NCBI GenBank assembly: GCA_964291315.2
Contig: OZ219753.1
Coordinates: forward strand, 1,216,001-1,280,000
Reading direction: 5' to 3'
DNA: 64,000 nucleotides
Origin: Candidatus Poribacteria bacterium
GTDB lineage: Bacteria > Poribacteria > WGA-4E > WGA-3G
Shown: positions 1 through 64,000 of the stretch, piece after piece
Layout of the letters: every line of letters begins with the position of its first letter
Position numbering within the stretch: the stretch's first letter is position 1
The notes under the pieces: generated by a model
What the model saw: the letters and a program-made list of their open reading frames with translations, nothing else
Database searches by the model: none
Told to the model about the DNA's origin: nothing
Position numbers and translations under genes: made by a program

Positions 1-585
1 TTCGGCTACACGCATCCAGATGGCTATCGCAAGGCAAGACGTTTAATGCAATTAGCGAATAAGTTCAACCGTCCGTTGCTCTGTTTTGTGGATACACCCG
101 GCGCACACTTCGATCTCCGTTCAGAAGAATACGGACAAGCCAGGGCGATCGCTGAAAATCTTGCTGAGATGATAGCACTCCGTGTTCCTGTTCTTGTCGT
201 TATTATCGGTGAAGGTGGAAGCGGCGGAGCACTGGCAATTGCGGTCGGCAATCGTGTATTGATGATGGAGTACGCTATCTACTGCGTTGCACCGCCTGAA
301 GCGTGTAGTGGAATCGTTTGGAAGGACAAAGGTGAACACGCCCCCGAAGCAACCGAGGGTTATAAACCGACCGCCCCGGATCTGCTCAAGTTGGGCATCA
401 TAGACCAGGTTATCCGTGAACCACTCGGTGGAGCGCACAGAGATCCAGAAGCCGCAGCACGCAGCGTCAGGCGCGCAATACGTAAACATCTTACCGAATT
501 GATGCAGATCCCATCTCAACAACTGGTTCAACAAAGGCAGCAACGTTATCGGCACATCGGGCTGTATGGCGAAGATTCTGCATGA
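1..585 (+). CDS. accA: Acetyl-CoA carboxylase carboxyltransferase alpha subunit (5' truncated by window edge)
   Basis: Frame open from base 1 (FGYTHPDGYRKARRLM...). AccA motifs FVDTPGA, GQARAIA, IIGEGGSGGALA, IIDQVIREPLGGAHRD. Confidence 0.95.
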   Translation, partial: FGYTHPDGYRKARRLMQLANKFNRPLLCFVDTPGAHFDLRSEEYGQARAIAENLAEMIALRVPVLVVIIGEGGSGGALAIAVGNRVLMMEYAIYCVAPPEACSGIVWKDKGEHAPEATEGYKPTAPDLLKLGIIDQVIREPLGGAHRDPEAAARSVRRAIRKHLTELMQIPSQQLVQQRQQRYRHIGLYGEDSA

Positions 586-603
586 GAAACTAATGCTGGT
601 GAC

Positions 604-1734
604 ATGAAAATCCGAACAATTACGACAGGTATCCCTTTCCCTTTCGCACCCTACCAACTTCAGCGCGCCGCAAAATTTAACACAGCGTGCCAAGCATATT
701 TTGAAGCCAACGGTTACGATGTACAAACAACACGGGTCAGCTCTCAAATTTGGGATGGAGCGCGCGATATAGAGACTATTCTTAACTTAGAGTCCCAGGC
801 TCGGGCGTTAGGAATTGAGTTCCTTAACTTGGGAACAATTCTGCCGGGCAAAAGGTATACTATGACGCATCTCTCTTGTGTCGCCGATGTTATTGTCCAA
901 AGCGAGATACTTTTTGCTACTGTTACGCTTGCAACACAGACTGGACATGTAGCATCTGAGGTTACTGAGGGCGTAGCAGGCATCATTCAACAGATAGCGC
1001 GCGGAACCGATGAAGGTTATGGAAACCTCCGATTTGCGGCTTTAATGAACTGCCCACCGAATACCCCTTTTTTTCCGGCGGCCTATTGGCAAGACACTAG
1101 AACGAACTTCGGCATCGGATGGCAAGCATCTGATTTAGTCAAGCAGGCGTTCACGTGTGCAGAGAATTTAGAAACTGCACTGCAAAATCTGAAGGTTTTG
1201 ATGGAAACGGAGGGGGGGAAAATTGTTACACTGGCAAAAACGCTTTCAAATGAATGGGGTATAAAGTTTATCGGCATCGACGTTTCGCCTGCCCCGATGG
1301 GGGATGAAAGCATCGCGTATGCAATAGAGCAACAGCTGCCCGGTCATTTCGGAGAGCGTGGCACCTTAACTGTCGCAGCAGAGCTGACGCGTACACTTCA
1401 ATCACTTGATCTGCCACTGTGTGGCTATTCCGGATTAATGCTCCCTGTCCTTGAAGATGTCGGATTGGGTAAACGCAGTGAAGCAGGGTACTTTAACCTT
1501 GACAGTCTCCTTCTCTATTCTGCTGTTTGCGGTACGGGCTTAGATACAATTCCTATTCCAGGTGATGTTTCGACAGCTCAACTCGCTGCTATCCTAAAGG
1601 ATGTTGCTGCCCTCTCCGCGCGGCTTACCAAACCTTTATCTGTGCGTCTCTTCCCTGTACCTGGGTGTAAGGTTGGCGACATGACCCGCTTCCAATCGCC
1701 CTACCTAACCAATACAACAGTGATGCAGATATAA
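604..1734 (+). CDS. DUF711/UPF0210 family protein
   Basis: MKIRTIT start, NLRFAA..N.P..PFFP, GIDVSPAP, GYSGLMLPVLED, YSAVCGTGLDTIPIPGD. Confidence 0.85.
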   Translation: MKIRTITTGIPFPFAPYQLQRAAKFNTACQAYFEANGYDVQTTRVSSQIWDGARDIETILNLESQARALGIEFLNLGTILPGKRYTMTHLSCVADVIVQSEILFATVTLATQTGHVASEVTEGVAGIIQQIARGTDEGYGNLRFAALMNCPPNTPFFPAAYWQDTRTNFGIGWQASDLVKQAFTCAENLETALQNLKVLMETEGGKIVTLAKTLSNEWGIKFIGIDVSPAPMGDESIAYAIEQQLPGHFGERGTLTVAAELTRTLQSLDLPLCGYSGLMLPVLEDVGLGKRSEAGYFNLDSLLLYSAVCGTGLDTIPIPGDVSTAQLAAILKDVAALSARLTKPLSVRLFPVPGCKVGDMTRFQSPYLTNTTVMQI

Positions 1735-1913
1735 GCAGCAACTGTCTATTTAGGGCTTTTCGCTTGCTAATTCTAATAACTTGTGATAAGATGATGCCAA
1801 CAGAATTTCGAATCCAAGACATAGCCTTATTAATCAGACGAACGAGCCGCTCAAGAGTTTTATTTTCCGTGCTATGCTTAGCATGCTCAGCGTGATCGGT
1901 GAAAGGAATAATC

Positions 1914-3371
1914 ATGTCTGATAAACCACATGTACTTTTGATTTCAACAGACCACTGGCCCAACTCACTTTTGGGGGTGAGTGGACATCCCGCTATCCAA
2001 ACTCCGACATTAGATACTCTCGCTCGTGCTGGTACCCGTTTCACACGTGGGTACAGTGAATGTCCAGTGTGTGTACCTGCACGAAAAACCTTGATGACCG
2101 GGACAACACCGCGCACACATAAAGACAGGGTCTTCAACGATCAGCAAGGCCTCAATGGACTCCCGACAATCGCACAAACCTTTCGAAACGCGGGATACCA
2201 GGCGTATGCTGTCGGCAAACTGCATGTCTATCCACAACGCGACCGCATCGGGTTTGACGATGTGCTTTTAGGCGAAGAAGGTAGACTGCAGTACGGTGCA
2301 ATTGATGATTATGAGCTTTTCCTTGGGGACAGGGGCTACGCTGGCCAGCAATTCGCGCATGGCATGTGTAATAATGATTATCTTAATCGACCGTGGCACC
2401 TGCCCGAGGACTGTCATGTCACGAATTGGAGCACACAGCAGATGGTCCGGATGCTTAAGCGCCGCGACCCGACGCGCCCCGGATTTTGGTACCTCTCTTA
2501 TTGCCATCCACATCCGCCACTTGCACCGCTCCAATGCTATATGGACATGTATCGTGATGTTGAGGTAGACATGCCTTATTATGGCGAGTGGGCAAAGCAG
2601 ACCTCACAGCTCCCCTTACCGGTAAAGGCACGCCAGAAACAGGATGAAGACTTTACAGAAAACCAGATTCGTTCAGCGCGCCAAGCGTTTTATGCCCTCT
2701 GTACACACATTGATCATCAACTCCGGGTTGTTATTGGGACCCTACGTGAAGAGGGCATGTTGAACAATACAATTCTGCTCTTCACATCTGACCACGGTGA
2801 TATGCTCGGGAATCATCGAATGTGGGCGAAACGACTCTACTACGAAGATTCTGCTAATGTACCCATGATCCTCGTCGGCACCGCTGGAGACGAACGCGTA
2901 GGACATCATAGAGTGGATGACCGTCTCGTCGGGTGGCAGGATGTTATGCCAACCCTGCTCCACTTAGCAGGCATCGACATCCCCGATACAGTCGAAGGAC
3001 TACCTATGGTGGGCGACCAGAAACGGGAATGGTTATACGGTGAGATTGGGGTCCGAGGCAGCGCAACCCGGATGATTCATGACGGCCGTTTCAAACTTAT
3101 CTACTACGCCGCCGGAAATTACCGCCAACTCTTCGATCTCGAAGAAGACCCGAGAGAATTGAACGACCTCAGTGATTCACCAGCGCATACTGAGGTACTC
3201 CAGCGATTAACACATCTCCTAGTAGGCGAACTCTATGGAGACGATGAAACTTGGATGCAAGACGGGGAACTTGTCGGTTTACCCGATCGCGAGTATCAGC
3301 CGTCTCCTAACCGCGCACTATCAGGACAACGTGGACTTCACTGGCCACCGGCGCCCTCCACGGGGCGTTAG
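1914..3371 (+). CDS. Cys-type sulfatase (arylsulfatase/choline-sulfatase-like)
   Basis: KPHVLLISTD, CVPARKTLMTG (CxPxR), VGKLH, HPHPP, SDHGDMLG. ATG at 1914 follows a GAAAGGA RBS. Confidence 0.93.
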   Translation: MSDKPHVLLISTDHWPNSLLGVSGHPAIQTPTLDTLARAGTRFTRGYSECPVCVPARKTLMTGTTPRTHKDRVFNDQQGLNGLPTIAQTFRNAGYQAYAVGKLHVYPQRDRIGFDDVLLGEEGRLQYGAIDDYELFLGDRGYAGQQFAHGMCNNDYLNRPWHLPEDCHVTNWSTQQMVRMLKRRDPTRPGFWYLSYCHPHPPLAPLQCYMDMYRDVEVDMPYYGEWAKQTSQLPLPVKARQKQDEDFTENQIRSARQAFYALCTHIDHQLRVVIGTLREEGMLNNTILLFTSDHGDMLGNHRMWAKRLYYEDSANVPMILVGTAGDERVGHHRVDDRLVGWQDVMPTLLHLAGIDIPDTVEGLPMVGDQKREWLYGEIGVRGSATRMIHDGRFKLIYYAAGNYRQLFDLEEDPRELNDLSDSPAHTEVLQRLTHLLVGELYGDDETWMQDGELVGLPDREYQPSPNRALSGQRGLHWPPAPSTGR

Positions 3372-3388
3372 AGAAATTTTCTAATATC

Positions 3389-3417
3389 TTGACAATTTTT
3401 TTCAAATCAACTATATT
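3389..3417 (+). promoter_or_regulatory. Sigma70-type promoter
   Basis: TTGACA (3389-3394), 17-bp spacer, TATATT (3412-3417), upstream of the STAS gene. Confidence 0.7.
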
Positions 3418-3502
3418 TAACCTATTGAAACATCTTTTTGTTAAGCTATAAGCTGTAATTCAACTTTCGTGTAATCATCAAACAACGAAGAAAGGAAAAT
3501 AG

Positions 3503-3856
3503 ATGTTAGCAGAAATACGTCAAAGAGAAGGGGTTATCGTTATACGCCCCACTGGTCGCATGATTGGTTCGGCAAGTGCTGAAATTCGAGAACAAATTAA
3601 TGAAGAACTTGAAGAGTACTTTGATGCCCCGAAAATTATCTTTAACCTTGAGAACGTTACTCGCATGGACAGTAGCGGTCTCGGCACGCTTGTCTCTATA
3701 AATGTCACTGTTTCCCGAAAAGGCGGACGCACTGCACTCGTCAACGCAGGTGCACATATCCGAAACCTTCTCATCCTCGGCCGGTTAATGACTGTCTTTG
3801 AAAGTTACGGTAGCGAGGAAGAAGCAATCCTCGCTCTCACTTCTGAGGAAACCTAA
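3503..3856 (+). CDS. STAS-domain anti-sigma factor antagonist (SpoIIAA/RsbV-like)
   Basis: 117 aa with VTRMDSSGLGTLV (phosphoacceptor Ser motif). AAAGGA RBS. Confidence 0.92.
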   Translation: MLAEIRQREGVIVIRPTGRMIGSASAEIREQINEELEEYFDAPKIIFNLENVTRMDSSGLGTLVSINVTVSRKGGRTALVNAGAHIRNLLILGRLMTVFESYGSEEEAILALTSEET

Positions 3857-3866
3857 CAAGCTAGTG

Positions 3867-3898
3867 GGAGCGCTTTCGTTCAAACGCTGCCCGTTTTT
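3867..3898 (+). terminator. Possible intrinsic terminator
   Basis: Imperfect stem GGGAGCG...CGCTGCCC followed by GTTTTT right after the STAS stop codon. Confidence 0.4.
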
Positions 3899-3962
3899 AA
3901 CCGCAGTCGAAAACTAAATCATGCCAAAGTCATAGAAGCACCCAAATAGGGAAAAGGAATTT

Positions 3963-5126
3963 ATGGCAAATCAGAACCTTCCGACGTTCACTGTTAACGC
4001 CGGGTTCCACGATCGAGACGGATGTCCCGTGAGTACCGATGTTGAAGACCTTGGCATCAGTCAACTTCACGATCGTCCTGTTACTTTAACAGATATAGCA
4101 TCCGGTAACGTCATTTCAGCACAATGTTATGCGAACGAGGCCGGGGGTACGACCTTAAATTGGATACTTGATGGCCTCGCTGCCGGTGAATCGCGAACTT
4201 ACACCCTCTCAGAAGGAAGCATTGCAGACGGAGCCGGTGTTCAGCTAAAAGAAGCTGCCGAAACCATCGTTGTTACGCTTAACAACCGGCACTTTACGAC
4301 GTTCCGCTACGCGAAAACGCAGTTCCGTCCCTACTTTTTCCCCGTTCTTGGTCCGAATAGATGCGAAGTAACGCGTGGCGAAACGAGCGACATTTCAAAA
4401 GACCACGTGCACCACCGTTCTCTTTACGTTGCCTATGGCGAGGTGAATGATATCGATCTGTGGGGTGAAGGAAACAATTCTGGAAGAATCGCACACCAAA
4501 ATTTTACACAAAAACAGGGCGGCGCTGTTGTCGGCAGAATTTATACCGAAAATAGATGGGAGACCCGAGAAGGCGATGTCCTAATGACAGATAAGCAGAA
4601 CTTCCGAGTCTATAACCTACCGGAAGATGCCGCACTTCTCGATCTAGACTTAAGTTTTATCGCCTCTGCGGGCGATGTCCACTTCGGAGACACCAAGGAG
4701 GGTGGCATTATGTCAATCCGTGTCCATCCGTCGATGAATGCTTCAGAGGGTGGGAAGATAGAGAACGCTTTCGGCGGTATCAATGAAAGGGAGACTTGGG
4801 GAAAACGGGCAAACTGGTGTGATTATTCCGGGGTCGTTGATGGAACACCTGTCGGGATTGCCGTTTTTGACCACCTCGTCAACCCACGCTATCCAACTTA
4901 TTGGCATGTGCGGAATTATGGATTAATGGGAACCAATATCTTCGGAGGCGGTACCTTTGAAGGTGACCCATCTAAAGATGGATCCTACACACTTAAAGAA
5001 GGTGAACAGATGCAGTTCCGATTCCGTGTTCTCATTCATGCAGGCGATGCAACCATAGGGAAGGTCGCGCAGAAATATCATGACTTCATCAATCCACCTG
5101 TTGTTGAGGTTTCCTCACCGTTTTAA
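3963..5126 (+). CDS. PmoA-like (PF14100-type) / DUF6807-like protein of unknown function
   Basis: RPYFFPV, DHVHHRSL, FGDTKEGG, WCDYSG, YPTYWHVRNYGL, FRFRVLIH. Soluble, no TM helices. Confidence 0.75.
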   Translation: MANQNLPTFTVNAGFHDRDGCPVSTDVEDLGISQLHDRPVTLTDIASGNVISAQCYANEAGGTTLNWILDGLAAGESRTYTLSEGSIADGAGVQLKEAAETIVVTLNNRHFTTFRYAKTQFRPYFFPVLGPNRCEVTRGETSDISKDHVHHRSLYVAYGEVNDIDLWGEGNNSGRIAHQNFTQKQGGAVVGRIYTENRWETREGDVLMTDKQNFRVYNLPEDAALLDLDLSFIASAGDVHFGDTKEGGIMSIRVHPSMNASEGGKIENAFGGINERETWGKRANWCDYSGVVDGTPVGIAVFDHLVNPRYPTYWHVRNYGLMGTNIFGGGTFEGDPSKDGSYTLKEGEQMQFRFRVLIHAGDATIGKVAQKYHDFINPPVVEVSSPF

Positions 5127-5185
5127 GTGACACAAAGGGGCACCGATGCCCAACAACTGATAGCCGTTATTAAGGAGATTCACGA

Positions 5186-6253
5186 ATGCCGATCCCTACG
5201 ATTCACGTGGGCTGCACCCATTTCGCGCACGGGCGTCTACAAGCCCAAGTTAATTCACAAGGATTAGAGCCTGTTGCGTGTGTTGACATCGACCTTGAAG
5301 CCGCGCGAGCGGGTATCTCATCAATAGACAACGCCCCCGAAGGCTTGACAGAACGGATCTACACGACAATAACCGAGGCGAAAGAGAAGCATGACGCACA
5401 AGCGTGTCTTATCTATGCCTCAACGACCGTCCACGCCAAGTTAATTATTGAGAGTCTAAATCTCGGTATGCATACCCTCTGTGTCAAACCTATCGCTACG
5501 ACACAGTCAGAATTTCATGCCATTATCCAAGCGCACAAGGCGAACCCTGATTTAATGCTCGTTCAAGGACAAAACAAACGTTGGAATCCTGCTGCTGCAA
5601 AAATGAGAGAATGGCTTCGCGAAGAAGACGGTATTGGTGAAATGTTAACGGGTGAATGCCGATTCTGGATTCGACAGAATCTCCACACTGGGTCTGATTC
5701 TAGACAACCCGATGCTTATATAGATGGACTTTTCTTCCATGCTGGTACAAGTCATCAACTCGATCAACTCGTTGCAGCGAAAGGACTCCCAAAATATGTC
5801 ACAGCGCATGTCCACAACCGCCGGGACCCCGAACTCGGGCAAATTGACGCTTGGGGCACTGCTGGCGGCAACGCGCTCATGGAATACGCAAACGGTGCCC
5901 CTTTTTCTTATACCGGCACCCGGGCGGGGCATGCCGATGCCTTCGGGTGGAGTGGAAATTGGACCTTTCACGGTAAAGATGGGGATATCCGTCGAGATGC
6001 TGGCCACCTTCAACGTTTCCGCCTCGGTAAAATCGTTGAGGATCTAACACTCCAAGATTTGCACCCAGGGCTTATAGAGGACGACCGACTCCAATTTGAT
6101 GCTTTTGCTCAGGCAATTACTGCCGGTACAGACCGGAAATGGATGCAAGAGACGACCCTTGGAACGTGGCTGCTGATGGAAGCCTGCAATGAATCGGCAA
6201 GAACGCACGAACGCATTGATGTTGCAGCATTCACTAAGAAAATGATCGACTAA
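5186..6253 (+). CDS. Gfo/Idh/MocA family oxidoreductase
   Basis: VACVDID, H..L...SLNLGMHTLCVKPIA (EKP-like), GQNKRWNP, HQLD, C-terminal EACNESART. Confidence 0.8.
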   Translation: MPIPTIHVGCTHFAHGRLQAQVNSQGLEPVACVDIDLEAARAGISSIDNAPEGLTERIYTTITEAKEKHDAQACLIYASTTVHAKLIIESLNLGMHTLCVKPIATTQSEFHAIIQAHKANPDLMLVQGQNKRWNPAAAKMREWLREEDGIGEMLTGECRFWIRQNLHTGSDSRQPDAYIDGLFFHAGTSHQLDQLVAAKGLPKYVTAHVHNRRDPELGQIDAWGTAGGNALMEYANGAPFSYTGTRAGHADAFGWSGNWTFHGKDGDIRRDAGHLQRFRLGKIVEDLTLQDLHPGLIEDDRLQFDAFAQAITAGTDRKWMQETTLGTWLLMEACNESARTHERIDVAAFTKKMID

Positions 6254-6378
6254 CCGGCTATCGGTTTCCAAAACAGTAATTGTCAGAAACTGTTGTTCAC
6301 ACCCTTTCTCAGGAAAGGTGTTGACGGTATCAGACGCTTAACTGACAACCGACACCGACAAAAACTGGAGGTTTCCGC

Positions 6379-8007
6379 ATGCAATCGCCGCACGGTTCAG
6401 CATTTCGTCCCTCCGTGATGGGGAAAAATGGTATGGTTACATCCGGACACATACTCGCGTCGCAAGCCGGTATTCAAACAATGATGATAGGGGGGAACGC
6501 TGTTGACGCTGCTATCGCAACTGCTGTAGCGCTCGGTATGGTTGAACCCGCTGGCTCTGGACTCGGCGGTGACGGATTTATTCTCATCTATTGGGCGGAG
6601 ACCGGGAGGGTCGAGGCGATAAACGGGACAGGATCCGCACCGCGTGCCGCAACCCGAGAGACCTACCTCAAACACGGCGGAATCCCGATGAAAGGGATGC
6701 GAAGCGTTTCCGTGCCAGGAATCGTAGACGCGTGGCTCCTTGCACACGAACGCTACGGCACACTCAAATTAGAGGAGGTTTTTGCACCCGCGATCGCTAT
6801 CTGTGAAGACGGGTTTCCTGTGAGCGAGAGACTCGCTGACAGTCTTAAAAGCGAGACACCACGTTTTGCCGCTGAGCCAGACAGCCGGGCTATTTTTACA
6901 GATGATGGGGAACCCATCCGCGCCGGCCAATTCATTGCCAACCCCAACCTCGGTAAAACGCTCCGAAAGATTGCTAAACATGGCAGGGAGGTATTCTACA
7001 AAGGTGAAGTTGCTAAAGCTATCGCAGAATTCAGTCATGCCTATGATGGACTTCTAACTGCAGGGGACATGGCTGGCTACTGCGCACACTGGGCTGACCC
7101 GATACACGTCAACTACCGCGGGTATGATGTCTATGAGATGCCTCCTAATTCAAGTGGGCATGTCTTGCTTCAAGAATTGAATATCGTTGAGCTCTTTGAC
7201 TTGCGAGCCTTGGGGTGTAGTACTGCCGAAAGTGTCCATCTGATGGTAGAAGCGAAGAAACTCGCTTTCGCGGACCGAGAAAAATATATGGCAGACCCGA
7301 ATTGGGTTGATGTTCCTTTAGACGGAATGTTGTCGAAATCCTACGCTGTTGAACGAGCTGAACGAATCGATTTGGATAAGGCAGCTATTGATGTCTCCGC
7401 CGGGGGACCGGAAGCACATGAAGATACCACCTGCTTCTGCACCGCAGACCGGGCGGGAAACCTCGTCTGTATACTACAGAGCATCCAGTCGGGATTCGGA
7501 GCCAGCCTCGTTGCAGGGGACACCGGCATCCTCTTGAACAATCGAATGACCTATTGGCACTTAGAGGAAGAACACCCAAACTGTTTGATGCCGGGTAAAC
7601 GCGTGCGGCACACGATGAATCCCGTTATCGTCACGAAAGATGGACAACCGTTCATTGCGTGCGGTACACCCGGTGCCGATACCCAAGTTCAGACGAACCT
7701 ACAGCTCCTTACCCACATGCTCGATTTTGGCATGACCCCACAAGAAGCCGTCTCGGCCCCGCGCTGGCGGAGTTTACAGAACCCAATGGAATCCACTATC
7801 CCACACACCTGCTCTAATGACCTTCAATTGGAACACCGATTCGATTCGGATACCAAGGACGGGTTAGCAGCGAGAGGGCATGAACTCCATATCCTCGGAG
7901 ATTGGGCCGCCCCAGGCAGTGCACAGGCGATCATGATCCACCCTGAATCTGGCGCACTCATCGGAGGATCGGATCCACGCACTGAAGGATACGCTGTTAC
8001 TTTTTAA
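6379..8007 (+). CDS. ggt: Gamma-glutamyltransferase
   Basis: GGNAVDAAIA, SGLGGDGF, PPNSSG, EDTT nucleophile, GILLNNR, PGKRVRHT, GGSDPR. Confidence 0.93.
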   Translation: MQSPHGSAFRPSVMGKNGMVTSGHILASQAGIQTMMIGGNAVDAAIATAVALGMVEPAGSGLGGDGFILIYWAETGRVEAINGTGSAPRAATRETYLKHGGIPMKGMRSVSVPGIVDAWLLAHERYGTLKLEEVFAPAIAICEDGFPVSERLADSLKSETPRFAAEPDSRAIFTDDGEPIRAGQFIANPNLGKTLRKIAKHGREVFYKGEVAKAIAEFSHAYDGLLTAGDMAGYCAHWADPIHVNYRGYDVYEMPPNSSGHVLLQELNIVELFDLRALGCSTAESVHLMVEAKKLAFADREKYMADPNWVDVPLDGMLSKSYAVERAERIDLDKAAIDVSAGGPEAHEDTTCFCTADRAGNLVCILQSIQSGFGASLVAGDTGILLNNRMTYWHLEEEHPNCLMPGKRVRHTMNPVIVTKDGQPFIACGTPGADTQVQTNLQLLTHMLDFGMTPQEAVSAPRWRSLQNPMESTIPHTCSNDLQLEHRFDSDTKDGLAARGHELHILGDWAAPGSAQAIMIHPESGALIGGSDPRTEGYAVTF

Positions 8008-8205
8008 ATAAGCAAGGTACGTCTCCAAAGAGGGACCTTGAGAAACACTATTATTGAACGCATATCATTAATTATCAAATTGGCGTTAAGACAAAATTTG
8101 AAATGTGAAACAGAGTATTCGCCTGCTAATAATATTTATAGTGAGTTGCCAACAGACGCAACCCTATAATATCGTTAGTGGGTTAAAACCCTTCGGAGGC
8201 TAATT

Positions 8206-9054
8206 ATGAATAGCGCCACCACAAGAATCGTTACACATGCGGTTCTTACAATAACCTTTTGTCTTGTAACATCATTGGTTTGGGCAGTCGATACTGTCCT
8301 CTTTGAAGAAGATTTTGAGGATGTACCCCTCGAATCAAGCATAATGGAACAGATTAAAGATAAAAAGGTCTGGTCAGGCACCCCGCCTGACAGCTGGGAA
8401 ATTACAAACGAGAACCCCGAAAACCTCGGAATGCCTGAATGGAGAACTTGGGCGATTGTTGACCTTGAGTGGTGGACACGAACAGCCGAGGACCAACGGC
8501 GGAGTGAGTTCACAGGGGTACACAATGACGGCAAAGGCGTAGGTAACGGAGCGGTTTCTGATCCTGACGAATGGGATGATTGGGAGGGGAACGGCGATCC
8601 TGATGCTATTAGCCGCTGGAATGGTCACTTAATTACGCCCTCCATTAAAATTAAGGGGGCCGCAGCAAAGTCGCTCATCTTAACCCTGGATTCGAGTTGG
8701 CGCCCTGAAGATACACAAAGCGCAGAAATAACAGTGCGTTTCGACGGCGGTAAGGAAGAACGAATCCTATTCTTCAAGAGCGTCGGTATTGACGCAGGAG
8801 CACACACCCTGGTTACGATTCCTACACTCGACATGCATGAGGAAGATATAAACGATGGAGAACAGATAAACGAAACGCTAGAAATCCCAATTGATAACCC
8901 AGCAAATGCTACTGAGATGATCATTAGTTTCGGTGTCATTGATGCCCAGAATGATTGGTGGTGGGCAATAGATAATATAAAGCTCATCAGCACCGCATTT
9001 TCTGTGGAGCCCAAACATAAATTAGCAGTGAGGTGGGCAGAGCTAAAATCCTGA
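8206..9054 (+). CDS. Secreted acidic beta-rich hypothetical protein with conserved C-terminal tail
   Basis: Signal peptide (..SLVWA), LFEEDFE, WWWAIDNI, ends SVEPKHKLAVRWAELKS. GGAGG RBS. Confidence 0.75.
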   Translation: MNSATTRIVTHAVLTITFCLVTSLVWAVDTVLFEEDFEDVPLESSIMEQIKDKKVWSGTPPDSWEITNENPENLGMPEWRTWAIVDLEWWTRTAEDQRRSEFTGVHNDGKGVGNGAVSDPDEWDDWEGNGDPDAISRWNGHLITPSIKIKGAAAKSLILTLDSSWRPEDTQSAEITVRFDGGKEERILFFKSVGIDAGAHTLVTIPTLDMHEEDINDGEQINETLEIPIDNPANATEMIISFGVIDAQNDWWWAIDNIKLISTAFSVEPKHKLAVRWAELKS

Positions 9055-9072
9055 CAACTGACCCCTTGTCAT

Positions 9073-9102
9073 TTACAGCTAGCTCGACGAAAATAGCTGT
9101 AA
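9073..9102 (+). terminator. Stem-loop after the 8206 gene
   Basis: TTACAGCTA...TAGCTGTAA 9-bp inverted repeat. No U-tract. Confidence 0.35.
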
Positions 9103-9166
9103 GGAAGAGCTGCGAGCACCTAAAGTGCACTCTTCTTTTATATCTTGTCGATTTTTGGGAGAAAGA

Positions 9167-10222
9167 ATGATGAAAATTTTGGTCACCGGGGGCACAGGAC
9201 GGATTGGCTCCAATCTCGTTAAAAAATTGTTGGAAAAAGGGCACAGTGTGCGTAGCTTCGTCTATCCGGGTGATGTCCACCGCGTCGGAAGATGGAACGA
9301 GACGCAAGGTGTTGAAACCGTGCTTGGCGATCTGCGCGAATACGAAGATGTTAAAAAAGTCGTTGAAGGCGTGGACGCTATCTATCATATCGCCGCTGCG
9401 TTTGGAGGTCCCTTTGATAACCGCCAGTACCTGGCAATCAATGGGATGGGTACCCTCAACATTTTGGAGTGTGTCCGTGAATTCAACCCGAATATTCACC
9501 GACTTGTTTATGCATCCACAGAAGCCATCTATTGGGAACTCACCCAAAAAGGGCGCCTTTTCAATCAACGCATTACCGAAGACATGGTTGCCAAATACCA
9601 TCACATGCCTTACTTCCTTACCAAATGGATTGGTGAAGAACTCTGCATGACCTATTATCACCAATATGGAGTCCCTTCAACCGTCTTCAGGTTCACAACC
9701 GTGATTGAACCGAGCGAATTTCTCAACGAAAAGGGGTTGCCGAGACAATTCACCTTCAGTCCCATCTACAATCGATACAAGAGCTATACGGGAGATGACC
9801 CGGCCGAATTGGGGACTGCAAATACTGTTAAACGTCTTTGGGATGGGCAGGAGAAGTTTATACTCAAACGCAATCCTGATGGACGACCCTACAAAGAACA
9901 TTTCACGGATGTGCGAGATATCGTGCAAGGCTTAGTTTTAGGCATCGAAAAGGATGCCGCTGTCGGTGAAGAATTCACGCTTGGTGGAAAGGGCGTTTTC
10001 AAGTATGAAGAGGTCATTCCGTATCTCTCTCAACGCTACAAGATGGGTTTTGTGGACATCCAGCTCCCTGAATCCCTCTATTTTGAATTTGATTTGAGCA
10101 AAATCGAGACGCTTCTGGATTATGAACCGCAGCACGACTTAGCAAGTATCCTTGATGCCGCTGAAGCAATGCGACGAGGTGAAGACGTTGGGATCATTCC
10201 GACTGGCATTCGATGGAGCTAA
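9167..10222 (+). CDS. NAD-dependent epimerase/dehydratase (extended SDR)
   Basis: MKILVTGGTGRIG, GDL, HIAA, YFLTK (YxxxK), FTDVRD. Confidence 0.9.
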   Translation: MMKILVTGGTGRIGSNLVKKLLEKGHSVRSFVYPGDVHRVGRWNETQGVETVLGDLREYEDVKKVVEGVDAIYHIAAAFGGPFDNRQYLAINGMGTLNILECVREFNPNIHRLVYASTEAIYWELTQKGRLFNQRITEDMVAKYHHMPYFLTKWIGEELCMTYYHQYGVPSTVFRFTTVIEPSEFLNEKGLPRQFTFSPIYNRYKSYTGDDPAELGTANTVKRLWDGQEKFILKRNPDGRPYKEHFTDVRDIVQGLVLGIEKDAAVGEEFTLGGKGVFKYEEVIPYLSQRYKMGFVDIQLPESLYFEFDLSKIETLLDYEPQHDLASILDAAEAMRRGEDVGIIPTGIRWS

Positions 10223-10315
10223 CCTTTTTTTCAGTAATTCTTCTTGATGTCTCACAATTAATGGGTTAAACTTATTAGACAATCTGAGTTTAACTGTATC
10301 GGGATCCTGTTTATT

Positions 10316-11968
10316 ATGAAAGTCTTTTTTCGGAAATCTACCTATTATTCTCTCCTACTATTTGTATTTGGCTGCTTGACGTTGAATTGCGCGAAGCTTT
10401 CGCCAACGCCCCCGCGGTATGTACCAGCGAGCACCAAACATCTGGATCGGCATATTAACGCAGTACTTAAAAAAGAGAGGATCCAACCGTCTCGGAGATC
10501 GGCGGACGCGGAATTTCTGCGCCGTATCTATCTCGACATGACAGGAACAATCCCGACCCCTGAAAAAGTTCTCGATTTCCTCAAAGACGGTGCATCCAGC
10601 AAACGGCAGAGAGAAATCGATCAACTCTTCCAGAGTGAGGCCTTCGTTGACTATTGGACACGGTTATGGGTGGACTGGTTAATCGGCAAGCGCGGTGATA
10701 ATAACGATTACCGCATCGGATTAATGGCATGGGTGAAGGATGCTCTACAAAAGAATATGCCCTATAACCAATTTGTTCAGGAACTCATCGCGGCTGATGG
10801 GGAGCTACGGAACAATGCTGCAGGGAATTATATCCTCCGTTATAATCGGTCACCGGTTCTTCTTACTTCGCATACCTCGCGTTTCTTTTTAGGCCTCCCC
10901 ATGCAATGTGCCGAGTGCCACGACCATAAAACTGAGGCGTGGCGACAAGAGGACTTCTACGGCATCGCAGCCTTTTTCACAGGTATTGAGCGTAAAAGAA
11001 AGGGATCTATCCAGACAGTGAATATGATAGGTGAAAAGCAAAAGATAGACAATTTTCTCATTACCAACACACCTCAAAAATCTCTGTGGGTAAGAAGGCT
11101 TGATAGTAAGGTCTTTCCTCGTTTCCCTGATGGAACCGAGTACAACGGGAGGCCTGTCAAAAAACGCGAAGCGCTTGCAGAGTGGATAACCGACAAATCG
11201 AATCCGTATTTTAGTCGTGCACTCGTGAATCGGATTTGGAAGCACTTTATGGGCCGCGCATTTGTCGAACCGCTAGACGGATTCGGAGAAGAAAATCTGC
11301 CAACCCACCCAGCTCTATTGGAATGGCTTGCAGACGATTTCGTCATTCACGGATATAACTTGCAACACTTAATGCGGACCATCCTCAATTCTGAGGCTTA
11401 CCAGCGCACGTCAGAGACAAATGAAAGCAACAAAGCGGATGAACTTTACTATTCGCATGCGTACGTCAAACCGCTCAGTGCAGAGCAATTTTTCCATTCC
11501 ATGCTACAAGCCACCGGCTTTGAAAGGCTCCAACAAGTCGAGATGGAAGGTCTCGCAAAGCAAGGTGGCAAAGATCGTAAGGATATGCTGCGCGCTCTGG
11601 AGCAAAGAAAGCGCCAGCACCTCAGGCGGTTTCTGTTTCTCCTAGATAACGGTGAAATGGAGGAAATCGAAGCCTTCAACGGAACCCTCCCGCAAGCTCT
11701 TATGATGATTAATGGAAGTATGGTGAATGATAGCGCGAGTCATGAGAAACGCGGTGGTTTCGTTAATTACGTTCTCGAAAAATGGCGTGAACCGCTTGAC
11801 CGAGTGGAGTACATTTACCTCAACATTCTATCTCGGCTGCCAACGGCTAAAGATAGAACCTATTTCCAACGTTATTTGGAGCGAAGCCTTTATTCAGATA
11901 AAGACTTGGCTTACGAAGACCTCTATTGGGTGTTGTTAAATTCTGCCGAATTTTCTATTAACCATTAA
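10316..11968 (+). CDS. DUF1549/DUF1553 (PSD2/PSD1) exported protein, probable lipoprotein
   Basis: Signal peptide with LNC, DAEFLRRIYLDMTG, CAECHDHK, ALVNRIWKHFMGR, PTHPALLEWLA, QALMMING, LLNSAEF. Confidence 0.92.
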   Translation: MKVFFRKSTYYSLLLFVFGCLTLNCAKLSPTPPRYVPASTKHLDRHINAVLKKERIQPSRRSADAEFLRRIYLDMTGTIPTPEKVLDFLKDGASSKRQREIDQLFQSEAFVDYWTRLWVDWLIGKRGDNNDYRIGLMAWVKDALQKNMPYNQFVQELIAADGELRNNAAGNYILRYNRSPVLLTSHTSRFFLGLPMQCAECHDHKTEAWRQEDFYGIAAFFTGIERKRKGSIQTVNMIGEKQKIDNFLITNTPQKSLWVRRLDSKVFPRFPDGTEYNGRPVKKREALAEWITDKSNPYFSRALVNRIWKHFMGRAFVEPLDGFGEENLPTHPALLEWLADDFVIHGYNLQHLMRTILNSEAYQRTSETNESNKADELYYSHAYVKPLSAEQFFHSMLQATGFERLQQVEMEGLAKQGGKDRKDMLRALEQRKRQHLRRFLFLLDNGEMEEIEAFNGTLPQALMMINGSMVNDSASHEKRGGFVNYVLEKWREPLDRVEYIYLNILSRLPTAKDRTYFQRYLERSLYSDKDLAYEDLYWVLLNSAEFSINH

Positions 11969-11991
11969 GGACAAAGCAGCAGACGCAAACT

Positions 11992-13038
11992 ATGAACTAT
12001 CGTGACCTGAGGATCGGAGCGTTAAAAGCAGAACTCAAAAAGCGGGGATTGAAAGGGTATTCATCGTTAAAAAAAGCTCAAATGATTGAATATCTTTCAA
12101 CAGGAATTCACCCGCTGAAACAGACAGAAGCATCTCCCATGGTAGCGGAGAGTGAAATGCTCGATTCGTCTCCTGAAGAAACTGAATATTCACCGACTAT
12201 TTTGGAGGGTACCACCCAAAAACTTCCAATCAATCAAGTTATATTGGGGAACTGTTTAAAGATTTTGCGATCTTTTCCTGATGGCGTTTTCGATTGTTGT
12301 ATTGCCGACCCGCCATTTAATATGTCGAGAAAAAAAGGGTTGGGTTGGGCCTTTAGTTCCCATGTTACAATGCAGGAACAGTGGGATATTTTCGCAAAAG
12401 ACGACTATTTTCAGTTCACGGTTGACTGGCTTCGTGAGGTATTAAGGGTGCTGAAGACAAACGGAAACTTGTTTGTTTTTGGGTCTTTCCACTGTATCTT
12501 TACAATCGGTTTTATTCTTCAAAACCTGTTTGACCGCCGAATCATCAGCCAACTAGTTTGGTACAAACCTAATGCACAACCTAATATCACCTGCCGTATG
12601 TTTACCGAATCGACTGAATTTATCGTTTGGGCAGTCAACAATGAAAGCAAAAAGGCCAAAAATTGGACGTTCAATTATGAGGTGATGAAAGGGCTAAACA
12701 ATAACAAACAAATGCGAAATGTGTGGGAGATTCCGCTTACCAAACGATCAGAACGGACGTATGGGAAACATCCGTCACAAAAGCCTGTTGCTGTTGTCAA
12801 TCGGCTTGTCTTAGCGGGAACTCATAAAGGTGATCTCATTCTTGATCCATTCTCTGGGACCGGAACTACAGCGGTTGTGGCTGAACAAAACAGTCGGAGA
12901 TGGGTCATGATTGAAAAGGAAGAAGCGTATAACGAAATTGCGCGACAGAGGCTTGGTGAGTTGGCCAATATGCTGTTTGAAGGTGATTCAGAGACCGATG
13001 AGAAACCTTTTTTCCCTTCACTGCTTGCGGTAGAATAG
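11992..13038 (+). CDS. Orphan beta-class N6-adenine/N4-cytosine DNA methyltransferase (DpnA-like) with N-terminal HEH/Rho-N-like domain
   Basis: DPPF precedes LDPFSGTGTT (beta order). WYKPNAQPNITCRMFTESTE, KHPSQKP. N-terminus LKAELKKRGLKGYSSLKKAQMI. Confidence 0.9.
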   Translation: MNYRDLRIGALKAELKKRGLKGYSSLKKAQMIEYLSTGIHPLKQTEASPMVAESEMLDSSPEETEYSPTILEGTTQKLPINQVILGNCLKILRSFPDGVFDCCIADPPFNMSRKKGLGWAFSSHVTMQEQWDIFAKDDYFQFTVDWLREVLRVLKTNGNLFVFGSFHCIFTIGFILQNLFDRRIISQLVWYKPNAQPNITCRMFTESTEFIVWAVNNESKKAKNWTFNYEVMKGLNNNKQMRNVWEIPLTKRSERTYGKHPSQKPVAVVNRLVLAGTHKGDLILDPFSGTGTTAVVAEQNSRRWVMIEKEEAYNEIARQRLGELANMLFEGDSETDEKPFFPSLLAVE

Positions 13039-13042
13039 AAAA

Positions 13043-13120
13043 GCATAACCTAACAAGAAACTATGCCACGAAAGAAAACATAACAAAGGCACAGTCTAAC
13101 AGAGAATCATGCATGCTACA
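13043..13120 (-). repeat. Degenerate GTAG-type REP-like units
   Basis: GCATAACCTAACA..CTATGCCAC and GGCACAGTCTAACAG...ATGCTACA are reverse-orientation relatives of GTAGCATAGACTGTTAGTCTGTGCC. Confidence 0.55.
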
Positions 13121-13149
13121 TCGAATACAACCGAAAGGAGAATCTTATT

Positions 13150-13872
13150 GTGAAAAAACTTAACGTGTTCATCACCCTCTGCGCAATCACCTTAGGGGTC
13201 GCTGCAGTGGCGACAGCACAGACCTACTTTGAGGACAATTTCGACGATGCAAAGGCATCTAAAGAGAAATGGGTACCGCTTTTCGGGGAGTGGGAATTCA
13301 AAGATGATCAATATCATCAACTTCAGAATGCGTTTAACTGTATGAGTGTTGTCGCTGACGAATTTTGGGATGATACCTGGAATGAGTACACCTTTGAAGT
13401 CCGAGGCAGCAAGGTCAGCGGTGCCGAAGGATTCTTGATTATGTTCCGCTGCCAAGGCTTAATGCAACCACGGGGACAGGCACTTGAAGACCATCCACCG
13501 CGTATGGAAAAACGCAAACCTTCACTGGAGTACTGGTGGAACCTCGGCGGCTGGGGCAATACACGCTCACAAGTCGAATCGTGGGGCGGCAAAGCAGGGG
13601 CCAATAGCAACCACACCATCAAAGATAAAGATTGGTACCACATTAAGATTGTCAATACGCCCGATAGTTACACGGTGATCCTCGACGATGAAGAAGTCGC
13701 TAAGGTGGATGATGACACCGAAGGCGGTGTCGGACGTGTCGGTCTCGCGACCTGGAGCACAGTCGCAAAATACGACGATGTCCTCGTCTACGGACCCGAT
13801 GGTCCCTCGTTGCCAGTTGACGCAAAAAACAGACTCGCAACAACCTGGGCACACCTCAAATCCGTGAGATAG
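13150..13872 (+). CDS. Secreted DUF1080-like beta-jelly-roll protein with conserved C-terminal tail
   Basis: Signal peptide (..ATA|QT), FEDNFDD, WYHIKI, GRVGLAT, YDDVLV, ends PVDAKNRLATTWAHLKSVR. AAAGGAG RBS. Confidence 0.75.
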   Translation: MKKLNVFITLCAITLGVAAVATAQTYFEDNFDDAKASKEKWVPLFGEWEFKDDQYHQLQNAFNCMSVVADEFWDDTWNEYTFEVRGSKVSGAEGFLIMFRCQGLMQPRGQALEDHPPRMEKRKPSLEYWWNLGGWGNTRSQVESWGGKAGANSNHTIKDKDWYHIKIVNTPDSYTVILDDEEVAKVDDDTEGGVGRVGLATWSTVAKYDDVLVYGPDGPSLPVDAKNRLATTWAHLKSVR

Positions 13873-13933
13873 ATTTTGACATTAAACGCTGCAGTAACCT
13901 GTATCATCCCGAAGGTCCAAGAATCGAAACAAA

Positions 13934-15103
13934 ATGTTGAGTTACTTCTTACCTCCACGAATTGAATTTGGAAACGATGCCATCCAAAATTTGGGTAAGT
14001 ACGTCAAAATGTTTGATGGCAGAAAGCCGTTCTTGGTGAGCGACAGCGGGGTTATCAACGCCGGTATCCTCGCCAAGGCAATAGACGTATTGGAGGCAGC
14101 CGGTTTGGCGCACGCCACTTATTCAGACATCCAACCGAATCCGACAGACCTCAGCGTCATCGCGGGGGTGGAGGTCTACAAAAAGGAAGCATGCGACGTG
14201 GTTGTTGCTGTCGGCGGCGGGAGCGTGATGGATGCAGCAAAAGCCGTTCGGCTCCTAACAACGCATGAGCCGCCTTTGGAGACCTACTATGTTGATAGCG
14301 GCGGGATTGAACGGATCCGCGGCGATATGCCGCCCCTCGTATGCGTTCCAACAACCGCTGGCACGGGCAGTGAGGTCTCACAAGGCGCGATTATCACGGA
14401 TACATCGCTACAGACAACCGATCGCTGGCGAAAGCGCGCAATCGTTACACCGTTTAACATGGCGAACGTGGCACTCCTTGACCCCGCAATAATAGGCGGT
14501 ATGCCGCCCGCACTCACCGCTGCGACCGGTATGGATGCTATCACCCATGGGATCGAGGCGTACGTCGCGACAAAGTACCACCCGATTGCCGAGGGAGTGG
14601 CGTTACAGGCACTCAAGATGTTAAGTGCGAATATCCAGCAGGTCTATCGTAACGGGGAAGACATAACCGCACGGGGCGAGATGCTGCTCGGCTCATGCAT
14701 GGCGGCATTCTCATTCCAAAAGGGGCTCGGCGCTGTCCACTCCTTGGCGCATCAGCTCTCCACAGACGCACCGATCCCGCACGGGGTCGCGAACGCCCTG
14801 CTCCTTCCACCCGTCATGGCATTTAACTTTTCTCATGCAGCTGAGAAGTACGCTGAGATCGCGCGTGCCTTAGGAGTAGAAACCGAGAACATGGACACCG
14901 ACGCGGCAGCACATGCTGCGATTGATAAAATTCGGGCGTTTAACACTGAACTAGATATGCCCGCCGGACTCGGAGCCGCCGGCTTAGATCGAGCGAAGAT
15001 CCCGAAACTCAGCGCGGATGCAATGCTCGATCACTGTCACACATTCAATCCGAGGGAGTGCAGAAAAGCCGATATGGTCGCGTTGCTTGAGGCGGCATTT
15101 TGA
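13934..15103 (+). CDS. Iron-containing alcohol dehydrogenase
   Basis: AVGGGSVMDAAKA, VPTTAGTGSE, GMDAITHGIEA, GAVHSLAH, HGVANA. Confidence 0.95.
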   Translation: MLSYFLPPRIEFGNDAIQNLGKYVKMFDGRKPFLVSDSGVINAGILAKAIDVLEAAGLAHATYSDIQPNPTDLSVIAGVEVYKKEACDVVVAVGGGSVMDAAKAVRLLTTHEPPLETYYVDSGGIERIRGDMPPLVCVPTTAGTGSEVSQGAIITDTSLQTTDRWRKRAIVTPFNMANVALLDPAIIGGMPPALTAATGMDAITHGIEAYVATKYHPIAEGVALQALKMLSANIQQVYRNGEDITARGEMLLGSCMAAFSFQKGLGAVHSLAHQLSTDAPIPHGVANALLLPPVMAFNFSHAAEKYAEIARALGVETENMDTDAAAHAAIDKIRAFNTELDMPAGLGAAGLDRAKIPKLSADAMLDHCHTFNPRECRKADMVALLEAAF

Positions 15104-15126
15104 TTGCCAACGCTCTTTTCGGCACT

Positions 15127-15152
15127 TGTAGCATAGACTGTTAGTCTGTGCC
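15127..15152 (+). repeat. GTAG-type REP-like palindrome
   Basis: TGTAGCATAGACTGTTAGTCTGTGCC, stem GCATAGACT/AGTCTGTGC. Confidence 0.7.
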
Positions 15153-15250
15153 GCAGCAGTCTCTGCTATAGATATAGCAACAATCCGCTCTTTTCCTCGC
15201 TTGTGTTGGGAAAGAGGAATATTAAACACTTAAAAAAGGAGTATTTTCCG

Positions 15251-16135
15251 ATGAAAACGTATTTGAGGATCCCGAAACTTATGATTGCGGCGCTTGCTAT
15301 CGGCGCATGCTGCTTCGTTTTCTACGCCTGTGAGGTTGTAGATATTGGCGTTGTCACTAGCCCGTTGCAGGAGACTCCTGCTCCGCCAGAGAACATGGTG
15401 TTAATTCCTGCGGGGGAGTTTCAGATGGGTAGCAACGATGCAGATTCTCGCGCGGATGAGCAGCCCATCCATACCGTCTCTGTAGACGCGTTTTATATGG
15501 ATACGCACGAAGTGACAAACGCAGAATATGCGGCGTTTCTGAATGCCTGGGGCAACGATGATTGGTCTGATATCAACGCCGATGGGGCGCGCATTGAGCT
15601 TGTAGCAGGCATGTATCGGCCCGTGTCGGGGTACGCGGATCATCCGGTTGTTGAGGTGAGTTGGTATGGCGCGATGGCGTATGCGGAGTGGGCAGATAAA
15701 CGGCTGCCGACCGAAGCGGAGTGGGAATATGCCGCACGCGGCGGACTATCGGGCCAGAAATATCCGTGGGGCGACACGATTGATAGCACACACGCCAACT
15801 ACGCCGGCAATGCCGGTAGTACGACAGCGGTAGGCAGTTATGCAGCGAATGGGTACGGTTTGCATGATATGGCGGGGAACGTCTACGAATGGTGCTTAGA
15901 TGCGTATGACGAGGAGTTCTACGCCACCTCTCCTGCTCGGAATCCGCTGTCGGGTGCACCCAATATTAAGTGGTTATCAGACAACTATGAAGAAGTTAAT
16001 TCTGACCGCGTGTTACGTGGCGGTTCCTGGCCCAATACTGCCCGGGACGTGCGGGTCGCCGCTCGCGGCCTCAATGCGCCGTCGGTCACGGATGTCTTCT
16101 TCGGTTTCCGTTGTGTCAGGTCTGTATCCCCTTGA
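15251..16135 (+). CDS. FGE-sulfatase (SUMF1/CLec-fold) domain lipoprotein, putative DGR target
   Basis: Lipobox FYAC. MVLIPAGEFQMGS, RLPTEAEWEYAARGG, YGLHDMAGNVYEW, RVLRGGSW...GFRC. Lacks the catalytic Cys pair of true FGE. Confidence 0.9.
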   Translation: MKTYLRIPKLMIAALAIGACCFVFYACEVVDIGVVTSPLQETPAPPENMVLIPAGEFQMGSNDADSRADEQPIHTVSVDAFYMDTHEVTNAEYAAFLNAWGNDDWSDINADGARIELVAGMYRPVSGYADHPVVEVSWYGAMAYAEWADKRLPTEAEWEYAARGGLSGQKYPWGDTIDSTHANYAGNAGSTTAVGSYAANGYGLHDMAGNVYEWCLDAYDEEFYATSPARNPLSGAPNIKWLSDNYEEVNSDRVLRGGSWPNTARDVRVAARGLNAPSVTDVFFGFRCVRSVSP

Positions 16136-16163
16136 ATCTTTACTGTTTAACGCATTTTTCTTC

Positions 16164-16428
16164 TTAGGTTGTGCCGCAGCAGTCCCCGTGGCACAACCTG
16201 CTGAGGGGTGCCTTGTAGCATAGTCCCCTTGTAGCATAACCTGTTAGGTTGTGCATTGTATCATGTTGCTTGTAAGGATTTACTTGTAATGTGAGTTGGG
16301 TGATAAGCACCGAAGAGGCACAGGAAACTAACAGCCTACGATACAAGAACTGAAGAGGCACAGACTATCAGCCTATGCTACAAGAACATAAAGGATTTAC
16401 TTGTGGCATAACCTGTTAGGTTGTGCAT
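16164..16428. repeat. Array of GTAG-type REP-like palindromes (BIME-like)
   Basis: Units such as GTAGCATAACCTGTTAGGTTGTGC (16231), GGCACAGACTATCAGCCTATGCTAC (reverse) and GTGGCATAACCTGTTAGGTTGTGC (about 16403). Confidence 0.75.
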
Positions 16429-16451
16429 TCTATCAAATATATTAAATATAA

Positions 16452-18656
16452 ATGAAAAAAAGTAGAAATGGTATGAGAAGAACATTGTTCGTTCTGTCTA
16501 TTTTGGCGGTGCTGGTGTTTTCGGTTGCTCAGTTAGCAGCGGCGCAATGGAAGGCGAACCAAGTAACGAATCAGACAGATGAGAATGTAGATGTGATCCA
16601 TTCGACGTGGCGGCCTGCGAAAGAAGATATTCCGAACGGATTTCGGACGCGCGGGCATTATCGCCTGGCTCCGGGTGAGACTCGGCAATTTTATGCGTGG
16701 TCAGACAACAGCATCTATTTCCGCATCTTGCGTTCGGGTGAGGCGATAAAACCGAACGTTGATAAGGTGACGTTTAGTTTTTGGGTTCATCCGTCTCGTT
16801 CGTTTATGATAGTCTCGGACGAGCTGAGTGCTGCCGTGAAGTTTTCTGATTTGAGTTATGTGAATCGTTCTCGCGAGGGTTTTGTTCGTGAGGATGGTTT
16901 TATGAAGTATTCGAATGGCTCTGTTGTGAATATCACGTCTGGCTGGGTGTCCGTAGTTCCGGATGCGCCGGGTGCTGGCGATGGTGTGGGTCCTGGTGCT
17001 ACGACTACCCCTACGCCGCCGCAGGAGTCTCCTGCTCCGCCCGAGGGCATGGTGTTGATCCCTGCGGGCGAGTTTGAGATGGGCAGCAACGATGCAGATT
17101 CTTACTGGGATAAGCCGCACATTCATACTGTCTACGTGGATGCGTTTTATATGGACACACATGAAGTGACGAACGCAGACTTCCAGCGATTTGTGTTGGC
17201 GAACCCACAGTGGCAGAAGAGCCGGATTCCGGACAACTTGCACGGCGGAAACTACCTGAGGCATTGGGATGATTTTAATAACTATCCTGCGGGCAAGGCG
17301 AACCATCCTGTGGTTTGGGTGAGTTGGTATGGTGCAGTGGCGTATGCGAAGTGGGCAGGCAAGCGGCTCCCCACAGAGGCGGAGTGGGAGAAAGCCGCAC
17401 GCGGCGGCAAGTCGGGGCTAAAGTATCCCTGGGGAAACACGATTAGCCATACGCACGCGAACTACGGCAATAATGTCGGTGGGACGACGGCAGTGGGTGC
17501 GTATCCAGCGAATGGGTATGGTCTCTATGATATGGCCGGGAATGTCTACGAGTGGTGTCTGGATGCGTATGACGGGAACTTCTATGTTCGGTCCCCTGCT
17601 CGTAACCCCGTATCGGACGTGAATACACTGTCCAATATATTCCTAATATTAAATAATTACACCCAAATTAAGATGTCCCGCGTCTTTCGTGGCGGCAACT
17701 GCTACGATACAGCACAGGACGTGCGGGTCGCCCACCGCAACGCCTATTCGCCGCCGGCCTCGAACTCCGGCCTCGGGTTCCGTTGTGCGAGGTCCGTATC
17801 CCCTTCGGATGCTGGTGATGGTGTAGGTACTGGTGCTACTCCTCCTGTGCCTAGTGTCACCCCGCCGTCGCCGGAGGCTGCTGCTGCGCCCGAAGGCATG
17901 GTGTTAATTCCTGCGGGTGAGTTTGAGATGGGCAGCAACGATGCAGATTCTTACCCGGATGAGCAGCCCGTCCATACCGTCTACGTAGATGCGTTTTACA
18001 TGGACACACATGAAGTGACGAACGCGGAATTCAAGCGTTTTGTGTTGGCGAACCCACAGTGGCAGAAGAGCCGTATGCCGCACAACTTACACAATCAGTT
18101 CTACCTATTTCGGTGGAGTAGTCCTCCCAACTATCCTCGGCGCGAGGCGAACCATCCTGTTGCTGGGGTGTTTTGGCATGCTGCCGTGGCGTATGCGAAG
18201 TGGGCAGGCAAACGGCTCCCCACAGAGGCGGAGTGGGAGAAAGCTGCACGCGGTGGCAAGTCGGGGCTAAAGTATCCCTGGGGAAACACGATTAGCCGCA
18301 CGCGTGCGAACTACGGCGGATATCTCGGTGGAACGTATACAGTGGGTAGATATCCTGCGAATGGGTATGGTCTCTATGATATGGTGGGGAATGTCTGGGA
18401 GTGGTGTCTGGATGCGTATGACAAAAACTTCTATACCATTTCACCTACTTCTAATCCGCTATCGGGTGCGTCTAGTATTCAGTGGCTATTAGCTAATTAT
18501 GCAGAGATTAAGACTAAACGCGTCTTGCGTGGCGGCTCCTGGAGCGATCTATTCTCTGCGGAGCGGAAGGCGCGGGTTGCCTACCGCTTCGGCGGTACGC
18601 CTACGGGCGCGCACTACCTCCGCGGGTTCCGTTGCGCAAAGTCTGTATCCCCTTGA
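16452..18656 (+). CDS. Secreted protein with an N-terminal unknown domain and two tandem FGE/CLec-fold domains, putative DGR target
   Basis: Signal peptide (..AAA|QW). Two copies of PEGMVLIPAGEFEMGS...RLPTEAEWEKAARGG...GFRCA.SVSP separated by Pro/Thr linkers. Confidence 0.9.
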   Translation: MKKSRNGMRRTLFVLSILAVLVFSVAQLAAAQWKANQVTNQTDENVDVIHSTWRPAKEDIPNGFRTRGHYRLAPGETRQFYAWSDNSIYFRILRSGEAIKPNVDKVTFSFWVHPSRSFMIVSDELSAAVKFSDLSYVNRSREGFVREDGFMKYSNGSVVNITSGWVSVVPDAPGAGDGVGPGATTTPTPPQESPAPPEGMVLIPAGEFEMGSNDADSYWDKPHIHTVYVDAFYMDTHEVTNADFQRFVLANPQWQKSRIPDNLHGGNYLRHWDDFNNYPAGKANHPVVWVSWYGAVAYAKWAGKRLPTEAEWEKAARGGKSGLKYPWGNTISHTHANYGNNVGGTTAVGAYPANGYGLYDMAGNVYEWCLDAYDGNFYVRSPARNPVSDVNTLSNIFLILNNYTQIKMSRVFRGGNCYDTAQDVRVAHRNAYSPPASNSGLGFRCARSVSPSDAGDGVGTGATPPVPSVTPPSPEAAAAPEGMVLIPAGEFEMGSNDADSYPDEQPVHTVYVDAFYMDTHEVTNAEFKRFVLANPQWQKSRMPHNLHNQFYLFRWSSPPNYPRREANHPVAGVFWHAAVAYAKWAGKRLPTEAEWEKAARGGKSGLKYPWGNTISRTRANYGGYLGGTYTVGRYPANGYGLYDMVGNVWEWCLDAYDKNFYTISPTSNPLSGASSIQWLLANYAEIKTKRVLRGGSWSDLFSAERKARVAYRFGGTPTGAHYLRGFRCAKSVSP

Positions 18657-18694
18657 ATCTTTACTGTTTAACGCATTTCACTCCATTTTTCTTG

Positions 18695-18898
18695 TTAGGT
18701 TGTGCTGCAGCAGTCCTCGTAGCACAACCTGCTGAGGGGTGCCTTGTACTACAGTCCCCTTGTGTCATAACCTGTTAGGTTGTGCCTCCCCTCATAGTTT
18801 AAGGTGTCCAATTTGTGAGTTGATACTCAATCGCACAGGAAACCGACAGCCTATGCTACAAGCGTCGAAGAAGCACAGACTGGCAGTCTATGCTACAA
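18695..18898. repeat. Second array of GTAG-type REP-like palindromes
   Basis: Closely parallels 16164-16390: AGGTTGTGCT..AGCACAACCT, CATAACCTGTTAGGTTGTGC, GCACAGACTGGCAGTCTATGCTAC. Confidence 0.75.
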
Positions 18899-18904
18899 CT
18901 CCCT

Positions 18905-21124
18905 CTATTCGGCAATCGGCACAATCCAACCGTTCGTCACCGCTGGTTTATACGCATTGTCGCGCAAATAATCCGAGGTATGCCACAAGCAGAGATGCTG
19001 ACCGTCTGGCATCCAGACAACCGAGGTCAGTTTTAGCGCAGTCCGCGCAATTGGAAATTTCTTACCGCTCTCTAGGTCATAAACCCAGACCTTCCAGCGG
19101 ATACCCTCACAGTCCTCACGCTCCAGATATGCCAACCGCCTCCCGGTCGGCGACCACGACGGTGATGTGTGTGCCAAAATTTCGCTCTGTGTCAAGCCCC
19201 TAACCGTTTCCGACAGGTGCAGCTGCTTATCGATCCGCCGCCCGGGTCTATTGCTGCCCGATAAAACGTATGCGATCCGGGTGCTATCTGCTGCCCAATT
19301 GAGTTGTCGCACCTGTTGATGCTGCGTCTGAATCTCTTTTATCCGCTGCCCCTCTATATCTTGAATGCGGATACCCACGTATTTTGAGTTATCTACACCA
19401 AAAGCGACGCGTGTGCCGTCAGGTGCCCAAGAAGGTGCAGGTAGATAGGTGTAAGTCCGCTGTCGACGTTCGATGGGCACCCGCGCAATAGCACGTAAAC
19501 CGCTACCGTCGCTATTGATTCGATAGATGATGTCTAGTTCCTTTTCGCGCCTTCTAAACACTAGACGGTTGGAGGTCGGAGAAAAAGCGGGCCCCTCGCC
19601 ACGGACCAACTGTTTCGTCTGGCCGAACTTCCAATCCACTGTGTAGATATAGCGCTCACCGTTTTCATCAACCTCAAACGCGACGAGCCTGCTATCCAGG
19701 GACCAAGAGAGGTGCGGATTGTAAAACTGGCCGATATAGTATTTTCGTGCTCGCGCCCCTTTCCGATCCATAATCCACAACTCATTTGCACGCCAGTATC
19801 TACTTTTCAAATCGTCCCTTTTCAGAAACGCGACCAACTCCCCATCCGGGCTCCAGCGCGGGTATTCAGCACCCTCTATCAGTTGCAGCCGGCGCGGGGA
19901 TGGCGCTGAGCCGTCAGGCTCCCGGCAAAAAGTGGTGTTGAACAAAATGCCGTCTGTCTCCTCAAATTCCCCGAAGGCAAATTTATCCATCCACCCGCGG
20001 ACACCGTTCGGCAGCTCGATGTCGTACCACCCATCTGAAACTTGCACAATGGGCAAGGACATTTCCGCATTGAGGTGTAACAGCACGGACTTTTGATCTT
20101 TTGTCGTGTAGACCGGTGCCTCGTCGTGGACCACAACGCCTGATCGCCGGGGTTCCGCAGTTGCCGGGACTGCAGCTGCGTTCGTGAAGGCGTAAACATA
20201 CCCGTCGCCAGATGCTGCGTAAAGAGTGCCATCAGATATAGCAGGTGCGGCATCTACAAAACCGCCTGTCTGGTACATCCAAGTTTCTGTATGTGATGCC
20301 GAATCAAACCCGTGGATACGTCCATCGCGCGCACCGATGTAAGTAATGCCGTTTGCTGTAACAGGATAGCTGTCGCTTCCGGCCGTATAACCGCGCCATA
20401 CCTTGGCAGCGTGCTCCGGGAACACTGGCCGGAACACGCCGTTGGCACATCCGTATTCGATGCCATGAATTCGGACTGTCCGCTCATGCATCGCCTCAAG
20501 TTCGCCCGTCCTCGCGTTCAGCACGTAGATTTTTGATGGAAACGCGCCGACATAAACCTTGTTATCGGCAACGATGGGCGGTCCGTCCATCCAACTTTTC
20601 GTTTTGAATTTCCACAGCTTTTTGCCTGTTTGTGCCCTCAATGCATGGATTTTATTGTTTCGTGCGTTGAAGTAGACGCTATCACCGAGCACCGTCGCAG
20701 AATAACGGATAGCGTCCCCGGCATCAAACACCCATTTAATCCCCCACTGCTTCGCGTCTAACGCATACAATTTTCCGTCAGTCGACCCGATATACAAGAT
20801 ACCGTTTGCAATCACCGGTGAGGCATGGAGGGGGCCACCCGTTTTGAATCTCCACAACAGCTTCAGGGGCGGCATCAGGTGTTTGTCGGGGCTAATCCCG
20901 GAAAAACCGAGGTTGTGCATAAACATGTACCAATCTTCAGCACGCGGAGGTGTAACAGCAATGACTTCGGGAGACACGGACTCCTCCACCTCGGAAGGAC
21001 GTGATGCCCCCTGCTGTGTTGAATCACACCCGCATACCAGCAGAAATACGAGTAACGCTATAAATTTTAGGGCGCAGTTCGTGTACCAACACTGGTTGTC
21101 CAGCAATCTATTCGAGAGATACAC
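18905..21124 (-). CDS. Lipoprotein with PQQ-like (BamB-type) propeller, SH3-like domain and TolB-like propeller
   Basis: Lipobox LVCGC. Repeats SP...G.LY.GS.DG.LYALDA. WYDIELPNGVRGW (SH3b-like). WSPDG repeats. Start codon uncertain. Confidence 0.85.
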   Translation of the reverse strand: MYLSNRLLDNQCWYTNCALKFIALLVFLLVCGCDSTQQGASRPSEVEESVSPEVIAVTPPRAEDWYMFMHNLGFSGISPDKHLMPPLKLLWRFKTGGPLHASPVIANGILYIGSTDGKLYALDAKQWGIKWVFDAGDAIRYSATVLGDSVYFNARNNKIHALRAQTGKKLWKFKTKSWMDGPPIVADNKVYVGAFPSKIYVLNARTGELEAMHERTVRIHGIEYGCANGVFRPVFPEHAAKVWRGYTAGSDSYPVTANGITYIGARDGRIHGFDSASHTETWMYQTGGFVDAAPAISDGTLYAASGDGYVYAFTNAAAVPATAEPRRSGVVVHDEAPVYTTKDQKSVLLHLNAEMSLPIVQVSDGWYDIELPNGVRGWMDKFAFGEFEETDGILFNTTFCREPDGSAPSPRRLQLIEGAEYPRWSPDGELVAFLKRDDLKSRYWRANELWIMDRKGARARKYYIGQFYNPHLSWSLDSRLVAFEVDENGERYIYTVDWKFGQTKQLVRGEGPAFSPTSNRLVFRRREKELDIIYRINSDGSGLRAIARVPIERRQRTYTYLPAPSWAPDGTRVAFGVDNSKYVGIRIQDIEGQRIKEIQTQHQQVRQLNWAADSTRIAYVLSGSNRPGRRIDKQLHLSETVRGLTQSEILAHTSPSWSPTGRRLAYLEREDCEGIRWKVWVYDLESGKKFPIARTALKLTSVVWMPDGQHLCLWHTSDYLRDNAYKPAVTNGWIVPIAE

Positions 21125-21294
21125 ATTGATCCTTTCGTTAAGGGGTTGTGTGTTCGGTGTTGCGATCAGTTTTTTTGTTAACTTAACACATTACCGAGTA
21201 AGATGCAACTCTTCTTTTTAGCGCGAGTAACGTTTCTTGCGTGACGGATTTCCAAATCCCGACTTTAAACAGCACTATTGCTATTCTAAAACGG

Positions 21295-21323
21295 TTGAAA
21301 TACGACGCAACTTATGGTAAAAT
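21295..21323 (+). promoter_or_regulatory. Sigma70-type promoter of acnA
   Basis: TTGAAA, 17-bp spacer, TAAAAT with extended TG. Confidence 0.55.
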
Positions 21324-21358
21324 AGTAGAAAGTCTCTATACAACAAAGGAGTCAGCAG

Positions 21359-24031
21359 ATGCCCTATCCTGATCACGATCTTTTTCAGACACGCCGCACA
21401 CTCGACATTGGGGAGCAGGAGTTCACCTACTATTCACTCCCCGCCTTAGCAGAAGCCGGTATCGGCTCAATTGCAACTTTGCCCGTCAGTCTCCGCATTC
21501 TATTGGAGTCGTTATTACGAAATTACGATGGACACCAAATCACAGAAGAGGATGTCGTGAATTTGGCGAATTGGGACGCACGATCTCCTGAAGCGAAGGA
21601 GATCCCCTTTAAGCCGGCGCGCGTCGTGGCCCAAGATTTCACAGGTGTCCCTCTAGTCGTTGATATTGCCGCCATGCGCTCCGCTGTGGCAGCTCTCGGC
21701 GGAGATGCACGCATGATAGAACCGCTCGTCCCTGTCGATTTAGTCATCGACCACTCTATCCAGGTTGATGCATACGGCTCTGAAGATGCATTTCAGTTCA
21801 ATACCCAACGTGAATTTGAACGCAACAAGGAACGCTACGAGTTCCTGAAGTGGGGACAGCAGGCGTTTGAAAAGTTCAACATTATTCCGCCCTCTATTGG
21901 TATTGTACATCAAGTGAATCTGGAATACCTTGCTAAGGTTGTTATGGCGGAAGATTCGCTCGCCTATCCCGATACTGTCGTCGGCACGGATTCACACACC
22001 ACCATGATTAACGGCTTAGGTATCGTCGGATGGGGTGTCGGCGGCATCGAAGCAGAAGCGGCTATGTTAGGGCAACCCGTTTACATTCTGACCCCCCAAG
22101 TCCTTGGTGTCCATCTCATAGGTGAACTTCAGGACGGCGTGACCGCAACCGACCTCGTATTGACTGTAACACAACGACTCAGAGTCGCTGCAGTCGTTGA
22201 TAAATTTGTTGAATTCTTTGGCGAAGGTGTAGAAAAACTCTCCTTACCCGACCGAGCCACCCTCTCAAACATGTGCCCCGAATACGGTGCAACTATCGGA
22301 TTCTTCCCACCGGATGCTGAGACGATGCAATACCTTCGACTTACCGGCCGTGATGAGGCACACATCGATGTAGTAGAATCCTACCTCAAGGCACAGGGCA
22401 TGTTCGGCATTCCCCGTCTTGGCGATGTCGAGTACTCTGATATTCTGGAAATCGATCTCGCGAGTATCGAACCGAGTATCGCCGGCCCGAAACGTCCGCA
22501 AGATCGAATCGCCTTGTCGAGTGTTAAAGAGACCTTTACTGAATTGCTCACGCGTCCCGTGGCAGAAGATGGATTCGGCGTGGCAAAGCTAGATACCGAC
22601 CCTGATGCGATAACGCACGGTTCCGTTGCCATCTCCGCGATTACCAGCTGCACGAACACGAGTAACCCCTCTGTTATGATTGGTGCAGGGTTGCTCGCTA
22701 AGAAAGCCGTCGAAAAGGGGCTGCGTGTCCCTGATTACGTCAAGACCAGTCTGGCCCCCGGTTCACGGGTTGTAACCGAATACCTGCAGAACACGGGGCT
22801 GCTCCCTTACCTCGAAGAACTCGGTTATAACGTCGTCGGTTACGGCTGCACAACCTGTATCGGGAACAGCGGCCCGCTCAACGATGTCGTTCAAGAGGCG
22901 ATTGATGCAGGTAACCTTGTCACCGCTAGCGTTTTGAGTGGTAACCGGAATTTTGAAGCCCGTGTGCATCCAGAAATAAAAGCCAACTTCCTCATGTCAC
23001 CGCCGCTTGTTGTTGCCTACGGGCTTGCAGGCCGGATTGACATCGACTTCAACACAGAACCCATCGGACACAACGATATAGGCGACGCTGTCTACTTGAA
23101 GGACATCTGGCCCACCCAGCAAGAAATCGCTGAGATGGTTGGAGCAGCCGTTGATCGACAAACTTTCCGGGAGATGTACGAAGCTATCGGGAATCAAGCA
23201 CCCGAATGGGAAGAACTTGCAGGCGCAGCAGGTGTTCTTTACCCGTGGAATGAGCGAAGCACTTACGTCCAGCATCCACCTTTCTTTGAAGACTTCGCGC
23301 GCCATCCCGCACCTATTTCTGACATCGTAGATGCACGCGTTCTCGGTATCTTCGGGGACTCCGTCACCACTGATCATATCTCTCCAGCAGGCGCGATCGC
23401 CGCAGGGAGCCCCGCAGGCGAGTATTTGCAGTTACACGGCGTTGAGGTACTCGATTTCAATACCTACGGCTCCAGACGTGGAAACGACCGTGTGATGAGC
23501 CGCGGCACATTTGCCAACCGTCGCGTTCGCAACCGGATGACCCCTGAGGTTGAGGGCGGATTTACGATTCAGTATCCAGAAAGAACACAGACCACTATCT
23601 ATGAAGCCGCACTCCGTTATCGTGAAAATGGAGTGCCGACTGTCATCTTTGCCGGACAGGACTACGGTATGGGAAGCTCCCGGGACTGGGCAGCGAAGGG
23701 ACCTAAACTCTTAGGCGTCAAAGCCGTCGTCGTGGAGAGTTACGAGCGAATCCACCGCAGCAATCTCATCGGTATGGGGGTCTTGCCCTTGCAATTCAAA
23801 GCGGGTGAAAACGTCGAAACGCTCAATCTCGATGGTAGCGAGATTATCAGCATCACAGGATTTGCCGACACCCTTCAGCCTGGCCAGATGGCAACGATGC
23901 AGATTGTTAGAACAAATGGTGACATGCAGACGACCCAGCTGCTCATCAGAATTGACTCACCCGTAGAGGTAGAATACTACAAACACGGCGGGATTCTCGA
24001 CTACGTTATCCGGAATTTCCTATCGGCTTAA
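21359..24031 (+). CDS. acnA: Aconitate hydratase A
   Basis: [61 protein letters not shown]. Confidence 0.98.
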
Positions 24032-24065
24032 ATCAACAAAATAGGAACTCCACAATCCACATCCA

Positions 24066-24103
24066 AAAGCACGGGGTTACTGTCAGCAGAATCCCCGTGC
24101 TTT
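24066..24103. terminator. Probable bidirectional terminator between convergent acnA and the aldo/keto reductase gene
   Basis: AAAGCACGGGG...CCCCGTGCTTT 11-bp inverted repeat. Confidence 0.7.
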
Positions 24104-24269
24104 CACTGCGGCAGTAGATCAAGAACAACGCGGTATATCTGGGCTAAGAATTAGGCTTCACGACTACAGTGCAGCGTTAGAGAATGTTGGTTGGCTTATA
24201 GAACGGTTAGGTAAAGACGAGGCATCGGTAGATGAAAAACCACGCTGAAGACTGTGGTCTCTGTATTTC

Positions 24270-25091
24270 CTACCTTCCATGAACTGTTCGCAAATCCAAC
24301 CGGGCATCGACAGCGTCGGACACCGCGTTCGTCCAATCTACATCGTCAATACGCTGCAAGCTCATCAATGCGACGTTTACCATCGGATTCGACAAGGCGT
24401 AGTTGAGGAGAAAACTATCGATGTCAACGTTCGCCATCTCGTTCGGAAAACAGTGCTTCATGAGATTCTGGAAGGCGTTACTTGTGGTAGAGCGCATCAG
24501 CACAATCCCCATCTCTTGTGAGACTGCGTCGGGGATCACGCCTTGCCCCCCGAACGCATCACAAGTACTCTGGTACATGAGGTTATAGTGGATTTGCATC
24601 ATGTCAAATTCTGCGGTGGCAATTAACTGCTCTGTGCCGCTAGAGGGGCCGTCCGCCGAAAACCCGATAAACCGGACTTTCCCATCTGCTTTCAGTTTCA
24701 AATATGTTTCCAACCCGCCTCTATTGAGAATTGTGTCTATATCGTCGGCATAAAACCATCCGCCGTGAAATTGCAGGACATCGATGTAGTCTGTGCCGAG
24801 CCGTTGCAGGCTCCCTTCTACATCTGTCACGATACCTTCTGGGTTGTATTCTTCCGTCTTGGTTGCGACGATACACGATTCGCGTCGTCCGTTGATGGCC
24901 TTACCGATAATCGTCTCGCTGTAACCGCTGCCATAGTCAGGTGCGGTGTCAAGATAGTTGAGGCCACACTCCATAGCATAATGGAGCATTCTGATGAGTG
25001 CAGCCTCATCGTGCTCTTGGCCAACTCTACCGCCGCCGTAACCGATCTCCGATACGCTGAGTCCCGTTTTGCCGAGTATACGATACTTCAT
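24270..25091 (-). CDS. Aldo/keto reductase
   Basis: MKYRILGKTGLSVSEIGYG, DTAPDYG, ATK, SLQRLGTDYIDVLQFH, GKVRFIG. Start moved to the ATG at 25091. Confidence 0.92.
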   Translation of the reverse strand: MKYRILGKTGLSVSEIGYGGGRVGQEHDEAALIRMLHYAMECGLNYLDTAPDYGSGYSETIIGKAINGRRESCIVATKTEEYNPEGIVTDVEGSLQRLGTDYIDVLQFHGGWFYADDIDTILNRGGLETYLKLKADGKVRFIGFSADGPSSGTEQLIATAEFDMMQIHYNLMYQSTCDAFGGQGVIPDAVSQEMGIVLMRSTTSNAFQNLMKHCFPNEMANVDIDSFLLNYALSNPMVNVALMSLQRIDDVDWTNAVSDAVDARLDLRTVHGR

Positions 25092-25189
25092 AGCAAATTT
25101 CCTTCCCTTTGAATCAAGGTCTGCTTGTAAAGCAGGAAGGATGAAAGTTAGAAAAGAGACTTCGTTCCATTCTTCCATCCTTTCTTCTT

Positions 25190-28100
25190 TTAGACAAAAT
25201 CTGTATATGAGGTGCGGTGCTTGTTCCCACGTATTGTCCGATTGCTGGGTTTGATAGAATTTTCGCCAAATAATTGTTCTACTTCTTCAATAACTGTCGG
25301 TTTATGAGCGACCCTGTATTTTTGAGCACACTGCGCAATAACTTGGCCATAGCGAGGTGTCATGAGACGCAAAATTAAGTCGTTATCTCCGCTATTATCA
25401 CTTGCGATTTCCCGGAGTGCCTCCAATTTCCCACTATTTTCAAGGTCCACCTCAGGAATCGTTACTTCAAGCGCGGAAGTCTGTTTTTCGATAACAGATT
25501 CAATATCTACGATGCTGTCAGCTTGTATCTGACGTTGCTCTCTTTGGTTTTCGTCCTCACTCTTTCGATTCCTGCTGTTTTGACTGACTTTCCCTCGAAT
25601 CCAAATCACCCGATCCTCGACGAGATCGCCTGCAGTTTTGTAGGCTTCAGGAAAAACGACGACCTCCACTGAACCTTCCAGATCCTCGAAACCGATCACC
25701 GCCATCCGTTCTCCTTTCTTTGTAGTAAGGTTTTTAACCTCTGTTATCATACCTACCACGAAAACTTCTGCATCAATCGGATGTTCAATGAGGGTTTGCG
25801 TACTCGTGCTTGTATAGTACTCAATGATGTCGCTATATTCTTCAAGAGGGTGTCCAGTAACGTAGAAGCCGAGGTGTTCTTTTTCCTGCTTGAGTCGTTC
25901 TAAAGGCTCGTATTCCGGGACATCAGTGATCATGGAAGTTATCGGCTGAGCCTCTGCTGCATCACCGAAAAGACTCATTTGTCCCCGATCGCGTTCTGCT
26001 TGTGCACTTTGGGCTGCCTTCATGATACTCTCTAAGTTCATCAGGTGCTGGGCGCGGTGTCCTTCGAGTGAATCAAATGCACCGCTCATAATTAAATTTT
26101 CAACAGCCCGCTTGTTAACCTGTTTAAGATCCACACGTTCGCAGAAATTTTCTAACGAAGTGAACAAACCGCCCTCGTCCCGCGCGTCTACAATGGCGTC
26201 TATCACACTATCACCGACTCCTTTTACGGCAACAAGCCCAAAGCAGACGTCATTGCCGTTCACCGTGAATTCCCTGTTGCTGCTATTGACATCGGGGGGT
26301 AAAAGATTGATCTCTACATCCAGAAAATCGGCAAGTTTTTTACATTCTGCCCGGTAACGCGTGATTTTTGATGAATCGCCAGCTTCTCCCGTCATCAGTG
26401 CTGCTAGAAATTCGTGCGGGTAATGTGTTTTCAGATACGCCATACGATAGGCTAACATTGAGTAGGCAACGGTGTGTGACTTGTTGAAAGCATAACGGGC
26501 AAAAGGTTCAAGCAGTTCAAATATGTCTTCTGCTTCTTTCTTTCCGATATCGTTTTTCATTGCCCCTTCAATAAATTTCTGACGCTGCGCTTTGAGGAGT
26601 TCCTCATCTTTTTTCCCCATGGCTGAACGAAGTACATCTGCTTCGCCGAGGGTAAAGCCCGCCATATCGCGTGCAATCTGCATCACCTGTTCCTGATATA
26701 CACAGACACCATAGGTGCTTTCGAGTATGCCTTCAATTGACTCATGGATATGGTCGACCGCCTCTGAGCCGTTCTTTCGGTTTATGAACTGTTGCATAAA
26801 ACCGCTCTCGATCGGGCCGGGACGATACAGGGCAGGGATCGCTGAGAATTCATCAAAAGTATCAGGCCTGAGATCCGTGACGACCCGATACATCCCCGGC
26901 GAAGCATCCAATTGGAACAAGCCGTTAATCAGCCCTTTACTGATCAGCGCGTAAGTTTCTTCGTCGTCAAAAGGAATATCTTCTAACTCTATCTCCTTAC
27001 CGTGGATCACCTTAATCATCTGCAGACAATCATACGTTTCTGTCAAACTTCGCAGCCCGAGAGAATCAAACTTAACGATCCCGACATCTTCAACAGTTTT
27101 ACCTTCAAATTGTGATGCGACCTGATCGTGTTTATCCTTGAACAGCGGGACATAATTGGTTAGCGGGCCGTTTGAAATAACAATCGCAGACGCATGGCAC
27201 GAAACATGACGTTTCATTCCCTCGACGGCTTTGCTGAGATCCATCAATTCTCTATTTTCTGGACGATCAGCGAGGTCCTGAAATTCCGGTTCCTTTTCCA
27301 AGGCCTCCTCAATCGTGATTCCGGGGGTATTAGGGATAAGGCGGGTTAACGTTTTGACATTTTCGAGTGGCACCTCAAGGGCGCGCCCGACATCCGCTAT
27401 AGCGGCTTTCGCACCCAGCGTTGCAAAAGTAGCGACTTTACCCACGGAATCTTCACCGTACTTTTCTCTAAGATAATTGATAACGGGCTCACGGGCCCGG
27501 TCCGCGAAATCAATATCGATATCGGGCGGGCTGATACGTTCAAGATTTAAGAACCGTTCAAAGAGGCAGTCGTAGTCCATCGGATTGAAAGTGATTACGT
27601 CAAGGGCATACAGCACAAGACTACTGGCAGCAGAACCCCGAGCCGAGAGCGGATACCCATGCTTATGCGCATATTTAACGTAATCCCACACAATAAGGAA
27701 GTAACCCGAATAGTCAGTTTTACTAATAATATCGAGCTCGTAATCCAACCGTTGGCAGATATTCTCCGGCAGTTCGCCACCATATCTCTCCCGTAAGTTT
27801 TTATAACAGATTTCTTTGAGAAAGCTATCGTTCGTATGGCCTGCCGGAACTTCGTATTCAGGCATCAGGTTCTTGCCGTAATCAAGTTTAAGGTCACACC
27901 GGTTAGCTATTTCGAGCGTGTTGCTAATGGCTTCTGGCGGATAGCCCTTCAATACTTCCCGCATTTCATCAACATTTTTAAAGTAGAAGTGATTGTCAAA
28001 CCGTAGGCGTTGCTGGTCGTTGACAGTTTTCTTCGTTTGGATACAGAGGAGGACATCGTGCATCTGATGGTCGGACTTGCGGAGGTAGTGACAATCGTTT

Positions 28101-28711
28101 GTTCCCACGAGCGGAAGGTTGAACTCTTTTGCCAAATCCACCATTATTGGATATGCCTCAAGCTCCTTGTCAATGTAATGATTTTGCACTTCAACATAGA
28201 GGTTCCGCTTGCCCATTATTTCTACTAATGTTTTGAAGTTTTGGATCCCCTCCTCTCGTCTATTTGAACAGACGAGTTGCGGCACCTGCCCTTGGATGCA
28301 CCCGGTCAGTGCGATGATTCCATGGTGATACTCGCGCAGGATCTCCATGTCAATGCGCGGCTTGCTATAGAAGCCTTCTGTATAGCCGAGCGATGTCAAT
28401 TTTAAGAGGTTTTGATAACCGGTTGCATCTTCCGCGAGCAGTGTCAAATGATAGGGACCGCCTTGTTCTTTCCTGCGTGTCTTCCTATCTCCAGGTGCTA
28501 CATATACCTCACATCCGACGATTGGCTTGACACCTGCTTTCTTAGCTTTATCATACAATTCCCATGCGCCGAACATGTTGCCATGATCGGTGAGAGCAAC
28601 GGCGGGGGCACTATTTTCGACAGCCCAATCTACCATATCGGCGATACGACACGCTCCATCCAGCATGCTATACTCGCTATGATTATGTAGATGAACAAAT
28701 TCTGTGGCCAT
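25190..28711 (-). CDS. dnaE: DNA polymerase III alpha subunit
   Basis: PHP HLHNHSEYSMLDG, FERFLNLER, PDIDIDF, YAFNKSH, C-terminal OB fold. Confidence 0.98.
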   Translation of the reverse strand: MATEFVHLHNHSEYSMLDGACRIADMVDWAVENSAPAVALTDHGNMFGAWELYDKAKKAGVKPIVGCEVYVAPGDRKTRRKEQGGPYHLTLLAEDATGYQNLLKLTSLGYTEGFYSKPRIDMEILREYHHGIIALTGCIQGQVPQLVCSNRREEGIQNFKTLVEIMGKRNLYVEVQNHYIDKELEAYPIMVDLAKEFNLPLVGTNDCHYLRKSDHQMHDVLLCIQTKKTVNDQQRLRFDNHFYFKNVDEMREVLKGYPPEAISNTLEIANRCDLKLDYGKNLMPEYEVPAGHTNDSFLKEICYKNLRERYGGELPENICQRLDYELDIISKTDYSGYFLIVWDYVKYAHKHGYPLSARGSAASSLVLYALDVITFNPMDYDCLFERFLNLERISPPDIDIDFADRAREPVINYLREKYGEDSVGKVATFATLGAKAAIADVGRALEVPLENVKTLTRLIPNTPGITIEEALEKEPEFQDLADRPENRELMDLSKAVEGMKRHVSCHASAIVISNGPLTNYVPLFKDKHDQVASQFEGKTVEDVGIVKFDSLGLRSLTETYDCLQMIKVIHGKEIELEDIPFDDEETYALISKGLINGLFQLDASPGMYRVVTDLRPDTFDEFSAIPALYRPGPIESGFMQQFINRKNGSEAVDHIHESIEGILESTYGVCVYQEQVMQIARDMAGFTLGEADVLRSAMGKKDEELLKAQRQKFIEGAMKNDIGKKEAEDIFELLEPFARYAFNKSHTVAYSMLAYRMAYLKTHYPHEFLAALMTGEAGDSSKITRYRAECKKLADFLDVEINLLPPDVNSSNREFTVNGNDVCFGLVAVKGVGDSVIDAIVDARDEGGLFTSLENFCERVDLKQVNKRAVENLIMSGAFDSLEGHRAQHLMNLESIMKAAQSAQAERDRGQMSLFGDAAEAQPITSMITDVPEYEPLERLKQEKEHLGFYVTGHPLEEYSDIIEYYTSTSTQTLIEHPIDAEVFVVGMITEVKNLTTKKGERMAVIGFEDLEGSVEVVVFPEAYKTAGDLVEDRVIWIRGKVSQNSRNRKSEDENQREQRQIQADSIVDIESVIEKQTSALEVTIPEVDLENSGKLEALREIASDNSGDNDLILRLMTPRYGQVIAQCAQKYRVAHKPTVIEEVEQLFGENSIKPSNRTIRGNKHRTSYTDFV

Positions 28712-28921
28712 GCTTCCTCCAATGTTTAAGTTTAATGAATACGATTTTTTAAACGAATTGAATTATGAAATCGATAGCATTATACCAAAAATACGGCAGA
28801 ATTTCCATAATAAATTTTAAAAAGCTGTCAGTCTTCAGTCATCCGTAAAGAAAGAAGTGATGTATCTAAAGTTGCTCAGTTACCGGCTGCCAGCCGCTCA
28901 CGGCTAATCGCTGCTTTTAAG

Positions 28922-28951
28922 TTGACATCTGCTGATTACATCTGCTACAAT
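28922..28951 (+). promoter_or_regulatory. Sigma70-type promoter of the MFS gene
   Basis: TTGACA, 18-bp spacer, TACAAT with extended TG. Contains the direct repeat ACATCTGCT twice. Confidence 0.6.
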
Positions 28952-29056
28952 AAACAGGATTACGTTCTAAAATCGCTTCGGATCGCATCTGTAGAAGGCG
29001 ATCCAAGAGCATAGGAAGGTATAAACGCTTCATTGCGGATTTTCACGCCCAATTAG

Positions 29057-30271
29057 ATGGAAAAATCAAGACTTTTTTTGCTGTTCCTAACCCTGTTTTT
29101 TGTTATGCTTGGGTTTGGCATCATCATTCCAAATCTCGCTTATTACGCCCAAGATGTCGGCGCAACCCCCACTGAAATTGCCATATTGATGTCGATCTAT
29201 GCCGGAATGCAACTCCTCTTTGCCCCTATCTGGGGCAGGTTGTCGGACACACACGGTCGAAAACCCGCAATTCTGCTGGGCCTGCTTGGAAACGCTTTTG
29301 CCTTGATCGGGTTCGGAATAGCGAAAGATTACGTGTGGCTCCTTATTGCACGCGGCGCGGCGGGCATCGCTTCGGCAGCGGTAATGCCGACCACCATGGC
29401 CTATGTTGCCGATGTAACTACATCTGAGGAGCGCGGTAAAGGCATGGGATTGATGGGTGCTGCGATGGGACTCGGTTTTATCCTTGGCCCAGCGATCGGC
29501 GGTATCATGGGCAGCCACAATACTCCGTTTTTTGTCGCAGGTGCTATCTCTGTCTTAAATTTTCTTTTTGTCCTCGGATTATTACCGGAATCGCTACAGG
29601 AAATTAGAACCAATGAACCTCGGGAAAAGCATCACGAATGGGTATCTCCACACCAAATATTCCAGTGGGCGACTCTGAAGTCGCCTTTCAACTCGCTTTT
29701 TCTCGTCGCATTTTTCTCGACCTTCAGTTTTGCAGGATGGGAGGTGATCTTCCCGCTTTTCATTGAAGAAGGGTGGGACTATGGGGAACGAGAGATGGGC
29801 TGGATGTTCATGATCATGGGCGCGATTGTCGCGCCGATCCAGGGCGCGCTGCTCGGCAGATTAATCAACAGATTAGGGGAGCTGCGGATCATTCTTGCTG
29901 GGTTACTTCTCAACGCACTCGGTATAGCACTTTTGCCGAGCGCCTTCTCTATAGCACCTTTGGCTAGTGCCTTCTCTTTTGCGACGCTCACCGTATATAT
30001 TACTATTACCGGCATCGGCAGCCAGCTCATTCGCCCAACAAATACCTCGTGGATTTCCAAGCAAACCCAGATAGGTCAAGGGACCGCTATCGGTATCATG
30101 GATGCCTTTTCAAGTTTAGGACGTATTTTGGGACCGCTTCTCGGCGGTTGGCTTTATGAGAAAGGGGCTCACCCTTACGCTGTTTTGGCAGGCCTCCTGG
30201 CAGTAGCGACGCTATGGCTCTATGTCCCGCTACGCCGGATTAGAAGTGAAGCGTCGAACATTTCACAGTAG
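29057..30271 (+). CDS. MFS transporter (TetA/DHA1-like)
   Basis: About 12 hydrophobic segments, GRLSDTHGRKP (motif A), LGFILGPAIGG (motif C). Confidence 0.93.
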   Translation: MEKSRLFLLFLTLFFVMLGFGIIIPNLAYYAQDVGATPTEIAILMSIYAGMQLLFAPIWGRLSDTHGRKPAILLGLLGNAFALIGFGIAKDYVWLLIARGAAGIASAAVMPTTMAYVADVTTSEERGKGMGLMGAAMGLGFILGPAIGGIMGSHNTPFFVAGAISVLNFLFVLGLLPESLQEIRTNEPREKHHEWVSPHQIFQWATLKSPFNSLFLVAFFSTFSFAGWEVIFPLFIEEGWDYGEREMGWMFMIMGAIVAPIQGALLGRLINRLGELRIILAGLLLNALGIALLPSAFSIAPLASAFSFATLTVYITITGIGSQLIRPTNTSWISKQTQIGQGTAIGIMDAFSSLGRILGPLLGGWLYEKGAHPYAVLAGLLAVATLWLYVPLRRIRSEASNISQ

Positions 30272-30338
30272 CTATTTCTATCTTCGAAGACCGGAGTTCC
30301 AGGGCGCATCAGCTCTCCCGTATTTGCTATATCATCTC

Positions 30339-33300
30339 TCAGCGCAGCGGCGGTAGTCGGTGCTCCACGCGGCGCGTGTTGTATTTACGACGATATTCTT
30401 GATGTGCTTCATCGTTCGGATACTGTTCAGTTCCCGGATACGGATAGGCAGACATTCCATGAAAGGGTAGCGGTTCAACTGTTTGCGATGTAAGCGTATT
30501 GATGTCACCATCTTTATCCCATCCGTTACTATACAAGATAAAGTCGCGCACCCAACCCGGCTTCAATGCGGGGAGGCGCACAGCGTCAAATTCCACCGTG
30601 ATTTCGTCCCCCGCATTGAGGATAACATACATGTCGTCGACTTCCTGCAACAGAGGAGTGACATCGCCGTAACGGGTGTAATATCCAGCCAGATCACGCC
30701 ACTGGCCTGCTGTTGTTACCTTTTGATAATCGAATAAGTGCGGGGCATGACGGTTCGGCCGGTACATCTCGGAGAAACCACGGTAGTGCAGATCCGCGCT
30801 ATCCGGATTCAAAGTCGTCATCTCCATCGGCACGGATTGTTCTCCAACCGTGAAAAATGTCATATCCCAGTAAATCTGCATATCGGTTTCAATCCGAACG
30901 CGTCGATCATCCGATAGGAATTTGCCTGTCAGGTCAACCGTAATCGTCTTGTTTTTTCCTGCGGGTATCCCTATCATATCTATAACGGTCGTCCACTTCC
31001 CCGTTTTGTCCTTCACTGCGACTGAAGGGAAACGTGGATTAATCCGTGGATTCTGCGATAGAGCGATATTGATACTTGTGTCGGTCGGAAAAATCCAACC
31101 TGTGAGGAAAAGCGTCACAGGTGCTTTATTTGGGATATCTCCGAGGTCAAGAATAATAGCATGTGGTTCGACAATCCCTTGATAGGTGCCGGCCGCGTGT
31201 TCAATAGCATAATCGTAATCAAACGCCTTTAAGGCATCGGATACATCTTCACCGTGATGGTTGACGGCTGACTTCGGATACCGCTTCTCGGCGACACTAT
31301 AGACCTTGAATTCTGCAAACGGCGGCGGTATATACTGTTCATCTACAAAGATATCGGTGTTTGCAGGATGATCAACCGCAATTAGTTTCACTTCGTCAAA
31401 ATAGGCGGTTTCCCACAATTCCTCGGTAATTTGAATAGAATATTTGCCCGATTTCGGTTGGAGCTGTTCTCCGGATATTTTCACGAAGTCCCGTGTTTCG
31501 TCAGGTGCGACAAACCCCATTGATGTGACAAGCCCCAAAGGTGCGCGCCAAAGCAGATCGGTAACGAATTCATACCGATTACCGTTGTAGACGTATAGGA
31601 ACGGGCAGGAACCCTTCAAAACCTGTTTCTCCAGAATTCGCTGTCTTGCCTGCGGGGTAACGACATTCTGTGGTACCCCATTTGTCCAGACAACCCGGAC
31701 GACATCTGCAGCGTCAAATGTTCCCAACCCGAAGTGCGACATCTGTTTGGATACGTACCGCAATTGATACAGTTCACCGACTTTCACCTCTAACTTCGAT
31801 CCGATAGCATCTTTATTGACTTTGTTGTTTCCCGCGATGAGGCCCTCCAGCCGGACCTGTATCCAGTTGTTTTGATTCCCACCGTTGTTTTGCAGCGCGC
31901 GCAGTTGTCGGTCGGCGTTAACAAAAAAGAGGTCAAGATCGCCATCGTTGTCATAGTCACCCACTGCCCCCGCAATAGCATTCTTGAGAAGTACTTCGTC
32001 TGTTAGAGATGATGATTCCATGAACGGATAAGGTTCAGTAAACTTGCCAACACCCTCATTCCGAAACAGGAACATGCCGTTCTCGCCACCGACCCAGACA
32101 TCAAGGAATCCGTCGTTGTCGTAATCTATGTTTTCTAATAGAACGGGCGGTAGACCTTGCACACCTGCTTCTGATCCCAATGCATCGACGAAACTTCCGT
32201 CCCCGGTATTCTGGTAGAGGTGGATACGATCTGCTGTCGCTAAGAAGATATCAAAGTCTCCGTCGTTATCATAGTCGCCAGCAGCAGATGCGGTATACTG
32301 AACATTTTGTGGAATCCCTGTTTCACTTGAAACAGCGCGGAGCCGCCCTTGTCGGAGATTATCGTAGAGCGTGCATCCGGTTTCGCGGTGGGTAACAAAG
32401 ATGTCTATATCCCCATCGTCATCAAAATCAGCAGACAGTGCCTCTTGGCCTATGGGCGTGCTACCTGTATCGGTCAAAAAGGTCTGCTCTCCAACGTCAG
32501 TGAATGTTCCATCTCCATTATTCCGATACATCGTCCTGCTAGATGTGAAGAGGTCTAGATCACCGTCATGGTCAAAATCGACCGGATGGAGTAGACCTGT
32601 TTCTGCTCCTGATTGTTCATATTCAACGAGGGAAAACTGTTGCCAGTTCTCGGAGGCATCTGTTTGAAAAAGCAATATCTCTTTGCTGGTTTGAATTAGA
32701 AAATCTTGTGTTCCATCTTTATCCAGATCTGCAACCGCCGTAGCGTATAGATTTGAAACATCTTGTTTTTCTCTCCTAAGCTGAAGAGCAGGGAGAAACT
32801 GTCCGCTGTTATTCCGAAAGAGAGTTCCTGTAGGGGCTATGTATAGGTCGAGGTTTCCGTCCGCATCGTAGTCGATTAGTAAAACCTCAACAGCATCGGT
32901 AGACGTGATTTCCACATTTGCAAGCCCAAGTCGTTCAGTCACATCCTCAAACTTCACCTCAATGGGTGGAATCTGTTCCGCGGTGATTCGAGCTTTAAAA
33001 GCTGGACTGAACGTCTCTATCGGATGTCCAAGGATGTCGGTTACTAATTCGCCGATGCCCTGCTGATAGCGTGCGCTTGCCCGATGCAGGTTCTCAAAGA
33101 TTCGGATGTTTCGTGAGGCGAGTTTTAGATCCTTTTGCTTTATCGCGTCGATGCCGTGTGTAAGGTATGCAAGTTTTTCTGGGTCAGTGTCTCCTAAAAT
33201 ATGCATTAATTCCCGACTGAAACCTTCTGCTTCCTTGAGTTGGCCTTGTGCCAACACTGCCTGTGCCAGCTTCAATAACACTACGATATTCACTGGCGAC

Positions 33301-33830
33301 CGGGCATGAAGTTCTTGGAGATGACGAGCCGCCTCTTGTTGTGCCTCTGAGTCGTTTCGCTGTCCGAGATAGTGGCGCGCCAACTTGTAGCGAAACTCTA
33401 ATTCATCAGGTGCCAATCGGACAGCCTCCTTCATCGCCTCAACCGCCAATTTACGATGTCCTTGTAGCTGGTAGACCTCGGATAGAATAAAGTGTAACCG
33501 GCTGTCCATTGGTGCCACAGTAATTCCGCGTTTAACCCATACTTCAGCCGTATCTGCTTGCTGGAGCCGCAGGTGCGCGACTGCAAGATTACCGTAACCA
33601 ATCGCCTCCTCGGGGAGTAGTTCCACGAGTTCTGTAAACGCCTCAACCGCTTTTGAGAGCTGTGATTCTTCAAGATACGCCAACCCCAGATTTTGATATC
33701 GGATTGCTTCTTCTATAATTTGGGGCGTATCCATTTCTTGTGCTGTCCCTGTCCATATACCCAAAAACCATATCAACAGCAATGCACACCACAAACGTTT
33801 TTCTGTACTACGGAACGCGAGTTTTGCCAT
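30339..33830 (-). CDS. Secreted TPR + FG-GAP repeat + ASPIC/UnbV (CRTAC1-like) protein
   Basis: Signal peptide, N-terminal TPRs, many D(Y/F)DxDGDxD repeats, NKDAIGSK...HFGLG, GSCPFLY. Confidence 0.9.
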   Translation of the reverse strand: MAKLAFRSTEKRLWCALLLIWFLGIWTGTAQEMDTPQIIEEAIRYQNLGLAYLEESQLSKAVEAFTELVELLPEEAIGYGNLAVAHLRLQQADTAEVWVKRGITVAPMDSRLHFILSEVYQLQGHRKLAVEAMKEAVRLAPDELEFRYKLARHYLGQRNDSEAQQEAARHLQELHARSPVNIVVLLKLAQAVLAQGQLKEAEGFSRELMHILGDTDPEKLAYLTHGIDAIKQKDLKLASRNIRIFENLHRASARYQQGIGELVTDILGHPIETFSPAFKARITAEQIPPIEVKFEDVTERLGLANVEITSTDAVEVLLIDYDADGNLDLYIAPTGTLFRNNSGQFLPALQLRREKQDVSNLYATAVADLDKDGTQDFLIQTSKEILLFQTDASENWQQFSLVEYEQSGAETGLLHPVDFDHDGDLDLFTSSRTMYRNNGDGTFTDVGEQTFLTDTGSTPIGQEALSADFDDDGDIDIFVTHRETGCTLYDNLRQGRLRAVSSETGIPQNVQYTASAAGDYDNDGDFDIFLATADRIHLYQNTGDGSFVDALGSEAGVQGLPPVLLENIDYDNDGFLDVWVGGENGMFLFRNEGVGKFTEPYPFMESSSLTDEVLLKNAIAGAVGDYDNDGDLDLFFVNADRQLRALQNNGGNQNNWIQVRLEGLIAGNNKVNKDAIGSKLEVKVGELYQLRYVSKQMSHFGLGTFDAADVVRVVWTNGVPQNVVTPQARQRILEKQVLKGSCPFLYVYNGNRYEFVTDLLWRAPLGLVTSMGFVAPDETRDFVKISGEQLQPKSGKYSIQITEELWETAYFDEVKLIAVDHPANTDIFVDEQYIPPPFAEFKVYSVAEKRYPKSAVNHHGEDVSDALKAFDYDYAIEHAAGTYQGIVEPHAIILDLGDIPNKAPVTLFLTGWIFPTDTSINIALSQNPRINPRFPSVAVKDKTGKWTTVIDMIGIPAGKNKTITVDLTGKFLSDDRRVRIETDMQIYWDMTFFTVGEQSVPMEMTTLNPDSADLHYRGFSEMYRPNRHAPHLFDYQKVTTAGQWRDLAGYYTRYGDVTPLLQEVDDMYVILNAGDEITVEFDAVRLPALKPGWVRDFILYSNGWDKDGDINTLTSQTVEPLPFHGMSAYPYPGTEQYPNDEAHQEYRRKYNTRRVEHRLPPLR

Positions 33831-34135
33831 CAGGCGTTCTCCTTCTGGATAGTGTCTGCAGCTTCCCGAACCGCTTGGCGCATGCTATTTAATCGGAGTT
33901 TAAGGGAATCCTCAAGCTGTTTGAGGTGAAGCAACCAAGACTGCTGAGAATCACTGCCCTCCGTACCGAATCCGTCGGTTAGTGAGAGTCTAATATATTT
34001 CAACCGTTCTGTCTGTAGCACTTTCATCTGAGCATCGTAGTCCTCAATTCCAGATTCCAATAGGGAGCTGATCTCACGAATTTTTTCCAACGTTTGTCTC
34101 CTTTTTAATGCGTTGTTTTTATGATTTACTGACAT
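33830..34135 (-). CDS. Hypothetical coiled-coil protein
   Basis: 101-aa helical ORF whose stop overlaps the next start codon (TGATG), suggesting translational coupling. Confidence 0.7.
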   Translation of the reverse strand: MSVNHKNNALKRRQTLEKIREISSLLESGIEDYDAQMKVLQTERLKYIRLSLTDGFGTEGSDSQQSWLLHLKQLEDSLKLRLNSMRQAVREAADTIQKENA

Positions 34136-34487
34136 TTCTCAGAGTAGTGTTTCCGCTAAGCCAGGTGCTGGGCTGAGCCGGTGTAGTGTTCTGAAAATGC
34201 GATCTATTTAGAAAAGTTCTTGATTTTTAGGCATGAGATGGCATTCTAAACGGAGTTATACTTCTCAGGAGGTCCTCTCATGTGAGGACATGTTATCAGA
34301 TCCGCAAAGTTCTTTCAATCGGTTTTGTATTGGTAGGCAAGCAACAGACTCATGGAGACGTTGCTCTCTCTGCAGTTTACTCACATCCTCATCCACGGGA
34401 AAAGCAGCTGCGTCTTTTCATCAACAAAACAGAAGACAACACCTATAAGCATTCACTTAAACAACGATTTGAGAAATATTAGCGCTA

Positions 34488-34516
34488 TTGACTTTTTCTG
34501 CCTAATGTGGTATCCT
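34488..34516 (+). promoter_or_regulatory. Promoter of metallopeptidase-like copy 1
   Basis: TTGACT, 17-bp spacer, TATCCT with extended TG. Conserved in front of copy 2. Confidence 0.6.
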
Positions 34517-34606
34517 TAATATCACTTGCTGTTTGAATCTATTTATAGGAAAAGTTCTTGGCTATTCAGCCATCGTCTAGAATAAAAAAAACAAGGAAAA
34601 AAGAGA

Positions 34607-37306
34607 ATGCTAAAAATGTTCAAGTTTGCTTCCATTTTAACGATTCTGATTGTAGGCGGAATTTGCAGCCCCTACGCTCACAGTGCCTCCTTTAGATACC
34701 ATTGGGAAATAGACGAGACCCCCGAAGGGAGCGAAAGTGCAACCGTAATTGAACCTATAGAGGTGACGTTGCGAGATGAACCGGTGCAGGTCGCCTCTCA
34801 TAGCGCGTCCCTTGCACTCATGCAGAAATATTCCGTGCACTTGGGCCCTGAATGGAGTGCAGGGCGTGCCTACAAGCTCCTGCAGACCTTTGAGGCTGTG
34901 CCCCAAGAAAAAAATGATTTTTATGGAGCAAGTCAAGCAGTGTCTCCCTCTGTTTGGCGATTAAGCAGTCGCCACATACAGAATGATATTAAGGTTGAAT
35001 ATCAGAACGGACAACGCGTCGTTACTCTCCATCAGGCGGTGTTTAGGTATGCCCAACCGTTGTTAGCAGAAATTGAAGGCGTGCGCGGCACATACTTCTC
35101 TAAGCGACTCCACCGCGCTGTGGTCAGGTTCGTCACCGATAATGGTGCCGATAGATACGCGCTCAACCGCATTTTGGAGGATCGGTACGCCGTTAGCATA
35201 GACGTTCCAGATTACAGTGAACTCACGCGGCACACAACGGGCGAACATGCGGGTCGTTTTTCTGAATTCAAAAATAGAGAATTGCTCTTGCTGATCTCAA
35301 TGCTTGAGGAATTTCCGCAAGGCATGATTAAAACGCCGGGGCTCAACTACCTGGTTCGGCGTTTAGATGGAACCCCGCACCCGTTTTACCCTAGTGCGCC
35401 AGCAGTCGCATGGCCAAATGAAGGCTATATAGAGTTTATGGAATCTGCTTTTAAGAAGCAAGGTGCCGATTATATTCATCGTCTGATCCTGCATGAAAAG
35501 GCACACTTCCTATGGGAGCACCTTTTTGACGAACAGCTCAGACAGGATTGGATTGAACTCGGCGGGTGGTTTGAAAATCCGCGCGATCCCGACGGTTGGT
35601 CAACAACGAAGCAGGTTGAGTTTGTTTCTGCTTACGCCCACGGAAAAAATCCGAATGAGGATATGGCAGAGAGCATCAGTTATTACATCGTCAATCCTGA
35701 CAAACTGCGCTCCCGTTCTCCTGCGAAGTATGAGTTCATTCAGAACCGGGTTATGCACGGCACACGGTATATCTCAAAGATTCGTGAAGATTTGACGTTT
35801 GAGGTCTATAACCTCTATCCAGATTATGTGTATCCGGGCCGGATTACACGAGTTGCCATACAGGTTGAAGGTGAGCCTGAGGAAGATAAACGGATAACGG
35901 TAGAAATTGAACTTCACGGAGAAAGCGCCTTAGACGCTGCCCAAACCGCATATATTAGAGTCTTTAGCGAAAAGGGCACCTATTTCGATCTTGCATGGAT
36001 GCAACCGGTTGGGGATGATGGCAGGAACATTGCTTCCGGCCATATTCTGCGCGGGCAAGTAAAGCTATCAAAATATGCAGCAAACGGTTATTGGGCTCCT
36101 GACCAAATCCGAATCTGGGATGCCCAACGGAATGAGAGACTCACGGCACAGACCGATTTCGGCTGGAAACTCCATATCGACAATCCACTTGCAGATTGCG
36201 AACCGCCACAATACGTCAAAAACTCAATGCGTCTCTCTTTATCAGAAGCAACCACTGAGAATGGAGAAGCTTATCAAATTGTTACCGCCCGCTGGAAACT
36301 TTTCGATAAGAACGATATAAAAAATGTCTATGCCGAAATGAACGATAGCCATCGTGAAACATATTCCCGGCGCGAGAATTACGGAGAATATAATCCAGAA
36401 ACCGGCGAAGCCAGTGTTGGACTTATCGTTCCGAATTACCTCCAGAGCGGCAGTTATGCCCTTAACTATATTTCGATGGAGGATGTCGCTTTAAATGTTC
36501 AAGGGGTACACTTCACCGATCCAGGGCACACCTTAAGGGACGAAGAAAGCATCACCGACGAGCTACCTGCTGCAATTGATATCGTAACAACCAATCCGGA
36601 TAGTGTCCCGCCTGTCCTTGATTTAAGCAGGATCACAATTCAGGCAGAACCAACACGCCCGGAGGCACCTAACGGCGAAACTCGGGTTGACATTACTTTT
36701 CGCGTTAAGGATAATATCAGCGGATATCGCTCAACGGATATGCTTTTGCGTGATCCTCAGGGCGTAACACACTTCTTTAGACATTACGATGAAGATTTTC
36801 ACGCCATCTACTTTTCAAGGGATCCAACCCGCTATCAAGTCTATCAGAAAACAATTACTTTGCCTGTTGGCAGTGCTCCCGGTATCTGGGGTTTGGCTGA
36901 AATGACCGTATGGGATAAGGCACAAAATGTGCTTCGGGCGGATTTTACTGAAATTGTCCGATTTGAGGTAGACGGTGTAGCCACTGCAGCCCCTATCATT
37001 GCCTCACTTCCTGACGACACGCGGCTGCTCTCAAACTACCCCAACCCGTTCAATCCGGAGACGTGGATACCGTATCAACTCGTCAACAGCAGCGATGTCG
37101 AGATTACCATTTACGATACTAAGGGGCATCTGATTCGCACATTGGCACTTGGGCATCAGGAGGCAGGTTATTATACGAACAGACATCGTGCGGCGTATTG
37201 GAACGGTCTCAACAGTTTAGGAGAGCAGGTTGCCAGCGGGGTCTACTTCTATCAACTGCAGACGGATGCGGCTTCCGAGATGCGCAAAATGGTTATCTTA
37301 AAGTAG
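34607..37306 (+). CDS. Secreted HEXXH zinc-metallopeptidase-like protein with C-terminal FlgD-Ig/T9SS-CTD-like domain (copy 1)
   Basis: Signal peptide (..AHS|A), ILHEKAH, VSAYA..NPNEDMAES, NYPNPFNPETWIPYQL...ASGVYFYQL...RKMVILK. Confidence 0.8.
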   Translation: MLKMFKFASILTILIVGGICSPYAHSASFRYHWEIDETPEGSESATVIEPIEVTLRDEPVQVASHSASLALMQKYSVHLGPEWSAGRAYKLLQTFEAVPQEKNDFYGASQAVSPSVWRLSSRHIQNDIKVEYQNGQRVVTLHQAVFRYAQPLLAEIEGVRGTYFSKRLHRAVVRFVTDNGADRYALNRILEDRYAVSIDVPDYSELTRHTTGEHAGRFSEFKNRELLLLISMLEEFPQGMIKTPGLNYLVRRLDGTPHPFYPSAPAVAWPNEGYIEFMESAFKKQGADYIHRLILHEKAHFLWEHLFDEQLRQDWIELGGWFENPRDPDGWSTTKQVEFVSAYAHGKNPNEDMAESISYYIVNPDKLRSRSPAKYEFIQNRVMHGTRYISKIREDLTFEVYNLYPDYVYPGRITRVAIQVEGEPEEDKRITVEIELHGESALDAAQTAYIRVFSEKGTYFDLAWMQPVGDDGRNIASGHILRGQVKLSKYAANGYWAPDQIRIWDAQRNERLTAQTDFGWKLHIDNPLADCEPPQYVKNSMRLSLSEATTENGEAYQIVTARWKLFDKNDIKNVYAEMNDSHRETYSRRENYGEYNPETGEASVGLIVPNYLQSGSYALNYISMEDVALNVQGVHFTDPGHTLRDEESITDELPAAIDIVTTNPDSVPPVLDLSRITIQAEPTRPEAPNGETRVDITFRVKDNISGYRSTDMLLRDPQGVTHFFRHYDEDFHAIYFSRDPTRYQVYQKTITLPVGSAPGIWGLAEMTVWDKAQNVLRADFTEIVRFEVDGVATAAPIIASLPDDTRLLSNYPNPFNPETWIPYQLVNSSDVEITIYDTKGHLIRTLALGHQEAGYYTNRHRAAYWNGLNSLGEQVASGVYFYQLQTDAASEMRKMVILK

Positions 37307-37608
37307 CCTGTGCTTTTTTCTAAGGCGCTGCAGGCTTAATTGCCCTACATCCAAAGCAGAACCAAGAACTAAATCACCGTGAAAAAACGCTTACACTTGT
37401 AGACGCTCTCTACCCGGGGTCAGTACTAGTGGAGAGGGTAGACGCGACAATCGCTTTATTTGCGCGGTTTCGTGTGAATAGAGATATTTTTGACATCTTA
37501 AAAACCGGACAGATGCAAACCAGCATCCTTCGATAAAGCAAAACTCTCGTGAAAATATAACAGAGAAACATAAAACTAAAGGGGCTTGCGGGAACGGAGA
37601 TAAAACGA

Positions 37609-37636
37609 TTGACTTTTTTACCTAATGTGGTATCCT
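37609..37636 (+). promoter_or_regulatory. Promoter of metallopeptidase-like copy 2
   Basis: TTGACT, 16-bp spacer, TATCCT. Near-identical to 34488-34516. Confidence 0.55.
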
Positions 37637-37724
37637 TAATGCCAATTGCTGTTTGAATTTGTTCACAGGAAAGGCTTTGGCTATTCAGCCATCGCCTACG
37701 ATAAACAAAATAAGGGAAAAAGAA

Positions 37725-40397
37725 ATGCTGAAAACTTTCAAATTCGCTTCCATTTTAACGATTCTGATTGTAGGCGGAATTTGCAGCCCCTACGCTCACA
37801 GTGCTACCTTTAGATACCATTGGGAAATAGACGAGACCCCGGAAGGGAGCGAAAGTGCAACCGTAAATGAACCGGTAGAGGTGACGTTGCTAGATCAACC
37901 GGTGCAGGTTGCGTCTCATAGTGCGTCCCTTTCATTAATGCGAAGATACAAAGTGCACTTGGGCCCTGAATGGAGCCCAGGGCGCGCCTACAAGCTCTTG
38001 AAGACCTTTGACTCTATTGGATGGGGAATGGGAAATATTCACGGAGGAATTCCCTCTGTGTGGCGATTGAGCGATCGCCACATACAGAACGATATTGAGG
38101 TTGAATATCAGAACGGCCAACGAGTCGTCACTCTCCATCAGGCAGTGTTTAGGTATGCCGAACCGTTGTTGGCAGAGATTGAAGGCGTGCGCGGCAGATA
38201 TTTCTCTAAGCGACTCCACCGTGCTGTCGTCAGGTTCGTCACCGATAATGGTGCCGATAGATACAAGCTCAACCGCATTTTGGAGGATCGGTACGCCGTT
38301 AGCATAAACGTTCCAGATTACGAGGAACTCACGCGGCACACAACGGGCGAAGACGCTGGACATTTTTCTGAATTCAAAAACGAAGAACTCCTCGCTCTGA
38401 TTTCAATGTTCGAGGAATTTCCACAAGGCATGCACAAAGTCCCTGGTTTAAAATATATCGTTAGACGTTCGGACGGGCTTCCTCATCCAATTCCTTCCGC
38501 GGCAGCAGTTGCATGGACAGGGGCAGGTTATATTGAGTTCACGGAAGCTGCTTTTAGGGAAAATGGGTTAGAAGCAATTCACCGTTTGATTTTACACGAA
38601 AAGGCACATTTTTTGTGGGAATATCTTTTTGACGAACAGCTGAAACAGGATTGGATTGAACTCGGCGGGTGGTTTAAAAACCCGCGCGATCCCGACGGTT
38701 GGTCAACAACGAAGCAGGTTGAGTTTGTTTCTGCTTACGCACACGGGGTAAATCCGAATGAAGATATGGCAGAGAGCATCAGTTATTACATCGTCAATCC
38801 TGACAAACTTCGATCTCGTTCTCCTGCGAAGTATGAATTCATTCAGAACCGGGTTATGCACGGCACGCGATATATCTCAAAGATTCGTGAAGACTTGACG
38901 TTTGAGGTGTACAACCTCTATCCAGATTATGTGTATCCGGGCCGGATTATACGGGTTGACATACAGGTTGAAGGTGAGCCTGAGGAAGATAAACGGATAA
39001 CGGTAGAAATTGAACTTCACGGAGAAAGCGACTTGGACGCTGCAAAATCCGCAAGTACTACAATCTATAATGTTGATAAGCGGAGCCCCAATAATGGCTA
39101 TATTTCGATGAGCCCCGTTGAAGCCGATGGCATGCGGATCGATTCGGGCCATATTCTGCGCGGGAGCACAACGTTATCAAAACATGCACCTCACGGTTAC
39201 TGGCACACTGACCAAATCAACATCCGGGACGCTCACGGGAATAGAAGATTCGCGTCACAGACCGATTTCGGCTGGAAACTCTATATCGACAGTCCCCTTG
39301 CATATGACGATGATGAACCGCCAGAATACGTCAAAGACTCAATGCGTCTCTCTTTATCAGAAGCAAGCACGGAAGAAGGACGAGCCTACCAAATTCTGAC
39401 AGCGCGATGGCAGTTTGTTGAGAAAACTGGGATGAGATCGGTTTCGGCAAGGATTGTACATGATCAAAGTATAGAATTTTACTCCAACTTAAGAGGGGGT
39501 GCATATTTCGAAACAAGGAGTGGAAATTTCCAAGAAAGAGATGGGCTCTGGGAAGTAAGTGTCCGAATTTCTGTGCCTGACTATGTGCCAAGTGGCACCT
39601 ACAATATTGTGATCGGGATGACGGATTTAGCAAAAAACGCTGATTGGATCGTGTTGCCTGACTCTATTGAGATTCAAACAGCAAATCTCGATGTTATACC
39701 TCCTGAACTGGATTTAAATAGGATTACAATTCAGGCAGAACCAACACATCCAGAGGCACCCAACGGCGAAACGCGGGTTGACATTACCTTTAGAGTCAAA
39801 GATAATATCAGCGGATATGATAGGGCACTCATATCTTTACGCGATCCTCAGGGTTTTGGATACCCCTTTCATCACCTCGATGAGGAATATGGCGAAATGT
39901 ACTTTTCAAGGGATCCAACCCGCTATCAAGTCTGTCATCGCACCATTATTTTGCCTGTCGGCAGTGCTCCCGGCACTTGGGGACTTGGTAGCATGAATGT
40001 ATGGGATAAGGCAGGCAACAAACTTTATGCAGACTTCACCGAAATTGTCCGATTTGAGGTAGACGGTGTAGCCACAGCCGCACCTATCATCGCCTCACTT
40101 CCTGACAACACGCGGCTGCTCGCAAACTACCCCAACCCGTTCAATCCGGAGACGTGGATACCGTATCAACTCGTCAGCAGCAGCGATGTCGAGATTACCA
40201 TTTACGATACCAAGGGGCATCTGATTCGCACATTGGCACTTGGGCATCAGGAGGCAGGTTATTATACGAACAGACATCGTGCGGCGTATTGGAATGGTCT
40301 CAACAGTTTAGGAGAGCAGGTTGCCAGCGGGGTCTACTTCTATCAACTGCGGACAGATGCGGCTTCCCAGATGCGAAAAATGGTTATCTTGAAGTAG
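37725..40397 (+). CDS. Secreted HEXXH zinc-metallopeptidase-like protein with C-terminal FlgD-Ig/T9SS-CTD-like domain (copy 2)
   Basis: Tandem paralog of 34607-37306 with the same motifs. Start set by alignment (MLKTFKFAS). Confidence 0.8.
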   Translation: MLKTFKFASILTILIVGGICSPYAHSATFRYHWEIDETPEGSESATVNEPVEVTLLDQPVQVASHSASLSLMRRYKVHLGPEWSPGRAYKLLKTFDSIGWGMGNIHGGIPSVWRLSDRHIQNDIEVEYQNGQRVVTLHQAVFRYAEPLLAEIEGVRGRYFSKRLHRAVVRFVTDNGADRYKLNRILEDRYAVSINVPDYEELTRHTTGEDAGHFSEFKNEELLALISMFEEFPQGMHKVPGLKYIVRRSDGLPHPIPSAAAVAWTGAGYIEFTEAAFRENGLEAIHRLILHEKAHFLWEYLFDEQLKQDWIELGGWFKNPRDPDGWSTTKQVEFVSAYAHGVNPNEDMAESISYYIVNPDKLRSRSPAKYEFIQNRVMHGTRYISKIREDLTFEVYNLYPDYVYPGRIIRVDIQVEGEPEEDKRITVEIELHGESDLDAAKSASTTIYNVDKRSPNNGYISMSPVEADGMRIDSGHILRGSTTLSKHAPHGYWHTDQINIRDAHGNRRFASQTDFGWKLYIDSPLAYDDDEPPEYVKDSMRLSLSEASTEEGRAYQILTARWQFVEKTGMRSVSARIVHDQSIEFYSNLRGGAYFETRSGNFQERDGLWEVSVRISVPDYVPSGTYNIVIGMTDLAKNADWIVLPDSIEIQTANLDVIPPELDLNRITIQAEPTHPEAPNGETRVDITFRVKDNISGYDRALISLRDPQGFGYPFHHLDEEYGEMYFSRDPTRYQVCHRTIILPVGSAPGTWGLGSMNVWDKAGNKLYADFTEIVRFEVDGVATAAPIIASLPDNTRLLANYPNPFNPETWIPYQLVSSSDVEITIYDTKGHLIRTLALGHQEAGYYTNRHRAAYWNGLNSLGEQVASGVYFYQLRTDAASQMRKMVILK

Positions 40398-40480
40398 AGT
40401 GCTAATGCCCCGCAGGCTTAATTGCCTTACATCCAAAAAGGAGCTGTGAGCTAAACCGCCCCGGCAAAGCAACAGAGTGT

Positions 40481-40509
40481 TTGACTCTTTTCATAAAATG
40501 TAGTATACT
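40481..40509 (+). promoter_or_regulatory. Sigma70-type promoter upstream of the desaturase cassette
   Basis: TTGACT, 17-bp spacer, TATACT. Confidence 0.6.
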
Positions 40510-40521
40510 TAATTTGAATTT

Positions 40522-41978
40522 GATAGGATTTACGCAATTCCGGGGGCCGAGCGGTTAGACTTGCAGAGAGTCTATGGGCGATCCACCGCAAAACTGCCAA
40601 AGCTGAAGCGTAATATGACTTAGACAAACTTAACTCGTGTGCATAAGAAGGAGAATTAATTGTCAACAGATCCATGTTCATCAAGTCCGGCGGAGGCGTC
40701 GGACATTATTCATCCGCGCGTTCTCCCTTTCATAGCTATGCATCTTGCATGCTTTGCTATTTTCTGGGTGGATGTTCAAACCATAGATTGGATTGTATGC
40801 GGGGCCTTGTACGTTATCCGCATGTTTGGAATCACAGCGGGGTTTCATCGTTACTTTTCGCATCGTTCATTCAAAACAAGCCGAGGATTCCAATTCTTTT
40901 TAGCTTTTCTGGGACAGAGTTCAGCGCAGCGCGGGGTCCTCTGGTGGGCGTCGAAACACCGCCATCACCATAAGTACTCCGACACAGTGCAAGATGTGCA
41001 TTCACCGGTGCAACATGGATTCTGGTATTCCCATGTACTATGGATTTTTTCTAAGCAGGGACGGGAGCCGGATTACATTTTAATTAAGGATTTTCGGAAG
41101 TACCCAGAGCTGGTGTGGTTAGATAAATGGGAAAGATTCCCGCCATTCGTATTAGCTGTTTTGGTCTGGGCGTTTCTCGGCTGGTCTGGATTGATCGTAG
41201 GATTTGTCTTGAGTACTGTGATCCTATACCATGGGACATTTACAATTAACTCGCTCTCCCACGTGATAGGCAAACAACCTTATGACACCGGAGATAGTTC
41301 TCGTAACAACTTGTTCTTGGCTATTATTACGCTAGGTGAAGGATGGCATAACAACCATCATCACTTTCCAAGTGCTACGCCGCAAGGATTTCATTGGTGG
41401 CAAATTGATGTTACCTATTATATTCTCAAAGTGTTATCTATTTTTAGGATTGTTTGGGACCTTCGCCTGCCTCCTGCACATGTGATTAAAGGGGTTTCCA
41501 AATTATCGGTCGCCGCGATAGAAAGAGCCGCGCAGCAGCTCGCTGCGAGTTTTTCCATTGAGCATATTGGTAAGGCTGTTTTGAACGCATGGACGCATAC
41601 TCCTGAATTGGTTGAACTCCGAAACCGGACCCGCATCGGTCAGTCAGCGGTAGAAGATTTTCTCAAAGAGATGAAAATCCTTGAGCTGTCTACAGTGGAG
41701 AATGTGAAACAGCGCGCCCAAAAAATGTTCACCCATATCCCGTCGTTAAATCCGATTGTTGAACGCGCAAACCAGATCATTGTTCAGGCAGTTTCAGTAT
41801 GGATACTTCAGAACCAGATGTAGGCAGCGTCAGTTCATGTATAACTGTGGTACCAGCATCTGTCTGTCAGGACGGACGCAAAATCACGGATTTCCAACAC
41901 TTAATGTTTTGCGATAGCTCGTCTACCGGGGCTCTGCGGGCCTAACCGATCGCACCCCAGAATTGCGTAAGTTCTATC
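40522..41978. mobile_element. Putative non-autonomous inverted-repeat-bounded element carrying a desaturase
   Basis: 73-bp imperfect inverted repeats at 40522-40594 and 41906-41978 (54/73 identical by hand count, ungapped). No transposase inside. Confidence 0.5.
40660..41823 (+). CDS. Membrane fatty acid desaturase (delta-9/stearoyl-CoA desaturase-like)
   Basis: His boxes HRYFSH, HRHHH, HNNHH. GEGWHNN, TM segments. TTG start with AAGGAG RBS. Confidence 0.93.
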   Translation: MSTDPCSSSPAEASDIIHPRVLPFIAMHLACFAIFWVDVQTIDWIVCGALYVIRMFGITAGFHRYFSHRSFKTSRGFQFFLAFLGQSSAQRGVLWWASKHRHHHKYSDTVQDVHSPVQHGFWYSHVLWIFSKQGREPDYILIKDFRKYPELVWLDKWERFPPFVLAVLVWAFLGWSGLIVGFVLSTVILYHGTFTINSLSHVIGKQPYDTGDSSRNNLFLAIITLGEGWHNNHHHFPSATPQGFHWWQIDVTYYILKVLSIFRIVWDLRLPPAHVIKGVSKLSVAAIERAAQQLAASFSIEHIGKAVLNAWTHTPELVELRNRTRIGQSAVEDFLKEMKILELSTVENVKQRAQKMFTHIPSLNPIVERANQIIVQAVSVWILQNQM

Positions 41979-42217
41979 CTGGGAACCATCAGTTTTAACC
42001 TCAATTTGAATTAAGTAGCTGCAAGGTCTGACACTTCCTCCAAACATGTTTCAATACCATCTATGACTCGGGAGCCTGTCCTATTCCGTGCAATCAGTAT
42101 AAAACTTGTACCTCTATGTGCAATCTTTTCTGAAGATTTGGCAAAGAGCCTTATCTGCACCGCGGCAGTAGATTGGCACGAAATGTGCTAGGAGAATTAA
42201 TAGATAAGGAGTTATCA

Positions 42218-43114
42218 ATGGAAACCGAACGGAAGTATCGCGTTGCACCGTCTGGATTCACGCCAGAGCAGTGGGAAACTTTTAACAAAGATGGCATTAT
42301 CTGCATTGAAGATGCTCTTGATTCTGAAGACATCCAAACGTATATTGACGCAATAGACCGGGTTGCCGCTACTAATCCGAAGTATGCCCCAGGCAGTTAC
42401 CTCGGCATGGAGAACATCGTTGAACGCGATCCCGTTTTTACGGGTTTAATCGACCATGAGGGGCATGTTGGTTTTGCGTATGACCTGTTCGGGGAGCTTC
42501 TCAAACTCCATCAGAGCCAGTTTTTCCTACGGCCTCCCGGTGGCAAACAGTACAATCAGTGGCACCCGGATGGCGCGCGTGCACTGCCTTATGGGGTGTT
42601 CTCGCCGCAGCTACCCTTACAGATCAAGATCGGATATTGGCTGACGGATTTGCCGACCTCGAGGATGGGGAACCTCGTTGTACTACCGGGGAGCCATCGC
42701 CAGCAGTATATGGACAGCTACGATACCCACAAGAGTATCTCTGGAGAAAGGGTTGTCTGCCCGCGTAAAGGGACGATGACGGTGATGCACTCAAGCATCT
42801 GGCACCGTGTAGAACCGAACGAGAGCGATGTGGTGCGTTACAATATTTTTGTCGCCTATTGTCCATCGTGGCTGACTTCTGCTGACCGATTTCACTCCTC
42901 GCCGGAGTGGCTAGAGACGCTTAACCGTGAACAGCGGATTATTATGCGCAGCTACAGCCATGCGTATCATAACGCGAAACCTCCGGCATCTGATTTCCCG
43001 CTTTTCCTTGAACGCGACACCGGGGTTGAAAAAGACACGGGCACGTATCCTGAACACGTCCAACTGCACCGCCGCAAACGGTTGACCATGCATGAAAGAC
43101 TGACGGCTTTATAA
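42218..43114 (+). CDS. Phytanoyl-CoA dioxygenase (PhyH) family Fe(II)/2OG oxygenase
   Basis: F..DG.I.IEDAL, WHPD, GNLVVLPGSH, IWH...N.S...R. ATG at 42218 with AAGGAG RBS. Confidence 0.9.
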   Translation: METERKYRVAPSGFTPEQWETFNKDGIICIEDALDSEDIQTYIDAIDRVAATNPKYAPGSYLGMENIVERDPVFTGLIDHEGHVGFAYDLFGELLKLHQSQFFLRPPGGKQYNQWHPDGARALPYGVFSPQLPLQIKIGYWLTDLPTSRMGNLVVLPGSHRQQYMDSYDTHKSISGERVVCPRKGTMTVMHSSIWHRVEPNESDVVRYNIFVAYCPSWLTSADRFHSSPEWLETLNREQRIIMRSYSHAYHNAKPPASDFPLFLERDTGVEKDTGTYPEHVQLHRRKRLTMHERLTAL

Positions 43115-43128
43115 AGACAGCTATTAAA

Positions 43129-44259
43129 ATGAAGACCCTATTCCTCAAAGACATGCGCTATCGCCAAGCAAGGGTAGTGCTGACAGCGCTCGGTATCACC
43201 GTACTGATTTCGCTCATCTTGCTGCTAGGCGGTATTATGAACGGCATGCGCATCCAGGCCCGGCAATACGTTGAATCAACGGGAGCAGACCTATGGATTT
43301 CCGCTGAAGGCTCCGGGGGTGCCTTTATCGGCTTCTCTCTTGTTGTTGAGGAATACATGGCGTTTCTGAATGCAGGTCAAGGCCTAGTGCCAAATTCCGC
43401 TTCGCCCTTAGTTTTTGCACAAGCTCGCCCTAACATACGTGGAAAGTCCACTAAAGCGATTGTAGTCGGTTACACACTCGGAAAACTGGGGGGGCCCAAG
43501 CAAGCGATCGAGGGAAGAATGTTTACCCCAAGCAAATTTGAAGACTACAGGCCTGAAAATCCTGCCCCTTATGAGGTGGTGGTCGATGAAAAAATGGGCT
43601 TGGAAATCGGGCAGCAGATAACCCTTGCCGATGAGAAAGTACGGGTTGTCGGAAAAACAAAAAGCCTGATGTTCGTGCTGGACACACCGCTCCTTTTTAT
43701 GGATATCCGCCTTGCCCAGAAACTTTTGCTCGGCAATACCCCGCACGTTAACATGATGCTCGCCAGAGTGCATGCAAACTTCCCAGTACCAGAGGTATCC
43801 AGTCAATACGATGCCTTTGAGACCATCGAGACACGCACTTTAAAACAGACAGTTGGAAACATCATTGAGTACTACGTTGATGAACCGATGAAGGCGGTGC
43901 AATTCTTGCGTGTGATGTTGTGGGTAGCAGCAGGCATCCTTGTCGGGATGATTACCTATGTAACGATGCTTGAAAAGACGCAGGAGATTGGTGTCCTAAA
44001 AGCGATCGGCGCTGCAAACGGTTACGTCATGGCCCTTTTGCTGAAGCAAGTTGCGTTAATGTCCGCTGTCGGCGTAGGACTCGGGCTTCTTCTCGCTTAT
44101 ATTTTTGCGGCGGCGGCCCCCATTTTCGTTGCAATTAATTTTGTTGAATCGATCATCGTTACGTGTATCAGTTTTGTCGTTTGTTGCGGAAGCGGTTACC
44201 TGGCGGCGCGGAAGGCGATCACGGTGGATCCGATGATCGCCTTCCGCGGTGAAATTTAA
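43129..44259 (+). CDS. ABC transporter permease (MacB/FtsX/DevC-like)
   Basis: N-terminal TM, periplasmic domain, EKTQEIGVLKAIGA, VDPMIAFRGE. Confidence 0.92.
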   Translation: MKTLFLKDMRYRQARVVLTALGITVLISLILLLGGIMNGMRIQARQYVESTGADLWISAEGSGGAFIGFSLVVEEYMAFLNAGQGLVPNSASPLVFAQARPNIRGKSTKAIVVGYTLGKLGGPKQAIEGRMFTPSKFEDYRPENPAPYEVVVDEKMGLEIGQQITLADEKVRVVGKTKSLMFVLDTPLLFMDIRLAQKLLLGNTPHVNMMLARVHANFPVPEVSSQYDAFETIETRTLKQTVGNIIEYYVDEPMKAVQFLRVMLWVAAGILVGMITYVTMLEKTQEIGVLKAIGAANGYVMALLLKQVALMSAVGVGLGLLLAYIFAAAAPIFVAINFVESIIVTCISFVVCCGSGYLAARKAITVDPMIAFRGEI

Positions 44260-44424
44260 GGTTTTTTGGACGACTGAACCTGAGGTGCTGCATTAAGTGC
44301 CCCCCAGCAGCACTCAAATCGTTAACAAACTTTTGATAACCTAAGCGGGGCTCTTAACAACCGTAGATCGATGCTAACAGCGAAGGCATCGCCCGAACGT
44401 AAACGTTAAAAGGGTGAATAGGGT

Positions 44425-45099
44425 ATGGCAGCAATAGTAGAAGGGAACGGCTTAACGAAACGTTTTGGCACAGCGGAGGCAACTGTCGTCGCGATAGATT
44501 CCGTTGACATCACTATTGAAGAAAGCGAACTCGTAATGATTATGGGGGATAGTGGTTGCGGGAAAACAACGCTCATCAGCCTCCTCGGTTGTATTTTAAC
44601 ACCCGATACCGGGCATATCCAGATTGATGGCGAACCCATTGACCCGGAAGTACAAGATATGAGTGTGATTCGCCGTGAGAAAATCGGATTTGTGTTCCAG
44701 TTGTTTCACCTGCTCCCCTATCTCACTGCGCTTGAAAACGTCATGATAGCAATGGACCTCGCCCGGGCGAAAACAGAAGAAGCAGAAGGTCGGGCCACGG
44801 AACTCCTCACACAAGTTGGTTTAAGTGAACGACTTCACCATCGTCCTGCCCAACTTTCTGGCGGTGAGAAACAACGTGTCTCTTTTGCCCGAGCCCTCGC
44901 GAATAGGCCGAAGGTCATTTTCGCCGATGAACCGACAGCGAATTTAGATAGTCGCCAAAGCGACAACTTAATGAGCCTGATTCGAGAATTACGTCAGGAA
45001 CACCAGACAACCGTCGTGATCGTGACGCATCACGACGGGTTAAAAAAAGATGCAGATCGGATTATCCAAATGAAGGATGGAAGGATTATTGCTAAATGA
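44425..45099 (+). CDS. ABC transporter ATP-binding protein (LolD/MacB-like)
   Basis: GDSGCGKT, IGFVFQ, LSGGEKQR, FADEPT, VTH. Confidence 0.95.
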   Translation: MAAIVEGNGLTKRFGTAEATVVAIDSVDITIEESELVMIMGDSGCGKTTLISLLGCILTPDTGHIQIDGEPIDPEVQDMSVIRREKIGFVFQLFHLLPYLTALENVMIAMDLARAKTEEAEGRATELLTQVGLSERLHHRPAQLSGGEKQRVSFARALANRPKVIFADEPTANLDSRQSDNLMSLIRELRQEHQTTVVIVTHHDGLKKDADRIIQMKDGRIIAK

Positions 45100-46523
45100 A
45101 CGGGTATTTCTCTTTAAGAAAGCTTTTCTTTTTTGCTTCGACGCTTGCAATATTATTCCTCTTCCTCATTCTACCGACTTCCGCTCAGGATGAGTCACAA
45201 TCTGCGACCTCTGAAGAAGATATATCCCTAAACGAAGTAGAACCGCCCAACTTTCTGACAAGTGGATTGTACGGCGGGGGTTTAACTTTTATTGACGGTG
45301 ATGCCTATGTTCAAGTGCAGCTTCAGCCGGATATACCGCTTGGGAAAGTCGGCATCGGGTTAGACCTGATTCTACTCTACAATCCTTATGCTGAAGACGA
45401 AGTCCCCCAAATCCTTGCGGAAGATGGCGAAGCATGGGACGATCCAAGCACATGGTTACGACTTGTCCGTTATGTCCGCTACGGGCAGCCTTATGACCCG
45501 TTTTACTTGCGTTTCGGGGAGCTAGATTATCTGACAATTGGACACGGTTCAATTATGTCTGGTTATTCTAACTATGATCGGCGCGGCGTACGCCTGAATT
45601 TCAAGGGTGCCGAAAACCGCTATGGGGTCGAAACGATGCTCAATGATGTCGGGAATCCTACAATTTTTGGAGGCAGAGCATTTTTGCGCCCCTTCCAGCA
45701 GGAGGGGAACAACAACCTCCTGGCACGACTTGAGCTCGGGGCAACCTATCTTACTGACATCAACCCAAATTTGCAGGAAGATGGCGAAGAACCACTGAGC
45801 GCACTCGGGCTCGATGTCGGGTTCCGGATTTTTGAGACGCGTACATTTCGGTTGGACCTCTACGATGATATAGCGTTCCTCAATACTTTATCTGATGAAT
45901 TGGGAGAGGCGATATTAGAAACCGCTACAGCAATAGATAGCCTGAAGACAACCCTTGCTTGGGGAAATGCTGTTGGTGTTGGTTTTTCTTTTACGCAAGC
46001 GCTCTTTAAAATTGAATACCGTATCTTCGGGGATGGATACATCCCTTCTGTGTTTGACTATACGTATGAATCGGCGAAATCGCTATCACCAGAGCCTAAC
46101 AGTCCACAGTTTTTGGGGCTGGAGACAAACGCGGAGCCGAGCCGCGGCTTCTTCTCGCAGTTCATCTGGCATCCACTGCCGCAAATCCATTTCCTCGGAA
46201 CACTTGAAGACTATACTAATATTGAACCTAAACTTTATATGGGAGCTACCGCGTCGAAATTAGCACCACGTCTCTCGCTGCGGGCCTTCTACACTAAACG
46301 TAATATAGGCGAGGGCGGCGAGACAAATTTCTTTGGAGACCTTTTCGACCTGGACGAGAAATCAGCTTTCAGCTTAGAAGCACGTTATACAATCCTGCCA
46401 CCGTTTGAAACAATTGTGCTGCGTGAGTACCGATTCCGCCGCGTTGAAACGGAGTCCGGGGCCTCCCAATTTGAGCCGATCCACAAAACTTCCATTTTGG
46501 TAGGCGTTAGTACGAGTTTTTAG
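45096..46523 (+). CDS. Putative outer-membrane beta-barrel protein
   Basis: Signal peptide, alternating beta-strand patterns, C-terminal Phe. Start overlaps the ATPase stop. Confidence 0.6.
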   Translation: MNGYFSLRKLFFFASTLAILFLFLILPTSAQDESQSATSEEDISLNEVEPPNFLTSGLYGGGLTFIDGDAYVQVQLQPDIPLGKVGIGLDLILLYNPYAEDEVPQILAEDGEAWDDPSTWLRLVRYVRYGQPYDPFYLRFGELDYLTIGHGSIMSGYSNYDRRGVRLNFKGAENRYGVETMLNDVGNPTIFGGRAFLRPFQQEGNNNLLARLELGATYLTDINPNLQEDGEEPLSALGLDVGFRIFETRTFRLDLYDDIAFLNTLSDELGEAILETATAIDSLKTTLAWGNAVGVGFSFTQALFKIEYRIFGDGYIPSVFDYTYESAKSLSPEPNSPQFLGLETNAEPSRGFFSQFIWHPLPQIHFLGTLEDYTNIEPKLYMGATASKLAPRLSLRAFYTKRNIGEGGETNFFGDLFDLDEKSAFSLEARYTILPPFETIVLREYRFRRVETESGASQFEPIHKTSILVGVSTSF

Positions 46524-46599
46524 AGCCCATCCTCGGGGCATGCGTTCGATGGCATTGCCTGTATACCCACCACGCTGGCCGTAAAACGGAAAATTCGGT

Positions 46600-46629
46600 T
46601 TGACATCGTCCTCCCAATTACACTATAAT
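46600..46629 (+). promoter_or_regulatory. Consensus sigma70 promoter
   Basis: TTGACA, 18-bp spacer, TATAAT. Implies the gene starts at ATG 46656 (TAAGGAG RBS) rather than GTG 46632. Confidence 0.75.
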
Positions 46630-46655
46630 ATGTGGAGAAAGGAATAAGGAGAGAT

Positions 46656-49016
46656 ATGCGATTCACCTATTTTTGGCCCGGCTGGGCAGTCGCCCTCGGT
46701 ATCTGCATTGCTATCGGCGTAACCTTGTTTGTTTACTTCCGAATGGCGCGTTCCATGCCACCGAGGTATAGGGTTTTGCTCGTTATGCTGCGCACCTTCG
46801 CAGTGTCAATCTTGATCGCTTGTCTTTTAGCCCCCGTTGTTCGCGAGAAAAAGGACACTACGCCGCCGACACACCTCTCTGTTCTCGTAGATACATCGCG
46901 AAGTATGGAAATCGTGGACGCTCGTATTGATCAAACACCAAAGGCGAGACTGAGTGAGGTGAATCAACTCCTATTTGATGCACCGAGGGGACTCCTCCAG
47001 GCTTTGAAGGATCGATTTGAGATTCATCTCTACCCTTTTGATACAGGGCTCCATCAAAGTGTACCGCTTACCCAAGACGCTGATACCGACACGCCGCAGC
47101 TTGAACCTCACGGGGCCCTTACAGACATTGGCGGGGCAATACAAGAAGCTGTAGCAACCTGGAAAGGACAACAAACTGCCGGTGTTGTACTCATTACGGA
47201 TGGTGGACACAATTCGGGGCAGTTCCCTTGGGCGGCAATGACAGCGTTAGAAGTGCCCATCTACACAATAGGAGTCGGTGCAGTAGAACCACCAAAAGAC
47301 ATTCTGGTTCAACACATTGATTACGCCCCTATTGCCTACACGGGTCATGAAAGCACAATCCGGGTGAATGTGGTGCAAACTGGCTATACCGGCAAGACAA
47401 CACAGATATCTTTGCGTGAATCGAACGGAAATACGCTCATAGATACCGCAACGCTGACTTTTGGCGTTGATTCACAGCAGGTTCCCGAACCCCTAGCAGA
47501 AAACGCCCATATGAATATCACGACAAAACAGGTGATTGAACTGAAGCTGACCCCAGAGATGGAGGGCAACTTCCAATATACTCTCACACTTCCAGTATTT
47601 GATGGTGAGCTCACAGAGGCGAACAATCAAAAGACATTTTTCGTGAAGGTTGTGAAGGCAAAACTCGATGTCTTCTATCTTGAAGGCAGACCGAGATGGG
47701 ATTACACCTTCTTGAAACGGGTATTAACACGAGATCCAAATATTGAGGCGACCTGTGCAATTTTATCGCGTAGCGGATTAAGGCAGCCGCCGGTTGATAC
47801 AGCCGTTCGTCGTTTAGATGGATATTACCCCCAATCTACATCGGTATCTGAAATAACGCGATTCCCCGAGACATCTCTTGAGCTTTCCAAATACGATGTG
47901 CTAATTTTAGGCGATGTGGGTAAAAAGCATCTTACCGCAGCGCAGCAACTGGCAATTGTTGACTTCGTTGAGAAACAAGGCAAACCTATTATTTTTCTCC
48001 CATCTCAGCATATGGTCGGTGTAGACGGACTTAGGAACACGGAATTAGCACATCTTCTACCGATTGACATCCCGGCAGGGGGATGCCGGGTACACGACAC
48101 AGAATTCACTGTGCAGCTGACGCAATCCGGCATGTTTCATCCGATGCTCCAGATGAGTGACGGCGGAAGCACGCTAGAAAACAGTACTGATCTGTGGCAA
48201 AATCTTCCTATCTCTTTATCGCGGTTTTTTAGTGAATTCCATCTCAGAGCAGGGGCGACTGTTCTCATGGAGAATGAGAGACGGGCTCCAATCCTGATTC
48301 TGCAAAGGGCAGGCTTAGGTAAAAGTCTTCTCGTCGCGGCAGAAGGACTCTGGAATTGGGATTTTGGCGCGAAAGCCTTTAAAGCGAGTCGCTATCGGAC
48401 AATTTATTCGAGATTCTGGGCACAAGTCCTCCGATGGATGGCAACCAACACGGATGATAAGAAACTCTATCTCTCGACAGATGCTCTAACCTACACAATA
48501 GGAGATACTGCTAAAGTGACGGCGTACTTGTATTCTGATACCTATTCGCAGCAAACAGAGGCCACGATCCAGATTGAGGTCGTGCCGCCTGATGGAATGC
48601 CTTTCCAGCTCCGAATCGGCAGCCCGACACAAAATACAACTTCCGACATCGGAAATGTTTATACCGCACAATTCGAGTTATTACAGAAAGGGACCTACCG
48701 GGTTCGAGCAGTCGGGCGTCATGGGAATTTAACATTAGGCACGGATCATATCGACATCTATGTCCACCCGCAACTTATAGAATTGGAGATGCCGCAACTC
48801 AATGAAGCCTTGTTGGAAGAACTCGCTGAGCAGACTGGCGGTGCTTACTTCGCAATAGAAGACGCGGAATCGCTCCCTGAAAACGTTGCGGATGTTCAGA
48901 CCCGGGTATTCGTTGATACTGAACGTGAACTTTGGGCACATCCGCTGATTCTCATTGCTGTAGTCGGGTTATTAGGCACAGAGTGGTTCTTGCGCAAGCG
49001 GATTGGACTAGTTTGA
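46656..49016 (+). CDS. Membrane-anchored vWA + glutamine-amidotransferase-like domain protein
   Basis: Two N-terminal TMs, MIDAS DTSRS...T...ITDG, EGRPRWDY.FL, YDVLILGD, C-terminal TM ending EWFLRKRIGL. Confidence 0.85.
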   Translation: MRFTYFWPGWAVALGICIAIGVTLFVYFRMARSMPPRYRVLLVMLRTFAVSILIACLLAPVVREKKDTTPPTHLSVLVDTSRSMEIVDARIDQTPKARLSEVNQLLFDAPRGLLQALKDRFEIHLYPFDTGLHQSVPLTQDADTDTPQLEPHGALTDIGGAIQEAVATWKGQQTAGVVLITDGGHNSGQFPWAAMTALEVPIYTIGVGAVEPPKDILVQHIDYAPIAYTGHESTIRVNVVQTGYTGKTTQISLRESNGNTLIDTATLTFGVDSQQVPEPLAENAHMNITTKQVIELKLTPEMEGNFQYTLTLPVFDGELTEANNQKTFFVKVVKAKLDVFYLEGRPRWDYTFLKRVLTRDPNIEATCAILSRSGLRQPPVDTAVRRLDGYYPQSTSVSEITRFPETSLELSKYDVLILGDVGKKHLTAAQQLAIVDFVEKQGKPIIFLPSQHMVGVDGLRNTELAHLLPIDIPAGGCRVHDTEFTVQLTQSGMFHPMLQMSDGGSTLENSTDLWQNLPISLSRFFSEFHLRAGATVLMENERRAPILILQRAGLGKSLLVAAEGLWNWDFGAKAFKASRYRTIYSRFWAQVLRWMATNTDDKKLYLSTDALTYTIGDTAKVTAYLYSDTYSQQTEATIQIEVVPPDGMPFQLRIGSPTQNTTSDIGNVYTAQFELLQKGTYRVRAVGRHGNLTLGTDHIDIYVHPQLIELEMPQLNEALLEELAEQTGGAYFAIEDAESLPENVADVQTRVFVDTERELWAHPLILIAVVGLLGTEWFLRKRIGLV

Positions 49017-49110
49017 AGATGAAAATACTCCGTCTCTGTTGGCGAGATTACCTAACTTCATCTGTTATTCGAACCCAAGTTAAACGCCAACCGGAAAGGT
49101 GGCATACTTT

Positions 49111-49788
49111 ATGGTACAATTACGAAGGTGGCGATTTTCAGTTGTGGTGTGTTGTTTCCTATTTTACACCGCAATCGGTACTCCGGAAGGAGGCGAGAAA
49201 TTCAGAATCGCTCAAGTCCACTATGGCGGCGGCGGGGATTGGTACGGCGACGCAACAGTAATTAAAAATTGGCTTCACCTCCTTCGCACGCGAGCGGATA
49301 TTGAAACTGCCGAAGATAGAACGATACTTAAATTGACGGATCATACCCTTTACCAGCACCCTATGCTCTACCTTGTCGGACACGGAAATATCCGATTCAC
49401 TGAAAGCGAAGTTGAGATTTTGCAAGACTATCTCATGAACGGTGGGTTTCTGTTTGCCAATGATGATTACGGGCTTGACAAGAGTTTTCGGCGTGAAATG
49501 CAGAGGGTATTTCCGAATAAGGAATTACAATTAATACCGAACACACATCTAATTTACCGATGCTTCTACGAACTAGACGGATTGCCTAAAATTCATGAAC
49601 ACGATGCGGAACCCGCACAAGGGTTTGGTCTCTTTCACAATGGAAGAATGATCGTCTACTACGTTTACAGCGCCGACATCGGTGACGGGCTTGAGGATGC
49701 CGACGTACATCCAGAAGATACGCAGCACGTCAGAGAACTCGCAGCAAAAATGGCGGTTAATATCGCTATCTATGTTTTGACGCATTAA
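49111..49788 (+). CDS. DUF4159 domain protein
   Basis: YGGGGDWY, PMLYLVGHG, YLMNGGFLFAND, PKIHEHD, DIGDG.ED, MAVNIAIY. Confidence 0.9.
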   Translation: MVQLRRWRFSVVVCCFLFYTAIGTPEGGEKFRIAQVHYGGGGDWYGDATVIKNWLHLLRTRADIETAEDRTILKLTDHTLYQHPMLYLVGHGNIRFTESEVEILQDYLMNGGFLFANDDYGLDKSFRREMQRVFPNKELQLIPNTHLIYRCFYELDGLPKIHEHDAEPAQGFGLFHNGRMIVYYVYSADIGDGLEDADVHPEDTQHVRELAAKMAVNIAIYVLTH

Positions 49789-49840
49789 TAAGCGGCTCGG
49801 TAGTAGTAGCAATTAATAGCTTGAAATTTGGAGTTGAACT

Positions 49841-52800
49841 ATGAGACAAGATGTAAAACGGGCTTATGAGAATCTGATTGCACACCTCCGTAAGACTCGG
49901 AGACAGTGGCGATGGCTCATCTTCTTAGAAGGTGGGCTGCGGTGTGCCGGTATTCTTGCCCTTGCCACAACAGGTGCTCTCATCTTTTTGGCATTTAGCT
50001 TGCGGGTATGGCAGTTCCCGTTTTCGCACTGGATACGCATCGGTACCGTCTTACTATTAATAGGCAGTGCGGTTTATACTGTGGTATGGACGCTTGTGCT
50101 GCCACTTCGCCGTAAATTGACTGATGCAGCGGTCGCAGCACGGCTTGAATCAACACATATAGAAAACGAATCTGCGTCCGAAAATCGGATCCTAAGTGCC
50201 GTGCAACTCCAGAAAGCATTAACAGATAACCGCTTCGGATACGCTCCTGAGTTTATAGAACACTTGATTGTTCAGACTAATAGCGATATAGAGCAGATGA
50301 AAGATAGCCCGATATTTCAGTCCGAGTTGTCTAGAGTCAGACGAAGCGCGGGAATCGCTGTCACTGGCGTTGGTCTTCTGTTTATCACCCACTTTTTTTT
50401 ACCGACTACCTTCGTCGAGTTCACGCAATTGTTTCAGGCTTTACCCGCAACATTGCAAGTGGGATATGATGATTTAGAAAAATCTATTCGGATTACAGAA
50501 ATTCAACCCGGTAATATCCGGATTAAACGCGGAACGGATGTAGGCATCACCGCAAAAGTAAACGGACACCTTGGCGCGCCCGTCGAACTCTACTATCGGA
50601 TCGGAGAGGCGGATAAAGTTACCACCACGGCAAATTGGCAATCGCTCCTGATGCAAGAGCTGCCCATTGATGTGGGACTTAATTTACAGGTCTTGGAGAC
50701 TTCCTTGGATTACCAGGTGACGCTTGAAAAAGTGAGTCGTCCAATCCAATACTATATCTCCGTTAACGGAGTGGTATCCAATAGATATCAACTCACAATC
50801 AGCAATGAACCTATTGTCACACAGTTTCAGTACCGACTTAACTATCCCGCCTATACACAGCTACAACCCCAGACGATCGCAGCAAATATTGGTGATATCC
50901 AGACGCTTTTTGGGACAGAGGTCGTTTTCATTGGAGAAAGCAATAAACCCATTGAGAAGGCGTCTCTTGTATTCGATGACTCGGGCGATGTGCCTTTGGA
51001 GATTAAAGCCTCGGTTGAACAGCAATCTAGTATACTCCCGCAAAAAAAAGAGCGCATACAAGGTTCTTTTATTGCACAGAAAAGCGACAGTTATCACATC
51101 CGCATTACCGATACCCACGGTTTTATGAATCGGGATCCGATTACACACACACTTACCGTTTTTGAAGATGCTGTTCCTATGGTGTCCATCGTGGCACCGG
51201 CCCGAGATAGCGTCTTGGACAATACGATGTTGGTAGAATTGGAGGTAGAAGCTATGGATGACTACGGCATACAAGAACTTCAACTTGTCCACCGCATTGA
51301 GATTGAAGGTGCTCAAGAAGTAAAGGTGCCGCTGAAACGTTGGAACGTCGAAGAGACGGCGATCCGTAGAGCTGTTTTTCTGACTCATACGTGGGATGTA
51401 GATCAGATCGGTATTTTTCCGGGCGACACGCTTTCTTACTACATTCAAGCCTTAGACAACGACAACGTATCAGGGCCGAACGTTGGTAAATCTCACACCT
51501 ATACGCTTCGTTTCCCATCGCTATCAGAAATGTACGATAGTGTTGCCGCTGATCAGGAAGCCGAACAACGCGGGCTTGATGAACTCTTTGACGAGCAGGC
51601 CGATGCCACTGGATTGGTTGATAACCTCTTGGATAGTATGAAGCGGATGCGTAGAAAAAATCAGGAACTTACGCGCAACGATGAAAATCTCATGCAGCAG
51701 GTGTTTGAACACCAACAACAGATTCAGCAAACAGCGAAACAATTAATCGATAATATGAAACAGACAGCGGAGGAGATGGAACAGAATCAACTCTTTGATA
51801 CTGAAACTATTAAGAAGTATCAGGAGCTGCAGAACCTGATGGAAAAGGCGCTCACTGAAGAACATAAAGAGATTTTACAGAAGCTGTCTGAGGCGTTGGC
51901 AAAACAGCAGATGACCGAGCGCCAGGAAGCAATGACAGAGGCTAATCTCAGCCAGGAGCAGTTTTTGCAACAGTTGGAACGAGCCAAGTCGCTCTACGAA
52001 CAGATCTTGCTTGAGCAGGAATTGGAAGCCGCTGCAAAACAGGCGGCTGCACTCGCTGAACAACAGCAAGAGCTGGTGGACACACTGGAGGCATCCACTG
52101 AACCCGTCCGTTTTAATGACCTGGCAGAGAAAGAAGATAAAATCGGTAAGGCATTCGGGCAGCTCAGCGAAAGATTAGAAAAGCTCGGCACCGAGATGAG
52201 AGAACTCGCTGAAAGTGGTGAGAACGCCCCGCCACAAATAGAGCGACTCGCAGATGAAATCCTACGCCTCAACGAGTTTGCCCACGAGTATAAACTGTCT
52301 GAAGCGCTCACTGATACGAGCACCAATCTCCGAAAAGAGCAGAGCCGCGAGGCACTCGAATCCGGGCGAGCAGCAGAACAGACTTTAACAGAACTGGCAC
52401 AAGGATTGGACAACGCCTTGGCATTTATGGAAGGAGCAAACGCAAATGAAAGCTTAACCGTGATGCGCGAAGCCGTTGAAAGTGGGCTCCTCCTCTCTCA
52501 CCTCCATGAAAAAGTCATCACACAAACGAACGATATCCTGGTTGCCGGACAGATGAAAGCCTATATCCAGAGTGAGATACTGAAGCTGCAAAAACTTGCA
52601 GCAGACGAACTGACTACGGCGGAAGGGATTAGCCGACTGTCAAGTAAGCTTCGGGAGTTAGGGGGGCGGCAGATACAGGTGCCTCCCGAAGTCGTCTTGC
52701 ATCTTAATGCTTCAAACGATGCCCTTGAGCGTGCTGCACGCGCTTTAGAGGATCGGCAGCCGAGCCTTGCACTCCCCATCCAAAGGATGGCACTCGCCGA

Positions 52801-53425
52801 TCTCAATCAAGCAATTTTTGAACTGCTTGAAGCGATGGCACAGATGAACCAACAAATGGGTGCTGACGGGCTTGAAAACATGATGCAGCAGCTCCAACAG
52901 CTCGCTGAAGGTCAAGAGCAGTTGAACCAGATGGCGGAACGTCTGAGCCAACAAATGCGGGATCAAGGACAAACGCCGGGGCTCCAACAGATGATGCAGC
53001 AGCTCGCTGCACAACAGCAACTTATTCGCGAGGCGACTGAACGTCTCGCTGAACGCGCAGAACAGATGTCACAAATGCTCGGGAGTCTTGAAGAGATTGC
53101 TGAGGAGATGCGCGAGGTCGAGAACACACTCCAACAGGGGAGTCTCGATGAACAAGTGCTTGACAGGCAAGCTCAAATTTTAACTCGGATGCTTGATAGT
53201 TTAAGATCGCTGCAAAAACGAGATGTCGGTAAGCAGCGCAAGGCCGAAGTAGCGAAAACGCCTTCAGGGTCTACACAAGAGGCCCATCCCTTGCATCCGG
53301 AATTACTCGAACTTGTTCGGAAGTTAGAAACCACACCAAATGCCAAAGAGTTTGAGGATATTCCGTTTCAATATCGCGAGCAATTAAGGCAGTACTTTAA
53401 AGCACTCTCGCAAAAGAGGCAATAG
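49841..53425 (+). CDS. DUF4175-like membrane protein with long Gln-rich coiled coil
   Basis: N-terminal TMs, YPAYT, DDYGI, DNDNVSGP, Q/E-rich coiled coil, RQAQILTRML, P..YRE....YF. Confidence 0.85.
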   Translation: MRQDVKRAYENLIAHLRKTRRQWRWLIFLEGGLRCAGILALATTGALIFLAFSLRVWQFPFSHWIRIGTVLLLIGSAVYTVVWTLVLPLRRKLTDAAVAARLESTHIENESASENRILSAVQLQKALTDNRFGYAPEFIEHLIVQTNSDIEQMKDSPIFQSELSRVRRSAGIAVTGVGLLFITHFFLPTTFVEFTQLFQALPATLQVGYDDLEKSIRITEIQPGNIRIKRGTDVGITAKVNGHLGAPVELYYRIGEADKVTTTANWQSLLMQELPIDVGLNLQVLETSLDYQVTLEKVSRPIQYYISVNGVVSNRYQLTISNEPIVTQFQYRLNYPAYTQLQPQTIAANIGDIQTLFGTEVVFIGESNKPIEKASLVFDDSGDVPLEIKASVEQQSSILPQKKERIQGSFIAQKSDSYHIRITDTHGFMNRDPITHTLTVFEDAVPMVSIVAPARDSVLDNTMLVELEVEAMDDYGIQELQLVHRIEIEGAQEVKVPLKRWNVEETAIRRAVFLTHTWDVDQIGIFPGDTLSYYIQALDNDNVSGPNVGKSHTYTLRFPSLSEMYDSVAADQEAEQRGLDELFDEQADATGLVDNLLDSMKRMRRKNQELTRNDENLMQQVFEHQQQIQQTAKQLIDNMKQTAEEMEQNQLFDTETIKKYQELQNLMEKALTEEHKEILQKLSEALAKQQMTERQEAMTEANLSQEQFLQQLERAKSLYEQILLEQELEAAAKQAAALAEQQQELVDTLEASTEPVRFNDLAEKEDKIGKAFGQLSERLEKLGTEMRELAESGENAPPQIERLADEILRLNEFAHEYKLSEALTDTSTNLRKEQSREALESGRAAEQTLTELAQGLDNALAFMEGANANESLTVMREAVESGLLLSHLHEKVITQTNDILVAGQMKAYIQSEILKLQKLAADELTTAEGISRLSSKLRELGGRQIQVPPEVVLHLNASNDALERAARALEDRQPSLALPIQRMALADLNQAIFELLEAMAQMNQQMGADGLENMMQQLQQLAEGQEQLNQMAERLSQQMRDQGQTPGLQQMMQQLAAQQQLIREATERLAERAEQMSQMLGSLEEIAEEMREVENTLQQGSLDEQVLDRQAQILTRMLDSLRSLQKRDVGKQRKAEVAKTPSGSTQEAHPLHPELLELVRKLETTPNAKEFEDIPFQYREQLRQYFKALSQKRQ

Positions 53426-53461
53426 TCCTCTTTTGTGTTTGTAATTGTCAGGAGACGCGAT

Positions 53462-54673
53462 ATGCTTAATACAATTGGAGAACACCGAACCCGTATCTCG
53501 CGCCGACATTTCTTAAAGGATGTAACTACCTGCACTTTTGCTGCTGCCCTTGTGCCTAACGTCTTAATCGGTAGCGGTAACGTCTTCGGTGCTCAAAGGG
53601 ATCCCGCTAGCAACCACGTAAGTCTTGAATTTAATATTAAGGAGAAAAATGAAATGAAGACAGCAGTCAGCATCGTTGAGGATGCATTTTACATTAATGG
53701 TGAAATTACCTATCCCGGCCGTTTCTACCAAGATAACAAAATAGAAGGGTTGCTCATCAACACCCGCATGGTGCAAGGCATCTTTGATGATAGAAACCCA
53801 GAGACGATTCACTTGTGGGAATACCCGGATACAGGCGAATGGGATGCTGAGCGCAACACGCGTGAATTTTTAGCTGCGATGCCGATCTGGCGTGCTCACG
53901 GTGTGTTAGCATTTACTATTAACCTCCAAGGCGGGAGTCCGGAGGGTTACTCTAAAGCACAGCCGTGGCACAACTCCGGCATAGAAGCCGATGGCAGCCT
54001 CAACCCGGATTACCTGTCGCGACTAGGACGCATTATCGACTTTGCTGATGCACTCGGTATGGTTGTCATCCTCGGCTATTTCTACTTTGGGCAAGACCAT
54101 CGTTTGAAAGACGAGGGTGCTGTCAAGCAGGCTGTAGACAACGCAACCGGATGGCTCCTCGATAACGGCTACACCAATGTTATCGTTGAGGTTAACAACG
54201 AATGTAACGTCAGATATTCACACGAAATTCTACAGCCCGCGCGGGTGCATGAATTGATCGAACGGGTGAAAGCAACCACGCGCAATGGTAATAGATTCCT
54301 CGTCGGAACGAGTTATGGCGGCGGTCGGGTGCCGCTTGAAAATGTCGTCGGTTCCTCGGACTTCCTACTAGTCCACGGGAACGGTGTAAAAGATCCCAAC
54401 CGTATTATCTCTATGGTTCAACAAACGCGCCAAGTGCCGGGTTACCGTCCGATGCCGATTCTGTTCAATGAAGATGACCATTTTGACTTTGACAAACCGT
54501 TAAACAATTTCATAGCAGCCGTGAGTCAGTACGCCTCATGGGGCTACTTTGACCCGGGTGAGAACAACTATCATGAGGGTTACCAATCGGTGCCGGTGCA
54601 GTGGCAAATCAACACGCCACGCAAACGTGCCTTTTTTCAGAAGGCGCGCGACATCACTGGATTTAGCGGTTAG
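53462..54673 (+). CDS. Tat-signal protein, putative TIM-barrel glycoside-hydrolase-like
   Basis: SRRHFLK twin-arginine motif plus hydrophobic segment. EVNNEC and FNEDDH resemble clan GH-A acid/base and nucleophile positions (inference). Confidence 0.65.
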   Translation: MLNTIGEHRTRISRRHFLKDVTTCTFAAALVPNVLIGSGNVFGAQRDPASNHVSLEFNIKEKNEMKTAVSIVEDAFYINGEITYPGRFYQDNKIEGLLINTRMVQGIFDDRNPETIHLWEYPDTGEWDAERNTREFLAAMPIWRAHGVLAFTINLQGGSPEGYSKAQPWHNSGIEADGSLNPDYLSRLGRIIDFADALGMVVILGYFYFGQDHRLKDEGAVKQAVDNATGWLLDNGYTNVIVEVNNECNVRYSHEILQPARVHELIERVKATTRNGNRFLVGTSYGGGRVPLENVVGSSDFLLVHGNGVKDPNRIISMVQQTRQVPGYRPMPILFNEDDHFDFDKPLNNFIAAVSQYASWGYFDPGENNYHEGYQSVPVQWQINTPRKRAFFQKARDITGFSG

Positions 54674-54714
54674 ATCCACTAGCGTGTACACATTAGGAGG
54701 GAGAAATACCAAAA

Positions 54715-55485
54715 ATGCCACAAATTGATCCGATCTATTTTGCAGTTGTCGTTGCCGTTGTTGTTATGCTTGGAACGAGCATCCGAATCCTTAAAGAATA
54801 TGAACGCGCTGTGATCTTCCGACTCGGACGCTTGACAGCTACTCGCGGCCCCGGGCTGGTGTTTATGATCCCGTTCTGGATTGAACGGATGCAACGCGTC
54901 AGCCTAAGGATTGTCGTTAACGATGTAACCCCACAAGATGTTATCACGAAGGATAACGTCTCTGTCAGTGTCAATGCTGTGCTGACTTTCAGGGTGACCG
55001 ACCCCGATAAAGCGGTGATTGAGGTGGAGGACTTCGGTTTCGCTATCGCCCAAACTGCACAGACAACTCTGCGGAGCGCGCTTGGACGTGCAGAACTCGA
55101 TGACCTGCTCTCGGAGCGTGAAAAGTTAAACCAGGACCTGGCGGATATTATCAAAAAGCATTGCGAACCGTGGGGAGTTGAGGTACTATCCATGGAGATC
55201 AAACACGTTGATCTGCCTGTTGAGATGCAGCGCGCAATGGCGAAACAGGCGGAAGCGGAACGAGAACGCCGCGCCAAAGTCACACACGCTGAGGGCGAGT
55301 TCGAGTCGGCGGAGGTCCTAACGAACGCTGCGGAAATTCTCAGTAGAACTCCGACAGCCGTGCAGCTCCGCTTCCTGCAGGCGCTGGTAGAGGTCAGCGC
55401 GGAGAAAAACTCAACTGTCGTTTTCCCAATCCCGATAGACCTGCTGAGTCCGTTCCTTGACAAATTGAAACCAGCCGAGAAGTAG
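54715..55485 (+). CDS. SPFH/Band 7 stomatin-like (slipin) protein
   Basis: [47 protein letters not shown]. Confidence 0.96.
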
Positions 55486-55931
55486 ACTCCCTACGGATCG
55501 CACTTTCAGGTGGAAGTATTTGTGATACTCATAAATGGTAAATCCGTATGTTACTTATCGTTTTTTAGACCACTGCCTAGATATGGGGCCCGAAGGATGC
55601 CCTTTATCAAGGTTACATAGGTCCGGTTGATGCCGGATCCCTACGGAGGATACCACGAACTAACACTAGTACTTCTATCTGTTTCTATCTTTCGCTTATA
55701 GCAAGTAGGAACATTGCTATAATAGTGTATAACAGATTTTATAGCGTCTCTCACATTTATTATTTTAACAAACGCACGAGAGAAGGGGTTCAATCCAAGC
55801 CGTAAGATTTCGGGATTGTTAAGAGGTCCCTTCAGATACCTATAGCATATTTATCTCGTCTCGGATCAGCCCGCCCATGAAGCTGTTTCCCTTGGTATCA
55901 AAGGCAATACCTTTGCGCTATGGCGCAGCAT

Positions 55932-56183
55932 CTATCCGTTGCTAATAATATCTTCTGACATATAAAGCTCAACAACGTTGAGCAGCGAAGCCTCTGCGAC
56001 GGCGGTGTCAAATATATTAGTGCAAGTAAGCAACATGCGCGCCAGCAAGGCTTGCAAACTCGCCACTATCCTGCATGTTCCGGTTACAGTAGATCGGTGT
56101 GTTGTACCGCGTGATCGAAAAGCCGTGCTTACCTTCGTGCTCTTTTCTATAGCGAGTTCTATGGCGGACTTTAGAACCAGCAT
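55932..56183 (-). CDS. Possible small hypothetical protein
   Basis: 83-aa ATG ORF with a GAGG RBS just downstream of the glutaredoxin-like gene. No recognisable motif. Confidence 0.3.
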   Translation of the reverse strand: MLVLKSAIELAIEKSTKVSTAFRSRGTTHRSTVTGTCRIVASLQALLARMLLTCTNIFDTAVAEASLLNVVELYMSEDIISNG

Positions 56184-56192
56184 GTATAAACC

Positions 56193-56480
56193 TCATCTAT
56201 CTCTTTGGGTTATAACCTTCCGAATCCAATGCCACCGGAGCTGCCATGCTAACTTCCAATAGCGGGTCCGGTGTGTGAAAAGTCTGTGTCCATCTAACTC
56301 GAGCACAGGAATTAGACGCTTATATTTTGTGAACAGTCCCAGATTTTTTGTGATGTCAACTTCGGTTATGGACAGATACGATGTGTTCGCTCCGATGCGC
56401 TGCAGTATTAATTTTGCCTCGTCACAAAGCTGACAATCTGCTTTCGTATAGAATTGGAGTCGCATCGGTTTGGTTTTCAA
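56193..56480 (-). CDS. Glutaredoxin-like protein (DUF836)
   Basis: YTKADCQLCDEAK, EVDI, Y...IPVLELDG. Start may be the ATG at 56465. Confidence 0.85.
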   Translation of the reverse strand: MKTKPMRLQFYTKADCQLCDEAKLILQRIGANTSYLSITEVDITKNLGLFTKYKRLIPVLELDGHRLFTHRTRYWKLAWQLRWHWIRKVITQRDR

Positions 56481-56582
56481 CAGAGTTGCCCAACAGAAAA
56501 CATAGAGGATAGTACTCAGAAATCGATACGTCAGAGTTTAGCATAGGTAACTCAAAATTACACGTACTTCTGAAAACAGTAT

Positions 56583-57614
56583 TTATGCGAAACGAACGCC
56601 TAATTTTACATTTTCACTTGGATGTGTTGCGATCTTCGGATATTCGTCCAATAAATCGTTGAAATCGACGATAGGCTGCACAATTGGTTCAGATTGCAGG
56701 GTGCCGTTGCAAAGGAGTCGCCAGCTGATTTCAAAGAGTCTGTCTTCGTTCCAATTTGGATATTCCGGATTGGGTTCGCTGCAAGCGCGTGAAAAAATAA
56801 TTGTAGGTCGATTGAAATGGGCTTCGGCGCCGAGGTCTAATCCTGCTGGGTAGATACCCGGCCATGCCCCGGCGACAACCGTTCCTAAATACGTCACGCC
56901 GCGGATAGCTGCTTGTAATGCACTGTGATGCCCGCTGTATTCGATGCAAACATCGGCACCGCGCTTGTTAGTAGCCTTCTTAATTTCCAGCCCGGCATCC
57001 TCTGCTGCCGAGTCAATGACGATATCAGCTCCACATTCAAGAGCCACATTGCGGCGTATTTCAAGCGGATCGACACCGATTACGGGATACGCACCTGCCG
57101 ATTTAGCGAGCTGCAGTGCCATGAGTCCAATACCGCCCAATCCAAAGACCGCGACTGCATCACCAATTCGGACGTGCCCATCACGCACGGCTCCGAGAGC
57201 GAAATCTGTGGGATCCAGGCAGACTGCTGCCTGCCAGGGCACGCCTTCAGGAAGCAGGCGCACGGATCCTGCATCCCAGACATGTTCCTCTCGGAAGGAA
57301 CTGTGCCGAAAAACACGCGCTCCGAGTTCGATTCCGGTGACATCCGCGCCGATTTCAGTTACTTCGCCAACACACATGTTACCTAGCCCGGAAGGGTAGT
57401 TCACCATTCCGGTACCATTTTCTCGAAAGATCTTATATTCTCCATCGTAGGCCCCGCGTGGGCCGGCATAACCCTTATAAGTTGCCATCTCTGAACCGTG
57501 TTTCGCTGCGCCGAACTCGCTCTTAACGCGAATTTGGTTGGAGTGTAAGTCCGGACTCTCATAGTGCCGGAAGGCGACCTGTTCTTGGGCAGGGGCGATA
57601 AGTTCTCTTGGCAT
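56583..57614 (-). CDS. Zinc-binding/MDR family alcohol dehydrogenase-like oxidoreductase
   Basis: VGEVTEIG, AVFGLGGIG, GADVCIEYSG. ATG at 57614 with GAAAGGA RBS. Confidence 0.88.
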   Translation of the reverse strand: MPRELIAPAQEQVAFRHYESPDLHSNQIRVKSEFGAAKHGSEMATYKGYAGPRGAYDGEYKIFRENGTGMVNYPSGLGNMCVGEVTEIGADVTGIELGARVFRHSSFREEHVWDAGSVRLLPEGVPWQAAVCLDPTDFALGAVRDGHVRIGDAVAVFGLGGIGLMALQLAKSAGAYPVIGVDPLEIRRNVALECGADIVIDSAAEDAGLEIKKATNKRGADVCIEYSGHHSALQAAIRGVTYLGTVVAGAWPGIYPAGLDLGAEAHFNRPTIIFSRACSEPNPEYPNWNEDRLFEISWRLLCNGTLQSEPIVQPIVDFNDLLDEYPKIATHPSENVKLGVRFA

Positions 57615-57723
57615 ATCTGCTAGTTTCCTTTCTAACATAGGTTCGAAAAAGGTTTGTAAGTGTAGCAAAGGTCGGGGTACCGACCCAATTTCATTTGAGA
57701 TTCACGAGGCATGCCTGCAATTC

Positions 57724-59160
57724 TTAAGCCAAAATGTCACGGACGACGTGTCCGTGGACATCGGTGAGTCGGAAGTCTCGCCCTTGGAAGCGGTAGACGA
57801 GTTTCTCGTGGTTAATTCCAAAGAGGTGGAGCATGGTGGCGTGGAAGTCGTGGACGTGCACAATATTTTCAACTGCGTTGTAACCTAATTCATCGGTGCT
57901 GCCATAACTAATGCCGCCTTTGATGCCACCGCCGGCCATCCACATTGAGAATCCCTTGATATGGTGATCGCGTCCGGTGCCTTGTGCCATCGGTGTTCGG
58001 CCGAATTCGCCTCCCCAAATCACTAAGGTATGCTCTAACATACCACGTTGTTTCAGGTCGTTAACGAGGGCGGCGGTTGCTTTATCAACATAGCTAGCAG
58101 TTGTCTGGATAGCTCCCTCAATACCGCCATGATGGTCCCAACCGCGGTGGTAAAGCTGAATGAACCGGACACCACGTTCCGCTAGTCGCCGCGCAAGCAG
58201 GCAGTTTGAGGCATAGGATCCATCTCCCGGTGTAGCCCCGTACATATCAAGAATGTGCTGAGGTTCTTTCGATAGGTCAGTCAACTCTGGAACGCTGGTC
58301 TGCATTCGGAATGCCATCTCGTATTGGCTAATGCGCGTCGCGATAGTCGGATCGTCTACAGTCTCGTCGAACACCGCGTTTAGGTTTTGCACTGCATTGA
58401 TGACATCCTGCTGTTGTTCTGTACTCACACCGTCAGGGTTGGTAACGTAGTGAACCGGGTCACCGGTTGAATGGAACTGGACACCTTGGAACTGACCGGG
58501 GAGAAATCCGCTGTGCCACTGTCTCGTCGCGATCGGTTGATCCTGGCCACCGCCTGAAGAGATAAGCACAACGTAACCCGGTAGATTTTCGTTTTCGCTA
58601 CCGAGCCCGTAGAGCAACCAAGATCCCATGCTGGGCCTGCCAGCGATTGCAGTGCCAGTGTTCATGAAAGTGTGGGCTGGATCGTGATTAATCTGCTCGG
58701 TTTTCATGGAACGAATGATACAAATATCGTCAGCCAGGCTTCCGATATGTGGGAACGCGCTACTCATCACTTGTCCTGATTGCCCCCACCGCTTGAATTG
58801 GTGTGTCGGTCCGAGGCATTTGAGCGAGTCGACTTGTCCTTGGAGCTGAGCAATGGGTTGGCCTTCGGTAAAAGACTTTGGCATCGGCTGTCCGTGGAGC
58901 TCGGCCAGTTTCGGCTTGTGATCTAATGTCTCTAAATGTGAGGGACCACCTGCCATGCAGAGATGAATAATACATTTGGCTTTCGGTGGCGCCTGCGGCG
59001 TGGTGATAATACCGCTCCATTTCTCAATGTCCGCAGATGTGCCGATTGATGGAGACAGCAAAGACGCAAGCGCGAGCGACCCGACACCCCGCACCGTCTT
59101 TCCCAGGAATGTCCGCCTTGTAAGACGAAGGTTCGTTTCTTCATGAATATCTATGGGCAT
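57724..59160 (-). CDS. DUF1501 protein (Tat-exported, sulfatase-like fold)
   Basis: TRRTFL, MAGGPSHLET.D.KP, NCLLARRLAERGVRFIQL, WDHH, GEFGRTP, GRDHH, GRDFRLTDVHG. Confidence 0.95.
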   Translation of the reverse strand: MPIDIHEETNLRLTRRTFLGKTVRGVGSLALASLLSPSIGTSADIEKWSGIITTPQAPPKAKCIIHLCMAGGPSHLETLDHKPKLAELHGQPMPKSFTEGQPIAQLQGQVDSLKCLGPTHQFKRWGQSGQVMSSAFPHIGSLADDICIIRSMKTEQINHDPAHTFMNTGTAIAGRPSMGSWLLYGLGSENENLPGYVVLISSGGGQDQPIATRQWHSGFLPGQFQGVQFHSTGDPVHYVTNPDGVSTEQQQDVINAVQNLNAVFDETVDDPTIATRISQYEMAFRMQTSVPELTDLSKEPQHILDMYGATPGDGSYASNCLLARRLAERGVRFIQLYHRGWDHHGGIEGAIQTTASYVDKATAALVNDLKQRGMLEHTLVIWGGEFGRTPMAQGTGRDHHIKGFSMWMAGGGIKGGISYGSTDELGYNAVENIVHVHDFHATMLHLFGINHEKLVYRFQGRDFRLTDVHGHVVRDILA

Positions 59161-59175
59161 AGTTACCTCTCTTGT

Positions 59176-60150
59176 TCAAGAATAACAGTTACAGTCTGCT
59201 TCCTGAATGTCCAAATACTGTTGAGTGGTTTGAGGCGCAGTTGAGACGGGTAAACTGCCTGTTTTGATTTTCTCAAAGTCAATACACCTCACGTCTTCGG
59301 GAATCACAAAGGATGCCTTCAAGGATTCCCAGTCTTTATCAGCAATTGTGATGATTTCATCCCGGTGAAAACTGACCCATACATCGCCTATTTTAGAGTT
59401 AGGTGATTCTTGTGCTAACTTTCGCCGTGTGATTTCCACATATTGCGGATCTAAGTCTATACCGATAATTTTCCTGCCCAACCTTGCAGAGGCGACAGCG
59501 GTGGTACCAGCCCCTACAAACGGGTCTAAGAGAACATCACCCTCATCCGTGCTCATCAAAATAAGGCGTTCCAAAAGATGAACGGGAAGCTGACACGGGT
59601 GCGGGTCCCTATGTTTACTGTGGCGGATACGATGGATATCTGTCCAGACATCGGGAACAAGGGGACCGAATGGATGCAGTATCTTTTTCTTTCCGCCGTA
59701 GTCCTTGATTAGGTATCCACATTTGCGACAACGTTTATGCGGGTAACGGACTTCATAGAATTTGTTTTGTTTCTTATTTTTTGCGTAAAACAAGATGCCG
59801 TAGTGTGAAGGCTGCAAGGTTTTGCCCATCGGGGATGTCGGCGCGTTCCATGCGATCCAGTGCCGGAAATCTGCAACTTCATTTAAGAAACTTGCGTAAT
59901 AAGTGAGCCATTTCGGGATATTATGCAAAAAGATGGATCCGCTCGGTTTTGTGATTCGGACTATTTCTAATATCCACTGTTTACACCAATTGAGGTAATC
60001 CTCTACCAGCTTTTCGTCTTTATAGGTTCTATATTTCTTTTTCAGATTAAACGGTGGATCGGCAAACGTGACATCGATACTGTCCGAGGGAATGCCTTGC
60101 ATAATCTCTATACAGTCCCCCTCAATGATTCTGTTAATATATTTCTCCAT
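59176..60150 (-). CDS. Beta-class N4/N6 DNA methyltransferase of an R-M system
   Basis: FADPPFN, HPCQLP, LDPFVGAGTT. Adjacent to the endonuclease gene. Confidence 0.92.
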   Translation of the reverse strand: MEKYINRIIEGDCIEIMQGIPSDSIDVTFADPPFNLKKKYRTYKDEKLVEDYLNWCKQWILEIVRITKPSGSIFLHNIPKWLTYYASFLNEVADFRHWIAWNAPTSPMGKTLQPSHYGILFYAKNKKQNKFYEVRYPHKRCRKCGYLIKDYGGKKKILHPFGPLVPDVWTDIHRIRHSKHRDPHPCQLPVHLLERLILMSTDEGDVLLDPFVGAGTTAVASARLGRKIIGIDLDPQYVEITRRKLAQESPNSKIGDVWVSFHRDEIITIADKDWESLKASFVIPEDVRCIDFEKIKTGSLPVSTAPQTTQQYLDIQEADCNCYS

Positions 60151-60192
60151 AAAATGCCTCAAATAATCTGTGAAGGGTTATTTAAACTAATG

Positions 60193-61173
60193 TTATCTCA
60201 AAATGTCTCTTAATAACTCACTGAAACGTCTAAGTTCTGTTGGGGCCAAAGTAAAAACATCTTCAAACGCTTCGACCATTCTTTCCAAATCTTTTTTGCG
60301 AACGTACCAGCCGATACCGTCAACAAATCCCCAAAAGCGTGCCTTGGGATAATGCACCTTAAGAAGTTCTCTAATATTATTTTCAGTTTTTGCTTTATCG
60401 CCTTGTCCTGAGGATGTCGTTGCCAAATATGAGGATTCAATAATAATTTGGGGGTTACTTCGGTTAGGAATAATAAAATCCATCGTGCGTTTTTCTACAA
60501 AAGCATTTGCCTTCAGTTTATCTAGGTCACCATTCTCGAAACTAACCTCCATTTCAGTTAAGACATTTCCGATAACAGCTTCCGGGTTATTCTGATGTTT
60601 TCCTGAGTAAGAACCTTTCTCCTTGTAGCGAACTAGGGTATCAATCATTGCTTCAACTTCAAAGTTAAGCTTGGAAAAACTTAACTTTTTTAATTCAAAG
60701 AGTGGAAGAGTTCTAGATAATATGGGTACCGTTGAACCTTCATAAAGGATATTCACAATACCTTTCCTAAAGCTAGCACACTCTTGAATTTTACTTTGGA
60801 TTTTTGAATCGGACCATTCCGATATAGAAGATTTATCCACTTCTGTTTCCGATAGCCATTGATCGCGGTAGGAAAATTTGGAAAGTTCCTCATCAACAAC
60901 AACACGAATAAAACTCACTAACCTCTTAAAGTACTCATTAGATAAACCTGTTAGTGTCAATAAAGCTTTTAGTCCATTTGTTTTTTCCAAAAGCAGCTTC
61001 TCAATTAACGCTTTGGAAAGACCTTGGTTTTGAATCTGATTTCTCAAAATAAGCAACGTTTCCCTCAAAAGGGTGATATGTGCTTCATATTTTTCCTCAA
61101 ATGTTTTATCTTGGAACCAAAAGGTGTTTTGCGTTAAGACGGTGCTGACCTTTTCGTCGGTAGTTCTCGCCAT
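60193..61173 (-). CDS. Type II restriction endonuclease, DpnII-family-like PD-(D/E)xK
   Basis: E...RTMDFIIP...IIIESSY..TTSS, GFVDGIGW. AT-rich, co-oriented with the MTase. Confidence 0.75.
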   Translation of the reverse strand: MARTTDEKVSTVLTQNTFWFQDKTFEEKYEAHITLLRETLLILRNQIQNQGLSKALIEKLLLEKTNGLKALLTLTGLSNEYFKRLVSFIRVVVDEELSKFSYRDQWLSETEVDKSSISEWSDSKIQSKIQECASFRKGIVNILYEGSTVPILSRTLPLFELKKLSFSKLNFEVEAMIDTLVRYKEKGSYSGKHQNNPEAVIGNVLTEMEVSFENGDLDKLKANAFVEKRTMDFIIPNRSNPQIIIESSYLATTSSGQGDKAKTENNIRELLKVHYPKARFWGFVDGIGWYVRKKDLERMVEAFEDVFTLAPTELRRFSELLRDILR

Positions 61174-61206
61174 TTTTATTGTCCTTCAACATCAGATGTC
61201 TACATA

Positions 61207-64000
61207 TTAATACCGCGTAATTGTCTCGTGCAAGTTTAATATCACGCGTGCCACAGATGTCCACGCCGCCAATTGCTCCGGCTCAATACCTTCAATCACC
61301 GGCAATTCACCGGCGGTTATCAACGTATTGGCAGCCGCCAGATCCGCAGTATACTCTGCTTGATGCTTCTCATAGAGATGTGTCACAATCTCCAATTCCT
61401 TTGGCTCCGGCAGGCGAGATAACGCGCATTGATACGCCCAGTTGACACGTTCAGCGACAGATTCACCGCCCTCTTGGATAATCCGTGATGCGAAAACGCG
61501 CGCCGCCTCAACGTAGCTGGGGTCATTGAGGAGTGTCAACGCTTGCATCGGCGTGTTAGAGGTTGCCCGCTCAGCGGTACACTCCTGACGACTCGGGGCA
61601 TCAAACGCCATCAAGCTCGGATGTAAGAAGGTGCGCTGCCAATGTGTATAGAGCCCCCGGCGATATTGGGCCTCCCCTGTATCGTGAACGTAGACACGTT
61701 TCGGGAAATTTAGGTTTGAAAAGTATCCCACCGGTTGGTAAGGCTTTACACTTGGTCCCCCTATTTTGGAAACAAGCAGTCCACTCAAGAGCAGGGCATT
61801 GTCCCGAATTGTTTCGGCATCGAGCCGCCAGCGTGACTGACGGGCAATTAGGCGATTGTAAGCATCTTTTTCGTTCAATACCTCATCCGGTTTCGAGGAT
61901 TGACGATAAGCGCTTGAGGTGACAATAAGTTTCACGATATGTTTGACGTTCCAACCGCTGTCCATAAACTCCGAGGCGAGCCAATCTAAGAGTTCAGGGT
62001 GGACCGGTGATTCACCTTGCGCACCCAGATCGTCCAGGACCCGGGACAACCCGGTTCCGAAATAGAGTGCCCACAGACGGTTCACAAAGGCACGAGCTGT
62101 CAACGGGTTTTGCTTCGACACTATCCACTGAGCAAGTTCCAATCGGTTTGGGCGGCGATTTTTGATACCCAAATCACCCAGAAACGCCGGTATCATCGGT
62201 TCGACAATCTCACCCGAATTGTCCATCCAGTTGCCTCTCGGTAACACACGCGTTGTCCGAGGCAGCGTGGATACAGTTGTAAGCGAGTACGGGATATCTG
62301 TTTCAAGTTCAGTTTTTTGTTTTTGTAAGTTTGCAATCTGGTTCCGGATTCCGTCGAGTGCGGGTGTGATACGGCGATACTCGGCTGCAACCCGTTCGCG
62401 CTGAGCTGCTGTCCTGACAGCAGGATCTACCCGGAGTGCATCAATAACTGATTCCGTATGCGTATGTCTTAACGATGAGCCGTGAGTCGTTGCAACCCCA
62501 GCAAGATCCCAATAAGCTGTCCCACCAAATTGAACGAAAGCCATCCCATTCAGAACACTCTCGGGTTCCAATCCAACAACCGCTGGATCCACCTCAAGAC
62601 GGACCCATGCCCCGGTGGTTGGCAGTGGGCCCATTGCCTTATGTGCAGGTGTATCGTTTCCTATTCCGCCAAACTCAATTCTGTCCTCACCCCAAAATGC
62701 GCGGTGGTTCCAAGTGCCGTCATTCCATTGAAGCATAATTGTCTCTGGGGGTGAGGCAGAATCAAGCCAGACATAAGCAAAAAGCCGGTCACTTTCTGCT
62801 AAAGTAAACGTCCGACGTGCAGCACGGAAGCTGTGCTGGACCGTCTGTTCAGGCGCAGCTGTTTGCCGCCGGGATAACAGCTTGCTAAAAACAGGTGCTT
62901 CATTTCTCGCAACGAACGTCCATGTGCCTTCTGTTCTTCCGCCGTTTACTTGGCGGTCGTCTATCCATGCGAAATCGGCAGGATCGGTTGCATCGAGCAG
63001 TGAAAGCACCTCGTTTTCCCACTCCGTCCGTTCAGCTTCCAATCCGGGCGATGATGCTTTGAATAGCTGTTGTAATCTTGTCAATTCTTCGTTAATGTCT
63101 TGGAGCGCTGATTCTTGTGCGGGTGTTGGGAGCATAACAATCGGTTCCCATTTGCTTCTCCCTGCATAAACCCCAGGCCCCTCAACATCGGCAAAAAATG
63201 CCGCAAAACCGTAAAAATCCTCCGCGGTATACGGATCGAATTTGTGGTCATGGCACTGTGCACATCCGAGGGTTGCCCCTAACCACACAGAAGCAGTCGT
63301 GCGGACCCTGTCAGCGGCGTAGATTGCGAGGTATTCCTTCGCCTGCGCGCCGCCCTCAGCAGTCGTCTGATTCAAACGGTTATACCCCGAGGCAACCTTC
63401 TGGGCGACCGTGGCATGTGGTAGGAGATCGCCAGCAAGGTTCTCCACTGTGAACTGATCAAACGGCATATTGTCATTAAACGCTTGGATCACGTAATCCC
63501 TATAGGGCCAGACGCTCACATTTTCGTCAGAGTGGTAGCCGCTTGTATCGGCATAGCGCACTAGATCAAGCCAGTACATCGCCATCTGTTCGCCGTACTG
63601 CGGTTTAGAGAGAAGTCTATTCACTAGTAATTCATAGGTGTCCGGGTTTTCACTCTTTAGAAAACGATCTACCTCAATGGGAGTAGGCAGCAGTCCTGTC
63701 AGATCAAAGTGTAATCGGCGGATAAGCGTCCGTTTGTCTGCTTCTACAGACGGAGCAAGCCCTTCCCTTTCTAACCTTTGGTGGATAAATGCATCAATCG
63801 GGTTACGAACCCATGGCGTGTTTTCAAGCGTAGGCGGGTCAAGCCGTTCAATCGGTTTGTACGCCCAATGTTCTTCCCATTCAGCTCCTTCAGCGATCCA
63901 CTGGATGAGCGTGTTGATCTCTTTTTGTGTTGGCTGCCGATTGGAAATCTGCGGCGGCATTCGCTGGTCAACATCGGCGTGTGTGATGCGTACGACCAGT
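61207..64000 (-). CDS. Planctomycete cytochrome c + DUF1549 + DUF1553 protein (5' truncated by window edge)
   Basis: Frame open to the edge (LVVRITHADVDQRMPP). WIAEGA, HWAY, WLDLVRYADT, CAQCHDHKFDP, TARAFVNRLW, NTPMQALTLLND, LNLHETITRY. Confidence 0.93.
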   Translation of the reverse strand, partial: LVVRITHADVDQRMPPQISNRQPTQKEINTLIQWIAEGAEWEEHWAYKPIERLDPPTLENTPWVRNPIDAFIHQRLEREGLAPSVEADKRTLIRRLHFDLTGLLPTPIEVDRFLKSENPDTYELLVNRLLSKPQYGEQMAMYWLDLVRYADTSGYHSDENVSVWPYRDYVIQAFNDNMPFDQFTVENLAGDLLPHATVAQKVASGYNRLNQTTAEGGAQAKEYLAIYAADRVRTTASVWLGATLGCAQCHDHKFDPYTAEDFYGFAAFFADVEGPGVYAGRSKWEPIVMLPTPAQESALQDINEELTRLQQLFKASSPGLEAERTEWENEVLSLLDATDPADFAWIDDRQVNGGRTEGTWTFVARNEAPVFSKLLSRRQTAAPEQTVQHSFRAARRTFTLAESDRLFAYVWLDSASPPETIMLQWNDGTWNHRAFWGEDRIEFGGIGNDTPAHKAMGPLPTTGAWVRLEVDPAVVGLEPESVLNGMAFVQFGGTAYWDLAGVATTHGSSLRHTHTESVIDALRVDPAVRTAAQRERVAAEYRRITPALDGIRNQIANLQKQKTELETDIPYSLTTVSTLPRTTRVLPRGNWMDNSGEIVEPMIPAFLGDLGIKNRRPNRLELAQWIVSKQNPLTARAFVNRLWALYFGTGLSRVLDDLGAQGESPVHPELLDWLASEFMDSGWNVKHIVKLIVTSSAYRQSSKPDEVLNEKDAYNRLIARQSRWRLDAETIRDNALLLSGLLVSKIGGPSVKPYQPVGYFSNLNFPKRVYVHDTGEAQYRRGLYTHWQRTFLHPSLMAFDAPSRQECTAERATSNTPMQALTLLNDPSYVEAARVFASRIIQEGGESVAERVNWAYQCALSRLPEPKELEIVTHLYEKHQAEYTADLAAANTLITAGELPVIEGIEPEQLAAWTSVARVILNLHETITRY

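Follow-up and report, generated by a model that had tools for sequence, protein, structure and literature searches.

Three segments of a 64,000-nt stretch of a Poribacteria-like genome (here called the window) raise the question of whether a DGR can rewrite genes that lie far from its own machinery. The segments (A, B, and C) occur in two genes of the window, and a first-pass annotation made from the letters alone had read in them the footprint of adenine mutagenesis by a DGR located elsewhere. When the sequence was reread, the coordinates and the 14 codons given for each segment proved exact. A recount also returned the same codon pattern: B and C are separated by 12 amino acid changes, all of which keep the third base (12/12), and A and B are likewise separated by 12, of which 10 keep it. 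A profile search placed all three segments at the C-terminal ends of PF03781 FGE-sulfatase domains, which have a C-type lectin fold, as had been proposed. The features discussed below are listed in Table 1.

Table 1. Coordinates of the target genes, variable regions (VRs), 3′ elements, and DGR components (window positions unless a contig, C3 or C4, is named)
Feature	Position	Strand	Description
Target-gene block	15104-18904		~3.8 kb, both target genes; insertion relative to most of the genus
Target gene 1	15203-16135	+	310 aa, single FGE-sulfatase domain with VR A at its end
VR A	16007-16117	+	111 nt homologous to template repeat; 14-codon core at 16061-16102
IMH-like element after VR A	16119-16135	+	Stop codon included; VR-template homology ceases here
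Hairpin 3′ of VR A	16166-16199	+	Stem of 10 bp, loop of 14 nt
Target gene 2	16452-18656	+	734 aa: signal peptide (by eye), N-terminal domain of ~170 aa, two FGE-sulfatase domains
VR B	17679-17789	+	Inside gene 2, end of FGE domain 1; core at 17733-17774
IMH-like element after VR B	17791-17805	+	Coding linker next
VR C	18519-18637	+	C terminus of gene 2; core at 18582-18623
IMH-like element after VR C	18640-18656	+	Stop codon included
Hairpin 3′ of VR C	18697-18730	+	Stem of 10 bp, loop of 14 nt
Template repeat	C3:31736-31846	-	A-rich; just downstream of Avd gene and 352-aa RT
C4 RT	C4:495156-496211		~736 kb from VR A (C4:1232007)

The window was said to hold neither an RT nor a template, and both absences stand. 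The only two RVT_1 matches of the genome lie at C4:495366-496007 and C3:32128-32769, and no template-like segments other than A, B, and C occur in the window. Two Avd-RT cassettes are present in the genome, one on contig C3 and one upstream of the window genes on C4. The C3 cassette consists of a target gene, Avd, RT, and a template repeat. This template agrees with 49 of the 51 bases that had been predicted from the codons of A, B, and C and satisfies both positions left ambiguous; it departs from the prediction only in having CCA instead of CCG and TTT instead of TTC. A DGR footprint in raw sequence thus sufficed to predict a distant template almost base for base.

Profile searches showed that Avd and a DGR-type RT adjoin the template, where the annotation had suggested looking for them. 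The Avd gene is a 115-aa open reading frame (ORF) overlapping the RT start, with 112 bits on NF033474 DivGenRetAVD (cutoff, 80) and 76.8 bits on PF22296 bAvd (cutoff, 40). The RTs score 76.9 to 79.3 bits on RVT_1 (cutoff, 29.6), and the RT remains under the cutoffs of all group II, retron, Drt, and Abi models. Its best solved relative is 8ub7 (5e-62), which is probably the Bordetella phage RT, with group II intron RTs matching at 1.9e-22. The translation carries IGNLTSQ and an intact YVDD; the motif [I/L/V]GxxxSQ is a mark of DGR RTs. The nearest RTs all come from Poribacteria MAGs, and the Avd-RT-template layout recurs in seven related Poribacteria cassettes.

Over 3.8 kb, the C3 and C4 cassettes share 97% identity (133 of 3,862 aligned columns differ), and their flanks are unmatched outside this stretch, save for weaker paralogous matches (82 to 94%, mostly <1.2 kb). 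Comparison of their cis-target VRs, at C3:33449-33559 and C4:494579-494689, shows differences at 26 template-A positions and 3 non-A ones; the element was still active once the two cassettes had duplicated. The C4 cassette has no intact template, as a template/VR hybrid at C4:496289-496399 occupies its position, and the state of this nearer cassette speaks against current writing in the window. As the intact template is on a contig other than the window's, in an assembly of four contigs with 3.49% estimated contamination, we considered whether C3 had been binned wrongly and came from a different strain or organism. The window's cell would then have only the C4 cassette with its damaged template, its VRs would be unserved, and the 97% identity could also come from two strains. 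However, the unmatched flanks show that the cassettes are different loci, and C3 carries further family members at 225 to 227 kb, which makes mis-binning very improbable.

Mismatches between the VRs and the template concentrate at template adenines, the check that the annotation had named for its reading: 59 to 75% of adenines are changed, compared with 6 to 10% of other bases. In VR A, 24/32 adenines and 5/77 other bases are changed (P = 9e-13 by Fisher's test), in VR B, 19/32 and 7/79 (P = 7e-8), and in VR C, 23/32 and 8/78 (P = 3e-10). The cis targets have 15 to 23 of 32 adenines and 1 to 2 of 79 other bases changed. This naive adenine test overstates the signal, as 44 to 56% of the mismatches in ordinary FGE paralogues (six controls) also fall at template A, a consequence of the location of the adenines in loop codons. 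These values favor a DGR-free reading, in which ordinary divergence of paralogues, under GC3 codon bias and selection acting on residues of the loops, would account for third-base retention. Changes at non-A bases of the core are a sharper measure than the adenine share. In 15 ordinary paralogues (those with at least 15 non-A mismatches overall), 5 to 10 of the 20 non-A core bases are changed, but none are changed in B or C, whose cores carry 16 and 17 A changes, respectively. VR A has 18 A changes in the core and 2/20 non-A changes, both third-position C>T. Together with the near-exact A-rich template, Avd, and RT in the genome, these counts refute the DGR-free explanation for practical purposes and leave it next to no chance.

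If only A-to-N changes are allowed, the core exceptions are thus confined to the two in A, and the whole 111 nt hold 5 to 8 non-A mismatches in A, B, and C, compared with 0 to 3 in the 10 cleanest VRs. Core non-A sites of ordinary paralogues change 1.65 times faster than their flanks (C4:2771771 and C4:332031, with 10 and 13 non-A mismatches overall and 6 in the core each, were left out of these controls). The flanks of B and C differ from the template by 12 to 14%, and their cores are cleaner than these flanks predict (P = 0.013 and 0.006, respectively); for the two pooled, non-A changes number 0/40 in the core and 15/117 in the flanks (P = 0.0095 by Fisher's test). In B and C, writing of the core came after divergence of the flanks from the template. 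In VR A, drift has affected core and flanks alike (P = 0.75), and this VR looks to be decaying.

When were the window segments last written? Immediately 3′ of its last adenine, the template has GGT and TTT; GGG takes the place of GGT in B and C, and TTC that of TTT in all three segments. Copying of the present template to its 3′ end would have reset both, an observation that weighs against current activity. A, B, and C may therefore be relics, written by a DGR in the past and now frozen, the writer possibly being a GGG TTC template such as that of C4 before its destruction; we give this a serious hearing, though at rather less than an even chance. The 5 to 8 non-A mismatches per VR, the synonymous GGG and TTC differences, the flank-like drift of the VR A core, and the hybrid at the C4 template position all fit such an origin. 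Furthermore, the templates of two related Poribacteria (L020 and L016) end in GGGTTC and GGATTC, indicating that GGG TTC-type variants exist, and two tandem C3 genes have identical VRs, meaning that not all VRs are turning over. A like mix is described in excerpts of the report on Trichodesmium, where 4 of 12 VRs are degenerate (PMC4143802). On the other hand, the cores of B and C have no non-A change despite their diverged flanks, and the IMH-like 3′ element is retained. In addition, the VR at C4:501338, beside the C4 cassette, has GGG TTC as its only two non-A mismatches and is otherwise perfect, which suggests that homing need not reset these two bases.

The 3′ boundaries of the VRs were also compared. 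Positions 16120-16128, 16130-16131, and 16133-16135 are invariant across all six VR 3′ ends aligned, and the template diverges there. The IMH-like element of the cis targets is kept with at most one change at A, B, and C; as it also encodes the conserved protein C terminus, its role as an IMH is putative. The VR C copy of the downstream hairpin preserves pairing by a compensatory change from C:G to T:A. The 3′ flanks of A and C share 85 to 90% identity over ~75 to 130 nt and occur nowhere else in the genome. The 130 nt downstream of VR B contain no inverted repeat. The 5′ half of VR C contains four non-A changes and, near 18548-18556, an insertion of 9 nt. Each segment thus has something that counts against present activity, namely, the two core non-A changes of A, the internal position of B with no inverted repeat, and the insertion in C.

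We judge it slightly better than an even bet that A, B, and C are genuine VRs of a DGR with its machinery outside the window, served in trans from the C3 template. In such a system, the C3 cassette would produce template RNA, which the RT-Avd complex would copy to cDNA while misreading adenines. The cDNA would then replace the homologous stretch at FGE-type domain ends that have a matching 3′ element, those of the window genes among them, and up to ~14 loop codons of exported binding proteins (AAC/AAT/ACG type in the template) could be rewritten. Homing would have to occur in trans onto the window copies, and we infer that B and C are competent targets at present.

Population data were available as contigs from four runs of one study, in pieces of 180 to 470 nt broken by paralogues. 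Contigs of the run that covered the window best are identical to it over 15905-16116 and 17556-17768. Those of the other three samples span the VRs and carry 10 to 26 differences, and among the differences listed (40 of 569, contig data), none falls in a VR core.

The window segments belong to a larger set. The annotation had envisaged a dispersed family of exported proteins, and we found 20 VR-like segments (at most two non-A core changes; the segment at C3:225951 is outside the 20) in 14 ORFs on three contigs, many with N termini that resemble signal peptides by eye. Eight of the 20 segments, with the template/VR hybrid counted, are internal to multidomain genes. Template-like segments number 28 in this genome and 0 to 5 in 10 relatives. 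A, B, and C are remote targets within this set, >100 kb (~736 kb) from the RT, in an RT-free window and with the template on another contig. The target set is unusually large for a DGR of known kind. It is possible, although we hold it only tentatively and think it rather unlikely, that one intact template serves ~20 VRs in 14 genes across at least 2.4 Mb and three contigs, a target set that would exceed any other described for one DGR template. Recombination with a target VR would have cost one duplicated cassette its template, so that its targets would now rely in trans on the sister cassette, and the graded decay (0 to at least 4 core non-A changes) would reflect a birth-and-death cycle of duplicated lectin domains, first drawn into hypermutation and later freed from it. 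Were a single template to serve them all, this would take place in an uncultivated lineage of sponge symbionts in which DGRs are not known to have been described; a narrow literature search found no paper on such a system, the one listed match being, by title and abstract, on cold-seep viruses. If the host is indeed a poribacterium, hypervariable exported lectin-fold proteins could be a factor in symbiont-host or symbiont-phage interactions.

The prototype DGR, that of Bordetella phage BPP-1, combines Avd, RT, and template with adenine mutagenesis, a 3′ IMH-type boundary, and a downstream hairpin. It is phage borne, in the order target-avd-TR-RT, with one adjacent target of another CLec type (Mtd). 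The present system shares Avd, RT, template, and adenine mutagenesis, along with a putative IMH-like boundary and putative hairpins, but its targets are many, dispersed, and of the FGE type. A closer parallel is found in Trichodesmium erythraeum IMS101 (Pfreundt et al. 2014, PMC4143802); here and below, published systems are described from excerpts of the reports. One template repeat beside the RT accompanies at least 12 dispersed genes with VRs in C-terminal FGE-sulfatase (DUF323) domains, changes fall at codon positions 1 and 2 at template adenines, and the four VRs that accumulate non-adenine changes are those taken as degenerate. The template by the RT, the dispersed FGE-sulfatase VRs, and the adenine-linked changes are common to both. 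Here, however, the host is Poribacteria-like, the VR-like segments and ORFs are more numerous, with several segments internal to multidomain proteins, one of the two cassettes has a template fused to a VR, and the N termini are signal peptide-like (by eye) rather than kinase or caspase domains.

In Treponema denticola, a nonphage DGR has remote targets >100 kb from the RT, and the maximum given in the survey excerpt is seven nonadjacent targets, in Treponema (Wu et al. 2018, PMC5758913). Its TvpA (2y3c) is, like the proteins studied here, an FGE-type lectin-fold variable protein (match, 8.6e-13). The present family has more targets and tandem domains each with a VR, and it is known from sequence alone. 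The scale is thus 20 VR-like segments, compared with 12 in Trichodesmium and 7 remote targets in Treponema as excerpted. In Thiohalocapsa PB-PSB1, loci with no RT or template of their own draw in trans on the template of another locus for diversification, target genes contain tandem VR-bearing CLec domains, intragenomic duplication drives expansion, and activity varies among VRs (Dore et al., 10.1101/2023.09.22.558884). Loci without an RT or template and tandem VR-bearing CLec domains recur here. There, 15 targets are spread over nine loci of four classes, and many have STAND NTPase/conflict-system domains (10.1101/2023.09.22.558884), whereas here there is one template family, the proteins are predicted to be exported, and a Pfam profile search detected no such domains in the targets. 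Finally, CLec paralogues are dispersed within cyanobacterial genomes, where 76 remote targets were found in 21 genomes together with paralogues that retain remnant template homology (Vallota-Eastman et al. 2020, PMC7517822). The paralogues are similarly dispersed within the genome studied here, but the cyanobacterial matches are, as excerpted, exclusively near gene 3′ termini (PMC7517822), unlike the eight internal segments. This genome is a compact natural case of probable trans-acting hypermutation across a large paralogous family. As internal and terminal, clean and decaying VRs occur side by side, it offers a useful test bed for remote-site competence, for which the 3′ element, the hairpin, and flank identity are candidate determinants.

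The product of target gene 1, which probably starts at an internal Met and has a signal/lipoprotein-like N terminus (by eye), matches PF03781 at 4.5e-67. The match spans profile positions 3 to 255 of 255 and stops 4 residues short of the protein C terminus, and the terminal VR alignments each stop 5 codons ahead of the stop codon. The product of target gene 2 matches PF03781 in two stretches (1.5e-122). The product of gene 1 also matches FGEs at about 1e-40 and the T. denticola variable protein at the value given above. Gene 2 has 80% DNA identity to the cis-target genes at C4:493210-494703 and C3:33435-34931, and its N-terminal domain of ~170 aa is common to the cassettes' own targets. This domain has no Pfam match in a profile search, and metagenome contigs queried with it gave 95 pattern matches and 0 relatives; in a protein-atlas comparison, DUF1036 scores 0.93, with recognition below the guide value, and is a lead only. 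Hydrophobic N termini with Ala-X-Ala or Cys-containing ends, seen by eye in the family ORFs, make export a plausible fate.

The block with both target genes is flanked by an alcohol dehydrogenase gene (13934-15103) and a gene for a 739-aa protein (18905-21124, minus strand). At the syntenic site, two same-genus genomes (G004 and G010) carry WD40-repeat and other genes and no FGE genes. In 6 of the 18 same-genus genomes, 1 to 24 kb separate the two flanking genes, and in the other 12, these genes are 10 to 90 bp apart and the site is empty.

Segments A, B, and C, the variable regions (VRs) under study, terminate the three FGE-sulfatase (C-type-lectin-fold) domains of the 310- and 734-amino-acid (aa) open reading frames (ORFs) in the window. 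The codons quoted for them in the first-pass annotation proved exact when the sequence was reread: of the 14 residues, 12 separate B from C, and each of these 12 changes keeps the third base; A and B also differ at 12, with the third base retained in 10. The same annotation had placed the reverse transcriptase (RT) outside the window, and in a search of all 4.40 Mb of the genome (4 contigs, with the window at C4:1216001-1280000), both RVT_1 matches indeed fall elsewhere. Each lies in a cassette of the same four-part build, one on contig C3 and one on C4: a target gene (462/463 aa; here, the cis target), Avd (115 aa; 112 bits on NF033474, whose cut-off is 80), the RT (352 aa), and, no more than ~80 nucleotides (nt) past the RT, a segment homologous to the window VRs. 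Both cis targets share the N-terminal domain of the 734-aa protein, for which a Pfam search returned no match. A protein-atlas feature search gave a weak lead for this domain, DUF1036, which scored 0.93 with recognition under the guide value.

Coordinates of the features discussed in the window and elsewhere in the genome
Feature	Location	Strand	Description
310-aa ORF	window 15203-16135	+	one FGE-sulfatase domain
734-aa ORF	window 16452-18656	+	signal peptide, N-terminal domain without annotation, two FGE-sulfatase domains
N-terminal domain	window 16452-16970		~170 aa
3′ element (in A)	window 16120-16135		invariant
Insertion	window 15104-18904
Palindromic repeat	window 16300-16440		56 blastn matches across genome
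Palindromic repeat	window 18790-18904		46 blastn matches across genome
348-aa ORF	window 11992-13038
Template	C3:31736-31846	-	in C3 cassette
Tandem target genes	L003:2314-3177 and 3452-4321 (C3:29313-30176 and 30451-31320)	-	single domain
Hybrid segment	L004:5290-5400 (C4:496289-496399)		in C4 cassette
540-aa ORF	L004:5293-6915		begins in hybrid
Mosaic patch	C4:494086-494386		cassettes differ
Smaller clusters	~C4:494786-494885, 496086-496285		cassettes differ
VR beside C4 cassette	C4:501338
1612-aa ORF	C4:2728444-2733282		tandem FGE-type domains; 1-4 core non-A changes in each of its five VR-like segments

The segment in the C3 cassette is A-rich (32 A in 111 nt) and agrees at 49 of 51 bases with the template that had been predicted from the window alone, the exceptions being CCA for CCG and TTT for TTC; the DGR-type RT and Avd sought beside such a template are those of this same cassette. 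The best solved relative of the RT is 8ub7 (5e-62), which we take to be the Bordetella phage DGR RT, with group II intron RTs far behind (1.9e-22). Its closest relatives (78 to 83% identity) all come from Candidatus Poribacteria MAGs, and an intact A-rich template follows the RT in seven related Candidatus Poribacteria cassettes.

The template position of the C4 cassette holds a hybrid. Its upstream flank and 5′ half equal the C3 template exactly, with all adenines kept, and its 3′ half is VR-like (13 adenines and no other bases changed) and continues through a linker to another two FGE domains. The likely origin is recombination between the template and a VR, at the cost of the template of this cassette, or else an assembly chimera. 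Just downstream of the intact template on C3, two tandem target genes have identical VRs and C-terminal halves and different N-terminal halves, which reflects either a gene conversion or duplication that is recent and has not been followed by rewriting, or an assembly effect.

Mismatches to the template are concentrated at its adenines in all three VRs, as the first pass had anticipated: adenines and other bases are changed at 24/32 and 5/77 positions in A (Fisher P = 9e-13), 19/32 and 7/79 in B (P = 7e-8), and 23/32 and 8/78 in C (P = 3e-10). Because 44 to 56% of the mismatches in ordinary FGE paralogues (six controls) also fall at template adenines, we counted non-A changes in the 14-codon core (22 A and 20 other bases) over the 42 template-like segments spanning it. 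There were none in 11 segments (including B and C), 1 in 5, 2 in 4 (including A), 3 to 4 in 5, and 5 to 10 in 17; all 15 segments with at least 15 non-A mismatches overall have 5 to 10 in the core. With 0 to 2 such changes in A, B, and C against 5 to 10 in those 15 paralogues, the DGR footprint is real, and codon bias is not its source.

The 20 segments with at most two core non-A changes occupy 14 ORFs (counted by hand) on three contigs, among them a 565-aa two-domain gene and the 1612-aa ORF, and 8 of them lie within a gene rather than at its end. Across all 111 nt, ten segments have 0 to 3 non-A mismatches, and A, B, and C are intermediate, at 5 to 8. A 309-aa ORF adjoining the 1612-aa ORF carries one more VR-like segment. 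When the same query and threshold were applied to every genome, template-like segments numbered 28 here, 1 to 4 in five DGR-bearing genomes of the genus (fragmented assemblies), and 0, 0, 0, 5, and 2 in five complete RT-less ones. This RT was found in 7 of the 61 genus genomes searched, in one case as a fragment only. In two complete genomes of the genus for which the search did not find it, template-like segments with 71 to 78% identity (five places on G008:C1 and two on G014:C1) may be fossil VRs or may reflect a more distant RT.

The DGR system to which A, B, and C belong is of a known kind; its target family is unusually large and graded. In the literature consulted, a Trichodesmium DGR has one template and 12 FGE-type VRs, of which four are degenerate (Pfreundt et al. 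2014, PMC4143802), whereas here there are 20 VR-like segments in 14 ORFs; the survey maximum for nonadjacent targets is seven, in Treponema (Wu et al. 2018, PMC5758913). The latter survey reports remote targets in nonphage lineages only and a gene carrying three VRs, two at internal positions. Trans diversification and tandem VR-bearing domains are described by Dore et al. (bioRxiv 10.1101/2023.09.22.558884), and 76 remote targets in 21 genomes are described for cyanobacteria (Vallota-Eastman et al. 2020, PMC7517822); remote targets were beyond detection in the survey of Roux et al. 2021. The literature searched yielded no dedicated account of DGRs in Poribacteria, for which survey supplementary tables may list such elements; a cold-seep virus study, judging its topic by title and abstract, mentions both.

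The two cassettes share 97% identity across 3.8 kb, with differences in 133 of 3862 aligned columns. The cis-target VR (111 nt) holds 29 of these, of which 26 are at template adenines and 3 at other positions, and most 100-nt bins beyond the VR and template have 0 to 1; the exceptions are a mosaic patch, two smaller clusters, and the diverged flank past the template. One or both of the cis targets were therefore rewritten by the DGR later than the cassette duplication. In the window, non-A changes in the core versus the flanking template-homologous bases number 0/20 versus 7/59 in B, 0/20 versus 8/58 in C, and 2/20 versus 3/57 in A. Since core sites of ordinary paralogues change 1.65 times faster than flanks, zero core change is unexpected if B and C had been frozen since flank divergence (P = 0.013 and P = 0.006, respectively; pooled Fisher P = 0.0095); the core of A is not cleaner than its flanks (P = 0.75). 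The writing of B and C therefore covered a short tract and took place once the flanks had diverged, or in spite of that divergence, which speaks to past writing and is not proof of present activity. Trans homing into diverged paralogues would leave such a tract.

All aligned VR 3′ ends carry an invariant, IMH-like element exactly where template homology ends. A hairpin with a 10-bp stem, its pairing kept by a compensatory C:G-to-T:A change, lies ~30 to 40 nt past A and C; internal VR B has the element and no hairpin downstream. Just 3′ of the last adenine, all three window VRs read TTC for the TTT of the template, and B and C also GGG for GGT; these two differences recur in a VR beside the C4 cassette that is perfect in all other respects. 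Copying through to the end of the template would reset them, unless the junction lay upstream. Some related Poribacteria templates end in GGGTTC, which makes writing of A, B, and C from a lost template variant a live alternative. The first-pass observation is confirmed, and its interpretation, a trans-acting DGR with its template elsewhere, is supported: the three VRs are genuine and form a remote part of the system. We lean toward at least B and C being still competent targets; that all three are relics is quite possible, if not favored, and anything besides these two readings seems very improbable.

The two target genes are flanked by an alcohol-dehydrogenase gene and a 739-aa gene. In 12 of 18 same-genus genomes only 10 to 90 bp lie between these flanking genes, and in the other 6 they are separated by 1 to 24 kb of differing cargo; counterpart loci include L095 and L097, and in G004 and G010 the site holds unrelated genes, including those for WD40-repeat proteins. 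With the site nearly closed in most genomes and variably filled in the rest, the stretch with both target genes is an insertion, and the intergenic gap is a variable hotspot in the genus. The two target genes are mosaics of family members: their DNA is 80% identical to that of the cis targets, the 5′ end is like the gene upstream of both cassettes, and the 3′ flank common to the two genes occurs nowhere else in the genome. A short, dispersed, REP- or MITE-like palindromic repeat (units of ~65 to 85 nt) flanks the target genes. Elsewhere in the window, the 348-aa ORF presumably joins a SAP-like helix motif at its N terminus to the core of a DNA methyltransferase, and a DPPF motif is visible by eye in its translation.
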